Shown here: positions 1 through 64,000 of the stretch, piece by piece
Layout of the letters: every line of letters begins with the position of its first letter
Position numbering within the stretch: position 1 is the first letter of the stretch
The notes under the pieces: generated by a model
Told to the model about the DNA's origin: nothing
What the model saw: the letters and a program-made list of their open reading frames with translations, nothing else
Database searches by the model: none
Assembly: GCA_963702475.1 (NCBI GenBank)
Contig: CAVPCT010000003.1
Location: 768,001-832,000, forward strand
Direction of reading: 5' to 3'
From: an uncultured Thermoleophilia bacterium
GTDB lineage: Bacteria > Actinomycetota > Thermoleophilia > UBA2241
Length of the DNA stretch: 64,000 nucleotides
Made by a program: the position numbers and the translations under genes

Positions 1-300
1 CTCGAGGCAGTGGTCGGCGTCGAGGTGCACGTGAAGGGACGAGACGATCTCCTGGTGGTGCGTGTGCTGGCTCTCGGTGAGCTTGTCGGCCAGGTCGTGG
101 GAGTGGTGGTCGTAGACGAGCGTCACCGTACCCACGGCCTCCGCGTCGCCGAGCTCCCACTGCTCCTCGACCAGGGCGCCGCGGATGAGGTCCCGCAAGG
201 CTTCCGAACGGTTGACGTAGGCCTTCTCGGCGATGAGACGGTCGTAGCGGTCGAGCAGGCGCTCGTCGATGGAGACCCCGAAGCGCGCGAGGTTCGACAT
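1..300 (-). CDS. nikR: Nickel-responsive transcriptional regulator NikR (3' end outside window)
   Basis: Manual translation from ATG at 300: [40 protein letters not shown]...YDHHSHDL...[14 protein letters not shown]. It has the RHH N-terminus and the HxH...C nickel site. Not in the ORF track because it is truncated. Confidence 0.95.
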
Positions 301-360
301 GTCGTCATCCCTCCAGTGTCCGCAGTGTGCCACTCAATGGTCGCAAGAATAGCACGGAAC

Positions 361-387
361 ATGCTACGGATCTCAAGGACGTAGTAC
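361..387. promoter_or_regulatory. Putative NikR operator
   Basis: ATGCTAC-N13-GTAGTAC imperfect palindrome between divergent nikR and nikMN. Extra GTAGCAC half-sites at 445-451 and 473-479. Confidence 0.55.
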
Positions 388-524
388 CAACCGCGAGTGG
401 CGTTGACACCTGCCGCAGGCTTCTCTAAAGTACCCAGCTGCGGGGTAGCACGAGTTCACAGTCCGTAACATCGTAGCACGTCACGGGCTGCTGCACAGGA
501 ATCATGCGGGGAGGAGCTCTCGCG

Positions 525-1589
525 ATGCACATGGCCGATGCGTTGATCTCTCCGGCCGTGGGCGGCGCCATGTGGGCCGCCACCGGCGTGACGATCGCCT
601 ATAGCGCGCGCAAGGTGCGCAACGAGCTGGACGAGAGCAAGATCCCCCTGATGGGCGTCGCCGGCGCCTTCGTCTTCGCTGCCCAGATGATCAACTTCAC
701 CATCCCCGGCACGGGCTCCAGCGGCCACCTCGGAGGGGCGCTGATGCTGGCCATACTCCTGGGGCCCGAGGCCGCGTTCCTCGTGATGGCCTCCATACTC
801 GCGGTGCAGGCGCTGTTCTTCGCCGACGGGGGGCTCCTCGCGCTCGGCTGCAACATCTTCAACCTCGGCTTCTTCCCGGCGTTCGTCGCCTACCCGCTCA
901 TCTACCGCAAGATGGTGGGAGACGGACCCGAGCTGGGCACAGGCCGCGTGTTCGGCGGCAGCATCCTGGCGGCCATCGTGGGCCTTCAGCTCGGTGCCTT
1001 CGCCGTCGTCCTCGAGACCACCGCCTCCGGTATCACCGAGCTGCCTTTCTCCACCTTCGTGCTGCTGATGCAGCCCATCCACCTTGCGATCGGCGTCGTC
1101 GAGGGCCTCGTGACGGCGGCGGTGGTGCTGTTCGTCTACCGCGCGCAACCCGAGCTGCTGGTCCGCAACGCGGCCCGCAAGCCTCTCGGCGGGCTGCGCC
1201 TCAAGCCGGTGATCATCGGGCTTGCCGTCGCCGCCGTCGTCACCGGCGTCGCCCTCTCGTGGTTCGCCTCCACCAACTCCGACGGCCTCGAGTGGGCCAT
1301 CGCCAGGGTCACGGGCACCGAGGAGGAGCTGCAGACCAGCTCGGCGGCGCACGAAGCCGCCGCCGGCGCGCAGGCACGCACGGCCATCTTGCCGGACTAC
1401 GCCCTGAAGACCGATGCGGCCGCCGAAGAGGCGGTCGTCGAAGAAGAGGGGCCGGTCTGGCCGGCGGTCGACGCCGGCACGAGCCTGTCGGGCGTGGTCG
1501 GCGGAGCCATCGTCGCGGGCATCGTCATGCTCATCGGCTTCCTGCTGTACCGGCGCTCGGCCGCGCGGCGCGCGAGGGCCGGCGCCTAG
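525..1589 (+). CDS. ECF-type Ni/Co transporter substrate component CbiM/NikM fused to a NikN-like (PDGLE) domain
   Basis: Starts MHMADALISP, contains GSSGHLGG, multiple TM helices, and a C-terminal SDGLEW motif; adjacent to nikR. Confidence 0.9.
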   Translation: MHMADALISPAVGGAMWAATGVTIAYSARKVRNELDESKIPLMGVAGAFVFAAQMINFTIPGTGSSGHLGGALMLAILLGPEAAFLVMASILAVQALFFADGGLLALGCNIFNLGFFPAFVAYPLIYRKMVGDGPELGTGRVFGGSILAAIVGLQLGAFAVVLETTASGITELPFSTFVLLMQPIHLAIGVVEGLVTAAVVLFVYRAQPELLVRNAARKPLGGLRLKPVIIGLAVAAVVTGVALSWFASTNSDGLEWAIARVTGTEEELQTSSAAHEAAAGAQARTAILPDYALKTDAAAEEAVVEEEGPVWPAVDAGTSLSGVVGGAIVAGIVMLIGFLLYRRSAARRARAGA

Positions 1590-1936
1590 CCTGGCCCGGC
1601 CGGCGGGCACGGCGCGCGCCGACCTCGCGCCGAGCGGGCCTTCGCCGCTGAGCCCCCGGCTGTGGTCGGGAGCCGGGCTGCGCAACGGTGTTGCACCCGG
1701 GCCGATCCTCGCGCGCCGGACGAGCAGCTCGTGGCAGGAGCCTCCCGCGGCTCCGCACCGCGTGTGCACGAAGCGATGACGGGCAGTGGACGCGGCGCCG
1801 CCCGGACGCGGACGCGCCGCCACGGGAGCCGGTGGCGTTGCCGGTCCTGATACGATTGGCTCCAGCTGCGCGTGATTGGTCAGGGCGGGGCGGGGCGCCT
1901 GCCGCGTCTCGAACGGCCCCGGACGTATGCACACGT

Positions 1937-2013
1937 GGGCCTATAGCTCAGTTGGTTAGAGCAGCCGACTCATAATCGGCCGGTCGCTGGTTCGAGTCCA
2001 GCTGGGCCCACCA
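1937..2013 (+). tRNA. tRNA-Ile2 (anticodon CAT, lysidine type; elongator Met less likely)
   Basis: GGGCCTATAGCTCAGTTGGTTAGAGCAGCCGACTCATAATCGGCCGGTCGCTGGTTCGAGTCCAGCTGGGCCCACCA: full cloverleaf, paired 1-72, encoded CCA. Confidence 0.95.
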
Positions 2014-2095
2014 GCCCACCAGCGTTGTCACAATGACAACGTTTCTCCCTGCAAAACAGCGTAGTCTGCGTACCCGTTCGTCCATCCGGATGGAG
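2008..2095 (+). repeat. Cassette junction 0 (attL-like): tRNA 3' end plus left arm
   Basis: CCACCA, duplicated GCCCACCA, then CGTTGTCA-CAA-TGACAACG-TTTCTCCCTGCAAAAC...TACCCGTTC...CATCCGGATGGAG. Homologous to 2922-3001 and 3798-3876. Confidence 0.85.
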
Positions 2096-2194
2096 AGGTG
2101 TATGCCCGCCTCCGGGCACGCGATGTCCGTGCCCGAGGGCGTAAGATGCAATCACCGGGAGTGAGGAGCCTTACGGAGTGGGAGGAGGCTTGAG

Positions 2195-2494
2195 GTGAGT
2201 CTTCAGATCGACGTGGATGCAGAGGGACTGGCTGCCTTCTGCCGGCGCAACGGCATCGGTCGCCTCTCCTTCTTCGGCTCCGTCTTGCGTGAAGACTTCG
2301 GTCCCGAGAGCGACGTCGATGTACTGGTCGAGTTCGTCCCCGACGCCAGGGTCGGGCTCTTCGAGTTCGTCGATCTGCAGCGCCAGCTCGGCGAACTGCT
2401 TGGACGCGACGTCGACCTGCACACGCCCGCGAGCCTCAGCCACTTCTTCCGCGATGACGTGATCGATTCCGCCGAGGTCGCCTATGCCGCATAG
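2195..2494 (+). CDS. Minimal nucleotidyltransferase (MNT) antitoxin
   Basis: FGSVLREDFGPESDVDVLV (GSx10DxD motif), 99 aa, overlaps a HEPN gene. Confidence 0.92.
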   Translation: MSLQIDVDAEGLAAFCRRNGIGRLSFFGSVLREDFGPESDVDVLVEFVPDARVGLFEFVDLQRQLGELLGRDVDLHTPASLSHFFRDDVIDSAEVAYAA

Positions 2495-2834
2495 GCGCGA
2501 CACTGTCTTCATCGCGCCGATGATCGAGGCGGCCGAGGCGGCAGTCGAGTTCTGCGACGGGCAGACTCCAGAGAGCCTCGCCGGCGACCGCCTCGTCGGC
2601 TTCGCCGTCGTGCGCGCCGTCCAGCTCGTAGGGCAGGCAGCACGCGGCGGATCCGAGGAGCTGCAGGCGGCTCACCCCGAGATCCCTTGGCGCGAGATGA
2701 TCGGCATGCGCAACGTCGTCGTGCACGACTACGCCGATGTCGACATGGCGCTCGTCTGGAAGACAGTGCACGACGACCTGCCTGGGCTCGTCGAACGGTT
2801 GAGGGTGATCATCGCCGAGGACGGCGGCGCCTGA
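2484..2834 (+). CDS. HEPN (DUF86/HepT-like) RNase toxin
   Basis: PEIPWREMIGMRNVVVHDY with Rx4H motif. Confidence 0.92.
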   Translation: MPHRRDTVFIAPMIEAAEAAVEFCDGQTPESLAGDRLVGFAVVRAVQLVGQAARGGSEELQAAHPEIPWREMIGMRNVVVHDYADVDMALVWKTVHDDLPGLVERLRVIIAEDGGA

Positions 2835-2895
2835 AGCAGTCCTTGCGGCGGCGAGGTCAGCCGGCGCCATCGTTCCCTCGGCAGACGGGGCCGCA

Positions 2896-3001
2896 GAAGC
2901 TCGAAAGCTGTCTCCTTAGGTCCACCAACCGTTGTCACAATGACAACGTTTCTCCTGCAAAACGGCGAAGTCCGCCTACCCGTTCTTCCATCCGCATGGA
3001 G
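2896..3001 (+). repeat. Cassette junction 1 (attP-like: right arm, core, left arm)
   Basis: GAAGCTCGAAAGCTGTCT-CCTTA-GGTCCACCA-ACCGTTGTCACAATGACAACGTTTCTCCTGCAAAAC...CTACCCGTTC...CATCCGCATGGAG. Confidence 0.85.
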
Positions 3002-3072
3002 CGACTGGGAAGACAGCGCGCCTGTGGCCAGTCGAGGCGCTCCCGGGTAGCATGAGCGAAGGAGGTGCCGAA

Positions 3073-3381
3073 GTGGTCGAGATCCTGGAGGACAAGCGTG
3101 AGGCTATTGCAGAGCTGTGTGCTCGCCACGGCGTCGTGCGTCTCGACGTGTTCGGATCTGCCCTGCGCGACGACTACCGTCCCGGCGAGAGCGATGTGGA
3201 CCTGCTCGTAGAGTTTGGGCCCATGGACGGCTACGCGAAAGCGGTCGCCTACTTCGACCTGCTCGAAGACCTGCGCAGCCTCCTCGGCGTCGAGGTCGAC
3301 CTCGTCATGGCCAGTGCCGTCAAGAACCGCTACATCGCGCGCGACATCGAACGCACGCGGCAGCTGCTCTATGCCGCGTAG
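3073..3381 (+). CDS. Minimal nucleotidyltransferase (MNT) antitoxin
   Basis: FGSALRDDYRPGESDVDLLVEF; GTG start after GGAGG. Confidence 0.92.
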   Translation: MVEILEDKREAIAELCARHGVVRLDVFGSALRDDYRPGESDVDLLVEFGPMDGYAKAVAYFDLLEDLRSLLGVEVDLVMASAVKNRYIARDIERTRQLLYAA

Positions 3382-3724
3382 CACCGCTGCCTACCTCGCT
3401 GACGTGGTCGATGCGTGCGACTCGATCAGCGAAGTACTCGAGGGTGTCGATCTCGAGACCTACCGCGCCAGGCGTCCGATCCGCTCTGCTGTGGAGCGCG
3501 AGTTCGTCATCATCGGTGAGGCCGTGTCGGCGCTGACCCGCCAAGCTCCCGAGGTCGCGGCCGGCATCTCCCGTGCGCGCCTCATCGTCGGCTTCCGCAA
3601 CCAGGTCGTGCACGAGTATGCGACCATCGATGACGAGGCCGTGTTTGCGATCGCCCGGCATGACGTGTCAGTCCTCCGTGATGAGTGCGCGGCGCTCCTC
3701 GGCCAGATCGCAGGGGAGGACTGA
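3371..3724 (+). CDS. HEPN (DUF86/HepT-like) RNase toxin
   Basis: MPRSTAAYLADVVDAC...AVEREFVIIGEA...FRNQVVHEY (Rx4H). Confidence 0.92.
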   Translation: MPRSTAAYLADVVDACDSISEVLEGVDLETYRARRPIRSAVEREFVIIGEAVSALTRQAPEVAAGISRARLIVGFRNQVVHEYATIDDEAVFAIARHDVSVLRDECAALLGQIAGED

Positions 3725-3776
3725 CACGACACCACTGGTCTCTTCAGGGGCATCCATGCTGCCTGAACCCCGCCGA

Positions 3777-3876
3777 GAAGTTCGAAAGCTGTCTGGTCCA
3801 CCAACGTTGTCAGAATGACAACGTTTCTCCCTGCAAACGGCCGATCTCTGCCTACCCGTTCGACCATGCGCATGCG
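3777..3876 (+). repeat. Cassette junction 2 (attP-like)
   Basis: GAAGTTCGAAAGCTGTCT-GGTCCACCA-ACGTTGTCAGAATGACAACGTTTCTCCCTGCAAAC...CTACCCGTTC...CATGCGCATG. Confidence 0.85.
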
Positions 3877-4020
3877 CCCACGATCAGCGGCGCCCCCCCC
3901 AGCGTCTTGCGAGCGGACCGCCGCCGGGGGAGACTGGACACCTCAGCGCAGGAGGCCACGGACGCACCAAGGTCCCGCTACGGGAACTACGCCGCTTGGC
4001 TGCGGGGACGGAGGTCATGC

Positions 4021-4233
4021 ATGTCGGTCACCTTCATGATCGAACTGGAGCAAGAGGCCGATGGCCGCTGGATCGCCGAAGTGGTCGAGTTGCCGGGGGT
4101 GCTCGCCTACGGCGCCACCGACAGCGAAGCCATCGCGCGCGTGCAGGCGCTCGCCCTGCGGGTCGTGGCGGACCGCCTGGAGCACGACGAGACCGATCGC
4201 TCCCTGCTGGACATCTCCTTCAAGGCTGCATGA
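4021..4233 (+). CDS. hicB: HicB family antitoxin (short form, no DNA-binding domain)
   Basis: MSVTFMIELEQEADGRWIAEVVELPGVLAYGATDSEA; partial RNase H fold signature. Confidence 0.88.
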   Translation: MSVTFMIELEQEADGRWIAEVVELPGVLAYGATDSEAIARVQALALRVVADRLEHDETDRSLLDISFKAA

Positions 4234-4442
4234 CGGAGTGGCCGAGCACGCGAGCGCGGCTCGTGCTCGCCGCGCTGCTCCGCATCGGCTGGGAGGTCAA
4301 GCGCCAGTCGGGCTCGCACAAGGTACTCGCTCGCCCCGGCCGGCCCGACGTGGTCTTCGCCTTCCACGACGGTGACGAGATCGGGCCACGCATGCTCGCG
4401 AGGATCGCGAAGCACACGGGGCTGAGACCGGAAGACCTGTAG
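4230..4442 (+). CDS. hicA: HicA family mRNA interferase toxin
   Basis: LLRIGWEVKRQSGSHKVL...HDGDEIGPRMLARIAK; ATGA overlap with hicB. Confidence 0.9.
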   Translation: MTEWPSTRARLVLAALLRIGWEVKRQSGSHKVLARPGRPDVVFAFHDGDEIGPRMLARIAKHTGLRPEDL

Positions 4443-4480
4443 GACCACTCTCCTCACTCTCGCCGTCCAATCTGGCTCGA

Positions 4481-4512
4481 GGAGTCCGAAAGCTGTCTTG
4501 TCAGGCTCACCA
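4481..4512 (+). repeat. Cassette junction 3 (attR-like: right arm and core only)
   Basis: GGAGTCCGAAAGCTGTCT-TGTCA-GGCTCACCA, not followed by the left arm. Confidence 0.75.
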
Positions 4513-4689
4513 AACCCCCCGTGCCACCGCGCGCCACGACGCTCTCTGCTCGCGCCACACGCCGCGCCGAAGCTCACACCGAGGTGAGCACGTCGTCGTG
4601 GCGGCGAGGCGCCCGTGACGGGATCGGCGAGGACGGTCCCTTGGCCAGGGTCGCCACAGACGCGGTGCCGTGCTCACGCGTGAAGTCCG

Positions 4690-5240
4690 CGCGCACCTGA
4701 CGGTTGAGACGCGTGTTCTTCCTGTAGCCAGGTTGCTGACGAGATTGCGGAGAGGCTGGCGGCCGCTCCACATGCCTCCGCCCACCCGCTCCGCTATGCG
4801 GGGCAGGGAGTAGAACCGCCGCGTGCACGGGTCCATCTCGGCGACGATCTGCGCGGTCGACAGCTGAGCCTACCGGGCGACGGGGAGGGCCAGTGTGTAG
4901 TGCTGCCAGTCCTCCGGCGAGCGGTCGAGAAGCACGCGGTCGTCCGCTTTCATCCGGTCCCAGAGGCGAGTACCCGGCAGCGGCGTCAGGAACAGTGCGT
5001 TGAGCGTGTCACACGGCAGACGCTCGCCGTCGTGGCGACACGCCGGCCGATGCCGGGTCGGTCCACGTCCAGGCCGATCACGAAGGACCCGGCCACGAGG
5101 ATCCTGTGCCGCTGGATGCGTCGCGCGGAGGCCCGGAAGTCGCGATCTCCCTGGGCATTCAATCTCTTGCCGAGCTCCCTGAGCCCCTCGGGAGAGGGGG
5201 ACTCGAAGCCGATGAACTCCAGCGGTTCTCTTTGACGCGC
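4690..5240 (-). pseudogene. Remnant C-terminal half of a B12-binding radical SAM protein
   Basis: FIGFESPSPEGLRELGKRLN...RRIQRHRILVAGSFVIGLDVDRPG, then a frameshift to DTLNALFLTPLPGTRLWDRM...DWQHY, an in-frame TAG and a further frameshift. No N-terminal half. Ends approximate. Confidence 0.7.
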
Positions 5241-5348
5241 AGGATGCTGCCCTGCGGGTCGGACGGGTCGATCAGGAGGAGACGCATGGCGTGTCACGCA
5301 CCTTCCGCCGCGCATGCTCACCGGAGCCATGTCGGCGGTGAAGCCCGG

Positions 5349-5543
5349 TCAGGTCCGGCGCCTGTTCGCCGGCGACGGGCACAAGGCGTCGTGCACCGAG
5401 CAGCAAGGTCCGGGGTTGTAGGCCGAGAGCAGGGTCGTGCAGCCGGGTGACGCGCACACGCGCCCGTACCCGTACTCGGCGATCCGGTCGCCGGCCTTGC
5501 CGGTTGCAGGGGGCAAGAAGCTCCCTGGGGTGCGGGACTTCAA
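5349..5543 (-). CDS. Small hypothetical Cys/His (putative Zn-binding) protein
   Basis: YGYGRVCASPGCTTLLSAYNPGPCCSVH; Cx4C...CxxH spacing. Start uncertain (TTG). Confidence 0.55.
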   Translation of the reverse strand: MKSRTPGSFLPPATGKAGDRIAEYGYGRVCASPGCTTLLSAYNPGPCCSVHDALCPSPANRRRT

Positions 5544-5607
5544 GAGATCGGGGGGGCGAGGCGACGACAGTCCATGGGGACCCTTCTGTTGGCGGGGACG
5601 GAGCCGG

Positions 5608-7002
5608 TCAGCCGGCCGTGGGGGCGGGCGGTGTCGGGCGACGAACGGCCGCGAGCGTGCGCAGGTACTCGCGGTTGCAGCGGTCTCTGGCCCAGCGACG
5701 CGCGTACCACCAGCACCAGGTGTGGTCGCGCAGGCTGAGCCAGCGGCGTTCTGCGAGGCACGTGAGCCACTGGCGCGTGGAGTAGAAGCGTCGGTACCCC
5801 TCCAGCACGGCCGCCTGGAGCGTGGACGGATCCATGGCGGCGGGCGTGATGACGACGTGCTGCCCGTCGTAGAGCTGCCAGCGCCTGTCGAAGATGCGAC
5901 CTGCGCCGTCCACCTCGTCGAACCAGCCGGTGCCCGGCGCCGGGGTGAGCACGTTCAGCATGACCGTGTCGATGCGGTGGTGCAGGGCGAAGTCCACGGT
6001 GCGGCGCATGGTGGCCGCGTCGTCGCCGTCGGCTCCGAGGACGAACATGCCGTGCACGCGGATGCCGTGGCGGTGGATGGCGTCGATGGCCGCCACGATG
6101 TCGGTGACGGTTTGCGACTTGTGCAGCGCGTCCAGGGTGGCCTGGTCCACCGACTCCAGGCCCAGGCCCAGGGTCTCGCAGCCGGAACGTCGCATGAGAT
6201 CGAGCAGCTCACCGTCCCTCGCGGCATCCGTTCGCACCTGCGCCTGCCAGGGGATCACGAGACCGCGCCCGATCAGGGCGCGCAGCAGGGTCTTGAGGCG
6301 TCCGCGGTCGGCGGCGAAGTTGTCGTCGTAGAAGAAGATGTGCGACGGGCGCTTGCGCTCGATCTCGTCGACCACGCTCGCCGCGCTGCGGAAGCGGTAC
6401 TTGCGCCCGAACATCGCCGTGACCGAGCAGAAGCTGCAGGCGAAGGGGCAGCCCAGGCTGGTCATGATGGGGGTGGAGCGCATGCGTTCGTGCCCGACGA
6501 TGAGGGACAGGTCGGGCACGGGCAGGTCGTCGAGGTCCTCGCAGGCGGGCCGCACCGCGTTGTGGACGTGCCGCCCGTGGCGCGTGAACGAGAGGCCGGC
6601 GATCGATGCCAGATCGCGCTCGCCGCGCAGCGCGGCGAGCAGCTCGATCACGAGCTGGTCGCCGCCCTCGCCGCGCGCCACGTAGTCGGCGTGCGCGAGC
6701 GCCTCGTCGGCCATGAACGTGACGTGCGAGCCGCCGATGATCACCGGCACGCCCCGGCTGCGGAGGCGGTCGGCCATCGCGTACGCGGCCGGGGCCGTGG
6801 ACGTGGTCGTCGAGAACCCGACGATGCCCGCACCGAGCACGTCGTCCCAGTCTACGGGGGCCAGCTGCTCGCAGTAGATGCGCACGTCGTGGCCTGCGTC
6901 GGCAAGTGCGGCGCCGATGATCGGCAGCCCGAGACGTGGGTAGCGCCAGGGCGACATGAGGTGGACGCTCGGCGCCCTCGGCTCGATCAGGCGGATCTTC
7001 AC
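5608..7002 (-). CDS. B12-binding domain radical SAM protein
   Basis: IIGGSHVT cobalamin-domain motif, GCPFACSFC cluster motif, FYDDNF, LGLES. Confidence 0.92.
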   Translation of the reverse strand: MKIRLIEPRAPSVHLMSPWRYPRLGLPIIGAALADAGHDVRIYCEQLAPVDWDDVLGAGIVGFSTTTSTAPAAYAMADRLRSRGVPVIIGGSHVTFMADEALAHADYVARGEGGDQLVIELLAALRGERDLASIAGLSFTRHGRHVHNAVRPACEDLDDLPVPDLSLIVGHERMRSTPIMTSLGCPFACSFCSVTAMFGRKYRFRSAASVVDEIERKRPSHIFFYDDNFAADRGRLKTLLRALIGRGLVIPWQAQVRTDAARDGELLDLMRRSGCETLGLGLESVDQATLDALHKSQTVTDIVAAIDAIHRHGIRVHGMFVLGADGDDAATMRRTVDFALHHRIDTVMLNVLTPAPGTGWFDEVDGAGRIFDRRWQLYDGQHVVITPAAMDPSTLQAAVLEGYRRFYSTRQWLTCLAERRWLSLRDHTWCWWYARRWARDRCNREYLRTLAAVRRPTPPAPTAG

Positions 7003-7041
7003 GGCGCTCCTCTCGCGGTCACCTGCAACGTACCCGCCACG

Positions 7042-8166
<1,125 letters not shown>

Positions 8167-8400
8167 GGGTGTCTCCTGCCGTTGGTCCCGCGCCCTGGGT
8201 GATGGACGGTACGCGCACGGTGGGGCCGGGGCGCCGACATCCGCCGCTCGCGACGGGCGACGCGGGCGCCGAGTCTGATGGTAGAGACGTCAGGCGACGT
8301 TCGGAGCGAGATAGTAAGTGTAACAGGCCGGCGCGTGCGGCGCTGTGTCGGTCGTCTTGCCGCATGACGGCGTGAAGCCTGGGAAGGGTACCATCCTGCG

Positions 8401-8409
8401 TGCTATACT
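8401..8409 (+). promoter_or_regulatory. Extended -10 promoter element for the csp gene
   Basis: TGCTATACT about 110 nt upstream of the ATG, consistent with a long csp 5' UTR. Confidence 0.45.
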
Positions 8410-8520
8410 GCCGGCGACGGGTCGAGTGGGCCCGCGGAATGTCGACGTGTCGAGCCGCACGTTCGGAGCGGATCTCACGTCATTTCTTGTCCCCGCATGG
8501 GGCGGAAGGAACAGATCAGC

Positions 8521-8727
8521 ATGGCGACAGGCAAAGTGAAGTGGTTCAACGCCGAAAAGGGCTACGGGTTCATCGAGCAGGAAGGCGGCGACGACCTCTT
8601 CGTTCACTTCTCGGCGATCCAGGGTGACGGCTACAAGTCCCTCCAGGAGGGGCAGGCCGTATCCTTCGAGTCCGGCACCGGCCGGAACGGCAAGCCTCAG
8701 GCGACGGAGGTCCGCGTCATCTCCTGA
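8521..8727 (+). CDS. cspA: Cold shock protein
   Basis: [18 protein letters not shown]...[10 protein letters not shown] (RNP1/RNP2). Confidence 0.95.
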
Positions 8728-8746
8728 GCGCCACCGCTTGTACTGC

Positions 8747-8792
8747 AACGGGGCGCGTGCGGCTCACCGAGCCGCACGCGCCCCGTTCGTTT
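8747..8792 (+). terminator. Intrinsic terminator after csp
   Basis: AACGGGGCGCGTGCGGCTC-ACC-GAGCCGCACGCGCCCCGTT perfect 19-bp stem followed by CGTTT. Confidence 0.8.
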
Positions 8793-8988
8793 GCGCGATC
8801 CCCACGCGCCTCAGGGCCCCGGCCCGTTCCCACACCGGCTGTAGAGACCGCGCCTCTCGGTCAGATGGCGCCCATCACAGCCACGGGTCCGCCCGCGGCC
8901 GTCGTGGCGCCTGCTCGGAGATCTCCGCCAGCGCCTGCCCGACGCGGTGCCGGTGGCACCTCAGGCCGGGGTGTCGATAGCGGAGCGG

Positions 8989-10425
8989 TCAGGTGTCGAG
9001 GCGTTCGAGCTCCTCTTGCAGGACCGTCTCGATCTCCCGCCGCCGCTCGACGACGAGCTCGGCGGCGGCGGCCGCGAACGTGCTCCAGGGCGGCGTGTCC
9101 GCTCCGATAAGGCCGCGCAGCCGGTCGGCGAGCTCCCCGGCGCGGCCGTCGACCGTCTCGACGGCGATGCGCCACTCCGCGGGATCGGCGGTCTGCTGGT
9201 ACATGCGCACCAGGGCCACATCCAGGTCGTCGCTGATGAGGGCCACCGCGCCGCCCACGAACGGTCGTGGTTCGTGGTGGTCGACGACCCAGCCGCCCGC
9301 GTCGTACACGTCGAGCCCGCCCCCCGGCCAGGCCTCGTCGGCCCACCTCTCGGCGAAGGGCTTGTGCGTGTGGCCGAGGATCAAGGAGGCCTGAGCCGGC
9401 AGCCCGCCCAGGTCGGTCTCGACGCGTTGCCGAAGGGCGCCGATGTAGGTCCCGAGCGCCTTGCGGGCGCCGGCGCTCAGCACCCCGCCCTGGTCGCCGC
9501 GTTCGCGTGACGCCGCGAGCTTGCCGACGAGCCCTCCGGCCAGGTGTCTTATCGCCCAGCGCTCGGCAGCGCCCTTCAGGCGTCCCTGGTCGATCGTCAC
9601 GTTGCGCGCCACGGTGTCGATGAGCCGGTCGAACGCCGTGTCGTCCTGCAGCGCTTCGTAGACCAGTTCGACCAGGGCGCCCGGTTTGCCGGAGCGCGTC
9701 ATCGAGGAGAAGAAGAAGTCGATCCAGGGCCAGTTCTCGCGCTCCAGGGTCTCGGCGTCTCTGGGGAGCTGGGCGTGTGGAGCGAAGAGCCTGGCGAACT
9801 CGGACATGCTGATGCAGACCGGATCGATGTAGTGGCCGTGGGTCACCAGTACGAGCCGGCGGCCGTCGGCGGAGGGCAGGGCGAGGTCGGGGTAGAGCAC
9901 CCTGACGCGCGCGCCGCTGCGCTGCGTCGACGCCCGCAGCAGCGCGCTGAGCGCGGTCGAGGCAATGGCCGGCTCCCGGTCGAGCAGCATGGGGCCGGTA
10001 CGACTGCTGAAATCCCCGCCCATGCGTCCGCCGCCGGCCACGAGCTGATCCTCGAGCCACCGTTGCCTCGCGTACTCCCACAGCAGGTGATCGTGGTTGC
10101 CCGGGAGGAGGATCACTTCATCGGTGATGACCGGGTCTTCGCTCGTCAGGAGCGCGCGGGCGAACAGGCCGAAGACGGGCAGCGCCCGCTCCGGCGGCGA
10201 GAGCGCCAGGTCGATGAGGTCGCCGGCTGCGACGAGCGTCGGTGGTCGCCCGGGTCCGTTGCAGCCGGCGACCAGAGCCCTCATGCAGTCGGCCAGGGCG
10301 AGCAGCGCCGGGCTGGCCTCGTGGGTGTCCGCGACCGTCTGCCCCGGCGTGAGGCCGGTGAGGATGCTGTTGCCGGCACCCAGGTGCACGTCGGTGAGCA
10401 CGATGTAGCGGATCCTGGCGCTCAT
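8989..10425 (-). CDS. Calcineurin-like metallophosphoesterase family protein
   Basis: Motifs DVHLG, GDLID, GNHD, THGH, GHTH in canonical order. Confidence 0.8.
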   Translation of the reverse strand: MSARIRYIVLTDVHLGAGNSILTGLTPGQTVADTHEASPALLALADCMRALVAGCNGPGRPPTLVAAGDLIDLALSPPERALPVFGLFARALLTSEDPVITDEVILLPGNHDHLLWEYARQRWLEDQLVAGGGRMGGDFSSRTGPMLLDREPAIASTALSALLRASTQRSGARVRVLYPDLALPSADGRRLVLVTHGHYIDPVCISMSEFARLFAPHAQLPRDAETLERENWPWIDFFFSSMTRSGKPGALVELVYEALQDDTAFDRLIDTVARNVTIDQGRLKGAAERWAIRHLAGGLVGKLAASRERGDQGGVLSAGARKALGTYIGALRQRVETDLGGLPAQASLILGHTHKPFAERWADEAWPGGGLDVYDAGGWVVDHHEPRPFVGGAVALISDDLDVALVRMYQQTADPAEWRIAVETVDGRAGELADRLRGLIGADTPPWSTFAAAAAELVVERRREIETVLQEELERLDT

Positions 10426-10654
10426 GGCTCGGTCTCCTCAGTCACGCCGGACGCGTGGTACGTGGTCGACACGGGGGAATGCTACGCGAGAACGACGGCG
10501 CCGGGGAGCCCCATCGCTTGCGCGTGAAGGACGGTGGGGCGGGGCCGCAGAAGGCCCCGCCCCACCGTCCCCGCGCTGCCGTCACTGCGCCGCGACCTTC
10601 GCGGTCGATGGCCCCCGGCGAGCATCGCTCCCGTCGCCATCGTCTCCGCTGCGG

Positions 10655-12868
<2,214 letters not shown>

Positions 12869-13354
12869 TCACGTGGGCCTCGCTCTCGCCGATCGCTCGG
12901 CGGTCGTCTCGTTGGTCTGGCACGCGGCACAGACGCCGCGGAACTGGACGGTCACCGTGTCCGGGCGTCCGATGCGGGAGACATCCGCCGTCGGACCGAT
13001 GGCGTCGAGTCCGCCGTCTTCAACGTCCCGGATGAGCCCGCAGCGTGTACACACGAAGTGGTGGTGCCGGGCCGTGTTGGGGTCGTAGCGCGCCGGCCCG
13101 GCCGTGAACAGTACCCGAGTGACGAGCCCTCGCTCCGTGAGCGTCGCCAGCGTGCGGTACACGGTGTCGAGCGAGATGGTCGGCACCCTCTCGCGCACCG
13201 CCCGGTAGACGCTCTCGACGTCCGGGTGCGTGTCGTCGGCGGCGAGGACGCGGACGATCTCGAGCCGCTGGTGGGTGAGGCGGAGGCCGGCCTCGCGAAG
13301 TGCCTGCGAGAGCTGCTCGACGCGTCGAGCGATCTCGTCGGACCGCAACGCCAT
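12869..13354 (-). CDS. Fur family peroxide-responsive regulator (FurA/PerR-like)
   Basis: GLRLTHQRL, SLDTVYRTL, HHHFVCTRCG, GVCAAC; directly upstream of katG. Confidence 0.92.
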   Translation of the reverse strand: MALRSDEIARRVEQLSQALREAGLRLTHQRLEIVRVLAADDTHPDVESVYRAVRERVPTISLDTVYRTLATLTERGLVTRVLFTAGPARYDPNTARHHHFVCTRCGLIRDVEDGGLDAIGPTADVSRIGRPDTVTVQFRGVCAACQTNETTAERSARARPT

Positions 13355-13747
13355 CGCACTCCTCTCTCCCCGGTTTCGCCTGGATTGCCGCACCGGCGAC
13401 CGTGGTCCGGTCCCCGCTCGCGCCCGCCGGCGTTCCTGCCAGTCATTCTTATATGGGAACAAGGCGACGATAACAAACGTCGAGCCCCGTTGCGGCCGGG
13501 GAGGGTCGTGCCCGGCGCGAGTGCCGGCTTTCCTTGCCCGGCGATGGGGGGTCGCCCACCGGCGCGACCGGCGTATCATCGGTTGAGCGGACGCGCTCCG
13601 GCTCGCTGTCCGGGGACGGCCACTCGCGCGGGCTGGACACTCCATGAGGGCCGGGCCGGCGAGGTCGCGCGAACGCGCCGGTCAAGTCGCGAGGGCGATG
13701 CCGGCCGGACCTGCCACACCCGGCCGAACCGCGGGGAGGGATCGACG

Positions 13748-15199
13748 ATGGACCGATCTGGCACGCCAGTGGGCGGGCGGGCGTTCGGGCGGCGGCACCG
13801 GGCCGTCTTCTGGCAGGGAGGCGACCCGCGGTGGCAGCCGCAGGGTCTCCGGCCGCTGACCACGGCGGAGCGGGCGGACGTCTGTGTCGTCGGAGGCGGC
13901 TTCACCGGCCTGTGGACCTCGCTGTACCTCAAGAGACTCGATCCCGGCGCCGACGTCGTGCTGATCGAGCGCGAGTACTGCGGCGCCGGCGCCAGCGGCC
14001 GCAACGGTGGCTGGGTGGACGGGTGGGACCGCTCTCTCCCCACTCTTGTGGCGCGGTTCGGCCGCGACGCCGGCCTGTGGTTGCTGGACGCGTCGCGGCA
14101 CAGCGTCGACGAGATCCGCCGGGTCGTGGATGAAGGCGCCATCGACTGCGACCTCCGCCTCGCCGGCGGTCTGGTCGTCGCCGAGTCGCCGGCGCAGGTG
14201 GAGGGCGTGCTGCGGCCCGCCAGGCTGGCCCGGGAGCTGGGCCGGGAAGGCCTGTTCCGGGAGCTGGACAGGGAGGAGGCCCGTGAGCTCTCGGGATCGC
14301 CGGCGGCCGAGGCGGCGGTGATCATGGAGCACGCCGGCGGCGTGCAGCCGGCGCTGCTGGCACAGGGCTTGCGCCGGCTCGCCCTCGCCGCGGGCGTCCG
14401 GGTCTACGAGTGCACGCCCCTGCTGGACCTCGAGCGTGGGCTGCCGGCGGTGGTCAAGACCCCGTCGGGGTCCGTGGTCGCCGACAGGGTCGTGCTCGGC
14501 AGCGGGGCGTGGCTCGCGCGGGTGCCGGAGCTCTGCCGCACGGTCTTCCTCATCCCCTCGCACATCGTCGCCACCGCCACGTCGCGCGAACGGCTCGACG
14601 TCCTCGGGTGGCCCGCCGGGCGACCGTATGCAGATGGACGCACGGCCGTGCACTACGCGCAGCGTACGGGTGACCATCGCCTCGTCTTCGGGAGGGGCGG
14701 AGGCCGCCTTGGATTCGGCGGACGCATCATCCCGGCGCACTACCACGACCCCCGGCAGACCGAGCAGATCGTGGGGGACATGCACGCGCTGTTCCCGGCG
14801 ACGCGTGGCCTCGCCGTGGAGTGGTCCTGGGGCGGTCCGGTGGAACGCACCCAGCACGGGCTGCCCTGGGTGGGCGTGCTCGGCCGGTACCGCAACGTCC
14901 ACTACGGTATCGGCTACTGCGGGAACGGCGTGGCGCCCTCCAACCTGATCGGGCGGACGCTGGCGTCGGTCGTCCTGGAGGCCGGCGACGACTACGCCCG
15001 GTCACCGCTTGTGTCGGAGGCGCCCACGTACCTGCCGCCGGAGCCGCTGCGATCGGCCGGCGCGCGGCTGGTGCGCACCGCGATCGAGCACTGCGAGGTG
15101 CTCGAGGACCAGGGCCGGAGGCCCGACCCCGTCTCGCGCGTCCTGCGGCGCGGCCTCGGGCTGTCCGTGCCCAGGGGCATCACCTGGCGGCGCGGGTGA
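13748..15199 (+). CDS. FAD-dependent oxidoreductase (DAO/PuuB-like amine oxidase)
   Basis: VVGGGFTGLW, GASGRNGG, GYCGNGV; the true start lies within the long track ORF. Confidence 0.85.
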   Translation: MDRSGTPVGGRAFGRRHRAVFWQGGDPRWQPQGLRPLTTAERADVCVVGGGFTGLWTSLYLKRLDPGADVVLIEREYCGAGASGRNGGWVDGWDRSLPTLVARFGRDAGLWLLDASRHSVDEIRRVVDEGAIDCDLRLAGGLVVAESPAQVEGVLRPARLARELGREGLFRELDREEARELSGSPAAEAAVIMEHAGGVQPALLAQGLRRLALAAGVRVYECTPLLDLERGLPAVVKTPSGSVVADRVVLGSGAWLARVPELCRTVFLIPSHIVATATSRERLDVLGWPAGRPYADGRTAVHYAQRTGDHRLVFGRGGGRLGFGGRIIPAHYHDPRQTEQIVGDMHALFPATRGLAVEWSWGGPVERTQHGLPWVGVLGRYRNVHYGIGYCGNGVAPSNLIGRTLASVVLEAGDDYARSPLVSEAPTYLPPEPLRSAGARLVRTAIEHCEVLEDQGRRPDPVSRVLRRGLGLSVPRGITWRRG

Positions 15200-15256
15200 G
15201 GGCGACGCGGCGGCCGGAGCGCCGGAGGTGCGGGGAGTGCCGGCGGTAGCGTCGCC

Positions 15257-16297
15257 TCAGACCGCCGGCACCTGCTGGGTGATGCAGTGGATGCCGCCGC
15301 CGCCGTAGCCGATCACAGGACACGGCACGCCGACGACCTCGCGGTCGGGGACGACGGCGCGCAGGTGCTCGAGCGCCGCCTCGTCGTCGGCAGTGCCGCC
15401 GGTCGGCACGATGAGCGCGCCGTTGGCGAAGTAGGAGTTGATGTACGTCTCCACGATCGGCGTGTCGCCGACAAGGACCGGCCGGCTGCGCGCATCGAGA
15501 TCGCTGACCTCGAGCGGCCGGCCGAGGGCGTCTGTGGTCGCGAGCCTCCGCCGGTTCTCGCGCAGGTTCTCGAAGTCGGGATGGCCAGGGTCTCGCACCA
15601 TGTGCAGGAGCACCCGACCCGGTCCCACGAACGCGGCGACGCCGTCGACGTGCCCGTCCGTGTCGGGGTCATCGTCGAGGCCGAGCCCCGACACCAGCCA
15701 GATCACCTTCTCGACGCCGAGGTAGTCCCTGAGCATCTGAGTCATGTCGTCTTTGGTGAGATCGGGATTGCGCGAGGGGTGCAGGCGGCAGCTCTCCGTG
15801 GTGATCAGCGTGCCCTCGCCGTCGACCGTGATCGAGCCGCCCTCGAGCACCATGGGGGCCGCGAACCGCTCCACGCCGAAGTGCTCGGCCAGGCGCCGTC
15901 CGATGGCCGCGTCGGCGTCGTAGGGCACGTACTTCTCGCCCCACGAGTTGAACCTGAAGTCGCTGACCGCGAGGCGCCCGTCGGGGTGCGTGACGAAGAT
16001 GGGGCCGCTGTCGCGCAGCCAGGAGTCGTCGAGGGGCATCTCGACGACCTTGATGTCCGAGCCGCAGTAGCTCCGCGCGACGGCGCCCTCGCCAGGACGG
16101 GCGAGCATCAGCACGGGCTCGAAACGAGCGATGGCGTGGGCGACCGCGGCGTAGCTCGCCATGGCGAGCAGGTAGCGCTCCCCCCAGACGGTCGGTACGC
16201 GGAGCCCTGTGGGCCACCCCATGATGCAGCGCTGGTACGGCTCCCACTCGGCGGGCATGGCCGACTCCTTCGCCGGGGACTGGGATCCGGAAGCCAA
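15257..16297 (-). CDS. Agmatine deiminase family protein
   Basis: MPAEWEP, DDSWLRDSGP, LEGGSI, DTDGHVD, GGGGIHCITQQ. Confidence 0.93.
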   Translation of the reverse strand: MASGSQSPAKESAMPAEWEPYQRCIMGWPTGLRVPTVWGERYLLAMASYAAVAHAIARFEPVLMLARPGEGAVARSYCGSDIKVVEMPLDDSWLRDSGPIFVTHPDGRLAVSDFRFNSWGEKYVPYDADAAIGRRLAEHFGVERFAAPMVLEGGSITVDGEGTLITTESCRLHPSRNPDLTKDDMTQMLRDYLGVEKVIWLVSGLGLDDDPDTDGHVDGVAAFVGPGRVLLHMVRDPGHPDFENLRENRRRLATTDALGRPLEVSDLDARSRPVLVGDTPIVETYINSYFANGALIVPTGGTADDEAALEHLRAVVPDREVVGVPCPVIGYGGGGIHCITQQVPAV

Positions 16298-16429
16298 GGG
16301 GTCAAGCTATCGTGTCGACCTGCCGGGCACCGGCAGGCTCTGCGTCCTGTTCGCGATCGGGGCCGCCGCGCCGGGTAGAATGGGCAGCGGTACACGGACG
16401 AGCCGCCAGGCTCGGAAAGGTCGGACACC

Positions 16430-17170
16430 ATGGCGATCCTCGCACTCGAGGACGTGTCCCTGGAGCTCGGCGGCAAGCACATCCTCAACGGCTTGAGCGT
16501 CGAGTTCTGGGAGGGCCACGTCCACGCGCTCATCGGACCCAACGGAGCCGGCAAGTCGACGCTCGCCAGCACCATCATGGGCCTGCCCGGCTACACGCAC
16601 TACACCGGGCACGTCAGGCTCGACGGCGAGCCGCTGGACGACGTGCCGGTGGACGAGCGGGCGCGCCGGGGCATCACGCTCGCGTGGCAGGAGCCGGCGC
16701 GCTTCGAGGGCCTTCGAATGGACCGCTTCATAGCCGCCGGGGCCAGGGACAAGTCGACCGCCGGAGTGCGGAACATGCTGGCCCGGGTGGGCCTGGATCC
16801 CGACCGCTACATCACGCGCAAGGTGGATAAGACCCTTTCCGGAGGCGAGCGCAAGCGTGTGGAGCTCGCCTCCATCCTGGCCATGGAGCCGCGCATCGTG
16901 CTCATGGACGAGCCCGATTCGGGCATCGACGTGGAGGCGCTGCAGCGCATCTTCGACGCGCTCGCCGACTTCAAGGCCATGGGTACCACGGTGATCATGA
17001 TCACGCACAGCATGGCCGTGCTCGAGCACGCGGAGCACGCCTTCCTCCTCTGCAACGGCCAGATCATCGACAAGGGCACGGTGGACAAGATCCGTGGCTA
17101 CTTCTCGCACAACTGCATACCGTGCGGCCACGAGAACGTGCCTGGCCTGGAAGAGCTGGTGCAGGCATGA
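16430..17170 (+). CDS. SufC/SmsC-like Fe-S assembly ATPase
   Basis: GPNGAGKS, LSGGERKR, DEPDSGID; C-terminal CxxC (CIPC). Confidence 0.88.
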   Translation: MAILALEDVSLELGGKHILNGLSVEFWEGHVHALIGPNGAGKSTLASTIMGLPGYTHYTGHVRLDGEPLDDVPVDERARRGITLAWQEPARFEGLRMDRFIAAGARDKSTAGVRNMLARVGLDPDRYITRKVDKTLSGGERKRVELASILAMEPRIVLMDEPDSGIDVEALQRIFDALADFKAMGTTVIMITHSMAVLEHAEHAFLLCNGQIIDKGTVDKIRGYFSHNCIPCGHENVPGLEELVQA

Positions 17171-18153
17171 GCGGGCCACGCAGGCGACCCGTCGAGGGGG
17201 GCGCCGGAGGGACGCCCCTCAGCGACGTCGCCACCGCCCGCGCCCTGCTGGAGTCGCTCGGCTCCTACGGCCACCACTTCACCGGCGACGACGTCGCCCA
17301 CCTGGAGGTCAGCGGCAACGAGGTCGTCGGCTCGCACCTCGTGCCCGGCCTCGAGATGGACATCGAGCAGCTCGACGACGGCATCGAGGCGCACATCCGC
17401 CTGCGCGAGGGCGTCAGGCTCGCCAACCCCGTGCATATCTGCTTCGGGATGCTGCCGACGGAGGGCCTGCAGCACATCGTCATGAAGGTCGACGTGGAGC
17501 CGGACTCGTTCGCCTCGGTGCAGGCGCACTGCACCTTCCCCAACGCCGTCGAGATCACGCACAAGATGGACGCCGTGGTGGACATCCAGCCGGGCGGCAC
17601 CTACGAGTACTTCGAGCGGCACCTGCACGGCAAGGAGGGCGGCGTCATCGTCGTCCCCAAGACGCGCGTGCACATCGGCGAGGGCGCCCGCTTCAAGACC
17701 GAGTTCGAGCTCATCAAGGGTCAGGCCGGCGTCATCGACTTCGACTACGACGTGGACTGCGACGCGCAGAGCACCCTGCAGATGATCGCCCGCATCATCG
17801 GGCGCGGGGACGACACCGTCACCATCCGCGAGAGCGGCCACCTCAACGGTGAGGGCGCCCGCGCCGTGCTCAACTCGTATCTGGCGCTCAAGGACGAGGC
17901 CCGGGCGGAGGTCTACAACACGCTCACCGCCTCCGCCCCGTACGCCCGCGGGCACGTGGACTGCAAGGAGATCGTGCAGGGGCACGCGCTCGCCAAGGCC
18001 GTGCCCGTGGTCGAGGTCAGCCACCCGCTCGCGCACGTGACGCACGAGGCGGCGATCGGCTCCGTCGACTCCAAGCAGCTGCAGACGCTGATGAGCCGTG
18101 GGCTCACGGAGGACGAGGCGACCGACCTCATCATCGAGGGGCTGCTGAGCTGA
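17167..18153 (+). CDS. SufB/SufD (SmsB-like) Fe-S scaffold protein
   Basis: PVHICFG, ARGHVDCKEIV, HVTHEAAIG, LMSRGLTEDEA; ATGA coupled to sufC. Confidence 0.88.
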   Translation: MSGPRRRPVEGGAGGTPLSDVATARALLESLGSYGHHFTGDDVAHLEVSGNEVVGSHLVPGLEMDIEQLDDGIEAHIRLREGVRLANPVHICFGMLPTEGLQHIVMKVDVEPDSFASVQAHCTFPNAVEITHKMDAVVDIQPGGTYEYFERHLHGKEGGVIVVPKTRVHIGEGARFKTEFELIKGQAGVIDFDYDVDCDAQSTLQMIARIIGRGDDTVTIRESGHLNGEGARAVLNSYLALKDEARAEVYNTLTASAPYARGHVDCKEIVQGHALAKAVPVVEVSHPLAHVTHEAAIGSVDSKQLQTLMSRGLTEDEATDLIIEGLLS

Positions 18154-18206
18154 CGGTCTGAAGGACCCGCGGGCCGGCAGCTGCGCCCGGAGCCCGACGC
18201 GCGGCG

Positions 18207-19136
18207 TCAGCCGAGCCGGGCGCCGAGTGTCAGGCCCGCCTGCGCCGCCCACTCGCCGGCCGGGAGCTTGCTTCCGCCGGCCGGCTTCACCCGCGCGATG
18301 CGGATGCGGCCGTCCGCACAGGCGACCACGACGCCCTCCGGGGTCACCTCGAGGACCTCGCCGGGGGCGCCGCCGAGGCCCGCGAGGTCGCGGGCCGGCT
18401 GCGGCGCCGTCCCGAACAGCTGCACGACGTCTTCACCGTGTGTCGTCCACGCGCCCGGCTGGGGGTCGCACCCGCGGATCAGATCGTGGATCTGCTTCCA
18501 CGGCTTGCCCCAGTCGACGCGCGCGTTGCCGCGCTCGCAGGGCCCTTCGTAGGTGGCCAGCGCGTCGTCCTGCGCGATCCGCGGCGCCCCGCCGGACTTC
18601 ACCAGGTCCACCGCCTCGAGGAGCGCCTCGACGCCCATCGGGAAGAGCCGCCGGAAGTACACCGTGCCGAGCGTCTCGTCGGGCCCGATGGGCGTCGTCT
18701 TGTGCAGCAGCACGTCGCCGGTGTCGAGCCCGGCGTCGGGCCAGAAGACGGTGAGTCCCGTCTCGGAATCACCGGCGATGATCGGCCAGTTGATGGCGCT
18801 GCGGCCGCGGTGCCGCGGCAGCAGGGAGGGGTGGTACTGGATCGTGCCGTGCGTCGGGATGCCGAGGAACGACTCGGGAATGACCAGGGTGACGAACGCC
18901 ATGACCTGGAGGTCGGGCGCCAGGGCGCGCAACTCGTCGTGCACCTGGGGGTCCCGGAACGTGGTCGGCTGGAAGGCGGGCAACCCCGCGGCCGCGGCGG
19001 CCTCCGCCAGCGGGTCGCGCCCGCCGCCCGGCCCGTCGGGTGCCGTGAACACGGCGACCACGTCGTCGCCGCGCGCCAGCAGCGCCTCCAGCACCGCCTT
19101 GCCGAACGCCTGCTGGCCGTGCACCACGATACGCAT
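18207..19136 (-). CDS. Formyltransferase (Fmt / 10-formyl-THF hydrolase-like)
   Basis: YHPSLLPRHRGRSAINW, GLDTGD, C-terminal Fmt-like domain. Confidence 0.85.
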   Translation of the reverse strand: MRIVVHGQQAFGKAVLEALLARGDDVVAVFTAPDGPGGGRDPLAEAAAAAGLPAFQPTTFRDPQVHDELRALAPDLQVMAFVTLVIPESFLGIPTHGTIQYHPSLLPRHRGRSAINWPIIAGDSETGLTVFWPDAGLDTGDVLLHKTTPIGPDETLGTVYFRRLFPMGVEALLEAVDLVKSGGAPRIAQDDALATYEGPCERGNARVDWGKPWKQIHDLIRGCDPQPGAWTTHGEDVVQLFGTAPQPARDLAGLGGAPGEVLEVTPEGVVVACADGRIRIARVKPAGGSKLPAGEWAAQAGLTLGARLG

Positions 19137-19347
19137 CTGCCCCTCCCGGTCTCGTTCGTGGTCCGATGCTACCGAAGGACACGCGCTGAGTCCCGCCGGT
19201 GCCGCTCGACGCGTCGTTCTGGCGTATGCTCGGAAAAGCGCGTCGTGGTGGGGGTAGCGGCCAGCGCGCGGGGGCGCGCGGGCGTCCGGGCAGGATGCTC
19301 AAGGCGCCCATGGAGCACGGATCGGCCGCAGCGAGAGGAGAGGGCTC

Positions 19348-20361
19348 GTGGGCAGTGTCGTCACGACGGAGTCCCTGACCAAGTCGTTCGGCCCAACGCG
19401 TGCGCTCGACGGTCTGACGTTCTCGGTGGAGCAGGGAGAGGTCCACGGCTTCCTCGGTCCGAACGGCGCCGGCAAGACGACGACCTTGCGCATCCTGCTG
19501 GGACTGGTGAGAGCGGACGGCGGGCGCGCGAGCCTCCTGGGCGGCGATCCTTGGCGCGACGCCGTGGACCTGCACCGGCGGCTGGCGTACGTGCCCGGCG
19601 ACGTCGCGCTCTGGCCGAACTTCACCGGCGGCGAGATCATCGACCTTCTGGGCCGCCTCCGCGGCGGCCTCGACACGAGGCGCCGGGCGGCGCTGCTGGA
19701 GCGTTTCGCCCTCGACCCGTCCAGGAAGGGACGTTCCTACTCCAAGGGCAATCGTCAGAAGGTCGCGCTCGTCGCCGCGCTCGCCTCCGACGCGGAGTTG
19801 CTGCTGCTGGACGAGCCGACCTCGGGTCTGGACCCGTTGATGGAAGCGTCGTTCCGCGAGTGCGTGCGCGAGGAGCGCGAGCGCGGCCGCAGCGTCCTGC
19901 TGTCCAGCCACATCCTCGCCGAGGTCGAGGCGGTGTGCGACCGGGTGACGATCGTCCGGAGCGGCCGGGTGGTGGAGAGCGGCGCGCTCGCCGACCTGCG
20001 CCACCTGGCGCGCACCTCGGTCACCGCGGAAGTGGACGGGGATCCTGCGGGGCTTGTCGGCCTGCCGGGTGTCGCTGCCCTGCGGCTCGATGGCCGGGTC
20101 TTGCACGCCGAGGTGGAGACGGCGCATCTGGGCGCGTTTCTGCCGCGGCTCGCGGACCTGGGAGTGCACAGCCTCACAAGTCAGCCGCCCACTCTCGAGG
20201 AGCTGTTCCTCCGCTACTACGCCGAGCCTGGGAAGCCTGCGGGATCTCGCGGCCGGACGACCGCGGACTCCGCCGCGGACGGCCTCCTTTGGGCGGCGGG
20301 GGGACCCGACTCCGCCGCGGGTCCGGGAGATGCTGACGACCCGGTCGCGGACGACCGATGA
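19348..20361 (+). CDS. ABC transporter ATP-binding protein (exporter)
   Basis: [27 protein letters not shown]. Confidence 0.92.
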
Positions 20362-21959
20362 ACACGTTCACGGGCACCGGCGCCCTCGTCCGGGTCGCCC
20401 TGCGCCGCAGCCGGCTGCTGCTGGCGGGATGGGTCGCCGTGTTCGTCGCGATGGCGGCGTACTCGGCCAAGGCCACGATCGACTTGTATCCGACGCTCGC
20501 GTCACGCGTGGAGGCCGCCGCCGCCGTCAACCGCTCGCAGGCGCTCGTCGCACTGTACGGTCGCGTGTACGACCCGGCCTCACTCGGATCGCTGGCGCTG
20601 ATCAAGACGGGCGGGTTCGGCGCTGTCTTCGTGGCCATGCTCAGCGTCGTCGTCGTGGTGCGGCACACCCGCGCCGACGAGGAGTCGGGCCGCACGGAGT
20701 TGGCCGGCGGCGGCGTCGTGGGCCGAGCTGCGCCGCTTGCTGCGGCACTCGTCGTCGCCCTCGGTGCGGATCTCGTGCTCGCGGCCCTCACCGCCGCCGG
20801 ACTGACCGCCGCCGGCCTGCCGGCCGCCGGCTCGATCGCGTTCGGCCTGGCGTGGGCGGGGGTCGGACTTGCCTTCGCGGCTGTGGCGGCTGTGGCGGCA
20901 CAGGCCGCCGTGAGCGCCCGCACGGCCACGGCCATCTGCGCCGCTGTCCTCGCCGCGGTGTACCTGCTTCGCGCCGTGGGAGATGCGGCCGGGGAGTCTG
21001 GTCTGCGCTGGCTCACCTGGCTTTCGCCGATCGGCTGGTCCCAGCAGTTTCGGCCTTACGCGGGCGATCGCTGGTGGGTGCTGTCGATCACGCTCGCCTT
21101 CGCCCTCGTGACGTCGGTCGCCGCGCTGGCGCTGGCGATGCGGCGTGACCTGGGCACGGGGCTCGTGCGCCACAGCGCCGGACCCGTCGCTGCCGGGCGG
21201 TCGCTGCGCGGTCCCTTCACGCTGGCCTGGCGGCTGCACCGCGGGGCGCTGGCCGGATGGGGCTTGGGATTCGTCGTGGCCGGGGTCGTTTTCGGCGCTC
21301 TCGCGGCGAACGTCGGCGACTTCGTCAACAACGCCGGCGCGCGCGAGCTTCTCGCCAGACTCGGAGGAGAGAAGGGTCTCACCGACTCCTTCTTGGCCAT
21401 GGAGTTCGCGGTGGCTGGGATCGTCGCTTCTGCGTTCGGTATCCAGGTCGTGCTGCGCTTGCAGTCCGAGGAGACGGGGCTGCGCGCCGAGCCGGTGCTC
21501 GCCGCCGCCGTGGGGCGCGTGCGGTGGGCGACGAGCCACGTCGCCGTCGCGGTCGGCGGCACCACGCTCCTGCTGGCTCTGGCCGGCGCCGCGGCCGGTG
21601 TCGCGCGCGCCGCCCAGAGTGGCGCGCCCTCAGAGACCGGCCGTATGGTAGCGGCGGCGCTCGTGCAGGTGCCGGCGGCCTGGGTGCTCGCAGGCGTGGT
21701 GGTCGCGCTCTTCGGCCTTGCGCCGCGGTTCGTGTCCCTTGGCTGGATGGCCCTCGCGGCGTTCGTGCTGGTCGGCGAGCTTGGCCCCCTGCTCGGGCTC
21801 GACCGGTGGGTCATGGATCTCTCACCCTTCGCCCACGTGCCCAGGTTGCCCGGTTCGCCGTTCAGCGCTGCGCCTCTCTTCGCGCTGACCGCGGTGGCGC
21901 TCACGCTCGCCGTCGCCGGTCTGATAGGGCTGCGTCGTCGCGATGTCGGCGGCGCCTGA
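20358..21959 (+). CDS. ABC exporter permease (TnrB3-like)
   Basis: About 12 TM segments with duplicated halves: [14 protein letters not shown] and [13 protein letters not shown]. Confidence 0.85.
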
Positions 21960-22206
21960 CTGTCGCGCCGTCCCGGCCGCCGGCGACCTGCGAGTGGGCG
22001 GCGCACCCGTGCTGCGGCACGCGGGCCGACCGGCGACGACCGCTGCGCCGGCGTCTGGCGGGGAGATCCACGTCTCCCCGCCCGTGCTGCCTCACGCCGA
22101 GCTGCCCGTCCTCAGCCGTGCCGCGGCCGAGCGTGAGGTAGGCTGTCACCGGGCGGCGGACGGGCGAGGGCCGCACACAGCTCAGTGACACTGAGAGGAG
22201 TCCCCG

Positions 22207-22755
22207 ATGAACGCCGTCGTCGTCTACGAGTCCCTGTGGGGCAACACTGCCGCGGTCGCCGCGGCCATCGCCGAAGGCATCGGGCACGGTGCCCGCGCGC
22301 TCTCGACCGCCGGGGCCACCCCCGAGGTCGTGGCCGGCGCCGATCTGCTGGTCGCCGGGTCGCCGGTGCTGGGCTTCAAGCTGCCGACCGAGAAGATGCG
22401 CGAGGGCGCCCTGAAGAACCCGGGCGGGATGCCGCCGCGGCCGGCCGATCTCTCGCACCCCTCCGTGCGCTCCTGGCTGGAGACGGTGCCGCGGGGGCAG
22501 GGGATGGCCGCGGCGTTCGACACGCAGGTCCGCGGCCCCTTCGGCAAGGCCGCGCCCGCCATCGCCGAGGCCCTCGAGGCGGCCGGCTACCGTCGGGCCG
22601 CCGACCCGGAGGGCTTCGTCGTCTCCGGCAGGTTCGGGCCTCTGCGCGAGGGCGAGCTCGAGCGTGCGCGTCGCTGGGGGGCGGACCTGGCGGCGGCCGT
22701 CGAGGCCGCGACCGCCGAGGCGGCCGGCGGCGCGGGGTCCTCAGCCGCCGGCTGA
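22207..22755 (+). CDS. Flavodoxin-like domain protein
   Basis: VVYESLWGNT FMN loop, AAAFDT, GPLREGELERA. Confidence 0.85.
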   Translation: MNAVVVYESLWGNTAAVAAAIAEGIGHGARALSTAGATPEVVAGADLLVAGSPVLGFKLPTEKMREGALKNPGGMPPRPADLSHPSVRSWLETVPRGQGMAAAFDTQVRGPFGKAAPAIAEALEAAGYRRAADPEGFVVSGRFGPLREGELERARRWGADLAAAVEAATAEAAGGAGSSAAG

Positions 22756-22926
22756 CCACAGCAGTCCGGCTGCCGGCGGCGTCGGGTCCGCGGCAACAGG
22801 CCGGATGCCGCCGCGGTATGACCTCCGGCGCAGCCCTCAGGATCCTCCCGGTCGGCCTCGTCCTCTCCAGCACAGGCGCCTGCCGCGGCGGGGTCCGCCG
22901 TGCAGTCCGCATCGTCATGAAATACA

Positions 22927-22988
22927 GAAAATCAATTTTCCTCTTGACTTTAATGATGTTATGACGCACAATGACCGAAGTAAGTCAA
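22927..22988 (+). promoter_or_regulatory. Sigma70-type promoter and operator of the DUF2089 operon
   Basis: AT-rich island: TTGACT(22944)-N17-CACAAT(22967); palindrome GAAAAT-CA-ATTTTC; TTGACTT...AAGTCAA inverted pair. Confidence 0.6.
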
Positions 22989-23005
22989 CGAGTCAGGAGG
23001 TCGAT

Positions 23006-23380
23006 ATGTCGCACGAGTGGCACGAGCTGACCGACCTCACCGGTGACCTCCGGTTCCTGGTGACGCGGGTGCGTCTCGACTCCGGTGTCTCCGTCGAGGG
23101 TGAGTTCGAGCTGCCCCCGCTGGCCCGGTTGCGCTACGAGGACCAGGTCTTCGTGAGCGCCTTCGTCCGCAGCCACGGCTCCATCAAGGAGATGGAGAAG
23201 GCCTTCGGGGTGAGCTATCCGACCGTCAAGAACCGCCTCAACCGCATCACCGAGCAGCTGGGTCTGGTGGAGGCGGTGCCGGTGTCCGAGATCCCGTCGG
23301 AAGAGCGAGCCGAGGTGCTGGATCTTCTGGAGAGCGGCGAGATCTCCGCCGACGAAGCGGCCGAGAGGCTGCGGCGATGA
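23006..23380 (+). CDS. DUF2089 family HTH protein
   Basis: FVRSHGSIKEMEKAFGVSYPTVKNRL; C-terminal SHOCT-like LESGEISADEA. Confidence 0.85.
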   Translation: MSHEWHELTDLTGDLRFLVTRVRLDSGVSVEGEFELPPLARLRYEDQVFVSAFVRSHGSIKEMEKAFGVSYPTVKNRLNRITEQLGLVEAVPVSEIPSEERAEVLDLLESGEISADEAAERLRR

Positions 23381-23658
23381 GCGTGCCGCCACTGGTCCTC
23401 GACCTCAGGGTCGCACAGGCGGACCGTCGCCCCTTCCGCCTGTGGCTGCCCCTGTTCCTGCTGTGGCCCCTTGTGCTGGTGGCGTTCGTCGTGGCCGTCG
23501 CTGTGGCGGCCGCGATGGACGCCGTGGCGCTGGCCGGCGGCCGCCCGCACCACACCACCGCGTTCGTGATCGGCGTGTTCTCCGCGCTCACGGACGCGCG
23601 GGGCACCGAGTTCGACATCGAGAACGAGAAGACCACCGTCCACCTGACGGTCCACTGA
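23377..23658 (+). CDS. Hypothetical membrane protein
   Basis: RLWLPLFLLWPL hydrophobic stretch; ATGA coupled to the upstream gene. Confidence 0.7.
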   Translation: MSVPPLVLDLRVAQADRRPFRLWLPLFLLWPLVLVAFVVAVAVAAAMDAVALAGGRPHHTTAFVIGVFSALTDARGTEFDIENEKTTVHLTVH

Positions 23659-23755
23659 CCAACGAAGCAGAGTCAGCTGGCGGTGCAGCGGAGTGGCACC
23701 GACTACTGACCGACGAAGCAGAGTCAGCTGGCGGTGCAGCGGAGTGGCACCGCCC
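23654..23755 (+). repeat. 51-bp tandem duplication with internal hairpin
   Basis: ACTGACC(A/G)ACGAAGCAGAGTCAGCTGGCGGTGCAGCGGAGTGGCACCG at 23654 and 23705. Confidence 0.9.
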
Positions 23756-23776
23756 AGTGAGAGAGGAGAGTCACCG

Positions 23777-24235
23777 ATGAGTGAAGACAGGACCCGCATC
23801 CTCAACCTGCTTGCCGCAGGCAAGATCAGCGCCGACGAGGCGGAGCGGCTGCTCGATGCGCTGGACGCGCACGCGCACGCGGCGACGCCGGACGCCGGCG
23901 CACCGGGCATGCCCGCGCCGGGCATCAGCGGTGACCCGGCGCCACTGATCGCCGCGCTCCCCAAACACCTCTACGTGAAGGTCGACGCGGCGAACGGCGA
24001 CAACGTCAACATCAAGATCCCCATCGCCCTGGTGCGCTCCGGCCTGAAGCTCACGTCGCTCATCCCGCCGCTGGCCATGGACAAGATCAACGACTCCATG
24101 TCCGAGCACGGCATCTCCGTCGACCTCAACAACTTCAAGCCTGAGGACGTCGACGAGCTGGTGACGGCGCTCCGCGACATGGAGGTCAACGTCGACGCCA
24201 AGAACGGCGATACGGTGCGGGTGTACTGCGCGTGA
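23777..24235 (+). CDS. SHOCT-like domain protein
   Basis: MSEDRTRILNLLAAGKISADEAERLLDAL...VNIKIPIALV; typical partner of DUF2089. Confidence 0.8.
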   Translation: MSEDRTRILNLLAAGKISADEAERLLDALDAHAHAATPDAGAPGMPAPGISGDPAPLIAALPKHLYVKVDAANGDNVNIKIPIALVRSGLKLTSLIPPLAMDKINDSMSEHGISVDLNNFKPEDVDELVTALRDMEVNVDAKNGDTVRVYCA

Positions 24236-24295
24236 CACCCTGACGGCCGTGCGCCCGGCGGCGCGGTCGCGCGCCGCCGGGCGCACGGCGCGGGA

Positions 24296-24925
24296 TCAGG
24301 GTGTCTGACTCGGGTCGAGGGGCCCGAGGGCCGCGAGCAGCACGCTGTGTGCGAGCGGCTCCAGTCCGTCTGCGGCTTGCGGCAGCTGCGCCAGCAGGCC
24401 GGTCCGCCACAGCTCGGCGAGGCCGTGGACGAGCGACCATAGGTAGGCGCCGAGTATGGCGGCATCGCCCCGTGGCAGCACGCCGTCGGCCTGGGCTGCG
24501 ACCACCGCGTCGAGCAGCCGGCTCCAGGCAGTGGCGCCGTAGGCGGCCGTCTCCCGGAGCCCTCCGCTCTCCGGGGCGGTCCTCGGCGACGCCGTGAAGG
24601 CCGCGTACTGCTCGGGGTGGTCGACGGCGAAGCTCACGTAGGCCGTGCCGAGAGCGAGCAGGCGCTGCCGGGCGCCGTCGCCCGCCCGCGCCTCGGCCGC
24701 GGCCATCCACTCGTCAAGCGCGGCCGCGGCTTCGCCGGCAAGGGCATCCACGAGCGCTGCCTTGTCCCTGAAGTGGTGGTACGGCGCGGCGTGGCTCACG
24801 CCGGCCCGCGCCGCCACGGCGCGCAGTGACAGGCCGTCGATGCCCTGTTCCCTGATGACTGCGACGGCCTCGTCGAGGAGCGCCCGTCGCAGGTTGCCGT
24901 GGTGATAGGCGTCTTTGGGGCTCAT
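24296..24925 (-). CDS. TetR/AcrR family regulator (WHG-type C-terminus)
   Basis: YHHGNLRRALL, LSLRAVAARAGVSHAAPYHHF, WSLVHG. Confidence 0.92.
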   Translation of the reverse strand: MSPKDAYHHGNLRRALLDEAVAVIREQGIDGLSLRAVAARAGVSHAAPYHHFRDKAALVDALAGEAAAALDEWMAAAEARAGDGARQRLLALGTAYVSFAVDHPEQYAAFTASPRTAPESGGLRETAAYGATAWSRLLDAVVAAQADGVLPRGDAAILGAYLWSLVHGLAELWRTGLLAQLPQAADGLEPLAHSVLLAALGPLDPSQTP

Positions 24926-25923
24926 GACCGGGAATATGACACGTCCTCGCGTCCGGTCAGGCCGCCGCGGGCCACCGGCTCCGGCACGGCGTCCGTCCTG
25001 AACCAGTCCACGGTGTGCACCATGCCCTCCTCGAGCGACGTCGCAGTCAGCCCCAGCATCCGCTCGATACGACCGGAGTCCACCGTGAACGGCCGCGTGA
25101 ACTCGTACATCAGCTCCACCATCTCGCGCGCTCCTTTGTCGAAGAGGGCGGCGAGCCTCATCATGCCCGGTCTCACCACCTTGAACCGCGGCTGCCGGCC
25201 GGCGAGCGCGAAGACGCCGCCGAGAGCGTCGCGCTGCGTGACGGCAGGGGCGTGCGGCGCGATCCACACGCCGCCGGCGGCTTCGTCGGAGGAGCCGAGC
25301 ACGACGGCTGCGCGAGCGACGTCCTCGATGTATGCGTAGGAGTGGGGAATGTCGAGCGAGCCGAGGGCCTCACCGGCCTTGCCCGCAAGGATCGGCGGGA
25401 ACACGCGTTCTCCGAATGCCGATGCCGTGACACCCGGGCCGTAGTAGTCGGACGAGCGCAGGATCGAAGCACACACCTCCCCGCGCTCGTGTGCGGCGAG
25501 CACCGCTGCCGCCATCCTCGCGCGCAACTCGCCCTTGCGTGATCGCGGCTGGACCGCCGTGTCTTCGGAGATGGGACCGGAGAACGAGTCGTACATGTAG
25601 AGATTGTCGATGGAGACGTAACGAGCTTCGGCGGCCTTCGCTGCCGCCAACGCGCCGTCCTGGAGCGCGGGGAAGAGCTCGTGCCACCTGTGGTATGGCG
25701 GGTTGAGCGCCTGGTAGACGACCGAAGCGCCGTCGGCGGCGGCAGCGGCAGCGATCGCGTCACTCACGTCGGCGGCCACGATCTGGGCCTCGCCTCGGAG
25801 GAGCGCCGGGCGCTTGCCGGATCTGTTGACGAGACGCACGCGGTCTCCTCGTGCGATGACCGTGTTCGCGATCCAGGTCCCGACCGGGCCGGTCCCGAGT
25901 ATCACATGCAGGCTGTCGGACAT
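24922..25923 (-). CDS. NAD-dependent epimerase/dehydratase family protein
   Basis: HVILGTGPVG, NLYMY, SRKGELR, DYYGPG. Confidence 0.88.
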   Translation of the reverse strand: MSDSLHVILGTGPVGTWIANTVIARGDRVRLVNRSGKRPALLRGEAQIVAADVSDAIAAAAAADGASVVYQALNPPYHRWHELFPALQDGALAAAKAAEARYVSIDNLYMYDSFSGPISEDTAVQPRSRKGELRARMAAAVLAAHERGEVCASILRSSDYYGPGVTASAFGERVFPPILAGKAGEALGSLDIPHSYAYIEDVARAAVVLGSSDEAAGGVWIAPHAPAVTQRDALGGVFALAGRQPRFKVVRPGMMRLAALFDKGAREMVELMYEFTRPFTVDSGRIERMLGLTATSLEEGMVHTVDWFRTDAVPEPVARGGLTGREDVSYSRS

Positions 25924-25958
25924 CGTGACGCTCCTTTCCTGAGCGTGGTCATGAGGAT

Positions 25959-25991
25959 ATCTTGACACTGTCAACTTGACGATGTCAAGAT
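25959..25991. promoter_or_regulatory. Putative TetR operator (tandem palindromes)
   Basis: ATCTTGACACTGTCAACTTGACGATGTCAAGAT: two TTGAC-N3-GTCAA palindromes inside a larger inverted repeat. Confidence 0.7.
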
Positions 25992-26158
25992 TGCATGGGA
26001 GCCACGGGCCCAAACATGCCTCACTTCGCGAGGTGCTCTGCTGCGGGCCAGCCCGCGCGCCGCCCTGCCTCCGGAACCTCCCAAGGAGTAGGCTTGCGGG
26101 GTAGCCGCCGGGTGGAGGCGAGGGGCTCCCCCGGGCGGGACGACCGGAGCAGAGAGGG

Positions 26159-27625
26159 GTGGCACAGGTGGTCGACGAGGGCATCACGCAGCTGCTGGGC
26201 GATCTCTACCCGTACCGCACGACGACGGAGACCTACCGCAGGGTGCCGCCGGACCCGGTCGGGCGCGCCGCCATCCTCGACGAGCTGTCGGCGATGGCGC
26301 ACAGGGAGGACGAGCTCGGCGACGAGGGCCGGGTCTCGGGAAGCATCTACGCCGGCGACCACGCCCACTACCACTTCCTGGGCGAGGTCTTCGACCTGTA
26401 CTCCCACGCCAACGTGCTGCAGCGCGACATGTACCCAAGCGCCACCAAGTTCGAGGGCGAGATCATCGCCATGACGTCGGACCTGCTGCACGGCACCGGG
26501 GTCGGGGTGGTCACCAGCGGAGGATCCGAGAGCCTCATCACGGCACTGTACTCGTACCGCGAACAGGCCAGGGCCAAGAAGAAGGTGACGAAGCCCAACG
26601 TCGTCATGCCGGTGACGGCGCACTGCTCGCTGGACAAGGGTGCCCACTGGATGGACGTGGAGATGCGCCACGCGCCGCTCACCGACGGCTACGTGGCCGA
26701 CGTCGAAGCCATGGCCGACATGGTGGACGACCAGACGGTGTGCATCGTCGGCAGCGCCGGCAACTACGCCCACGGGCTCATCGATCCGATCGAGGAGCTC
26801 GGCGAGCTGGCGCGGTCACGCGGCATCGGTCTGCACGTGGACGGCTGCCTGGGCGGCTGGCTGCTGCCCTGGATCGAGCGTCTCGGCTATGACGTGCCGC
26901 CGTGGGACTTCCGCGTGCCTGGCGTGACCTCCATCTCGGCCGACACGCACAAGTACGGGTACGCGCTCAAGGGCTCGAGCGTGCTGCTGTACCGCGACAA
27001 GGAGGTGCGCAAGTACCAGTACTTCACGTATCCCACGTGGCCCGGCGGCATGTACGTCTCCCCGGGCTTCGTCGGCTCCCGCAGCGGCGGCATCCTGGCG
27101 TCGACGTGGGCGGCTCTCGTGGCGACCGGGGAGTCGGGGTACCTGGCCGGTGCCGAGGCGATCATGAAGACGGCGACGACCATCAAGGAGGGAGTCGAGG
27201 GGATCCCTGAGCTGGAGGTCATCGGCGACCCGCTGTTCCTCGTCGCCTTCAAGTCCGCCGGCGACCTCGACATCTACCTGGTCAACGACTCGCTGATCGC
27301 CCAGGGCTGGCGCATGATCGCGCTGCAGTACCCGGCCGCGCTGCACTTCTGCGTCACGCGGCCGAACACGGCGCCGGGACTCGCCGAGCGCTTCTTGGAG
27401 GCCTTGCGCACGGCCGTCGCGTACGCGACCGAGCACAAGGGCAAGAAGTCCCGGTCGGGCGCAGTGTACGGGTTCGGCACGTACCAGCTGGCGCAGGACA
27501 TGGTGAAGTTCACCATGGTGCGCGTGCTGGACGCGTTCCACGAGGCGGCGCCGGAGCCCGAGGGCGAGGAGGCGGCCGCCTCACCGGGCGCCGCGGACGG
27601 CGAGGCCGTGACCACGGCGCCCTGA
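26159..27625 (+). CDS. PLP-dependent enzyme, sphingosine-1-phosphate lyase/group II decarboxylase-like
   Basis: VSGSIY, TSGGSES, LHVDGCLGG, ISADTHKYGY, WPGGMY. Confidence 0.85.
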   Translation: MAQVVDEGITQLLGDLYPYRTTTETYRRVPPDPVGRAAILDELSAMAHREDELGDEGRVSGSIYAGDHAHYHFLGEVFDLYSHANVLQRDMYPSATKFEGEIIAMTSDLLHGTGVGVVTSGGSESLITALYSYREQARAKKKVTKPNVVMPVTAHCSLDKGAHWMDVEMRHAPLTDGYVADVEAMADMVDDQTVCIVGSAGNYAHGLIDPIEELGELARSRGIGLHVDGCLGGWLLPWIERLGYDVPPWDFRVPGVTSISADTHKYGYALKGSSVLLYRDKEVRKYQYFTYPTWPGGMYVSPGFVGSRSGGILASTWAALVATGESGYLAGAEAIMKTATTIKEGVEGIPELEVIGDPLFLVAFKSAGDLDIYLVNDSLIAQGWRMIALQYPAALHFCVTRPNTAPGLAERFLEALRTAVAYATEHKGKKSRSGAVYGFGTYQLAQDMVKFTMVRVLDAFHEAAPEPEGEEAAASPGAADGEAVTTAP

Positions 27626-27626
27626 G

Positions 27627-29234
27627 ATGGGCGCCCGCTGGATCCTCGCCGTCGACTTCGGCAACGGCGGCCCCAAGGTCGCCGTGTGCTCGCTCGACGG
27701 CGAGGTCCTCAGCACGGCCATCCGCGGCGTACAGGTCAAGGTCGGGCGCGACGGCCTCGCCACACAGGACGCCGTGGAGTGGTGGGATACGCTGCTGGAG
27801 GCGGCGCGGGAGGCGATAGCCTCGGCCGCCGCCGCACCCGACCGGCTGCACGCCGTCGCCGTCACCGGGCAGTGGGCCTCCACCGTACCGGTCGGCGCCG
27901 ACGGGCGCCCCGCCGGCGACGTGCTGCTGTGGGCCGACACCCGCGCCCGCGACCTCACGCGCCCGGTCATCGGTGGGCCGCTGACGGTGTCCGGTTTCGC
28001 GCCGCAGAAGGTGCTGCCCTTCGTGCGCTACACCGGCGGCGCCCCGTCGCCGAGCGGGGCCGACCCGACCGGGCACTCGCTCCTGCTGCAGCGGCGACTC
28101 ACCGACGTCTACGCCAGGACGAAGGTCCTGCTCGAGCCGGTGGACTACCTCGGGCTCCGCTTCACCGGCCGGGCCGCTGCGACGCCGGCCTCCATCATGG
28201 GCTGGTGGCTCACGGACAATCGGCCAGGGGCCCCTTTGGGCTATGTGGACGGCTTGGTCGCGCGCACGCGGCGCGACCGCGACCGCCTGCCCGAGCTGCT
28301 GCCCACCGGCTCGGTGCTCGGCGCACTGCTGCCCGAGGTGGCGGACGCCCTCGGCGTGGCCCCGGGCGCGCCGGTGCTGTGCGGCGTGCCCGACATGCAC
28401 GCCGCCATCGTCGGCTCGGGCGCGGTGGCTCCGTACGAGACCCACGTCGCCGTCTCCACCACCTCGTGGCTCAGCGCCCGCGTGCCGTTCAAGCGCACCG
28501 ACATCTTCCACCAGATCGCTACGCTGCCGGGACTCGACCCCGCGTTCCCCATCGTCGCCAACAACCAGGAGACGGGCGGCGCCGCGCTGCGCTGGCTGCG
28601 CGAGCAGATCGTGGCCCCGAACGACGGGCTGCTGGGCGGCGGCAGCGGCATCGGCGCCGAGGGGGCGGCTGAGGAGTCGCTGGCACCGTCGTACGACGAT
28701 CTGCTCCGCCTCGCCGCGCGTGCGCCTGCCGGCTGCGAAGGTCTGTTGTTCACGCCCTGGCTGGACGGAGAGCGCAGCCCCCAGGAGGACAAGGTCGTGC
28801 GCGCCGCCTGGCTCAACCTCTCGCTGCGCTGCGACCGGTCCATGCTGGTGCGCTCGGTGCTGGAGGGCGTCGCCTTCAACGCGCGCTGGCTGTTCGACGC
28901 GTACCAGAAGTTCCTGCGGCGGCCGGTGCCCAGGGTCCGCATCCTCGGCGGCGGCGCGCAGAGCGACCTGTGGTGCCAGATCTACGCCGACGTGCTGGGG
29001 CGGCCGGTGGAGCAGGTCGCCGACCCGCGCAACGCCCAGCTGCGCGGCGTCGCCCTGTGGGCGCGCATGTGCCTGGGCGAGCTCAATCTGGAGGACGTGC
29101 CGGCGCTCGTGCCCGTGGCCGGGACGTTCGTGCCCTCCGCCGACGCCGCGACCTACGCTCGCCTGTACGGTGAGTACCGCCAGCTGTTCGGCTCTCTCAA
29201 AGGGCTCTATCACCGGCTCAACCGCAGGAGGTGA
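27627..29234 (+). CDS. FGGY-family carbohydrate kinase (xylulokinase-like)
   Basis: LAVDFGNGGPK, WADTRA, PWLDGERSP, GGGAQSDLWCQIYAD. Confidence 0.88.
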   Translation: MGARWILAVDFGNGGPKVAVCSLDGEVLSTAIRGVQVKVGRDGLATQDAVEWWDTLLEAAREAIASAAAAPDRLHAVAVTGQWASTVPVGADGRPAGDVLLWADTRARDLTRPVIGGPLTVSGFAPQKVLPFVRYTGGAPSPSGADPTGHSLLLQRRLTDVYARTKVLLEPVDYLGLRFTGRAAATPASIMGWWLTDNRPGAPLGYVDGLVARTRRDRDRLPELLPTGSVLGALLPEVADALGVAPGAPVLCGVPDMHAAIVGSGAVAPYETHVAVSTTSWLSARVPFKRTDIFHQIATLPGLDPAFPIVANNQETGGAALRWLREQIVAPNDGLLGGGSGIGAEGAAEESLAPSYDDLLRLAARAPAGCEGLLFTPWLDGERSPQEDKVVRAAWLNLSLRCDRSMLVRSVLEGVAFNARWLFDAYQKFLRRPVPRVRILGGGAQSDLWCQIYADVLGRPVEQVADPRNAQLRGVALWARMCLGELNLEDVPALVPVAGTFVPSADAATYARLYGEYRQLFGSLKGLYHRLNRRR

Positions 29235-29238
29235 GGGT

Positions 29239-30447
29239 GTGACGCAGGCATACCGCGTGTACGGCTACCGCTGGGTCGTGCTGATGGCGGTCATGTTCGT
29301 GAACCTCACGATCCAGATGCTGTGGATCGCGTACGCGCCCGTCACCAGCCTCTCCTCCGCGTACTACGGCGTCTCGGACCTGGCGATCGGCTTCCTCGCC
29401 ATGTCGTTCATGATCGTCTTCATCGTGATGTCGCTGCCGGCGGCGTGGCTCATCGACACGCGCGGGTTCCGCGTGGCGGTGGGCTTCGGCGCCGTGCTCG
29501 CGGCCGCGGGCGGGATCGCCCGCGGCCTGGCCGGCGACAGCTACACTCTGGTGCTGCTGGCGACGATCGCGATCGCCGTCGCGCAGCCGTTCCTGCTCAA
29601 TGCGTGGACCAAGATGCCGGCGCACTGGTTCGATCGGCGCCAGCGGGCCACGGCGGTGGGCCTCACCACGCTGGCCAGCATGCTCGGCATCGCCGTGGGC
29701 ATGGCGCTCACTCCGCCGCTGGCGGAGTCGCTCTCCATCCCCACCGTGCAGTTGGTGTACGGGCTTCTGGCCGCGGTCGCCGCGGTCGTGTTTCTCGCGG
29801 TGGCTCGCGAGCGCCCGGCGACGTCGCCGGGACCGCCCGGCGAGGACGAGCGCGTGCTCATGTTCGACGGCCTCAAGCACGCGCTCAGGCTGCGCCCGTT
29901 CCTCGTCATGCTGCTCGTGGCGTTCATCGTCATGAGCACGTTCAACGGCGTGACGACCTGGGTCGAGCAGATCATCAAGCCGCGAGGGTTCACGCCGACG
30001 GAGGCCGGCACGATGGGGGCCTTGATGCTGGTGGCCGGCGTGATCGGCGCCGTGGTGCTGTCGGCGCTCTCCGACCGCAGTGGTCGCCGGGTGCGGTACA
30101 TGGTGATCGCACTGGCGGCGTCCATCCCCGGCATCCTCGGCGTGGCGTTCGCCTCGTCGGCGCTGCTGCTGTACGCGTTCGCCGCGCTGCTCGGCTTCTT
30201 CGTGGTCGCGGTGCTCCCCCTGGGCATGCAATACGCGGCCGAGATCGCCAACCCGACACCCGAGGGCACGTCCACGGGCCTCATCCAGCTGTGCGGGCAG
30301 GTGTCGGTGGTAAGCGTGTACATCATGGCGGCGCTGCGCACGGCGAACGGCTCGTTCACCGTGTCCCTGCTCCTCGCCGCCGGCCTGTTCGCGGTGATGG
30401 CGGTGGTACTGTCGCGGCTCAAGGACCCGGGGGCGGACGCCGGATGA
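29239..30447 (+). CDS. MFS transporter
   Basis: YRVYGYRWVVL start, about 12 TM segments, LSDRSGRR motif. Confidence 0.88.
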   Translation: MTQAYRVYGYRWVVLMAVMFVNLTIQMLWIAYAPVTSLSSAYYGVSDLAIGFLAMSFMIVFIVMSLPAAWLIDTRGFRVAVGFGAVLAAAGGIARGLAGDSYTLVLLATIAIAVAQPFLLNAWTKMPAHWFDRRQRATAVGLTTLASMLGIAVGMALTPPLAESLSIPTVQLVYGLLAAVAAVVFLAVARERPATSPGPPGEDERVLMFDGLKHALRLRPFLVMLLVAFIVMSTFNGVTTWVEQIIKPRGFTPTEAGTMGALMLVAGVIGAVVLSALSDRSGRRVRYMVIALAASIPGILGVAFASSALLLYAFAALLGFFVVAVLPLGMQYAAEIANPTPEGTSTGLIQLCGQVSVVSVYIMAALRTANGSFTVSLLLAAGLFAVMAVVLSRLKDPGADAG

Positions 30448-31280
30448 CGGCTGCGCCGCAGGGTGACCGGCCGCGCTTCTCCCACCATCGCGGCCTCGGT
30501 CGCGTGCTCGCCGTCATGGATTTCGACGGCACCCTGACGACGGGCGACTGCATGCTCGAGGTGCTCGACCGCTTTCTCGACGACTGGCCCGCCGTGTTCG
30601 CCGCCGCACGCGCCGAGGGTCTCGGCGACGTCGCCTGCGTCGGCCGCGGCCTGGCGCTCCTGCGCACGCCGCCGGAGCAGATCGTGGCGGCGTTCGTCGA
30701 CGCGGCCGAGCTGCGCCCGGGGCTCGGCCGCCTTCTCGAGCGGCTGCTGGCCGACGGGGGAGAGGCGGCCGTGGTGAGCGCCGGCATCCGCGCGGCGATC
30801 GAGGCGGTCCTCGCCGCCGCCGGCGTGCCCGCCGTCCCGGTGTACGCAGGGGAACTGACCGGCGACGCGGCGCACGGGTACGGCCTGGTCCTTCACGAGC
30901 GCTTCGGCGACTGCCCGGTGTGCGGCGCTGGCCGCTGCAAGGGGGCGCTCACGCGGTGGCTCCGCCGTCCCGGGCAGGTCGTGGTCGCGTTCGGCGACGG
31001 TGGCCGCGACCTGTGCATGGCTCGCGAGGCCGACCTCGTCTTCGCGCGCGGCCGCCTGCTGGAGCTGTGCGCGCGAGAAGGTCTACCGGCCGTCGAGCTG
31101 ACCGACTTCGACGCCGCCGCTGGCGCAGCTGACCGCGAGGCTCGGCGGCGATGGCCCCGGCGCCCCCGATCCTGCTCCTCCCGCCGGGGCCGGCCCGATT
31201 CGATAAGCTGTCTGTCCGGCGCGCCCGCCGCCGCGTCCGGCGCGCCCCAGTCGAGGCCACCATCCCGAGGGAGACCATGA
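30444..31280 (+). CDS. HAD-IB family phosphatase (MtnX-like)
   Basis: DFDGT, VVSAG, CxxC...CK, GDGGRD; the C-terminal tail is low-complexity. Confidence 0.8.
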   Translation: MTAAPQGDRPRFSHHRGLGRVLAVMDFDGTLTTGDCMLEVLDRFLDDWPAVFAAARAEGLGDVACVGRGLALLRTPPEQIVAAFVDAAELRPGLGRLLERLLADGGEAAVVSAGIRAAIEAVLAAAGVPAVPVYAGELTGDAAHGYGLVLHERFGDCPVCGAGRCKGALTRWLRRPGQVVVAFGDGGRDLCMAREADLVFARGRLLELCAREGLPAVELTDFDAAAGAADREARRRWPRRPRSCSSRRGRPDSISCLSGAPAAASGAPQSRPPSRGRP

Positions 31281-32476
31281 GCACCGCCGACACCATCGCC
31301 GTCGAGAACGCCCACATGGCGCCGTTCTTCAGCAAGACGCCCATCTCCATCGCGCGCGGGGAGGGCGTGTGGGTGTGGGACGAGGAGGGCGAGAAGTACC
31401 TCGACCTCACCGCCGGCTGGGGAGTGACCTCGATCGGGCACGCGCACCCGGCCATCCAGCGGGCGCTGGCGGAGCAGGGCGCCCTCATCCTGCAGAACCC
31501 TGACTCGGGACTGACGTACGCACCGGCGAGAGCGCGCCTGCTGGCGCTGCTCGCCGGCCTGCTGCCCGACGGCCTCACCCGCGTCTTCTTCACGAACAGC
31601 GGGGCCGAGGCGAACGACGCGGCCGTCAAGCTCGCGCGCAAGGTCACCGGCCGCGAGGGCGTGGTGGCCACCGACAACAGCTTCCACGGCCGCACCATCA
31701 GCATGGTCTCGGCCACCGGGCAGGCGAAGCACCGCGCCCAGTTCCAGCCCCAGATGCCGGGCTACAGCTTCATCCCGTACGCCGACCTGAAGGCGCTGGC
31801 GGCGGCGCTCGACGCAGACACCGCCGCCTTCATCGTCGAGCCGGTGCAGGGCGAGGGCGGTGTGAACGTGCCACCCGGGGACTACCTGCGGCGTGCGGCC
31901 GAGCTGTGCCACGAGAACGGCTCGTTGCTCATCGTCGACGAGGTGCAGACCGGTTTCTGCCGCACCGGCCCGATGTTCGCGACCGGGCCGACCGGCGCGC
32001 GTGCGGACTTCCTCACGATGGCCAAGGGCGTCGCCGGCGGCTTCCCGCTCGGGGCGTTCGTCTGCACCGAGGAGGTCGCCGCCCGCTTCGAGCTCGGCGA
32101 CCACGGCGGCACCTACTGCGGCAATCCCCTGGGGTGCGCCGTGGCGCACGCCGTCATCTCGCACTTGGTGGACAACGACGTCGAGACGCGCGTGGCCGAG
32201 CTTGGGGCCGAGGCCCTCGGCGAGCTCTCGGCCTGGGCCGAGCGGTACCCGGGCGTGGTGACCGGCGCCCGCGGCGCCGGTCTGCTGCTGCTCGTCGCGT
32301 TCCCCGACGAGCAGACAGCCGGCGCCGTAGCCGCCGGCTGTCTCGAGCGCAAGGTCTTCGTGCGCCAGACGCAGGGCACCGGCATCCGCATCTTCCCGGC
32401 GCTGACGATCACGCGGGACGAGCTGTTCGACGGTCTGCGCACCGTCGAGCAGGCTGTCGCGGCCGTCGCCGGGTAG
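31277..32476 (+). CDS. Class III aminotransferase (ArgD-like)
   Basis: FTNSGAEAN, FHGRT, EPVQGEGG, DEVQTG, AKGVAGG, GGTYCGNP. Confidence 0.9.
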   Translation: MSTADTIAVENAHMAPFFSKTPISIARGEGVWVWDEEGEKYLDLTAGWGVTSIGHAHPAIQRALAEQGALILQNPDSGLTYAPARARLLALLAGLLPDGLTRVFFTNSGAEANDAAVKLARKVTGREGVVATDNSFHGRTISMVSATGQAKHRAQFQPQMPGYSFIPYADLKALAAALDADTAAFIVEPVQGEGGVNVPPGDYLRRAAELCHENGSLLIVDEVQTGFCRTGPMFATGPTGARADFLTMAKGVAGGFPLGAFVCTEEVAARFELGDHGGTYCGNPLGCAVAHAVISHLVDNDVETRVAELGAEALGELSAWAERYPGVVTGARGAGLLLLVAFPDEQTAGAVAAGCLERKVFVRQTQGTGIRIFPALTITRDELFDGLRTVEQAVAAVAG

Positions 32477-32609
32477 CCGCGGCCGGGCAGCCGCCGCCGG
32501 GGCTCCAGGGAGGCCCGCCTCTCCAGAACGCGGCACCCGCGGCCGATGACTGAAGGAGACGGCGGTCGACGGCCGCCGTCTTTCGGACCGCGACGCTCCT
32601 GGAGGATCC

Positions 32610-34251
32610 ATGACCGTTCCGACGACGGTGCAACGCACCGTGGTGCCGGAGCCCGTCCCCGACGGCGCCCCCAAGCTGCTTCCGTACGAGCTGTCCAGGT
32701 ACCGGGAGTGCGGGTACGGGCGCTGGGCGTACGGCCCCGGCCTGCCTCACGAGCGCCGGCTCGACCTGCTGCAGCCGGCCGCCGCGGCTCGCGCGGGGCG
32801 GCCGGCCACCGCCGGGGCCCCTTCGGAGGCGCCGGCCGAGGGACGGCGGCCGGCGCCGCGCCGCCTCCTGCGCTTCTTCGCCATCACGGACATCCACATC
32901 ACCGACGTGCAGTCGCCGGCGCAGGCGATCCTGTTCGGCTACAAGGGCTTCCTCTCGTCGGCGTACTCGGGCGTCATGCTCTACACGCACCACGTCCTGG
33001 ACGCGGCCGTGCGCACGGTCAACGCCCTGCACGCCGAGGACCCGATCGACTTCGGCATCTCGCTCGGCGACACGTGCAACAGCACGCAGTACAACGAGCT
33101 GCGCTGGTACATCGACGTGCTGGACGGCGGGCGCGTCGACCCGGACTCGGGCCTGAAGGCTGGACGCGAGGCGCAGCCACGCGCGGCCTTCCTCGACGCG
33201 TACAAGGCCACCGGGCTCGATCCCTCGATCCCGTGGTACCAGACGCGCGGCAACCACGACCACTTCTGGACGGGGTTCCTGCGCGTGGACGACTACCTGC
33301 GGGCCACGTACACGGGCGAGACGCATCCTCGACCTGGGCAACGTCTTCGAGGACCCGCTGGGTCCGGACAGCCGCGGCTTCTACATGGGCTGCCTGGACG
33401 GTCGCACGCCGTACGGGGACATCTTCGGCCTGGGGCCGGTCGCCTCGTTCGCGACGCCGCCCAAGGTCCTCGCCGCCGACCCCGATCGGCGGTCGCTGAC
33501 GCCTCCGGACTGGGTGAAGGAGTTCTTCGTCACCACCTCCGAGCCTCGCGGCCACGGGTTCGATGAGGACGCCGCCGGGACGGGCTTCGGCTGCTACACG
33601 TTCGAGCCGAAGCCCGGCCTGCCCCTGCGTGTCCTGGTCCTGGACGACACGCAGCGGGACGACGAGCCCTACCACAACGGCTACGGGCACGTGTCGCTCG
33701 ACGCGGAGCGCGTCGCGTGGCTGCAGCGGGAGCTCGACCGGGGGCAGGCGGAAGGCGTGCTGATGGTCGTGGCCGCGCACTGCCCCATCGCCGTCGCGAA
33801 GCCGCCGCACCCGATGGCCTGGAGCGCCGCGGCGTGCGGCAGCGAGGAGGACCTACTGGCGAAGCTGCACGCCTGTCCCAACGTGGTCCTGTGGGTCGCG
33901 GGGCATCGACACTGCAACGCAGTCACACCGCTGCCGTCGCCCGACCCGGCGCGTCCGGAGCTCGGCCTCTGGCAGGTGGAGACCGCGTCGCTGCGGGACT
34001 TCCCCCAGCAGCTGCGCACGTTCGACCTCCGCCTCAACGGAGACGGCACCCTGTCGGTGTTCGCCACGGACGTCGACCCCGCGATCGAAGAGGGCGAGCC
34101 CGCCTGGACGTCGCGGACGTACGCGGTGGCCGCTCAGCAGATCTTCGGCAACGACGTGGGGTCGCCGCCGAGCGGGGCGTACAACGCCGAGCTGGTCGTG
34201 CCGCTGTCGCCCGCGATGCAGGCGAAGCTGGGCTCGCCGGCCGCATCGTGA
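32610..34251 (+). CDS. Metallophosphoesterase (TIGR03768-like), split by a +1 frameshift near 33324
   Basis: ITDIH, LGD, RGNHD in the first ORF; AAH and AGHRH in the second. Removing one C gives continuous TGETILDLGNVF. Confidence 0.8.
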
Positions 34252-34271
34252 ACCTTGCGCGCGCCGCGGTG

Positions 34272-34305
34272 CTGACGTACAGTCTTGGGCAAGACTGTAC
34301 GTCAG
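34272..34305. promoter_or_regulatory. Perfect 16-bp inverted repeat, putative TA operator
   Basis: CTGACGTACAGTCTTG-GG-CAAGACTGTACGTCAG overlapping the RBS. Confidence 0.7.
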
Positions 34306-34315
34306 GAGCGGCCAC

Positions 34316-34558
34316 CTGAACACGAAGCTCACACTCAGGCTCGACGAAGACCTCATCCGCCGCGCGAAGGAGTATGCCGACCGCTCGGGGAAGTCGGTGT
34401 CGGGGCTGGTCGCCGACTACTTCGCGATCCTCACGAGCGACTCGCCCCGGGAGGCGGGCTTCATCACCCCGCGCGTGCGCGGGCTGCTGGGGGCGATCGA
34501 GGGCAGCGGCGTTGACGAAGAGGACTATGAGCGGCACCTCCTCGAGAAGTACGGATGA
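34316..34558 (+). CDS. DUF6364-like RHH antitoxin (apparent CTG start)
   Basis: xNTKLTLRLDEDLIRRAKEYADRSGKSVSGLVADYF...YERHLLEKYG; AGGAG 7 nt before CTG; ATGA overlap with the PIN gene. Confidence 0.8.
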   Translation: MNTKLTLRLDEDLIRRAKEYADRSGKSVSGLVADYFAILTSDSPREAGFITPRVRGLLGAIEGSGVDEEDYERHLLEKYG

Positions 34559-34989
34559 GACTCCTGTTCGACACCAGTGTCGTCCTCGACGTGCTTCTCA
34601 AGCGTGAGCCCGACGCAGTCACTGCGGCCAAGCTCCTCTCGCTGGCCGACGCCGGCACGCTCGACGGCGTCTTGTGTGCCGGTGCGCTCACGACCGTCGA
34701 CTACGTGGTCGCGAAGGCCATCGGGGCGAGGCGCAGCCGCCGGCTCCTCGACGAGCTCCTCCGCATCTGCGCCATCGTGCCGGTCGACCGCGCCGTGCTG
34801 GAACGCGCCTTGCGGCTGGACTTCGACGACTTCGAAGACGCCGTCGTGCACGAGGCGGCGCGGGTTGCTGGCGCCGCGGCCATCGTCACGCGCGACGCCG
34901 CAGGCTTCTCGCGCGGCACCATCCCGGCGGTCCACCCGCTTGAGCTGCTCTCGTCACTGGCGGTCGCCGAGGTCGACGAGCCGGCCTGA
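34555..34989 (+). CDS. PIN domain (VapC-like) toxin
   Basis: MRLLFDTSVVLD, DFEDA, IVTRD. Confidence 0.9.
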   Translation: MRLLFDTSVVLDVLLKREPDAVTAAKLLSLADAGTLDGVLCAGALTTVDYVVAKAIGARRSRRLLDELLRICAIVPVDRAVLERALRLDFDDFEDAVVHEAARVAGAAAIVTRDAAGFSRGTIPAVHPLELLSSLAVAEVDEPA

Positions 34990-35174
34990 CTCGTAGCACG
35001 AGGCCGCCGCCGGTCTGCGGCCGGCGGCGGCCGGCCGCTGCGCGAGCCGCCCGTGTTCCAAGCCGCGGCAGCCACCGGTCGGCTGTCAGGCGCGAGGAGC
35101 TGCGCGCCGCCCCGGCGACCATCCAGACGGCCGCCGCTGGGTCGTGCTCGGCTGCCTGCTTCAGGATCCCCACC

Positions 35175-35204
35175 GAAACTCCGCGCGCTCCGCCGTGTCC
35201 AAAG
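35175..35204 (+). promoter_or_regulatory. Putative ECF sigma promoter (autoregulatory copy)
   Basis: GAAA-N16-GTGTCCAAAG; same spacing at 37328 and 43860. Confidence 0.65.
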
Positions 35205-35267
35205 CAAGAGGGATGGTGCGTCTCAACGCCGGTCCCTGCCGGGCGGTGGGTAAAGCAGAGGTGAGCC

Positions 35268-35879
35268 GTGGGAACGGGGGTCATGACCGTCAGGGGTCCC
35301 GATCTGGTGACTGCGGGCGGAGCCGGCGAGCGGGAGTCCGTACCGTCGTCCGTCGTCGCGGCCGCCCGCGCCGGGGACGCCGACGCGTTCATGGCTATCT
35401 ACGACGCCTACCACTCGCGTCTGCGCGGCCTCGCGTTCCGCACGCTCGGCGACGCCGGCCTTCTCGATGACGCGATGCAGGAGGTGGCCGTCAAGGCCTT
35501 CGTCGGGCTGCCCCACTTCCGCGGCGAGTGCGCCGTGGGGACCTGGCTGTTCCAGATCACCTACCGCACCTGTCTGAACCTCCAACGCGGGCGCGGCCGC
35601 TTCGTACCGCAGCCGGACGTCGAGGCACCGGCGGACGACACGACCGGAGACCCGGGGGAATCGGTGCTGCTGCACATCGAGCTGGCCGCCGCGCTGGCCT
35701 CGCTGACGGCCGTCCAACGAGCTGTGGTCTTCCTGGTCCTGGAGGAAGGGCTGGACCACCAGACGGCGGCGAGGGTGCTCGGCGTACCGCCCGGGACGGT
35801 CGCCTCGCGGCTGTCGGCGGCGCGCGCCGCCTTGGTCAAGTGCCTCGAGGACCCGCGACGCGACAGGGAGATGCGATGA
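35268..35879 (+). CDS. ECF RNA polymerase sigma factor
   Basis: DDAMQEVAVKA, FRGECAVGTWLFQI, GVPPGTVASRLSAAR. Confidence 0.9.
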   Translation: MGTGVMTVRGPDLVTAGGAGERESVPSSVVAAARAGDADAFMAIYDAYHSRLRGLAFRTLGDAGLLDDAMQEVAVKAFVGLPHFRGECAVGTWLFQITYRTCLNLQRGRGRFVPQPDVEAPADDTTGDPGESVLLHIELAAALASLTAVQRAVVFLVLEEGLDHQTAARVLGVPPGTVASRLSAARAALVKCLEDPRRDREMR

Positions 35880-37315
35880 GCGACGAGCAGGACAAGCGGC
35901 TGCGCGAGGCCCTGCGCGGGTTGCAGCCGCCGCCGCCCGACGCGGAGACCCGCGAGCGGGTCCGCGCCGCCGTCGCGAAGGCGGCGGCGGAAGCGACGCG
36001 CGCGCCCGCAGCGGCCACCCCGGCGGATGCGGCACGGCCGCGCTCGTGGCTACGGCACCCGTTCGCGGTCTTCGCCCGTCACCGCGGGCCGGCGCTCGGG
36101 CTCGCGGCCCTCGCCATCGTCGCCCTCGTCGCAGGCGTCCTGCTGGTCGGTACGCCGGGAGGCGGCGGGCCGGAGCCCGTCAGCGCCGGCCATGTCCTGC
36201 AGCGCGCTCTGCGCGCGCTCTCCTCCGGCCGCACGCTCTCCGCCGAGGTCATCGTCACGACACAGAAGCAGCTCGGCTGGACAACCGAGCCCGACTACGA
36301 CGTGGACCGCTACCGCCTCTGGCTCAAGGCGGACGGCAGCTACCGGCTCACTGGTCTGGGTCCGTCGCGGATCTTCTGGTTGCCGCGCGCCGGCTCGCAC
36401 CCGCCCGTCGACGTCGTCTTCGACGCGAGCACGGGTGTGCTCACCACGTACTCCCCCGGCCGGGGGGTCGTCGAGCACGCTGGCTACCCGCCCGGCCCAC
36501 CCGACCGCTGGGCAGGCCTCGTCACGGAGTACGATTTCAGCGCGGCCGGGCGCGCTCTTCAGGCCCTCGGGGGGGCTCGGCCGATATCGGCTTCGTACGA
36601 ACGTCGACCGGCCTGGGTCCTCACCTGCTCGCTGTACTCGGGGCCCTCTCGCCCGGCGATCACGGACGAGGGGTTCCATTTCGAGATCACGATCGACAAG
36701 GCGACCGCCTTCCCCGTCTGCTTCAAGGGGTTCTTGGACGACGATATGATGCTCGAGGTCCGCTACCGCGACGTGCGCGTCAACGCGCCACTGCCGGACG
36801 ACGCCTTCGCGCTGGAAGCCCCCACCGGTGCCCCAGTGAAGCGTGTGCAGGACGGCTTCCGCCGCATGACGGTCGCCGAGATCGCGAGGCTCCCCGGGTA
36901 CACGACGCTGGTGCCGGCGAGAGTACCACGCGGCTATGGCCTGACGTCGGCAGCGGCCGCCGCGCACGCCGTCACCGCGAACCGCCTCGTCAGGGGGCGC
37001 AACGTCGTGGCCCTGCAGTACTCTCGCGGCTTCGACAGCTTGACGGTGACCACGCGCAGGGTCGCAGACCCATGGCTCGCGACTGAGTACGACCCCTTGG
37101 AGCTGGACCAGTCGTGGGCGAGGCAGGTGGCCTGGCCGGCGGTCATCCCCGACGGCGCCTTCCGTGGCGTCACCGCACAAGTAGTCGTGGCGCCGGTGAC
37201 GACCACGCCGCACCTCTGGGCCGTCAAGGACGGTGTCCTGCTCACGGTCGCCGGCGCCGCGTCGGCCGAGGAGCTCGTTGCGGTCGCCGCCTCTTTGGAA
37301 CCCGCGAGCCGCTGA
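35876..37315 (+). CDS. Putative single-TM anti-sigma factor with LolA/RseB-like extracellular domain
   Basis: ATGA coupled to the ECF gene, one TM, then IDKATAFP...VRVNAPLPDDAF. Confidence 0.7.
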   Translation: MSDEQDKRLREALRGLQPPPPDAETRERVRAAVAKAAAEATRAPAAATPADAARPRSWLRHPFAVFARHRGPALGLAALAIVALVAGVLLVGTPGGGGPEPVSAGHVLQRALRALSSGRTLSAEVIVTTQKQLGWTTEPDYDVDRYRLWLKADGSYRLTGLGPSRIFWLPRAGSHPPVDVVFDASTGVLTTYSPGRGVVEHAGYPPGPPDRWAGLVTEYDFSAAGRALQALGGARPISASYERRPAWVLTCSLYSGPSRPAITDEGFHFEITIDKATAFPVCFKGFLDDDMMLEVRYRDVRVNAPLPDDAFALEAPTGAPVKRVQDGFRRMTVAEIARLPGYTTLVPARVPRGYGLTSAAAAAHAVTANRLVRGRNVVALQYSRGFDSLTVTTRRVADPWLATEYDPLELDQSWARQVAWPAVIPDGAFRGVTAQVVVAPVTTTPHLWAVKDGVLLTVAGAASAEELVAVAASLEPASR

Positions 37316-37327
37316 ACGGCGCCGGGC

Positions 37328-37357
37328 GAAAGTGCAGGGCCTGACCTGTGTCGAAAG
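37328..37357 (+). promoter_or_regulatory. Putative ECF sigma promoter
   Basis: GAAA-N16-GTGTCGAAAG. Confidence 0.65.
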
Positions 37358-37414
37358 GGTGGAGGGACAGCGCCTTGCGTAGGCCCTCCGCCCGGCGAGG
37401 CAGCGGAGGGGAGC

Positions 37415-39145
37415 ATGGTCATGAAGCTAGGTCCGAAGCTCGCGGGCACGATCGTCCTGGGCTTGTCGGCGCTGCTCGCCCTCGTTGTGGCGCTCGCCCT
37501 TGCCGCCTGCGACGACGCAGCGACGACGCACCCTGACGCGACCGCGACCGCCGGTGTCGCCGCTACCGCCTCGACCAGCGGCCCAGAAGCCGGGCCGACG
37601 CGCGTCGTATTCGTCGGCGCCCTGGACGTGGACCCCCGCGACCCGTCGGTCCTCTACGCCGCCACGACGGAGGGTCTCTTCAAGTCGGATGACGGAGCGG
37701 AGAGTTGGCACCGGCTCCCAGGGACGTTCAGAGGCTTCTACCGGACGGTCGCTGTCGATCCCGCCGCGCCCTCCACGATCTACGCGATCTACTTCAAGGA
37801 CGATGCCGTCCCTTCCGGGCGACTGCAGAGGTCCGATGACGGCGGCGCCACCTGGGTGAACCTGAGCGACGCACGCTCGCCACGGATCGACGGGTATGCG
37901 GTCGTGTGGTTCGATCTGACGGCGACCCCGTCCAGCGTCTACACGTGGGGCGTGACGTGTGGCGTGAAGGGCCGTGACTGGCACGTGTACCGGTCCTCCG
38001 ACCGTGGCGAGACCTGGACCAGAGACCGCACGGCCGAGCAGCGGGACCCGCCGTGGGACCCGGGCGACGTGCCCCGGCAGATGTCCGCCGCTGCGCGACA
38101 GGCGCTCGACGCGTTCATGGCCGAGTTCCAGCCGAGCGGCGGCCGTCCGCAGGCATGGATTCTCGACCACACCGCCGAGGCCGGTCCCCTGCTCAACATC
38201 TTCGGCCGGCCCCTCGTCGACCCGCGGGACCCCTCGGTCTTCTACGCGCGGACCATGGAGGGTGTCTACAAGTCCCTGGACGGCGGCAAGACCTGGAGGC
38301 GGGCGAGCGCAGGCCTCCGCGCGGCCCTGCCCGCTGTCCCGGCCACGCCGCCTCTGCCGGCGCCCATCGTCGCGGGCACTCTGGTCTTCGACAAGGTGGT
38401 CGATCCCGACACCCCCAACTACGACATCTTCCTCGTGAACAGCGATGGCACGGGCCTCAGGCAGCTGACGGACGACCCCGGCGTGGAAGAGCACCCCTGC
38501 TGGTCCCCCGACGGGAAGCGGATCGTCTACAGCGACTATGAGAAGGGCACGTTGCGGGTCATGAATGCGGACGGTTCCGGCGATGTCGCGTTGGGGGGAG
38601 GCGGAGCTCCTCACTGGTCTCCCGACGGTAGGCTCATCGTCTACAGCCGGGGGGACGGCGTCTACGTCATGAACGCCGACGGCAGCAGTCAGCGCCGCGT
38701 AGATACTCGGGGCCCCGCCGACACTCCGTCCTGGGGCCCGAACGGCACGATCGTCTTCGTCCGTGACGGCGACCTCTACGACGTCAACGTCGACGGCACG
38801 GGCCTCGTGCGGCTGACGCGGAACGCGGGGCTTCGTCAGTGCCTCGCCTCTCCGGACGGGAAGGGCATCGCCGCCTACGTGGTGGGCGAGGACCGCCTCG
38901 TGGTCATGCCCCTGCGCGGCGACGGCCCGACCGTGACACTGCTCCACCCGGCGCTGCCCTACATCCCCGACGGCGGCGAACCCACCGCCGGGTGGACCGC
39001 GGACGGCAGGGCGCTCGTCCTGGGCAGCAGCACCTGGGGGGAGAGGCTCGGCTCCCACCTCTACGTCGTCAACGCCGACGGCTCCGGACTCTCACAGGTC
39101 CCCCGGGTCGAGAACGCGCTGAGCGCGGCGTGGCGACCGGAGTAG
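37415..39145 (+). CDS. Lipoprotein with BNR/Asp-box repeats and TolB-like (PD40) beta-propeller
   Basis: Lipobox LAAC; SxDGGxTW repeats; WSPDG repeats. Confidence 0.85.
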   Translation: MVMKLGPKLAGTIVLGLSALLALVVALALAACDDAATTHPDATATAGVAATASTSGPEAGPTRVVFVGALDVDPRDPSVLYAATTEGLFKSDDGAESWHRLPGTFRGFYRTVAVDPAAPSTIYAIYFKDDAVPSGRLQRSDDGGATWVNLSDARSPRIDGYAVVWFDLTATPSSVYTWGVTCGVKGRDWHVYRSSDRGETWTRDRTAEQRDPPWDPGDVPRQMSAAARQALDAFMAEFQPSGGRPQAWILDHTAEAGPLLNIFGRPLVDPRDPSVFYARTMEGVYKSLDGGKTWRRASAGLRAALPAVPATPPLPAPIVAGTLVFDKVVDPDTPNYDIFLVNSDGTGLRQLTDDPGVEEHPCWSPDGKRIVYSDYEKGTLRVMNADGSGDVALGGGGAPHWSPDGRLIVYSRGDGVYVMNADGSSQRRVDTRGPADTPSWGPNGTIVFVRDGDLYDVNVDGTGLVRLTRNAGLRQCLASPDGKGIAAYVVGEDRLVVMPLRGDGPTVTLLHPALPYIPDGGEPTAGWTADGRALVLGSSTWGERLGSHLYVVNADGSGLSQVPRVENALSAAWRPE

Positions 39146-39202
39146 GGCCATCGGCCGCCCGGCTCAGAAGTCATGCGGCACGAGCGGGAAGGAGGCGTCG
39201 TC

Positions 39203-40546
39203 ATGAAACCACGTGCAGTGTCCTCGACGGCCGCCGTGGGACGGCGCGCGCACCCAGCCTCGGTCGTGGTCCTCTGCCTGGTCGTCCTCGGCCTCGGTGC
39301 GCTCAACCTCTGCGGCCTCTGCGCCTGCGGCGACACGGGCACGACGGCATCAAGCTCGCCGTCCGCCACCCGCCCGACGACGCCCCCTGCGGTCACGCCT
39401 GCCACTCCGACGGAGAACGCCGCGGCGGCCACTGGCGAGGAGCACGCGGCGATGCTCAGGGCCAACCTCGAGCGGACGGGGGTCTATCCCAGCGGCGGGC
39501 CGACACGGCGGCCCGAGCTGCTCTGGACCTTCAAGACGACCTCGGCCGCCTGGATGGAGCTCATCTCCTCCCCGGTCGTCGCGGACGGTGTGGCCTACGT
39601 CGGCAGCCAGGATTGCCGCCTCTATGCGGTCGACGTCCGCACTGGGCGGGAGATGTGGACGTTCAAAGCGGATGACTGGGTGCGCTCCCCGGCCGTCTCG
39701 CGCGGGGTCGTCTATGTCGGCAGTCATGACGGTTCTCTCTACGCGCTGCGTGCCAAGAGCGGCAGGGAGAAGTGGGAGTTCCGGACGAGGGCTGCGATCA
39801 CGTCCTCCCCGGCCGTCTCAGACAGCATGGTCTATGTCGGCAGCGAACACGGCGCTCTCTACGCGCTGAACGTCCGCGACGGCAAGGAGGTGTGGCACTT
39901 CAACACGGACGCTGCGATCTCCTCGTCTCCCGCCGTCTCCGACGGGGTGGTGTACGTCGGCAGCCATGACCACCACCTCTACGCGCTGGACGCCCAGTCC
40001 GGTCGGCAGAGATGGAAGTTCAAGGCAAGCGGTCCGGTCACGACCGAGGCCGCCGTCGCGGGCGACGTGGTCTACTGCGGCAGTTGGGACAGCCTCGGCA
40101 CTCCAGGTGCGTTCGGCCCCAGCGGTCATCATCTCTACGCGCTGGACGCCCGGACCGGCCGGCAGAGATGGGAGTTCGATCCGCACGGCGTGGTCACGTC
40201 CCCCGCCGTCGCAGGCGGGAACGCCTACGTCGGCAGCGATGACGGCAATCTCTACGCGGTGGACGTCCGGAGCGGCGTGGAGAAGTGGAGGTTCTGGGTG
40301 GGGCGGGGCTACGATGGGGTCCGGTCCTCGCCGGTCCTCTCCGGCGATGTGGTCTACTTCGGCAGCGGTGCGCCGCACCGCGCGCTCCATGCGCTGGATG
40401 CCAGCAGTGGCCGGGAGCTCTGGGCGCTCCCGGCTGGTGGAGAGATCGACGACTCCCCGACCGTCTCGGACGGGGTGGTCTACTTCGTCTATGTCAGCGA
40501 CGCCTCCGACCCCCTCCGCCGCGGCTGCCTCACGGCGGTGAAGTAG
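39203..40546 (+). CDS. Lipoprotein with PQQ-like beta-propeller repeats
   Basis: Signal peptide ending in CAC; repeated SSPAVxDGVVYVGS..LYALD...G...W. Confidence 0.88.
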   Translation: MKPRAVSSTAAVGRRAHPASVVVLCLVVLGLGALNLCGLCACGDTGTTASSSPSATRPTTPPAVTPATPTENAAAATGEEHAAMLRANLERTGVYPSGGPTRRPELLWTFKTTSAAWMELISSPVVADGVAYVGSQDCRLYAVDVRTGREMWTFKADDWVRSPAVSRGVVYVGSHDGSLYALRAKSGREKWEFRTRAAITSSPAVSDSMVYVGSEHGALYALNVRDGKEVWHFNTDAAISSSPAVSDGVVYVGSHDHHLYALDAQSGRQRWKFKASGPVTTEAAVAGDVVYCGSWDSLGTPGAFGPSGHHLYALDARTGRQRWEFDPHGVVTSPAVAGGNAYVGSDDGNLYAVDVRSGVEKWRFWVGRGYDGVRSSPVLSGDVVYFGSGAPHRALHALDASSGRELWALPAGGEIDDSPTVSDGVVYFVYVSDASDPLRRGCLTAVK

Positions 40547-40702
40547 GCACGCGTCGGGCGAGACGAGGGACCAGGAGGGAAGGGGCAAGGCCATGAAAGG
40601 GATCGGCAGATCAGGATCGCGGGCCCGCTCCAGCCGCGACCACGGTCAGCGGGAGGGCCGGCCGGCTTGAGATCCGGTGGGCCATTGGGGAAAGGAGAGG
40701 CC

Positions 40703-41740
40703 ATGGAGGGGCACCGTGGGTCAAGTGATGCGAAGGCAGCGATCATGCCGGCGCTGCTCGTCGTGCTCGCGGCGCTCGCCCTCGCCGCCTGCGGCGGCTC
40801 GCGCCAGAGCGACACCGCGGCAAGCTCGACGATTCCGTCGACAGCGGAGTCACCGGCGACCGCACCGCCCGCCGCCTCCGACCCCGCGCAGGTGGCGCGG
40901 ACCGAGGCGGTGGTGAGGTCAGTCATGACCTCATGGAACAACGCCTGGAGCGCCAAGAAGGACCGACGCGCTCGGTCGTCTCTGTACGCGGACGAGGTGC
41001 AGTACTACGACGCCGCCGCGGGCTACGCGCTGATCACCAAGAGCGACATGGACGCCATGAGTCAGGACCGCGACTGGTGGAAGGCCTTCCGGTTGACCCT
41101 GGAATCGTCCTTCGTCTCGGCCGACGGCCGCTTCGCCGCCACGCTGGGCAAGATCGCGCTGCGCGACGAGATGGGCGACCTGCCGTGGCAGCCGGCAGCC
41201 TCTGTGCTGGCGGTCGCGAACGACAAGATCGTCTGGGAGTGCGACTACTATGGCGGTGAGCGGTTCGTGGCCGGGCAGACGACGCCCATGCCGGCCATCC
41301 CGCCTGGTGTGGTCAAACCCGGATCCCCGGCGGCCGAGAGAGCCGTCGCCGAGGCGACGACCGCCATCGGTCGGTGGCTGGTCGCCTACAACGGCAGGGA
41401 CGCCGCGTCATTCCTGTCCTTCTACGCCGAGGACGCCAGGTACGTCGACCTCGTCAGCCCCAAGTGGCGCGTCATGACCAAGAACCAGCTTGCCGCCGAC
41501 GTCGCCTCGCTGTTTCCCCGGAATGAGTTCCAGTCCAAGCTCGAACCGTCGCCTGGGTCGGCCATGGATTCCGCCTACTTCGTGTCGCCCGACGGGCGCT
41601 TCGCTGCCGTGCAGGGAACCTACCTCGACCTGGGAGTGCCGGGCGGCCTGCCGATGCTGATCGTCATGGAGCTAGAAGCTGGCCAGATCGTCCGGCAGTA
41701 CAACTACGTCGCCATGGACCGGAGTCTGCTGGAGCCTTAG
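40703..41740 (+). CDS. Lipoprotein with two SnoaL/NTF2-like domains
   Basis: LAACGG lipobox; internal repeat YADEVQYYD...FVSADGRFAA / YAEDARYVD...FVSPDGRFAA. Confidence 0.75.
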   Translation: MEGHRGSSDAKAAIMPALLVVLAALALAACGGSRQSDTAASSTIPSTAESPATAPPAASDPAQVARTEAVVRSVMTSWNNAWSAKKDRRARSSLYADEVQYYDAAAGYALITKSDMDAMSQDRDWWKAFRLTLESSFVSADGRFAATLGKIALRDEMGDLPWQPAASVLAVANDKIVWECDYYGGERFVAGQTTPMPAIPPGVVKPGSPAAERAVAEATTAIGRWLVAYNGRDAASFLSFYAEDARYVDLVSPKWRVMTKNQLAADVASLFPRNEFQSKLEPSPGSAMDSAYFVSPDGRFAAVQGTYLDLGVPGGLPMLIVMELEAGQIVRQYNYVAMDRSLLEP

Positions 41741-41744
41741 GTGG

Positions 41745-41850
41745 CTCGAGAGGCGGGCCAGGCCGCTCGCCGTGCTCGTCGTGGCTGCGGCGCCGGCTCT
41801 GGCCGCCTGCGGCGGCGGCACGAGCGTGACCACCACCCGCCAGCATCTTC
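41745..41850 (+). pseudogene. Orphan lipoprotein signal-peptide remnant
   Basis: Reads RPLAVLVVAAAPALAACGGGTSVTTT with no start codon or intact body. Ends approximate. Confidence 0.4.
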
Positions 41851-42144
41851 GGGCGCCGGACAGGTCCAGCCCGTGGAGCGGCACGGCCGTCTGGGTGACG
41901 CGATCGTCCTCTCCGATGGGGGTGATGGGCAGCTGAGGCGACGGCCCTCGGGCTGAAGTCCGTGGCCACCGTCGCCACCCGCGTGTTGCGGCCGTTCGGG
42001 GCGCAGGGAAGACTGCAGCCATGCGCAGCACCGCAAGGGGGTCTACCGCACCGCCGGGCCGAACGGCACAGGGTCTGTCGCGCAGGAGCGGGCCGGCGCG
42101 CTCGCAGCTTGTCGCCGGTTCGTCAGCCCCTCGGAGGACCGCTG

Positions 42145-42717
42145 ATGGGGATCGTACCGATGTCCGCCCAGACCCTGCCGCAGGCCAAGGCCCTTGTCCA
42201 TCGTGTCTTCGGGCACGAAGGACCGGCGGGGTGGCTGTTCTTCTGGGCGTGGCCCCATCGCGACAGACCCGCGGCCAGACTCCTGCTCGCCCGGGTCGGT
42301 GTCGCCAGCCTCGGCGAGTTCTGGCTGGCGATCGACGATCACGGGCGGGTGGTGGGCACTGTCGGTCTGCACCGGTTCCGCCGGGACGCCAGAGAGGCTG
42401 TCTGGCTCTCGTGGTACTGCGTGGCGCCGGAGTCTCGGGGGCTGGGGATCGGGGCACATCTCCTGGACTATGCCATCGAGAAGGCCCGGGAGTCCGGAGC
42501 CAGGTTCCTCAGGCTGTACACCGGCGATGATCCTGTGATGGCCGAGGCGCAAGGCGCGTACGAGAGCCGTGGGCTGCGCGTCGCGCGAACCTACAACCTG
42601 GTCTTCCGGCGGGTGCTCCAACGGCAACTGGAGCTCGCGCAGGCCGACTGCCGTGACGGCGGCCCGGCACGGGCTCACAATGGCATCCGAACGGACGACC
42701 CTCCGGGTCGCCGCTGA
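42145..42717 (+). CDS. GNAT family N-acetyltransferase
   Basis: VAPESRGLGIGAHLL motif A; AYESRG. Confidence 0.85.
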   Translation: MGIVPMSAQTLPQAKALVHRVFGHEGPAGWLFFWAWPHRDRPAARLLLARVGVASLGEFWLAIDDHGRVVGTVGLHRFRRDAREAVWLSWYCVAPESRGLGIGAHLLDYAIEKARESGARFLRLYTGDDPVMAEAQGAYESRGLRVARTYNLVFRRVLQRQLELAQADCRDGGPARAHNGIRTDDPPGRR

Positions 42718-42753
42718 GGTCGAGCGCGTCAGGCGGACGAAAGGCGGGAGACG

Positions 42754-43155
42754 ATGGGACTCAAGGTCAAGCCCGGCCAGAAGCGCTCACCGCAAGATCT
42801 CGAGGCGGCGCTGATCGCCCCGTGCGGCATGGGCTGCGGCCTCTGCATGTGCTTCTTGAGAGAGAAGAACACCTGCGGCGGTTGCCGGGCCGGGGACGAG
42901 GGCAAGGCGAGATCGGTCCTGTCGTGCACGATCCGCACGTGCGCGACACCCCGGGAGAACACGTCTGGCTTCTGCTTCGAGTGCGAGACGTTCCCGTGCG
43001 CGCGCCTGAAGCGCCTCGACGCCCGCTACCGTGCCAAGTACCGCATGAGCGTGCTCGACAACCTCGCGCACATCGAGGCCGCAGGCGTCGATGCCTTCGT
43101 CGCAGCGGAACGCGACCGGTGGGCGTGCCCTGACTGGGCCGTGGCTCACTCATAG
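42754..43155 (+). CDS. DUF3795 Cys-rich protein (possibly C-terminally truncated)
   Basis: IAPCGMGCGLC, CGGCR, CTIRTC, FCFECETFPC. Confidence 0.8.
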   Translation: MGLKVKPGQKRSPQDLEAALIAPCGMGCGLCMCFLREKNTCGGCRAGDEGKARSVLSCTIRTCATPRENTSGFCFECETFPCARLKRLDARYRAKYRMSVLDNLAHIEAAGVDAFVAAERDRWACPDWAVAHS

Positions 43156-43177
43156 TGGCAGAAAGGCGGATCCGGCG

Positions 43178-43741
43178 ATGTCAAGAGCAAAGGCCCTGAA
43201 GGCCGACCAGCGCGAGGAGCTGCTGAGCGTATTGAAGGCCCGCTTCGAGCAGAACGTGCAGCGCCATCCGGGTCTCGCCTGGGTCAACGTGTACACCAGA
43301 CTGGAACGGCATCCCGAGAAGTCGTGGTCGCTCCACGAGATGGAGCATACCGGCGGCGAGCCGGATGTCATCGGCCAAGACCATGGGACCGGCGAGTACC
43401 TCTTCGTCGACTGTTCTGCCGAAAGCCCGAGCGGCCGGAGAAGCCTCTGCTACGACGGCGAGGCTCTGGAATCGCGCAAGCAAGCCAAGCCCAGATCCAG
43501 CGCGTTGGACATGGCGCGTGAGATGGGTGTCGAGCTGTTGACCGAAGAGCAGTATCGCGGGCTGCAGGCGTCTGGGGAGTTCGACCTGAAGACGTCCAGC
43601 TGGGTGAAGACTCCCGCAAGCATCCGGAAGCTCGGTGGCGCGATCTTCTGTGATCGCCGCTACGACGCAGTCTTCGTGTATCACAACGGGGCGGAGTCCT
43701 ACTACGCTGCCCGCGGTTTCCGGGGCCTCCTCAGAGTCTGA
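43178..43741 (+). CDS. DUF4256 family protein
   Basis: EMEHTGGEPDV, FDLKTSSW, YHNGAESYYAARGFRG. Confidence 0.85.
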   Translation: MSRAKALKADQREELLSVLKARFEQNVQRHPGLAWVNVYTRLERHPEKSWSLHEMEHTGGEPDVIGQDHGTGEYLFVDCSAESPSGRRSLCYDGEALESRKQAKPRSSALDMAREMGVELLTEEQYRGLQASGEFDLKTSSWVKTPASIRKLGGAIFCDRRYDAVFVYHNGAESYYAARGFRGLLRV

Positions 43742-43859
43742 ATCCTCTGGACCGATACCGCCTCCTCCGAGCCGCCCCGGGCGGCGAGCGCAAGCATCGC
43801 CCCGGCAGCGATTCGCCCTCGAGTGCCTGCCCGTCTGCCTGCCGACAACGGTGCCTGCT

Positions 43860-43889
43860 GAAAGCCCGGGACCCTCCCCGTGTCGAAAG
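43860..43889 (+). promoter_or_regulatory. Putative ECF sigma promoter
   Basis: GAAA-N16-GTGTCGAAAG. Confidence 0.65.
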
Positions 43890-43952
43890 GGGCGGAGGGC
43901 CCGCTTCCCGCTTCGACCCTCCATCGGGAATCGGAGGTAAGGAGGCATCGTC

Positions 43953-44949
43953 ATGAGACCATGTCCAACGACCTCGAGCGCCGCCGCTCGGCGGCGCGCG
44001 CGCCTGGACTCGATCGCAGTCCTGGGCCTGAGCCTGTTGGTCGGCGGGCTCGCCGTACTGGGCCTCGTCGCCCTCGGCGCCTGCGGCGGCACCGGCAGCA
44101 CGGCCTCGAGCTCGCCGAGCGCGGAGGCCGTCACGCCCTCGGCGTCGCCGACGGTCGTCCCCGCTGAGGAGCCGGTGTCGCAGTGGGATGCGCCGGGCAC
44201 GGCGTCGCTGGCGCGGACACAGGCAGTCACGCGTCGCTACGCCGCGGCACTGCATGCCGAGAAGATCCCCGACGCCAGGCTCTACGCCTCGGACGCCACG
44301 TGGGACATCTGGTCCAGCGAGGAGCACCGCCAGGGCGCCGCGGCGATCACGAAGGTCTACCGCGATGTCGCCGCCGACTGTGACTGGTCGAAGGGCCATG
44401 TCATGGCCGCCCCCGGGGTGGGCGTCGACGAAGGTGTGTTCACCGTCTACGGGACGACCCCGACTCCATCCATCTCCCTGCTCGCGGTGGACGGGAGCAC
44501 GATCGCGCACGAGGAGATCTTCCTCAACGACGGCAGGGGCCGGCCGGTGACGTTCTGCGGCACGGCACCGGGACCCCATGACACGGCGTGACGCAGCGTC
44601 AAGGGTCGGGGGTACAGTCGGCGGGGCGTTCGCCAGCGGCAACCTGGCCGCGCTGCAGGCTCTCCTCGCGCCCGACGTCCTCTTCTACGACACCACGCAG
44701 GGGCGCGGCGCGCGCGGCTCGGACGCCGTGGCCGCGTGGTGGGCCAACGTGCCCGGGACGGTCGCGTTCTACAACAAGTCGCCGATCTCCGGCCGCGGTT
44801 GGGCGGTGGTGCGCTGGACGGCCCGGCGCGTCTACTCGACCGGCGTCGAGCTGGCCATGCCGGGAGCGACGGTGCTGGAGGTGCGCGACGGCAAGGTCGT
44901 GCGCATGACGCTCTACTACAACTCCAAGAAGGTGTCGCTGCAGTTGTGA
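43953..44949 (+). CDS. Lipoprotein with two SnoaL/NTF2-like domains, +1 frameshift near 44589
   Basis: LGACGG lipobox; YASDATW; second part LLAPDVLFYD...VLEVRDGKVVR. Confidence 0.72.
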
Positions 44950-44997
44950 GGTGAGCCGGCGGGCGGCGGGCCTGTCAGACCCGCCGCCCGCCGGCCG

Positions 44998-47900
44998 TCA
45001 GTCCGTCTGCTCCGTCAGCGCCGGCCGTCCGGCCGGCGCCCCGGCCGCGCCCGGCGCCACCGGCGCGTCCTCCTCGCGCACCTCGGCGTGCGGCAGCCAC
45101 TGCAGCCAGCGCGGCAGCCACCAGTTCCATGTGCCCAGCAGTACCATGGTCGACGGCACGATCACCAGGCGCACGATGGTGGTGTCCAGGATGATGGCGA
45201 TGGAGAGGCCGACGCCGAACTCCTTGATGATGGGGTCGGGGTGCAGCAGGAAGCTCAGGAACACCGTGACCATGATGACGGCCGCGGCGGTGATCACGCG
45301 TGCGCTCGTGCCCACGCCGGTGCGCACGGCCTGACTCGGGTCCTGGCCCTGACCGTAGGCCTGGAAGATCTGGCTGATGAGGAAGACCTCGTAGTCGGTG
45401 GAGAGGCCGAACAGCACGGCGAACATGAGCAGCGGCACGTAGCTGGCGATCGGCACGGTCCCGTAGGGGTTCGAGAGGCCGATGAGCCCGAGGCCCCAGC
45501 CCCACTGGAACACCGCCGTGATGATGCCGAACGAGGCGCCCACGGCGAGCAGGTTGCAGATCACGGCCTTGAGCGGCACCAGCAGGGAGCGGAAGGCGAT
45601 CATCAGCAGCACGAAGCTGAGGGCGAGCACCGTGGCGATGACCAGTGGGAGCCGGTCGGAGATAAGGTCGGCGAGGTCGGAGAAGGCCGCCGTGCCGCCG
45701 CCCACGTAGGCCGTCACGCCGCCGCCCGCAATGGCCACCGGGACGACCTGCTCGCGCACCCTGTCGACCAGCTCCGCCGTGGCCGGATCGGCCGGCCGCG
45801 TGGTCGGCGTCGCGCTGAGGATCACGGCCGTGCCGGCCTCGTTCACGAGTGGCGGGAGCACCGAGGCGATGCCGGGCGTGGTCTCGAGCGCGCGCTGCAG
45901 CTTCACCACGCGCGGGTCGGTGGCCATGGGCTCGCCGCCGGCGTCGGTGAGCAGGGCGACGAGCTCGTCCTTGAGCGCCTCAGCCTCGTCGGCCTGCCGC
46001 TCGAGGCGGCGCTTGTCCTTCTTCAGCCGGGCAGACTCCTTCTCGAGCGCGGCGCCCTCCTTCTCCAGCCTGACGCCGCGCTTCTTCAGGCTCTCGCCCT
46101 GGGCGGCGAGGGCCGCCCCCTGGGCCTCGAGCTCGGCGCCCCGCGACTCCAGCGCCGCGCCCTGGGCGGCCAGCTCCTCGCCGTCGGCCTGCAGGGCGGC
46201 CGCCTCCTTCTTGAGGGCCGCCCCCTGCTTCTCCAGCGACGCCTGCTCGGTCTCGAGGGCGGACTTCTCCTGCTCCAGCGCGGCCGCCCGCGCCTGCAGG
46301 TCCTGCGCCTGCCGCAGCAGCACGGCCAGCTGCGCCTGCAGGCGCGCCTTCTCCGCGGGGTCGGTCGCGGCGGCGAGCTGCTGCTGCACGTCGGCGATCT
46401 GCGCCTGCAGCTGCGCGCTCTCCACGGCCAGCGCCTGTGCCTCGGCTGCAAGCGCCTGGCCCTCTGCCGCCAGCTCCTCGCCCTGCCGCTCGAGGCTCGC
46501 CTTCTCCTTCTCGAGGCGAGCCTGCTCCGCCAGCAGGTCGTCCTTCTGCGCCTTCAGGGCTGCGGCCTCGGCCTGCAACTCCGCGCCTTCCGCCTCGAGC
46601 GGGGCCTGCTGCGCTTCGAGCTGTGCCGCGAGGCGCATCAGCTCCTTCTGCTCCGCCTTCAGCTCGTCGGCGCGGCGCTCCAGCGCCTTGGCCTTCTTCT
46701 TGAGGCGCTGGCTCTCCGCCTCGAGCTTCTCCTTCAGGGCGTCGGCCTCGGCCTTCATCTCCGTGTACGCGGTGCTCGGCTCGGCTTGCGGGTCGAGTTC
46801 CGCCGCCACGACGAGGGGGCCGTTGGCGCCCGGACCGAGTCCCTCCGAGATCAGGTCGAACGCGCGACGCTGCGACATGGAGGTGGGCATCACGCCCACG
46901 TCCTCCTGGCCGAGGCGTAGCGTGAACATGGGCACGATGAGCGGCGCCAGCACGAGCAGCGAAGCGATGAGCATCGCCCACGGGTGGCGCGTGACGAACC
47001 CCGCCCAGCGCGCCCAGATGTTGGTGTCGGAGGGAGCCCGGGTGGCGCCGCGCCGTCCGGGCAGCCGGAGCGCATCCACGCGACGACCCAGGATTGCCAG
47101 CATGGCGGGCAGCAGCGTGATCGCCGTGAGCACGGCGATGCCCACGGTGAGCGCGGCGGCGTAGCCCATCGCGCCGAGCAGCGGCACGCGCGCCACCAGC
47201 AGGGCGAGCAGCGCCACGATCACGGTGGCGCCGGCGAACACCACGGCGGTGCCGCTGGTGGCCATGGCCGCGGCGATGGACTCGTCCGGCGCCATGCCGC
47301 TGTGCAGCTGGTCGCGGTGGCGGAAGACGATGAAGAGGGCATAATCGATGCCGACGCCAAGGCCAACCATGGTCGCGAGCGTGGGGGCCACGTTGGGGAT
47401 GCTGACCACGTGGCCCAGCAGCCCGACCAGCCCGAGGCCGACGATGAGGCCCACCAGCGCGGTGATGACGGGCATACCGGCGGCGACCAGAGCGCCGAAG
47501 GTGAAGGCCATGATGACCAGGGCGGCGGCGAGGCCGATGGCCTCGCTCTTGCGGTCGGTCTGCTCGGCCAGGCGGGCGCCTATCCCTCCGCCCGCCTCCA
47601 CCTGGATCCCCGCCTTCTCCACGGTCTGCGCCTCGGCCATGATCTTGCTCGCGACCGCCTTGTCCAGCTGGCCCCAGTTCAGGTTCAGCAGGATTTGCGC
47701 CACCGCCGTCTTCTCATCCTCGCTCAGGAACACGTCGCCGCCGGTCGCGAACGGGCTGAAGACGCTGTAGGTCTCCGGGATCTTCTCGATGGCCTTGAGG
47801 ACGTCCTCGACCGCCTTCTTGTTGGCGGGGTCGGTGAGCTTGCCGCTCTTGACGTGGAACACGATGGGGCTGGCGCCGTTCTGCTGTGGCGGGAACTCCT

Positions 47901-48081
47901 CGCGCAGCATGTCGGCCGAGGCCTGATAGCCGGTGCCCGGGAGGGTGATGTCGTTGGTGGTCTGGCGGCCGTAGTGGAGGACGGCGGCGCCGACGACGAG
48001 GACGACGACCACCCAGGCCGCGACGACGATCCACTTGCGGCGCACGCAGAGCGCGCCGAGGCGATGCATCAGGTGTGACAT
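44998..48081 (-). CDS. MMPL/RND family transporter with long coiled-coil insertion
   Basis: GLGVGIDYALF and FGLSTDYEVFL motifs, 2x6 TM segments, Ala/Glu/Gln/Lys-rich heptad region. Confidence 0.92.
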   Translation of the reverse strand: MSHLMHRLGALCVRRKWIVVAAWVVVVLVVGAAVLHYGRQTTNDITLPGTGYQASADMLREEFPPQQNGASPIVFHVKSGKLTDPANKKAVEDVLKAIEKIPETYSVFSPFATGGDVFLSEDEKTAVAQILLNLNWGQLDKAVASKIMAEAQTVEKAGIQVEAGGGIGARLAEQTDRKSEAIGLAAALVIMAFTFGALVAAGMPVITALVGLIVGLGLVGLLGHVVSIPNVAPTLATMVGLGVGIDYALFIVFRHRDQLHSGMAPDESIAAAMATSGTAVVFAGATVIVALLALLVARVPLLGAMGYAAALTVGIAVLTAITLLPAMLAILGRRVDALRLPGRRGATRAPSDTNIWARWAGFVTRHPWAMLIASLLVLAPLIVPMFTLRLGQEDVGVMPTSMSQRRAFDLISEGLGPGANGPLVVAAELDPQAEPSTAYTEMKAEADALKEKLEAESQRLKKKAKALERRADELKAEQKELMRLAAQLEAQQAPLEAEGAELQAEAAALKAQKDDLLAEQARLEKEKASLERQGEELAAEGQALAAEAQALAVESAQLQAQIADVQQQLAAATDPAEKARLQAQLAVLLRQAQDLQARAAALEQEKSALETEQASLEKQGAALKKEAAALQADGEELAAQGAALESRGAELEAQGAALAAQGESLKKRGVRLEKEGAALEKESARLKKDKRRLERQADEAEALKDELVALLTDAGGEPMATDPRVVKLQRALETTPGIASVLPPLVNEAGTAVILSATPTTRPADPATAELVDRVREQVVPVAIAGGGVTAYVGGGTAAFSDLADLISDRLPLVIATVLALSFVLLMIAFRSLLVPLKAVICNLLAVGASFGIITAVFQWGWGLGLIGLSNPYGTVPIASYVPLLMFAVLFGLSTDYEVFLISQIFQAYGQGQDPSQAVRTGVGTSARVITAAAVIMVTVFLSFLLHPDPIIKEFGVGLSIAIILDTTIVRLVIVPSTMVLLGTWNWWLPRWLQWLPHAEVREEDAPVAPGAAGAPAGRPALTEQTD

Positions 48082-48245
48082 GCCGCTGTCGGCCCTTTCC
48101 TCTGGGGACTGGGCGAGGGTACAGGACTCAGCGACGGGTGCACCGCGGGAGCACTCGTCACTGAGCGCAACGATACACTCCCCGGAGAGATGTATCGTCC
48201 GCGGTCGCGGTGCGCTCGAGGCGGACGACGGGAAGGGGGAGGACC

Positions 48246-49172
48246 GTGGCGCAGGTGACGGTGATCGGGATGGGTGCGATGGGCAGCACGCTGGCGCGCG
48301 TGCTGGTGGAGCGGGGGCACGACGTGACGGTGTGGAGCCGGCGCGGGATCGGGCCGGAGCGGTGGGAAGGGCTGCTGCAGGCGGGCCCGGGGTCGCCCCC
48401 CAGACCCGGCGTCCGCGTCGCCGCTTCGGCCGCGGAGGCGGTCGCCGCCGGCCCGCTGACGGTGATGTGCGTCAGCCACTACCCGGCCGCGGACGAGATC
48501 CTGGGCGCGCCCGGCGTGACGGAGTCGCTCGCCGGGCGCGTGCTCGTACAGCTGAGTAACGGCAGCGAAGCCGAGGTGCGCGCGCACATGGAGCGCGTGC
48601 GGGCCGCCGGCGGGCGCATGCTCAGCGGCGGCATCATGGCCTACCCGCGGCAGGTCGGGCGGCCGGAGACGGTGATCCTGTACTCCGGGGACGGCTCGGC
48701 TTTCGACGAGCACCGCGGGACGCTGGCCGCCCTGGCGGGCGGGCAGCGGTTCGTGGGCGAGGACCCGGCGGTGCAGAACGCGGTGTACGAATCGGCCTTC
48801 GGCGTGTACTTCGCCGCGCTGTGCGGGTTCCTCGAGAACGCCGCGCTGGTCTCCGCCCGCGGCGTGCCCGTAGCCGAGCTGGCCGCCGTCATGCCCGGCA
48901 TGGCGGCTCTGCTGCTCGACCACCTGGCGGACGCGACGCGGCGCATCGAGAGCGGCGAGTGGGCCGGCGACCAGGCCTCGACCGACACGCATCTGGACGG
49001 CGCCGAGCGTCGCAGGAAGGTGTTCGCGGGGCGCGGCCTGCAGTGCCTGATGGCCGACGGCTACCTGTCGTACTGCCGCCAGGTGCACGAGGCCGGGGAC
49101 GGCGACGAGGACATCGCCGCGATCTTCAAGCGCATTGGCGCGCCGGCGGCACTGCCGCCCTCCGGCGCCTGA
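48246..49172 (+). CDS. NAD(P)-dependent oxidoreductase, imine reductase/beta-hydroxyacid dehydrogenase-like
   Basis: VIGMGAMG, VTVWSR, VQLSNG, GGIMAYP. Confidence 0.82.
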   Translation: MAQVTVIGMGAMGSTLARVLVERGHDVTVWSRRGIGPERWEGLLQAGPGSPPRPGVRVAASAAEAVAAGPLTVMCVSHYPAADEILGAPGVTESLAGRVLVQLSNGSEAEVRAHMERVRAAGGRMLSGGIMAYPRQVGRPETVILYSGDGSAFDEHRGTLAALAGGQRFVGEDPAVQNAVYESAFGVYFAALCGFLENAALVSARGVPVAELAAVMPGMAALLLDHLADATRRIESGEWAGDQASTDTHLDGAERRRKVFAGRGLQCLMADGYLSYCRQVHEAGDGDEDIAAIFKRIGAPAALPPSGA

Positions 49173-49811
49173 CTCGCTCCGGACTCGCTCCGGACCGGCT
49201 CCCGCGCGCTCGCGCACGAGGCCGCATGCGGCGGCGGCGCGGCCGGCTGTTCCCTCACCCGTCCTCGCGATTGGTTGTGTTTTACAGCGAACCGCGAGGA
49301 CGGGAACAGGATCACAGGCACGCGAGGCGGTAGACGTTGGGATCGCGCCGCGCCTGGGCGCGTCGGCGGGCCGCCGAGCCGCTTCGGTGACGGGCCCATC
49401 AGGCGGGGCCCTCGGCGGATCGCGCGTAAGGAGGAAAGCCGCGCGCAAGCCTGGCCTCGCCTGCCACGAGGCGCCATGTGCCGCGTCGAGGGTGTCACGT
49501 GACATCCTGGTCGCGCACACGGATCATCCCGCCCTCGAGCCCGACGAAGCCGGCTGTACATCGTCGGGCTCGGCGCCGCGCCGAGCACCCGGCCGTACGG
49601 ACGCGCAGTCGCGTGCGCGACACTGTTCGACTCAAGCTCTGAACGTCCACCACGCGCGGCCCCAACGTCACCCTCGAGCTGTGCTCACTCACTTCCGCGC
49701 GGCATGCACATCCGCCAGTATCGTGGCCATGGAGACCGAGCCTGATCGCACACCGAGCCCGACGAGGACGTCTCGATGGAGGGCAAGGCGACCTCTGCTA
49801 TCCTCAGGATC

Positions 49812-50290
49812 ATGAAGCGGACGGGTGTACGTGGAGACCAGCGTCATCAGCTACCTGGCCGGCCGTCCTGCTCGTGACTTGATCGTCGCGTTGCGCATCA
49901 GGGAATCACGCGCGAGTGGTGGGACGAGCAGTCGAACGGCTTCGAGTTGGTCATCTCCGAGCTCGTCGTGCAAGAGGCCGGCGCCGGCGACCCGGAGGCG
50001 TCGCGCGGCCGCCTTGCAGCGATCGAGGGCATGGCGATCCTCGCATTGAGCGACGAAGCCGTCTCCATTGCCGAGCACTTGGCCGGCTGTGGACCGATCC
50101 CGCCGGAGGAGGCCGTGGCGGACGCGCTTCATATCGCCGTCGCCGCCGCCAACGGTATCGACTATCTGCTCACGTGGAAGTGCAAGCACCTCGCGAACGC
50201 GTCGCTGCGCGTTCGGATCGCTGCTGGGTGGGGAACCTGGGCTATGCTTGCCCAGTGATTTGCACGCCCGAGGAACTGATGGAGGGCTGA
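49812..50290 (+). pseudogene. Degenerate PIN-domain toxin
   Basis: VYVETSVISYL / HQGITREWW / DALHIAVAAANGIDYLLTW / PVICTPEEL spread over several frames (at least 3 frameshifts). Confidence 0.75.
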
Positions 50291-50292
50291 CG

Positions 50293-50465
50293 ATGCGATC
50301 CGACCCCATCGTGGAAGAAGTACGACGCGTGCGCCAGGAGTACGCGGCGCGCTTCGGTAACGACCTGCGCGCCATGGCCGCCGACCTCCGTTGCGCGAGC
50401 AGCAGCATCCCGAGCGGCTCGTCACCCTTCCGCCAAAGCCCGCGCCGAACAACAGGACGGCGTAG
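50293..50465 (+). pseudogene. Small putative antitoxin, frameshifted
   Basis: MRSDPIVEEVRRVRQEYAARFGNDLRAM, typical small partner downstream of this PIN type. Confidence 0.6.
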
Positions 50466-50520
50466 GCCCCGGTCGCTCGCGCGCGGAGCGCTAGCAGTCG
50501 CCGGGCGGCGTCCGCCCGCC

Positions 50521-51459
50521 TCAGAGGTACGTGTACAGTCGCGCGTAGGGTCGTGAACCCGCCGGCGCGATGCGCGTGAACGGCTCGGCGAGCAGTCCCG
50601 CGAGGCTTGCGCCGAACGCGTCGCAGTACTCCTGGAGCAGCGGCGACAGGGTCTCCATCTCGGCCTCGGTCGCCGGCGCCACGCGCACCTCGCCGCCGCA
50701 CTGCCACGGCAGCACCTCGCCGCGCACGTAGATCTCGCCGCCGTGCATGCCGGCGCCCAGGTGGCCGCCGACGATGGGGCCCTCCACGCGCGAGCTCACG
50801 CCGAGCAGCACCAGCGTACCGCCGGCCATGTACTCGCCGAAGAAGTCGCGCGCCTTGCCGCCGCACACCACGGCCGGGCCGGCGCCCTCGCTGGCCTTCA
50901 TGTGGATGCCGGCGCGGTAGCCGGCGTCGCCCTCCACGAGCACGCGGCCGCGGCGCATGCCGTACCCCAGCACGTCGCCGGCGCTGCCGTGCACGATGAC
51001 GCGTCCGGAGTTCATCGTGTTGCCGACGCCGTCCTGGGCGTTGCCGAAGATCTCCACCGTGGGCCCGTCCATGAACATCGCCACCGCCTGACCCGGTGTG
51101 CCCTGCACCTCGATGCGCAGTCCCTCGCCGCGGAGGCCGGTGCCGATGTACCGCTGGCCGTTGACGTTCATGAGGCGCACGGTGGTCGCCCCGACCAGGA
51201 CGGCGGCGCGCACGGCCTCGTTGACGGCGCGGTAGTAGACGCCCTGGCAGTCGATGACGGCGGCGTCGCCGTCGCGCTCCACGGGCGGGGTCTCAGTGGT
51301 GTGCCCGAACGGGCGCTTCGCGGCTGGGCCGGGGGTCGGGGCGCCGGAGGTCGCGGCGCCGGCGTCCGTCGACTGTGCCGGCGTGTGCGCGGCTGCGGGT
51401 CGTCCCGCACCCTGCTGTCGGCCGGCTGCGGCCGGGCGTTCGGGACTGATCGCGATCAT
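50521..51459 (-). CDS. Glutamate synthase GXGXG-domain subunit (GltB3-like)
   Basis: NVNGQRYIGTG, GNAQDGVGNTM, GEYMAGG, GMHGG. Confidence 0.88.
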   Translation of the reverse strand: MIAISPERPAAAGRQQGAGRPAAAHTPAQSTDAGAATSGAPTPGPAAKRPFGHTTETPPVERDGDAAVIDCQGVYYRAVNEAVRAAVLVGATTVRLMNVNGQRYIGTGLRGEGLRIEVQGTPGQAVAMFMDGPTVEIFGNAQDGVGNTMNSGRVIVHGSAGDVLGYGMRRGRVLVEGDAGYRAGIHMKASEGAGPAVVCGGKARDFFGEYMAGGTLVLLGVSSRVEGPIVGGHLGAGMHGGEIYVRGEVLPWQCGGEVRVAPATEAEMETLSPLLQEYCDAFGASLAGLLAEPFTRIAPAGSRPYARLYTYL

Positions 51460-51470
51460 GTCTTCCTCGT

Positions 51471-52983
51471 TCAAAGTCCGGCCGGCTTCACGCCGATGAT
51501 CTCGCACGTCTGCTGGTCCAGGCCGATGCTGCGCAGGCGGTCGCGGCTGCCGCGCAGCGACTCGATGGCGTTGACGCCCAGCGCGCCGAGGATCTCCTGC
51601 AGCTCGTGGCTCCAGGCGCTGACCAGGTTGGTGAGCCGCTCGGCGCCCCACTCGGGGTCCAGGCGCCGGGTGAGCTCGGGCTTGTGCGTGGTCAGGCCCC
51701 AGCTGCAGCTGCCGGTGTGGCAGCCCTGGCAGAGGTGACAGCCGAGGGCGATGAGCGCGGCGGAGCCGATGGCCACGGCGTCCGCCCCGAGGGCGATGAC
51801 CTTGGCCAGGTCGGCCGAGCCGCGGATGGAGCCCGCGGCGATGATGGAGGCCCGCTGGCGGATGCCCTCGTCGCGCAGGCGCTGGTCGACCACCGCGACG
51901 GCGATCTCCAGCGGGATGCCGACGTGGTCGCGGATCACCTGCGGCGCCGCGCCGGTGCCGCCGCGGAAGCCGTCCAGGTACACGTAGTCGGCGCCGGCGC
52001 GCACGATGCCGCTGGCGATGGCGGCCACGTTGTGCACGGCCGCGATCTTCACGCCGACCGGCTTGTAGTCCGTGGCCTCCTTGATCGAGTAGATGAGCTG
52101 GCGCAGGTCCTCGATCGAGTAGATGTCGTGGTGCGGCGCCGGGCTGATGGCGTCGGAGCCCTGCGGGATCATGCGCGTGGCGGCGATGTCGTGGTCGGCC
52201 TTCTCGCCGGGCAGGTGCCCGCCGATGCCGGGCTTTGCGCCCTGGCCGACCTTGATCTCCACGGCCGCGCCGCGGTTCAGGTAGTCGGTGTCGACCCCGA
52301 ACCTTCCGGAGGCCACCTGCACGATGACGTTGCTTCTCGTAGGGGTAGAGGTCGGCGTGCAGGCCGCCCTCGCCGGTGTTCATGAGGATGCCCAGGCGCT
52401 GTGCGGCCATGGCCAGGCTCTTGTGCACGTTGAGCGACACCGAGCCGTAGCTCATCGGCGCGAAGACCACCGGCACGTCGAGGCGGATGCCGGCGGCGAA
52501 GCCGCGCCGCGTCTTGAGCTTGAAGCCGCCGCCCTCGCCGCACTCCACCTCGAGGCTGTCGGGCTTGCTGCCCAGGTAGGTGCGCAGCTCCATCGGCTCG
52601 CGCAGCGGGTCGATGGAGGGGTTCGTCACCTGGCACGCGTCGAGCACGAGGTGGTCGAAGATGTTGAGGTAGGGGCGGTCGTTGCCCATGCCGGTGAGCA
52701 GGACGCCGCCGGTCTCGGCCTGCCGCCAGGCGGCACGCCGCAGGGCCGGCGTCCAGGACGGGTTCTCTTTGTACGCCAGCGGGCTCCGCTCGATGGAGAT
52801 GGCGCCGGCCGGGCAGTACGTCATGCAGCGGTGGCAGGCGCGGCAGCGGGCGTGGTCCGGCATGGGACGCTCGTTGAACGTGTAGACGTCCCAGCCGCAC
52901 TGCTGCACGCAGCGGCCGCACTTGTGGCACACGTCGTTGTCGATGCGCACGCGGAACTCGGGCTGCACGAGCTGGTTGGTCAT
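51471..52983 (-). CDS. Glutamate synthase FMN subunit with N-terminal 2x[4Fe-4S] ferredoxin (GltB2-like), +1 frameshift near 52335
   Basis: CHKCGRCVQQC, CRACHRCMTYCP, MSYGS, NTGEGG, QVASGRFG, GQGAKPGIGGHLPG, CHLCQGCHTGSC. Confidence 0.9.
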
Positions 52984-54212
52984 GAGGCCACCTCCGCCAC
53001 GGCGCAGTCGTCGGCGAACTTGACCGAGCGGGAGCCGCCGGCCACGCGCGCGATGACGGGCTCGCCGGCGCGCGGCGACCAGACGCGCTCCGGCGCGTCG
53101 AGCACCTCGTGCAGCACGCTCTCCTCGGAGGCCACCATGAGGATCGAGCCCTGGCGCGCCGCGACCAGCGGGCGCAGCTTGATGCGGTCGTTGATGGCGA
53201 CCATGCCGCCGTCGAAGCCGAGCACGATGGCGAACGGACCGTTGAGCATGGCCGAGCCGTACACCTCGCGCAGCGCCAGGCTGAGCTCGCGCTCGTCCGC
53301 GTCCATGCGGTCGATCTCGCTCCACAGGGGGCTGGCGAGCACGAGGCAGGCGAGCTCCATGGGCAGGCGGTGCTTGCGCAGCAGCAGGTCGAAGAGGTAC
53401 GCGGCCACCTCGGTGTCGGTGCCCAGGGTGCAGCGGTAGCCGAACTGCTCCAGGTAGCGGCGGTTGATGCCGTAGCTGCTGAGCTCGCCGTTGTGGACGA
53501 CGGCCCAGTCGAGCAGGGCGAACGGGTGTGCGCCGCCCCACCAGCCGGGCGTGTTGGTCGGGAACCGGTTGTGACCGAGCCACGTGTGCCCGCTGTACTC
53601 CTCCAGGCGGAAGAAGTCGGCGATCTCCTCCGGGTAGCCGACGCCCTTGAAGGCGCCCATGTCCTTGCCGGAGGAGGCGACGAAGGCGCCGTCCACGCCG
53701 GCGTTGATCTCGAAGACGGTGCGGACCACGACGTCGTCGGCAGGCAGGCCGATGGCCTCCAGCTTGCGCTCGTGGGGCATCACGAAGTAGCGCCACAGCA
53801 GCGGCGGGTCGACGATGGTGCTCACGTGGCGTGTGGGGATCGGCTCGGCCTGGTCGATCCAGAAGGTCTGGTTGATGATCTCCTCGGCCTCGGTGCGCGC
53901 CTGGTGGTCGTGGTACATCATGTGGAAGCAGTAGTGGTCGGCGAAGTCGGGATAGATGCCATAGCCGGCGAAACCGCCGCCCAGACCGTTGCCGCGGTCG
54001 CGTTGTACGGCCATGGCGCGGATGGCGTTCTCGCCGTCCATGCGCGTCCCGGACTCGTCGCAGATGCCCATGAGGCCGCAGCCGCCGTGGATCTTGTACG
54101 GCGCCTCTTCGCGGTACGCGGGGCGGACGCCCGGCTCGGCGTAACCGGCCGGCCGGGCGCTCGGCATGCGCTCGAGCAGGGGTTCGCCGCGGCGCGGCTC
54201 GTGCCCGGTCAT
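52980..54212 (-). CDS. Glutamate synthase class II glutamine amidotransferase subunit (GltB1-like)
   Basis: GCGLMG, RGNGLGGG, HNRFPTN, HPF, VHNGE, TDTE, DRIKLRPL. Confidence 0.9.
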   Translation of the reverse strand: MTGHEPRRGEPLLERMPSARPAGYAEPGVRPAYREEAPYKIHGGCGLMGICDESGTRMDGENAIRAMAVQRDRGNGLGGGFAGYGIYPDFADHYCFHMMYHDHQARTEAEEIINQTFWIDQAEPIPTRHVSTIVDPPLLWRYFVMPHERKLEAIGLPADDVVVRTVFEINAGVDGAFVASSGKDMGAFKGVGYPEEIADFFRLEEYSGHTWLGHNRFPTNTPGWWGGAHPFALLDWAVVHNGELSSYGINRRYLEQFGYRCTLGTDTEVAAYLFDLLLRKHRLPMELACLVLASPLWSEIDRMDADERELSLALREVYGSAMLNGPFAIVLGFDGGMVAINDRIKLRPLVAARQGSILMVASEESVLHEVLDAPERVWSPRAGEPVIARVAGGSRSVKFADDCAVAEVAS

Positions 54213-55635
54213 GACCCCTCCTCGGGTGCTGCGGTCTCGTCGCACGCAACCGCCGGCGCGCCCACGCCGGCCAGCGCGGCCGGCACGGCCGCGCCCTCGC
54301 CGGCGGCTCCGCCGTGCGTGCGCGCCAGCAGGCGGGCCAGCGCATCGCCGCCGCTCTGCGGCAGCGCTGGCAGGCCCAGTTTGGCGCGCGCGGAGTCGCG
54401 CGGCTTGCCCAGCAGGCCGTCGCTGGTGAACAGGTCGTAGGCCTTCTGCACCGGCTCGGGGCGGCCGCCCTGCGCGCCGGACTGCTCCTTGAGCACGCGC
54501 AGCGTCTCGGCCAGGCCGATGCGCGAGGGGCACAGCTCCAGGCACGTGAAGCACTCGAGGCACTTCCAGGACTGGCCGTCGGCCATCGACGGCGTCCATG
54601 TCGCCGTCGAGGATGCGCGCCACGATGTCGTTGGGCTGGAAGTCCGGGTCGATCGTGCGCGACCGGGCAGTCGTCCCTGCAGGCGCGGCACGAGTCGCAC
54701 TCCTCCAGCAGACGCAGGTCGAACGACTCGCGGGCGCGGGCGCGGCCCTCTTCACGTTCCTCCCAGCGTTCGAGAAAGCGGTCCACGCTCACGCGGTGCA
54801 TGCCGAGGCCGATCTCCTCGGGGGCGTGGCCGTAGCACAGCGCCAGCAGCTCGGAGAGGTAGAAGACCGGGATATCGAGCTCCTCCCCCAGGCGCTGCAG
54901 CGCGGCCTGGTTGAGGTCGAACTGCTGGAAGCAGTTGGGGCAGACCACGACCAGCGCGTCGACCTGGTGCTCCGTGAGGTCGCGCAGCTTGCGGCGTGCC
55001 ATGTCCAGGGAGCCGTCGCGGTGGCCGACGCGGTCGAGCGCGCCGCCGCAGCACTGCATCTTGCTCGGGTAGTCCACGACGCGCGCCCCGAGCGCCGCGA
55101 CGAGCGCCTCGACCCTGGTCGGCTGCAGCGGGTCGTCCCAGCTGACGGCCGGCTGGGGACGCAGCAGGTGGCAGCCGTAGTGCACGGCCAGGCGCATGCC
55201 GCCGAGGGTGCGCACGGCGCGGCGGGCCACGGAGGCGGGGCCTTCGACCGTGGAGAGGTACTCCGCGAGGTGGTACACCTGCAGGTCCTCGGGCCAGGCG
55301 AGGTCCTCTTCCGCGAGGGCCTCGTCCACTCCGTCGCGCTCCGCGCCGTGCAGCGTGAGGTGACGCTGGGTCTCCTTGAAGGTGGAGTAGCAGCCGTTGC
55401 AGGGCGTGAGCAGGTCGAGGCCGGAGCGGCCGACGATGGCGAGGTTGCGCGCGGCGACCAGGTAGTACAGGTCCGGGTCGCCGGCCTTCACCAGCGTGCC
55501 TTCCGGGCAGCAGGTATGCCCTTCGAGTTCGCGGGCCTGCACGTCCAGGTCCTCGAGGACGAGGCGCGTGGCCTTCTCGATCGCCGGGAAGCGCGCGGGG
55601 ATGGTGCATCCCCAGAACACCGCGTAGTCCCTCAT
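54209..55635 (-). CDS. HdrB-like CCG-domain protein fused to an HdrC-like 2x[4Fe-4S] domain (+1 frameshifts near 54660 and 54590)
   Basis: FWGC, TCCPEG, PCNGC, HYGCH, QCCGG, CPNC, then CDSCRACRDDCP and CLECFTCLELCP. Confidence 0.85.
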
Positions 55636-55707
55636 GCTGCTTCGTTCCTCACGCCGCCACCTCTCCGTCCTCCTGCTGCCGGGTGTCCTTGCCACCGCCA
55701 CCCCGGG

Positions 55708-55795
55708 ACGAGAACGCTCCCCGGAGAGACCCTCGCGGGTCCCGCCGGGGAGCGCCGTTGCTCCCTGCATGTGGGCGGCACGCCGTCGTGCCGCC
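55708..55795 (-). promoter_or_regulatory. ANTAR dual-hairpin antiterminator 2
   Basis: Minus strand: GGCGGCAC-GACGGC-GTGCCGCC, 9-nt linker, GGAGC-AACGGC-GCTCC overlapping terminator stem GCTCCCCGG...CCGGGGAGC. Confidence 0.8.
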
Positions 55796-55843
55796 GAGCC
55801 TGCTCCGCGGAGCCGTCCTCCACGAACGGCTCGTGCGCCGTGG

Positions 55844-55969
55844 TTACGCGTCCGAGCGCGACTCCGGCTCGCTTACCGTCGGTGGCGGGGCCTTGATCTC
55901 GGGCGACACTGGATGTTCGACCGGCGCATCGGCCGGCATGCTGGTCGGGTTGTAGCCCTTGTACGTCAT
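55844..55969 (-). CDS. 41-aa small ORF between the two ANTAR elements
   Basis: GGAGG RBS; MTYKGYNPTSMPADAPVEHPVSPEIKAPPPTVSEPESRSDA. Confidence 0.5.
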   Translation of the reverse strand: MTYKGYNPTSMPADAPVEHPVSPEIKAPPPTVSEPESRSDA

Positions 55970-56035
55970 CTCTGCCTCCGTCGGCGTCTGCGTGCCCCGT
56001 GCCGGGGCCGCGTTGGTGGCTCTGCTCGAGTCCCG

Positions 56036-56117
56036 AAACGAAAAAGGCCCCCCGGTCAGCGAAGACCGGGGAGCGCCATTGCTCCTCGTTTCAAGATGGC
56101 GGCACGCCGTTGTGCCG
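56036..56117 (-). promoter_or_regulatory. ANTAR dual-hairpin antiterminator 1
   Basis: Minus strand: CGGCAC-AACGGC-GTGCCG, 14-nt linker, GGAGC-AATGGC-GCTCC overlapping terminator CCCCGGTC...GACCGGGG-GGCCTTTTT. A TGGTATCCT extended -10 lies just upstream. Confidence 0.88.
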
Positions 56118-56366
56118 TTCACAGAGGATACCACGGTCGCGGCGCGCCGCAAACAACCGGTCGCACGGGCCGCTCCTGCGCCGCGCCCCGGGCCGGCTCT
56201 GCCGGCGGTGGGCGCGGCGCAGCGCATGATGCTCACGCCGGGACTGCTGCATCGTCCACCCACCGCTTCGCCAATGTCACCCGACTTGGACAGGCGAGGC
56301 ACGCTGCGCCGCGACGCCGGCTGGTACGCTCTTGACATGGAGCACGTTCATGACCAGAGTAGTCAT

Positions 56367-56648
56367 ATGATTGTCACTACGATAGCCACCCTGAAGGCCT
56401 CGCTCAGCGAGCTGCTGGCCGGCGTCAAGGCCGGCGAGGAGGTCGTGGTGACCGACCGCGGGCGTCCGGTCGCGCGCATCGTCCCTTACGTCTCCGGCAC
56501 TGCCGAGCTCGACGATCTCGTGCGCACCGGCCAGCTGCGTCGCGGCGGCGAGCCCCTGCCGCCGGGGTTCTGGTCCAGGTCGCTGCCGGCCGACGCCGAG
56601 GGCCGGCTGCTCCAGGCTCTTCTAGACGAGCGCGAAGGCGGCCGGTGA
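56367..56648 (+). CDS. Phd/YefM family antitoxin
   Basis: IATLKASLSELLAGVKAGEEVVVTDRGRPVARIVP. Confidence 0.9.
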   Translation: MIVTTIATLKASLSELLAGVKAGEEVVVTDRGRPVARIVPYVSGTAELDDLVRTGQLRRGGEPLPPGFWSRSLPADAEGRLLQALLDEREGGR

Positions 56649-56658
56649 GGTCCGCCTT

Positions 56659-57090
56659 GTGAGGTTCTGGGACTCCTCGGCGCTGATCCCGCTCTTCGTT
56701 CTCGAGGCGCACTCGCAGGCCGTGAAGGCACTGGCCGAGGCCGACCCACACATGGCCGTATGGTGGGCCACCCCGGTGGAGTGCGCGAGCGCCGTGCACC
56801 GGCTGCGCAGGGAGGGGGTCTTCTCGGCCGGCGAGGCGGCGCATGTTCTCGCGGCGATGTCCATGGCGCTCGGCGCCGCCGACACCGTGCAGGCCGGCGA
56901 CGCGCTCTGCGCCAAGGCTCTCCGTCTGCTGGGCGTCCATCCGCTCCGCGCCGCAGACGCCCTTCAGCTGGCCGCAGCCCTCATCCTGGTGCGCGACGCT
57001 CCCGCCGGCCGCGAGCTCGTGAGCCTGGACGAGCGTTTGCGGGAGGCGGCGCTCCTCGAGGGCTTTCGCGTGCTGCCGGAGTCAGTCTGA
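56659..57090 (+). CDS. VapC family PIN toxin
   Basis: RFWDSSAL, LRAADALQLAAA, SLDERL. Confidence 0.9.
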   Translation: MRFWDSSALIPLFVLEAHSQAVKALAEADPHMAVWWATPVECASAVHRLRREGVFSAGEAAHVLAAMSMALGAADTVQAGDALCAKALRLLGVHPLRAADALQLAAALILVRDAPAGRELVSLDERLREAALLEGFRVLPESV

Positions 57091-57208
57091 GGCCAGGACC
57101 CGCCGGCGATTCCTCATCATCGCGTCGCACGCGCTGCTCGCTGTGAACGGCGTCCTCGTCGGCAGTCCGGCCGCCAGGCCCGATCCCTCGCGGCGTCGAC
57201 GCCTCGAC

Positions 57209-57600
57209 TCAGAGGTGCTTCTCCAGCCACTCGCGATGGAACCGCGAGGGCCCCTGTGCCGAGTCGAACAACATCCCGTGCCAGCCTGGGACCCACTGGA
57301 AGAGCTTCGGCTCGGGCGTGGCGGCGAACATCGCGGCGATGCGCTCGGGCGCGAAGCAGCCGTCGTCGAAGTCCTCCTTGGTGTACTGGAAGAGGAAGGC
57401 CGCGCCGCGACTGTGGGCGATGTACTCGGCAGGGTCCTGCACCTCCCCGTCAAGGCGGGGAGGCAGGCCGCGGATGCTCCCGCCGGCGTAGGTGAGCACG
57501 TAGGCCTTGATACGCCGGTCCACGCCGGCGAGGAGGGCGCCGGTGGCCCCGCCCCAGCGGTCCCTGTGAGTCCTCATGGCCAAGCCCCTTCCCCCTGCGC
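57209..57600 (-). pseudogene. C-terminal fragment of an alpha/beta hydrolase-like protein
   Basis: WGGATGALLAGVDRRIKAYVL...FLFQ...ATPEPKLFQW..WH; nucleophile elbow and N-terminus are not intact. Confidence 0.5.
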
Positions 57601-57957
57601 TCCCAGGCTCCGGAGGAGCCGGTCCCCACGGTCCCCACAAAGCACGAAGACCGACCCGCGGGCCGGTCTCACCAGTGGCTCCCCGCCCGATGAAGGTGGC
57701 CGTCAGGTACCTCCGGCGGATCTTGGCCTCCCGTGTGCAGCGCTGCACGTCTCAGGAGTCTCGTATGAAAACGGTATACGCCCGACGGCTGACGTCTTCA
57801 AGCGTTTGGGCAGAGGCCGTGCGAGAACCGAGACGCGCACCAGCCGACCCTTGACAGTGAGCCTGAGGGGCTGCTCCGAGGGGCTGCTCATCGTTGTGCG
57901 GCGGGCCTTGGACCTACAGGCGAATGGCGAGCGGAGAGACGGGACGCCCGTCGTGGC

Positions 57958-58527
57958 CTACTCCAGCATCTCGTGGGCGGTGATGACCGCCTCGGCGACC
58001 TCTTTGAGGGACTTGCGCTTGTCCATGGCCTGCCTCTGCAGGCGCTTGAAGGCATCGGGCTCGCTCAGGCCGCCGGCCATCAGGATGCCCTTGGCGCGGT
58101 CGAGCAGCTTGCGCGTCTCCAGGCGCTCGGTGAGGTCCTCGACCTGCTCGGAGAGCGCACTCATCTCCGCGAAGCGGCTGACGGCGATCTGCATGGCGGG
58201 CACGATCTCGGCGCGCGTGAAGGGCTTGACCACGTAGCCCATGGCCCCGGCGCGCGCCGCCTCGTCCACGAGGCTGGCCTGGGAGTAGGCGGTGACCATC
58301 ACGACCGGTGCGATGCTCTCGCCGGAGATGACCCTGGCCGCCTCGATGCCGTCGACATTCGGCATCCTGACGTCCATGAAGACGATGTCGGGCCGCGTGG
58401 AACGGGCCAGATCGATGGCCTGGGCTCCGTCGCGCGCCTCACCGACCACCTCGTGGCCCTCTTCCTCGAGCATCTCGCGCAGGTCCATACGGATGAGCGC
58501 TTCGTCCTCGGCGATCAGGATACGCAC
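57958..58527 (-). CDS. pdtaR: ANTAR-domain response regulator (PdtaR/EutV-like)
   Basis: Receiver domain AEDEALIR...MDVRMP plus LETRKLLDRAKGILM...AFKRLQRQAMDKR. Confidence 0.93.
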   Translation of the reverse strand: MRILIAEDEALIRMDLREMLEEEGHEVVGEARDGAQAIDLARSTRPDIVFMDVRMPNVDGIEAARVISGESIAPVVMVTAYSQASLVDEAARAGAMGYVVKPFTRAEIVPAMQIAVSRFAEMSALSEQVEDLTERLETRKLLDRAKGILMAGGLSEPDAFKRLQRQAMDKRKSLKEVAEAVITAHEMLE

Positions 58528-58549
58528 GGCTCTCTCCTCGCCGGCTGTC

Positions 58550-59969
58550 TCAGTCCCGCAACTCGAGGAGCGGGACGCGGATGGTGATGACGGCGCCGGT
58601 GGCCTCTCTGGGCCCGGCGCTGAGCGAGCCCCGCAGGTCCTCCTCGACCAGCGTGCGGACGATCGAGAACCCCAGGCCGCGACTGGTCGCAGGATCGAAG
58701 CCCTCCGGCAGGCCGCGGCCGTCGTCCACGACGGTGATCGTGAGCTCGTCGCCCTCGCGCACCAGGTCGACGGTGACGCGACCCGGTGCGCCCGGCGCGA
58801 AGGCGTGCTCGAGCGCGTTGTGCACGAGCTCGGTGAGGGCGAGGGCCAGCGACGTGGCCTCGCCCGCCGTGATGTACCCGGTGCTGCCGCTCACCTGCAC
58901 GGTGATGTCCTGGTCCACGGTGAGCACGCCGCTGCGCACCAGGTCCACGACGCGGCGCGTGGCCTCGGCGAAGTCCACGCGCTCGTGGTCCGAGTGGGCC
59001 AGCAGGTCGTGGACGGTGGCCATGGAGGCGGCGCGCTCGGTGGCCTCGGTGAGGGCGCGGCGCACCTCGTCGTTGTCGCTGCGCCGCGCCTGCATGCGCA
59101 GGAGCGACGCGATGGTCTGCAGGTTGTTCTTCACGCGGTGGTGGACCTCGCGGATGGTCGCCTCCTTGATGCCCAGCTCGCGCTCACGGCGGCGGGCCTC
59201 GGTGAGGTCCTCGACCAGGACAAGCAGGCTGGACGAGAGGGCGATCGTCCGGTAGCTGAGCGTGCGGCCAGCCGACCTCAAGCTCGCTGGCCAGGGCCCC
59301 GCTGCCGCCGAGGAGCGGCGAGATGCCCACCGCGCCGCCCGGCAGCTCGCCGGCGCGCATGCCGGTCACGCGCTCCTCCACGCCGGCGCTGCGCATGATG
59401 CTCACGGCGTTGGGCGACGCGTACACGAGGTCGCCGCGGGGACCCACACGCAGCACGCCGTCGCCGGCGCGGCGCTCGGTGGCGAACGGCAGGCCGCTGC
59501 GGCTCTCGAGCAGCGGCCCGGTGCGCAGCGTCTGCATGAGGTCCCGTGCCGCGTCGATGAAGGCGGTCTCCATGCGGCTGGCGGTGGTCTCGATCTGCTC
59601 GCCGTAGGTGCGCAGGATCACGGCGTACGGTTCGGGGTCGCCGATGGGGTACGCGTCTGTGGTGCGCGTCACGCCGTTGGGGCCGCGCCGGGGTGTGCCG
59701 AGCACGGGCTGGCGGAGCGCCACCGCTTCGTACGCCTCGGGCTCCACGTCCGGCGACAGGACGTCCCCCCCGCGCGAGGTGGGGAAGGGGTCCATGGCGG
59801 TCGCCGGCCGGGCGTCGGCGAGGACGCTCAGGGTGCCGTCGTCCTCCAGCCAGGCGAGGGCGGCGTCGCCGTAGCCGAGGTCGGCCACGAGCTGCAGGTT
59901 CGCGGTGACGTTCTCGAGGTGGCTGTGGGCGTCGGCCGGGATGGGCGCTGCGGGCTGGTCCTCGTCCAT
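58550..59969 (-). CDS. pdtaS: Cytoplasmic sensor histidine kinase (PdtaS/EutW-like), +1 frameshift near 59275
   Basis: N-terminal LQLVADLGYGD GAF-like domain, PAS, EVHHRVKNNLQ, ELVHNALEH, DDGRG, GLG. Confidence 0.9.
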
Positions 59970-60062
59970 GGGGCGAAAGTATATGTGAACAGAACGGGAC
60001 GCTGCCGGGGGGCGGCGGACTCACACCGCATGTCGTGCCGCACGGGGGGTCTTGTACTCGAA

Positions 60063-60104
60063 GCACTCAGGCTTGACAGCTCGAAAGCAATCAAGCCTGA
60101 GTGC
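60063..60104. repeat. 14-bp perfect inverted repeat in intergenic region
   Basis: GCACTCAGGCTTGA-N14-TCAAGCCTGAGTGC. Confidence 0.75.
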
Positions 60105-60175
60105 CGGAATGCGGACTCATCCCGTCGGCATCCCCACGCGATCGGGGCTTTGCGGCCAGGTCGCGTTGCCGCCGA

Positions 60176-61372
60176 TCAGCCGCCGCCGGCCCGCTCGCGC
60201 CGCCGACCCCTGCCCGTGGCCCAGCGGCCGAGTGGGTCCGCGTACCGCGTGAGCAGCGGCCCGCCTATGGCGGTGAAGAGCACGTACGTGGCCGCCAGCG
60301 GGGCCAGCACGCTCTCCAGGCCGGCGGCCACTCCGAGCCCGGCGATGACGATGCTGAACTCTCCGCGTGCCACCAGCGCCGTGCCGGCGCGCAGGCGGCC
60401 GGCCACGCCGCTGGTCCTGCGCGCCGCGATCCAGCCGGTCAGGATCTTGGTCGCGGCGGTCACCACGAGCAGCACGGCCGCCACGCCCAGCACGCTCGGG
60501 ATCGCCCCCACGTCGATCTGGATCCCGAACAGCACGAAGAAGATCGCCGCGAAGACGTCGCGCAGCGGGCTGAGCAGCTCGCGGGCGCGGGCCGCGAGCG
60601 AGCCCGATATCGAGAGCCCGACGAGGAACGCGACCACCGCGGAGGACACGCTGATCAGCTCGGCGGCGCCTCCCACCAGGAGCAGCAGGCCCATGACGGT
60701 GAGCAGCACGACCTCGCTCTTGGGGTGCGCCAGCCCGCGAGAGAGGATGTGGCCGTGCCGCCTCGCCACCGCGAGCGCCACGACGGCGAGGCCGACGGCG
60801 GCGACGGCGAGCCCGATGCCTCGCCACGCACTCCCGCCGGCGAGCAGGACGGCCAGCAGCGGCAGGTACGGCGCCATCGCGAGGTCCTCGGTCACGAGCA
60901 CGGAGAGCACCGGGGGCGTCTCCGAGTTGCCCAGGCGGCCGAAGTCGTCGAGCACCTTGGCCACGATCCCCGAGGACGAGATGTAGGTCACGCCGCCGAG
61001 GACGACGCCTGGGAGGACGCCCCATCCCAGGAGCAGCGCGGCGATGAACCCCGGCGGGAAGTTCAATACGAAATCGGCGATCCCGGCCCCGAAGCCGGAT
61101 CGCAGGCTGCCCACGACGTCCTCCGCCGTGTACTCCAGGCCGAACAGGAACAGCAGCAGGATGACGGCGAGGAGCGACTCCACGGAGACGAGGAGCGGAT
61201 CGATCGTCGGAGGGGCGACGTAGCCGATCCCGAGCCCGGCAAGCAGGTAGAGAGGGATGGGGGAGAAGCCGGTCCGGACCGCGACGCGGGCGAGCACCGC
61301 CAGCACCAGCAGCACCAGACCCACTTCGAGCAGGAAGCGCGCGCTGCCGGGCGTGACGGCGAGCACTCCCAC
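60176..61372 (-). CDS. CPA2 cation:proton antiporter (KhtU-like)
   Basis: PIPLYLLAGL, TYISSSG, GRLGNSET, EDL, PLRDVFAAIFF, ARGEFS. Confidence 0.88.
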   Translation of the reverse strand: MGVLAVTPGSARFLLEVGLVLLVLAVLARVAVRTGFSPIPLYLLAGLGIGYVAPPTIDPLLVSVESLLAVILLLFLFGLEYTAEDVVGSLRSGFGAGIADFVLNFPPGFIAALLLGWGVLPGVVLGGVTYISSSGIVAKVLDDFGRLGNSETPPVLSVLVTEDLAMAPYLPLLAVLLAGGSAWRGIGLAVAAVGLAVVALAVARRHGHILSRGLAHPKSEVVLLTVMGLLLLVGGAAELISVSSAVVAFLVGLSISGSLAARARELLSPLRDVFAAIFFVLFGIQIDVGAIPSVLGVAAVLLVVTAATKILTGWIAARRTSGVAGRLRAGTALVARGEFSIVIAGLGVAAGLESVLAPLAATYVLFTAIGGPLLTRYADPLGRWATGRGRRRERAGGG

Positions 61373-61377
61373 GGCGG

Positions 61378-61864
61378 CTACGTGCTCCGGAGCAGCCGTG
61401 AGAGAGCGTCGACGCCGTCCGGCGTGCCGACCGCGACGACTGTGTCGCCGCCTTGCAGACGTGAACGCCGAGGGCGGCGAAGCGATGGTGGCGTCGTCGC
61501 GGATCACGGCCACGATGGACGCGGCCTCCTCGTCCTCGTGCTCCACGTCGTGCACCGTTCGACCGACGGCCGGCGCCGAGGGGGCTACGGCCAGCCAGTC
61601 GATGCTGAGGCCCTGCAGGGAGAGGCGCATGGCCGTGACCTCTTCGGTCACCTGCGACTGACCGAGGGCCTCGGCGAGCGCCTTGGCGTCGTCGCGCGCG
61701 AGGCGGAGGACCTCGTGGCAGGCGTCGGGGTCGTCCCTGCTGCAGAGCATGATCTCGCAGCGGCCGCTGGCGTGGTTGATCACGACGACCTTGGACCCGT
61801 CACCGGTGGTGAAGTCGAAGCGGATGCCGACGCCGGGGAGGCGTGTCTCGTTCACTCTGGACAT
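61378..61864 (-). CDS. Antiporter regulatory subunit (KhtT-like, RCK_C), +1 frameshift near 61460
   Basis: ETRLPGVG, DDPD, SIVAVIR; corrected C-terminus LQGGDTVVAVGTPDGV...RST*. Confidence 0.85.
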
Positions 61865-61873
61865 GGTGTCAGT

Positions 61874-63517
61874 CTACCCGGCCGGGGCGCGGTGGGAAGC
61901 ACGGCGCCGCGGCAGAAAAGCGCCGGCCACGGCGCCGGCGGCCGCGGCCAGCGCGGCCACGTAGAACGGCCAGCGGAACGCGGCCGAGACGGCGTCCCAG
62001 AAGATGATCTCCAGCTCGTTCTTGAGCTGGACAAGCACGATGCCCTCGAGAAAGCCGACCTGCGGCGCGATGACCTCGGCGATGGGATGGGCGATCCTGC
62101 GGATCTCGCTCATGCCGGCGGTGGCGTCGATGGTGCGCGCCGAGTCGAGGGCGTCGACGATCTGGTCCTTGACGGGCTGGGAGATGCCGGACTGGGCGCG
62201 CGTGACGGCCTGGCCCTCGTCGGCGGCGTCGTTGACGGCGGCCGTCATGGTGTGCGCGAACACGGCCACGAGGACGGCGACACCGAGAAGGAAGCCGAGC
62301 TGGCGCGCCGTGTTGAGCATGCCGGCGCCGGCGCCCTTGACGTCTTCGGCCAGGGCGCCCATGCCCGCGGCCGTGAGCGCCGGTAGGGAGAGGCCGATGC
62401 CGGCGCCGACGAGCACACAGCGCCAGATGACCTGGTCGAGCGGCGCCGTGCGCGAGAGCAGGCCCATGGCGACCAGGCCGGCCGCCGCCAGGACCGCGCC
62501 GAGCACGGCCAGGGGCCGGGCCCCCACGCGGTCCACGAGGCGGCCGGCGAACGGCGCGATGACGAGGGCGGCGGCCGGCAGGGTGGCTATCGTCAGGCCG
62601 GCCTTGAGCTCCGTGTAGTCCATCATCGCCACCATGAAGATGACGAGCATGAACATGGCGCCCATCATGGCGATGTCCACCGTCATGATGGCGGCGCTGG
62701 CGGCGGCCCACGTGCGGTCGCGGAAGTGCCGCAGGTCGAACAGCGGAGAGGGTATCCTCAGCTCCCAGAGTACGAAGCCGGCGAGGATGGCGGCCGCGCC
62801 GGCGAACAGGCCGAGGATCGGCGCGCTCAGCCAGCCCCACTCGTTGCCCTGGATGATGGCCAGGGTGAGACAGAGCAGGCCGGCGCAGCTGAGGCCCACG
62901 CCGGCCCAGTCCAGACGGGCGCCGGCGGCCGCAGGCGGGCGGCGCGGGATGAGCGTCAGGGCGAGCACGACTCCGAGCGCGCCGACCGGCAGGTTGAACC
63001 AGAAGATGGCCGGCCAGTCCCACGTCTGCACGAGCACGCCGCCGAGCACCGGCCCGAACGCGGCGGCGGCCGAGCTGAGGGCGCCGAACAGGCCGGCCGC
63101 GAAGCCCTGCCGCCGCGCCGGGTACGCCTGCATGAGCAGCGCCAGCGAGGCCGGTACGACGGCCGCTGCGCCGACTGCCTGCACCACACGGAAGGCGACC
63201 AGTACCTGCACGCCGCCTGCCGTGGCGCAGCCGACCGAGGCCAGCGTGAACAGCGCGAGGCCGAGCACGAACACGCGCCGGTGCCCGAACCGGTCGGCCA
63301 GTCGCCCCATGGTCAGCAGGAGCACGGCCAGCACGAGGTTGTAGCCGTTCATCACCCACGAGACGGCGATCACCGACGCGGTCATCGAGCGGATGATCTG
63401 CGGGACGGCTACGCTCATCACGGTGGCATCGGCCAGCGTGAGAAAGATCCCCGGGAGGACGGCGACGAGGACGAGCCAGCCGCGGGTCGGGAAGCCGGCG
63501 TCTGCATCGTGGATCAT
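61874..63517 (-). CDS. DHA2 (EmrB/QacA) MFS efflux transporter
   Basis: GRLADRFGHRR, GPVLGG, WPAIFWFNLPVG; 14-TM layout. Confidence 0.9.
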   Translation of the reverse strand: MIHDADAGFPTRGWLVLVAVLPGIFLTLADATVMSVAVPQIIRSMTASVIAVSWVMNGYNLVLAVLLLTMGRLADRFGHRRVFVLGLALFTLASVGCATAGGVQVLVAFRVVQAVGAAAVVPASLALLMQAYPARRQGFAAGLFGALSSAAAAFGPVLGGVLVQTWDWPAIFWFNLPVGALGVVLALTLIPRRPPAAAGARLDWAGVGLSCAGLLCLTLAIIQGNEWGWLSAPILGLFAGAAAILAGFVLWELRIPSPLFDLRHFRDRTWAAASAAIMTVDIAMMGAMFMLVIFMVAMMDYTELKAGLTIATLPAAALVIAPFAGRLVDRVGARPLAVLGAVLAAAGLVAMGLLSRTAPLDQVIWRCVLVGAGIGLSLPALTAAGMGALAEDVKGAGAGMLNTARQLGFLLGVAVLVAVFAHTMTAAVNDAADEGQAVTRAQSGISQPVKDQIVDALDSARTIDATAGMSEIRRIAHPIAEVIAPQVGFLEGIVLVQLKNELEIIFWDAVSAAFRWPFYVAALAAAAGAVAGAFLPRRRASHRAPAG

Positions 63518-63551
63518 GAAGCGAGTGTACACGCTCAGGTAGAATCGGTTC

Positions 63552-64000
63552 ATGGACGTGCGACAGGTCATCGCCGCGGTGGACAGGCTGGCTCCGTTCG
63601 AGCTGGCGGAGTCGTGGGACCATGTCGGCCTGCAGGTCGGCAGCCCGCACGACGTGCTGGACGCGCGACCGGGGGCCGACGCCGAGGGCCTGCCTGCCGT
63701 GCTCGTCACCCTCGAGGTGGACGACGCCGCGCTGGACGAGGCCGGCCGCCTCGGGTGCGCGGCGATCGTGAGCCACCACCCGCTGATCTTCTCGCCGCTG
63801 GAGCGGCTCACCGACGACGAGCCGAGCGCGCGCCTGGCGCTGCGCGCGGCGCGCGAGCGCATCGCCGTCATCGCCGCGCACACGAGCCTGGACAAGGCGC
63901 GCGGCGGCATCGCCGACGTCGTGGCCGGCATGCTCGGCCTCGAGGCGACCGTGCCGCTGGCGCCGTCGGCCGTGGACGCGTACAAGCTCGTCGGCTTCGT
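63552..64000 (+). CDS. Nif3-like dinuclear metal center protein (3' end outside window)
   Basis: MDVRQVIAAVDRLAPFELAESWDHVGLQVG...SHHPLIF...AHTSLD. Confidence 0.9.
   Translation, partial: MDVRQVIAAVDRLAPFELAESWDHVGLQVGSPHDVLDARPGADAEGLPAVLVTLEVDDAALDEAGRLGCAAIVSHHPLIFSPLERLTDDEPSARLALRAARERIAVIAAHTSLDKARGGIADVVAGMLGLEATVPLAPSAVDAYKLVGF

Follow-up and report, generated by a model that had tools for sequence, protein, structure and literature searches.

Directly behind a tRNA(CAT) gene of an uncultured Thermoleophilia bacterium, in a window of 64,000 nt (the whole stretch of DNA that was analysed), three head-to-tail units of 914, 876 and 709 bp occupy positions 2014-4512, and on balance these appear to be non-autonomous cassettes accreted exactly 3' of the tRNA CCA by a site-specific recombinase acting in trans. 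We also lean towards regarding this array as part of a lineage-wide cassette system in one family of uncultured Thermoleophilia, since recombinase-less, variable arrays behind tRNA and tmRNA genes occur family-wide, which suggests a gene-capture system. The arrays share their anatomy, are restricted to tRNA and tmRNA 3' ends, vary in the number, order and cargo of their cassettes, and contain no recombinase. Against this reading, no recombinase is linked to the arms and no integrase element with matching arms was found.

The anchor is the only tRNA gene in the window; ARAGORN labels it Met, whereas its Ile-like body GGGCCTATAGCTCAG suggests that it may be Ile2. The array docks at the tRNA 3' end GGGCCCACCA. 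The final bases of the CCACCA cores are 2013, 2927, 3803 and 4512, with CTCACCA at the fourth. The general junction formula is right arm + (C/G)CACCA + left arm, and the final junction (J3) consists of a right arm only (Table 1). The cores and arms thus confirm the original prediction of three units of these lengths with asymmetric junctions, and the proposed anatomy of attL, attP-like junctions and attR is real. Contigs of sequencing runs X5 and X3 bridge J1 and J3, respectively. The left arms are marked by a 77-nt direct repeat in three copies (2016-2092, 2922-2998 and 3798-3874) and by the palindrome CGTTGTCA-N3-TGACAACG at 2023, 2930 and 3805 (three observed vs 0.02 expected; at least three in 0/100 shuffles). 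The right-arm motif TCGAAAGCTGTCT recurs at 2901, 3782 and 4486, the last with one mismatch (three observed vs 0.61 expected), and at least three matches were reached in 2/100 shuffles. The right arms of the window can be aligned to the tRNA T-arm.

Table 1. Features of the tRNA(CAT) array and its flank; positions are those of the window
Feature	Position	Strand	Evidence or remark
Anchor tRNA, anticodon CAT	1937..2013	+	ARAGORN; Rfam tRNA 72.6 bits
J0 extra GCCCACCA, 8-bp duplicate of tRNA 3' end	2014..2021	+	Direct sequence reading
Left arm 0	2022..2100	+	P1 CGTTGT-CACAATG-ACAACG (2023-2041), tRNA-trailer mimic TTTCTCCCTGCAAA, GCGTACCCGTTCG, palindrome CCATCCGGATGG
Cassette 1, MntA-type nucleotidyltransferase antitoxin (predicted)	2195..2494	+	NTP_transf_2 PF01909 49.2 bits (cut-off 21); PADLOC PDC-S09
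Cassette 1, HepT-type HEPN RNase toxin (predicted)	2484..2834	+	HepT-like PF01934 81.3 bits (cut-off 23.5)
Right arm 1 + core GAAGCTCGAAAGCTGTCTCCTTAGGTCCACCA	2896..2927	+	Degenerate copy of tRNA T-loop and 3' end
Left arm 1	2928..3005	+	P1 at 2930-2948
Cassette 2, MntA-type antitoxin (predicted)	3052..3381	+	NTP_transf_2 50.5 bits (cut-off 21); PADLOC candidate family
Cassette 2, HepT-type toxin (predicted)	3371..3724	+	HepT-like 57.2 bits (cut-off 23.5)
Right arm 2 + core GAAGTTCGAAAGCTGTCTGGTCCACCA	3777..3803	+	5 nt below family norm in length
Left arm 2	3804..3880	+	P1 at 3805-3823, spacer CAGAATG
Cassette 3, presumed HicB antitoxin, 70-aa ORF	4021..4233	+	Position alone; 4-nt overlap with hicA
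Cassette 3, HicA toxin (predicted)	4230..4442	+	HicA_toxin PF07927 55 bits (cut-off 27)
Right arm 3 + degenerate core GGAGTCCGAAAGCTGTCTTGTCAGGCTCACCA	4481..4512	+	Array end, no left arm after
Flank beyond array: truncated fragment, paralogue of radical-SAM gene 5608-7002	4986..5330	-	37% identity, 63 aa, E 7e-6

One toxin-antitoxin (TA) pair per unit had been predicted, and Pfam recovers two MntA/HepT pairs and HicA, but the HicB partner matches no family. In the first two cassettes the nucleotidyltransferase and HEPN RNase genes are adjacent and both pairs exceed the Pfam cut-offs, as in type VII TA (MntA/HepT) systems, while the NCBIfam equivalogs match these genes at 35-40 bits, below the cut-off of 60 (39.6 bits for 2195-2494 vs NF047752). 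The two MntA-type antitoxins are 41% identical over 93 aa. Searches of Pfam, NCBIfam and PADLOC returned nothing for the presumed HicB, and its PDB match is non-significant (E 0.58). The anti-phage role proposed earlier is at most a candidate one, based on PADLOC candidate-family matches; the TA pairs of this genome probably just stabilise the array or themselves.

Across loci, the whole junction is a uniform module of ~150 bp. The left arm (~85 bp) opens with P1, a 19-bp CGTTGT-N7-ACAACG (6-7-6 inverted repeat), followed by a copy of the usual tRNA trailer, of the pyrimidine-rich ..CCTGCA type common behind native tRNAs of this genome, and by the direct repeat CCGGTCGC-CTAC-CCGGTCGC. The right arm resembles the tRNA T-loop (GGTTCGA) and 3' end (C/G)CACCA, and one degenerate copy closes each unit. 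Of 106 distinct left arms, 105 have P1 at the same 19-bp geometry, its spacer occurs in more than 25 variants, and the spacer length is kept even where the inner bases cannot pair. A dimeric DNA-binding protein fits this combination of fixed length and variable spacer better than a hairpin does, and constancy across genera implies a reader protein. In its terminal base pairs the right arm co-varies with the 3' end of the anchor tRNA. The 136 distinct right arms of all loci end in GGTCCACCA (78), GGTGCACCA (44) or otherwise (14); in 20 family loci, right arms ending GGTGCACCA made up 9/10 in arrays at tRNA-Arg(CCG) and tRNA-Glu(TTC), which themselves end GGGGGCACCA, and 0 at tRNA(CAT) or a tmRNA-like 3' end (L040). 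Authentic tRNA 3' copies of 26-49 nt occur in L052, G078 and G080, and serve as right arms in L052 (26 nt) and G078 (49 nt).

The left-arm motif was detected in 45 of the 89 genomes of the same family (reversed control 0), and the full junction in at least 120 metagenome stretches. Species-representative genomes yielded 17 stretches, the majority under titles of Thermoleophilia, Actinomycetota or Actinomycetes MAGs. Six genes serve as anchors, namely tRNA-Ile2/Met(CAT), Arg(CCG), Arg(ACG), Glu(TTC), Ala(GGC) and tmRNA, and their flanks have no homology in common. Left arms begin 0–2 nt past the CCA of intact tRNA genes in the aligned loci, and past the tmRNA in L050. As in tRNA-targeting integrative islands, the insertion point is the tRNA or tmRNA 3' end, the gene itself stays intact, and the 3' part of the tRNA is directly repeated at the far end. 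Comparison with relatives, proposed earlier, speaks for the original prediction and reveals that cassette number and cargo vary and that armless sites exist: of 30 tRNA(CAT) loci, P1 lies directly behind the tRNA in 13 and not in 16, one being unreadable. Further, the repeat is not a genome-wide element but is confined in this genome to the window array and one second locus, and no P1 (≤2 mismatches) occurs elsewhere in the 4.3 Mb beyond the window array. A degenerate, duplicated relic behind tRNA-Arg(CCG) of this genome was spotted by eye and had been missed by both P1 searches.

The 49 complete cassettes recovered range from 0.7 to 9.4 kb (median 1846 bp), and with only 12 of them below 1 kb and diverse cargo, the idea of a sub-kilobase TA system has to be given up. 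Their cargo includes TA pairs, transporters, oxidoreductases, an Arr rifampin ADP-ribosyltransferase, katG-fur and an IS21-type transposase; genes lie in both orientations, many cassettes are multi-gene and some have regulators, while the units of one array are all oriented alike. The system is neither TA-specific nor an integron. Homologous cassettes (12 pairs among the 49, forming seven groups) occupy differing array positions. A cassette encoding a 476-aa beta-helix protein occupies the first place in G058 and the third in G060 (98% identity), and a Zn-ADH cassette directly follows the tRNA in L144 and closes the array in L100. Arrays end with a right arm and core, and then comes either a native-looking trailer (L044, L049, L055) or the chromosomal flank CGACCCTCATGC, which follows three different last cassettes on four contigs (L095; L100; L104 and L111).

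As predicted, the window holds no tyrosine recombinase (PF00589), the nearest matches lying 48 kb before it and 4 kb after it (a fragment), and the arrays of five family genomes are likewise without recombinase. Neither an integrase nor a fragment of one was found in the 49 complete cassettes. In a tblastn search of 108 loci, the sole integrase trace on the array-bearing metagenome contigs (406 kb in total) was a partial match 5 kb from the nearest arm (L105). In this genome the recombinase genes amount to a pair of Xer-like ones, an intact integrase next to tRNA-Asn and fragments, with 0 serine recombinases, Y1 transposases, IS110 transposases or reverse transcriptases; a search for IS91 found nothing, nor did it in its control. 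Neither of two integrase types examined tracks the arrays. IntI-like genes are present in 51 of the 89 family genomes, with none in this one (both in 28, arrays only in 17, IntI only in 23, neither in 21), and a Zn-ribbon integrase family occurs in 37 of 45 array-positive vs 32 of 44 array-negative genomes. An autonomous element combining the same arms with an integrase, as the original prediction envisaged, was found neither in this genome nor in five relatives or 80 metagenome loci, and a search of viral contigs was equally negative; plasmids and phages may, however, be lost in the binning of MAGs. Cassette circles and excision products were looked for and none seen, so that these and the trans-acting recombinase stay inferred.

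In the reading that we favour, cassettes would be gained and lost through conservative site-specific recombination, with the (C/G)CACCA core as the exchange point, and older cassettes would be displaced away from the tRNA by successive insertions. The enzyme would be encoded elsewhere, most plausibly as a tRNA-targeting tyrosine integrase that reads the T-loop/CCA mimic and P1. The array in the window may now be immobile. Two features fit this scheme less well. The CCA-to-P1 distance varies by 0–2 nt, which is unusual for conservative recombination, and in four of the seven homologous cassette groups the left arm and the cargo on its right are not co-inherited, a decoupling that attP x attB recombination at one site would not lead one to expect. 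The right arm, core and left arm had been proposed to form one attP, and although the junction itself is real, the decoupling leaves that picture incomplete. A second exchange point at the CCGGTCGC block, either site-specific or homologous, could re-assort left arms among cassettes.

The same mosaicism would be expected if homologous recombination alone were at work, with the arms (~30 + 85 bp) as portable homology through which RecA swaps, deletes or inserts cassettes after transformation or conjugation; there would be no dedicated recombinase today, and the first arms would derive from an ancestral integrase-bearing element. Such exchange agrees with arrays that have no associated recombinase, with left-arm alleles re-assorting relative to cargo at breakpoints inside conserved blocks, and with the 26 identical bases that left arms 0 and 1 of the window have in common. 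We nevertheless hold it to be unlikely, given the exact CCA boundaries, a core that co-varies with the anchor tRNA, six different anchor genes in non-homologous flanks, the P1 constancy that implies a reader protein, and the shortness of the perfect homology stretches. Comparably doubtful is a bolder proposal, in which the arrays would be a second, independently evolved gene-capture platform and the actinobacterial counterpart of the integron in function. Cassettes would dock at the universal T-loop...CCA end of several tRNA genes and of tmRNA, dedicated machinery outside the detectable tyrosine and serine recombinases and HUH transposases would read P1 and the tRNA-end mimic, and a two-point exchange (core and CCGGTCGC block) would shuffle arms and cargo.

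Less probable than either is that each unit is the immobile remainder of its own classical island or prophage, once integrated at the tRNA together with an integrase, from which deletion removed that integrase and most genes. Classical elements with 45-49-nt tRNA repeats do use the same tRNAs and displace arrays, as in G080, where a 13.6-kb element with an integrase stands at tRNA-Arg(ACG), and in G078, and integrase fragments are frequent in these genomes. However, the cassettes and contigs hold no integrase fragment apart from the partial match in L105, the arms have a uniform, conserved design rather than that of random relics, and the same small cassette recurs in different positions and neighbourhoods. 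Nor do the units have an integrase of their own, as a classical tRNA-targeting island would; none lies in the window, in the arrays of the five genomes or in the 49 cassettes.

Single-strand or otherwise non-conservative transposition 3' of a short motif (of the IS200/IS605, IS91 or an undescribed kind) is quite improbable. CCACCA would then be both target and right-end cleavage site, and the P1 hairpin the left-end recognition element; the same hexamer does bound each unit on both sides, a hairpin-capable palindrome lies at a variable 0–2 nt from the left cleavage point, and the units of an array share one direction. Yet the Y1 (HUH; PF01797, 0 matches) and IS110 enzymes are absent from this genome, which is 93.8% complete, the right arm has no conserved hairpin, which also rules against an IS200/IS605-type element, folding of the junctions is not better than that of shuffled sequences (z -0.6 to -1.6), and the P1 spacer keeps its length though its inner bases sometimes cannot pair. 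It is very improbable that nothing moves and that the junction is a transcription or RNA-processing module (tRNA-like 3' end, hairpin terminator and trailer) punctuating accessory-gene transcripts behind tRNAs, for although the trailer is native-like, P1 at J1 terminator-like and the right arm an imitation of a tRNA 3' end, terminator-like structures are at chance (1 found vs 0.9 expected), cargo lies in both orientations, Rfam detects in the window no family besides the tRNA, and variable cassette order and number and core-anchor co-variation would go unexplained.

If the cassettes are mobile, as site-specific accretion in trans would have it, genes flow through a little-known lineage of uncultured actinomycetes of soils, peat and sediments by a route that is both compact and abundant. 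The cassettes, without a recombinase of their own, would then carry TA pairs and candidate defence genes as well as transporters, small metabolic modules and a rifampin-inactivating Arr enzyme. Methods that search for an integrase beside a tRNA would miss such arrays. The junction, a defined site of ~150 bp, offers a bait for the missing enzyme and a marker for mining accessory genes from metagenomes. It is also a natural case of one attachment logic (T-loop and CCA mimic) serving many tRNA genes and tmRNA.

Among known systems, cis-mobilizable elements (CIMEs) are att-flanked tandem units without recombination genes that are moved by an integrase in trans. The units of the window are similarly att-flanked, lack recombination and transfer genes, stand in tandem at one site and presumably depend on an integrase in trans. 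They differ in that the searches (this genome, relatives, metagenome loci, viral contigs) turned up no autonomous partner sharing their arms, in their much smaller size, their number (hundreds) and their use of six tRNA/tmRNA genes as docking sites, and in that the junction is one uniform module whose left part re-assorts. CIMEs and site-specific accretion at ICE/IME attachment sites are described for streptococci (PMC5704250, PMC7563491). In Prochlorococcus, tycheposons are reported to carry an integrase, with degenerated remnants and their fragmented integrases scattered in islands (bioRxiv 10.1101/2020.12.28.424599). The likeness lies in cargo elements that accumulate at tRNAs with partial tRNA copies between them, newcomers displacing older ones, and in adaptive, variable cargo. 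By contrast, 0/49 cassettes here carry an integrase, whole or fragmentary, and hence none carries the tyrosine recombinase that in tycheposons accompanies a replication module; the counterpart of the 'partial tRNA' is a mimic, conserved and attached to a dedicated left arm, and the host lineage consists of actinomycetes from soil and sediment.

Integrons have intI beside attI and cassettes that mostly hold one promoterless gene in a common orientation, known ones including TA pairs and an Arr-type gene, and their attC site is an imperfect palindrome folding as one hairpin, R''(RYYYAAC)...R'(GTTRRRY). The arrays share with them small interchangeable cassettes ordered at a fixed docking site and a cargo of TA pairs and an Arr-type rifampin resistance gene, but have no adjacent integrase and dock at the end of a tRNA or tmRNA gene. 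The junctions are not attC sites, as only the 19-bp P1 pairs, the GTT...AAC halves are reversed relative to R''...R' and there is no attC-like fold; nor are the cassettes of integron type, being often multi-gene, up to several kilobases long, on both strands and in some cases with their own regulators. The earlier description as integron-like thus does not hold for the features that define integrons. Xer-dependent elements (IMEX) and the pdif modules of Acinetobacter plasmids are also small and recombinase-less, often carry TA pairs and are presumably moved by host recombinases, and in this respect the arrays resemble them. A dif-like XerC/XerD site has 28 bp in an 11-6-11 pattern; P1 is 6-7-6, and the single dif-like site of this genome (C9:333322) is unrelated in sequence to P1 and core, so that assignment to this class was rejected. 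The ssrA islands of Dehalococcoides carry their own recombinase, unlike the arrays here. The tmRNA anchor is nonetheless used in both, tandem genomic islands at the 3' end of the ssrA (tmRNA) gene being reported for Dehalococcoides (PMC3146451).

The single tRNA of the window carries the anticodon CAT (ARAGORN; Rfam tRNA 72.6 bits), and three units of 914, 876 and 709 bp follow it, as the original prediction described. The repeated arms at the junctions were also confirmed. The left arms belong to a 77-nt repeat family whose opening, CGTTGTCA-N3-TGACAACG, was matched three times against 0.02 expected (0 of 100 shuffles reached three), and the right arms contain (T/C)CGAAAGCTGTCT, matched three times against 0.61 expected (2 of 100 shuffles reached three). 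The right arms align to the T-arm and acceptor end of the tRNA itself (MAFFT), and are thus degenerate copies of the tRNA 3' end; they pass through a (C/G)CACCA core into the next left arm, which opens with a 19-bp inverted repeat (6-7-6), here called P1. An extra GCCCACCA is present at J0, where the tRNA meets the first left arm. Rfam searches returned the tRNA and no further family, and no sigma-70 promoter was found in the left arm.

Two nucleotidyltransferase/HepT pairs and HicA exceed Pfam cut-offs in the window's units. NCBIfam names the first four cargo proteins MntA and HepT, with scores below its cut-offs. The ORF 5' of hicA matches no family and is presumed to be HicB by position only. 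Two relatives, one of them from another genus, carry homologues of the MntA/HepT pair of cassette 1 roughly 0.5 kb downstream of tRNA(CAT) (84–87% amino acid identity in L216 of genome G044; 78–81% in L233 of G084); there the left arms in front of the pair are either degenerate or different.

Across the whole of the window's genome (4.3 Mb, 9 contigs, 70% G+C), a profile search found only the three window junctions and one further locus on the same contig. This second locus comprises a 9.4-kb and a 3.4-kb unit (see table), and its cargo means that the arms flank genes other than toxin-antitoxin pairs even within this genome. Its catalase-peroxidase is split over two frames, which reflects a frameshift in the gene or an error of assembly. 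Behind tRNA-Arg(CCG), a degenerate P1 with no recognisable cassette looks, from its sequence, like the relic of a third docking event.

Coordinates of the array and related features (plain numbers are window positions; C3 and C9 are contigs of the window's genome; L numbers are fetched loci or metagenome stretches)
Feature	Position	Remarks
tRNA(CAT)	1937-2013	
Left arms	2016, 2922, 3798	
Core ends	2013, 2927, 3803, 4512	
Array end to radical-SAM gene	4513-5607	1.1 kb
Truncated paralogue fragment of radical-SAM gene	4986-5330 (-)	
Second locus, start	C3:1123441	tRNA-like stub and full left arm; no tRNA by ARAGORN
Second locus, right arm ending 9.4-kb unit	C3:1132820	MFS transporter, TetR regulator, corrinoid protein, MttB-family methyltransferase, permeases
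Second locus, right arm ending 3.4-kb unit	C3:1136246	catalase-peroxidase, Fur regulator
Catalase-peroxidase	C3:1133215-1135391 (L008:14215-16391, -)	between two right arms; frame break at about L008:15090; Fur-family regulator adjoins
MttB-family methyltransferase	C3:1129670-1131112 (L008:10671-12113)	
Degenerate P1 behind tRNA-Arg(CCG)	C3:940650-940700	12-nt internal duplication (..CCATTCCGACAG CCATTCCGACAACG)
tRNA-Pyl(CTA) and tRNA-Sec, predicted (ARAGORN)	C3:641046-641118	
dif-like site	C9:333322	ACGCACGATAA-TCATCG-TTATGTAAAGT
Arr-family ADP-ribosyltransferase	L046:7329-7895	also in L053, L056, L039, L052
Micro-ORF	L039:3520-3578	also in L042, L044
Second left-arm type	L039:115 and 13413; L042:11704 and 2911; L053:8490; L215	
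Integron-type integrase	L234:4363-5358	genome G060

The arrays are widespread among relatives. A motif of P1 plus GTTT (up to 2 mismatches) occurs, often clustered, in 45 of 89 family genomes, and its reversed control in none. In the species-representative collection 17 records match, most of them titled as uncultured Thermoleophilia, Actinomycetota or Actinomycetes MAGs, with one titled Solirubrobacteraceae and one Acidobacteria. The full junction pattern was found in at least 120 metagenome stretches, of which 80 (406 kb in total) were analysed. In 20 fetched family loci, arrays start at the 3' ends of tRNA(CAT), tRNA-Arg(CCG), tRNA-Glu(TTC) and tRNA-Ala(GGC); tmRNA also serves as an anchor, and one array has been displaced from tRNA-Arg(ACG) by a 13.6-kb element that encodes an integrase and carries a tRNA repeat of 45 nt. 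No arm follows tRNA(CAT) in G023 and G024, two small genomes of 98% completeness.

Among the fetched loci, 49 complete units, each bounded by a left arm and the right arm that follows it, were extracted. They measure 701–9407 bp (median 1846 bp; 12 below 1 kb) and carry diverse cargo on both strands, so that the original description as toxin-antitoxin mini-cassettes is too narrow. Zinc dehydrogenases are the commonest cargo (15 loci among the matches listed). MntA/HepT and PIN proteins with an AbrB-like partner also occur, and other units hold ABC transporters, STAND and DUF4143 ATPases, HAD hydrolase, DUF1801, ArsR/MarR regulators, class-V aminotransferase, a beta-helix protein, an IS21-type transposase and the Arr rifampin ADP-ribosyltransferase. 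The last is a small cassette recurring in five loci; the L046 copy was assigned by Pfam (Arr-ms, E 4e-45) and the other four were assigned to its group through BLASTP similarity. PADLOC places the MntA proteins in PDC-S09 and the DUF4143 ATPase in PDC-S01, both of which are candidate families and not proven defence systems.

The arms are conserved, and the right arms vary with the anchor. Among the matches listed, 136 distinct right arms share GTTCGA(G/A)AG(C/T)TGTC followed by 10 nt ending in the core (134 of that length), and their terminal 9-mer is GGTCCACCA in 78, GGTGCACCA in 44 and another sequence in 14. In the 20 family loci, GGTGCACCA ends 9 of the 10 right arms of arrays at tRNA-Arg(CCG) or tRNA-Glu(TTC), where the tRNA ends in GGGGGCACCA, and no right arm of arrays at tRNA(CAT) or of the array behind the tmRNA-like 3' end of L040. 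Authentic tRNA copies serve as right arms in L052 (26 nt) and genome G078 (49 nt). Just 5' of the shared stretch of the right arms lie 45 variable nt that show a weak three-base periodicity (mean entropy 1.74, 1.30 and 1.41 for the three phases). On the reverse strand, a micro-ORF starts at a GTG within the CCACCA core, reads back into the cassette and stops after 20–35 codons. Its peptide, V-D/H-L-S/T-G/R-Q-L-S-N-L-R-x-E-V/L-x-R-L-F/L-D/E, is conserved in relatives, and the frame is lost in the window's own right arms; judged from this pattern, it may be what remains of an ancestral gene start, or else encode a real peptide.

The 106 distinct left arms among the matches listed follow the consensus CGTTGT-N7-ACAACG-TTCTCCCTGCAAA-(about 20 variable)-TGTCCGGTCGCCTACCCGGTCGC. 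P1 is 19 bp long in 105 of them, its outer six pairs are complementary in 91–100% of arms, and its spacer occurs in more than 25 variants. The whole junction gave no support for a fold, attC-like or other (z -0.6 to -1.6, both strands). The TTCTCCCTGCA part resembles trailers behind many ordinary tRNA genes of the window's genome. A second left-arm type, found behind some cores and one tRNA(CAT), reads AGCACTAGCAT(T/G)ATAGTAGG... and continues into a GC-rich terminator-like hairpin and a T run; it carries a TATAAT box on the reverse strand, and its cargo is an RHH protein and an ABC ATPase.

Cassette order and cargo vary among relatives, which agrees with the interchangeable cargo of the original prediction. 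P1 lies directly behind the tRNA in 13 of 30 tRNA(CAT) loci, unrelated or degenerate sequence in 16, and one is unreadable. In relatives with a common gene neighbourhood upstream of tRNA(CAT), those first cassettes that allowed a comparison are unlike one another. Among the 49 cassettes, 12 homologous pairs in seven groups (83–99.5% identity) lie in differing contexts: a beta-helix cassette is first in genome G058 and third in G060, a Zn-ADH cassette follows the tRNA directly in L144 and closes the array in L100, and a DUF1801 cassette is last in L104 and L111 and internal in L117. The flanks of the window's own locus (CbiM-tRNA to radical-SAM gene) are common to none of the 30 tRNA(CAT) loci, and no orthologous empty site was found there. 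One chromosomal flank, CGACCCTCATGC..., stands behind three different last cassettes, and at other array ends the core passes directly into a native-looking trailer. These observations indicate that the array as a whole was inserted precisely at the boundary of CCA and the native trailer of the tRNA, and the original prediction withstands its own refutation test on this point.

Right and left arms differ in inheritance. The seven groups keep each right arm together with the cargo on its left, over 70 identical nt in the Zn-ADH pair. The left arm preceding the cargo is a different allele in four of the seven, with homology starting only at the CCGGTCGCCTACCCG(A/G)TCGC block, and the left arm behind the right arm is likewise not kept with the cassette. 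The left arm thus behaves as a segment that assorts on its own. Within contigs, concerted evolution of left arms was not supported (mean identity 0.73 within vs 0.71 between, p 0.085). For left arms to re-assort, exchange would also have to occur at the CCGGTCGC block, by a site-specific or a homologous route; within this block, GCCTACCC agrees with GCCCACCA, the end of the tRNA, in 6 of 8 positions (read by eye).

No integrase was found in or beside the arrays of the window's genome, its relatives or the metagenome loci examined. Of six PF00589 matches in the window's genome, two are Xer-like genes, one is an intact integrase beside tRNA-Asn and three are fragments; none adjoins an arm. Searches of this genome for serine recombinases, Y1 and IS110 transposases and reverse transcriptases were negative; its IS91 search was blank, as was the control of that search. 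The integrase matches listed for five relatives all lie outside the arrays. The original prediction proposed a search for elements combining the same arms with a recombinase, and none emerged: tblastn of eight integrases against 108 loci (all arm-bearing loci plus control loci fetched for integrase genes) matched only the control loci and, partially, one site in L105 that is 5 kb from the nearest arm, and two patterns had no match in viral contigs. Mobile forms were likewise not found, with no circularly permuted cassette among 71 junctions and no terminal-overlap circle among the 80 metagenome loci. Twenty public sequencing runs contain no more than 0.34 of the sampled words, and four of them gave only short low-depth contigs and no joints, so that these reads speak neither for nor against excision or circles.

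The proposed integron likeness fails, as the arrays share none of an integron's defining features. An integron-type integrase (Phage_int_SAM_4 plus Phage_integrase) occurs in 51 of 89 family genomes and was rejected as a required factor, being absent from the window's genome and G050 and unassociated with arrays (both 28, arrays only 17, integrase only 23, neither 21; Fisher p 0.40, with kinship making the genomes non-independent samples). In the 51 genomes it adjoins small ORFs of unknown function, so this Thermoleophilia family may contain classical integrons; many of the matches carry a flag for a single in-frame TGA close to the C-terminus. The Zn-ribbon tRNA-integrase family (69 of 89 genomes) also shows no association with arrays, and the left-arm motif TTCTCC(C)TGCAAA was withdrawn as a link to it, since trailers of this sort stand behind many of the ordinary tRNA genes in the window's genome. 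Xer/dif was rejected because the sole dif-like site found there with a generic pattern is unrelated to P1 and the core, and the arrays are not Xer-dependent modules.

A sequence-specific protein, and conservative recombination by an enzyme acting in trans, are suggested by the array anatomy, by boundaries placed exactly at CCA, by a core that co-varies with the anchor and by the fixed geometry of P1. Because no recombinase is linked, the left arm re-assorts and 0–2 nt of play separate CCA from P1, three alternatives remain: homologous exchange, decay of classical islands and an unrecognised mechanism. Recombination in trans would build the arrays by accretion of non-autonomous units, as in CIMEs and tycheposon islands. 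No description of such arrays was found in the literature, the supplementary examples of the tycheposon preprint lying outside that search.

Two further features accompany the 9.4-kb unit of the second locus: its MttB-family methyltransferase, alongside a corrinoid protein, has no in-frame stop, and a URO-D-family gene lies just beyond its left arm.
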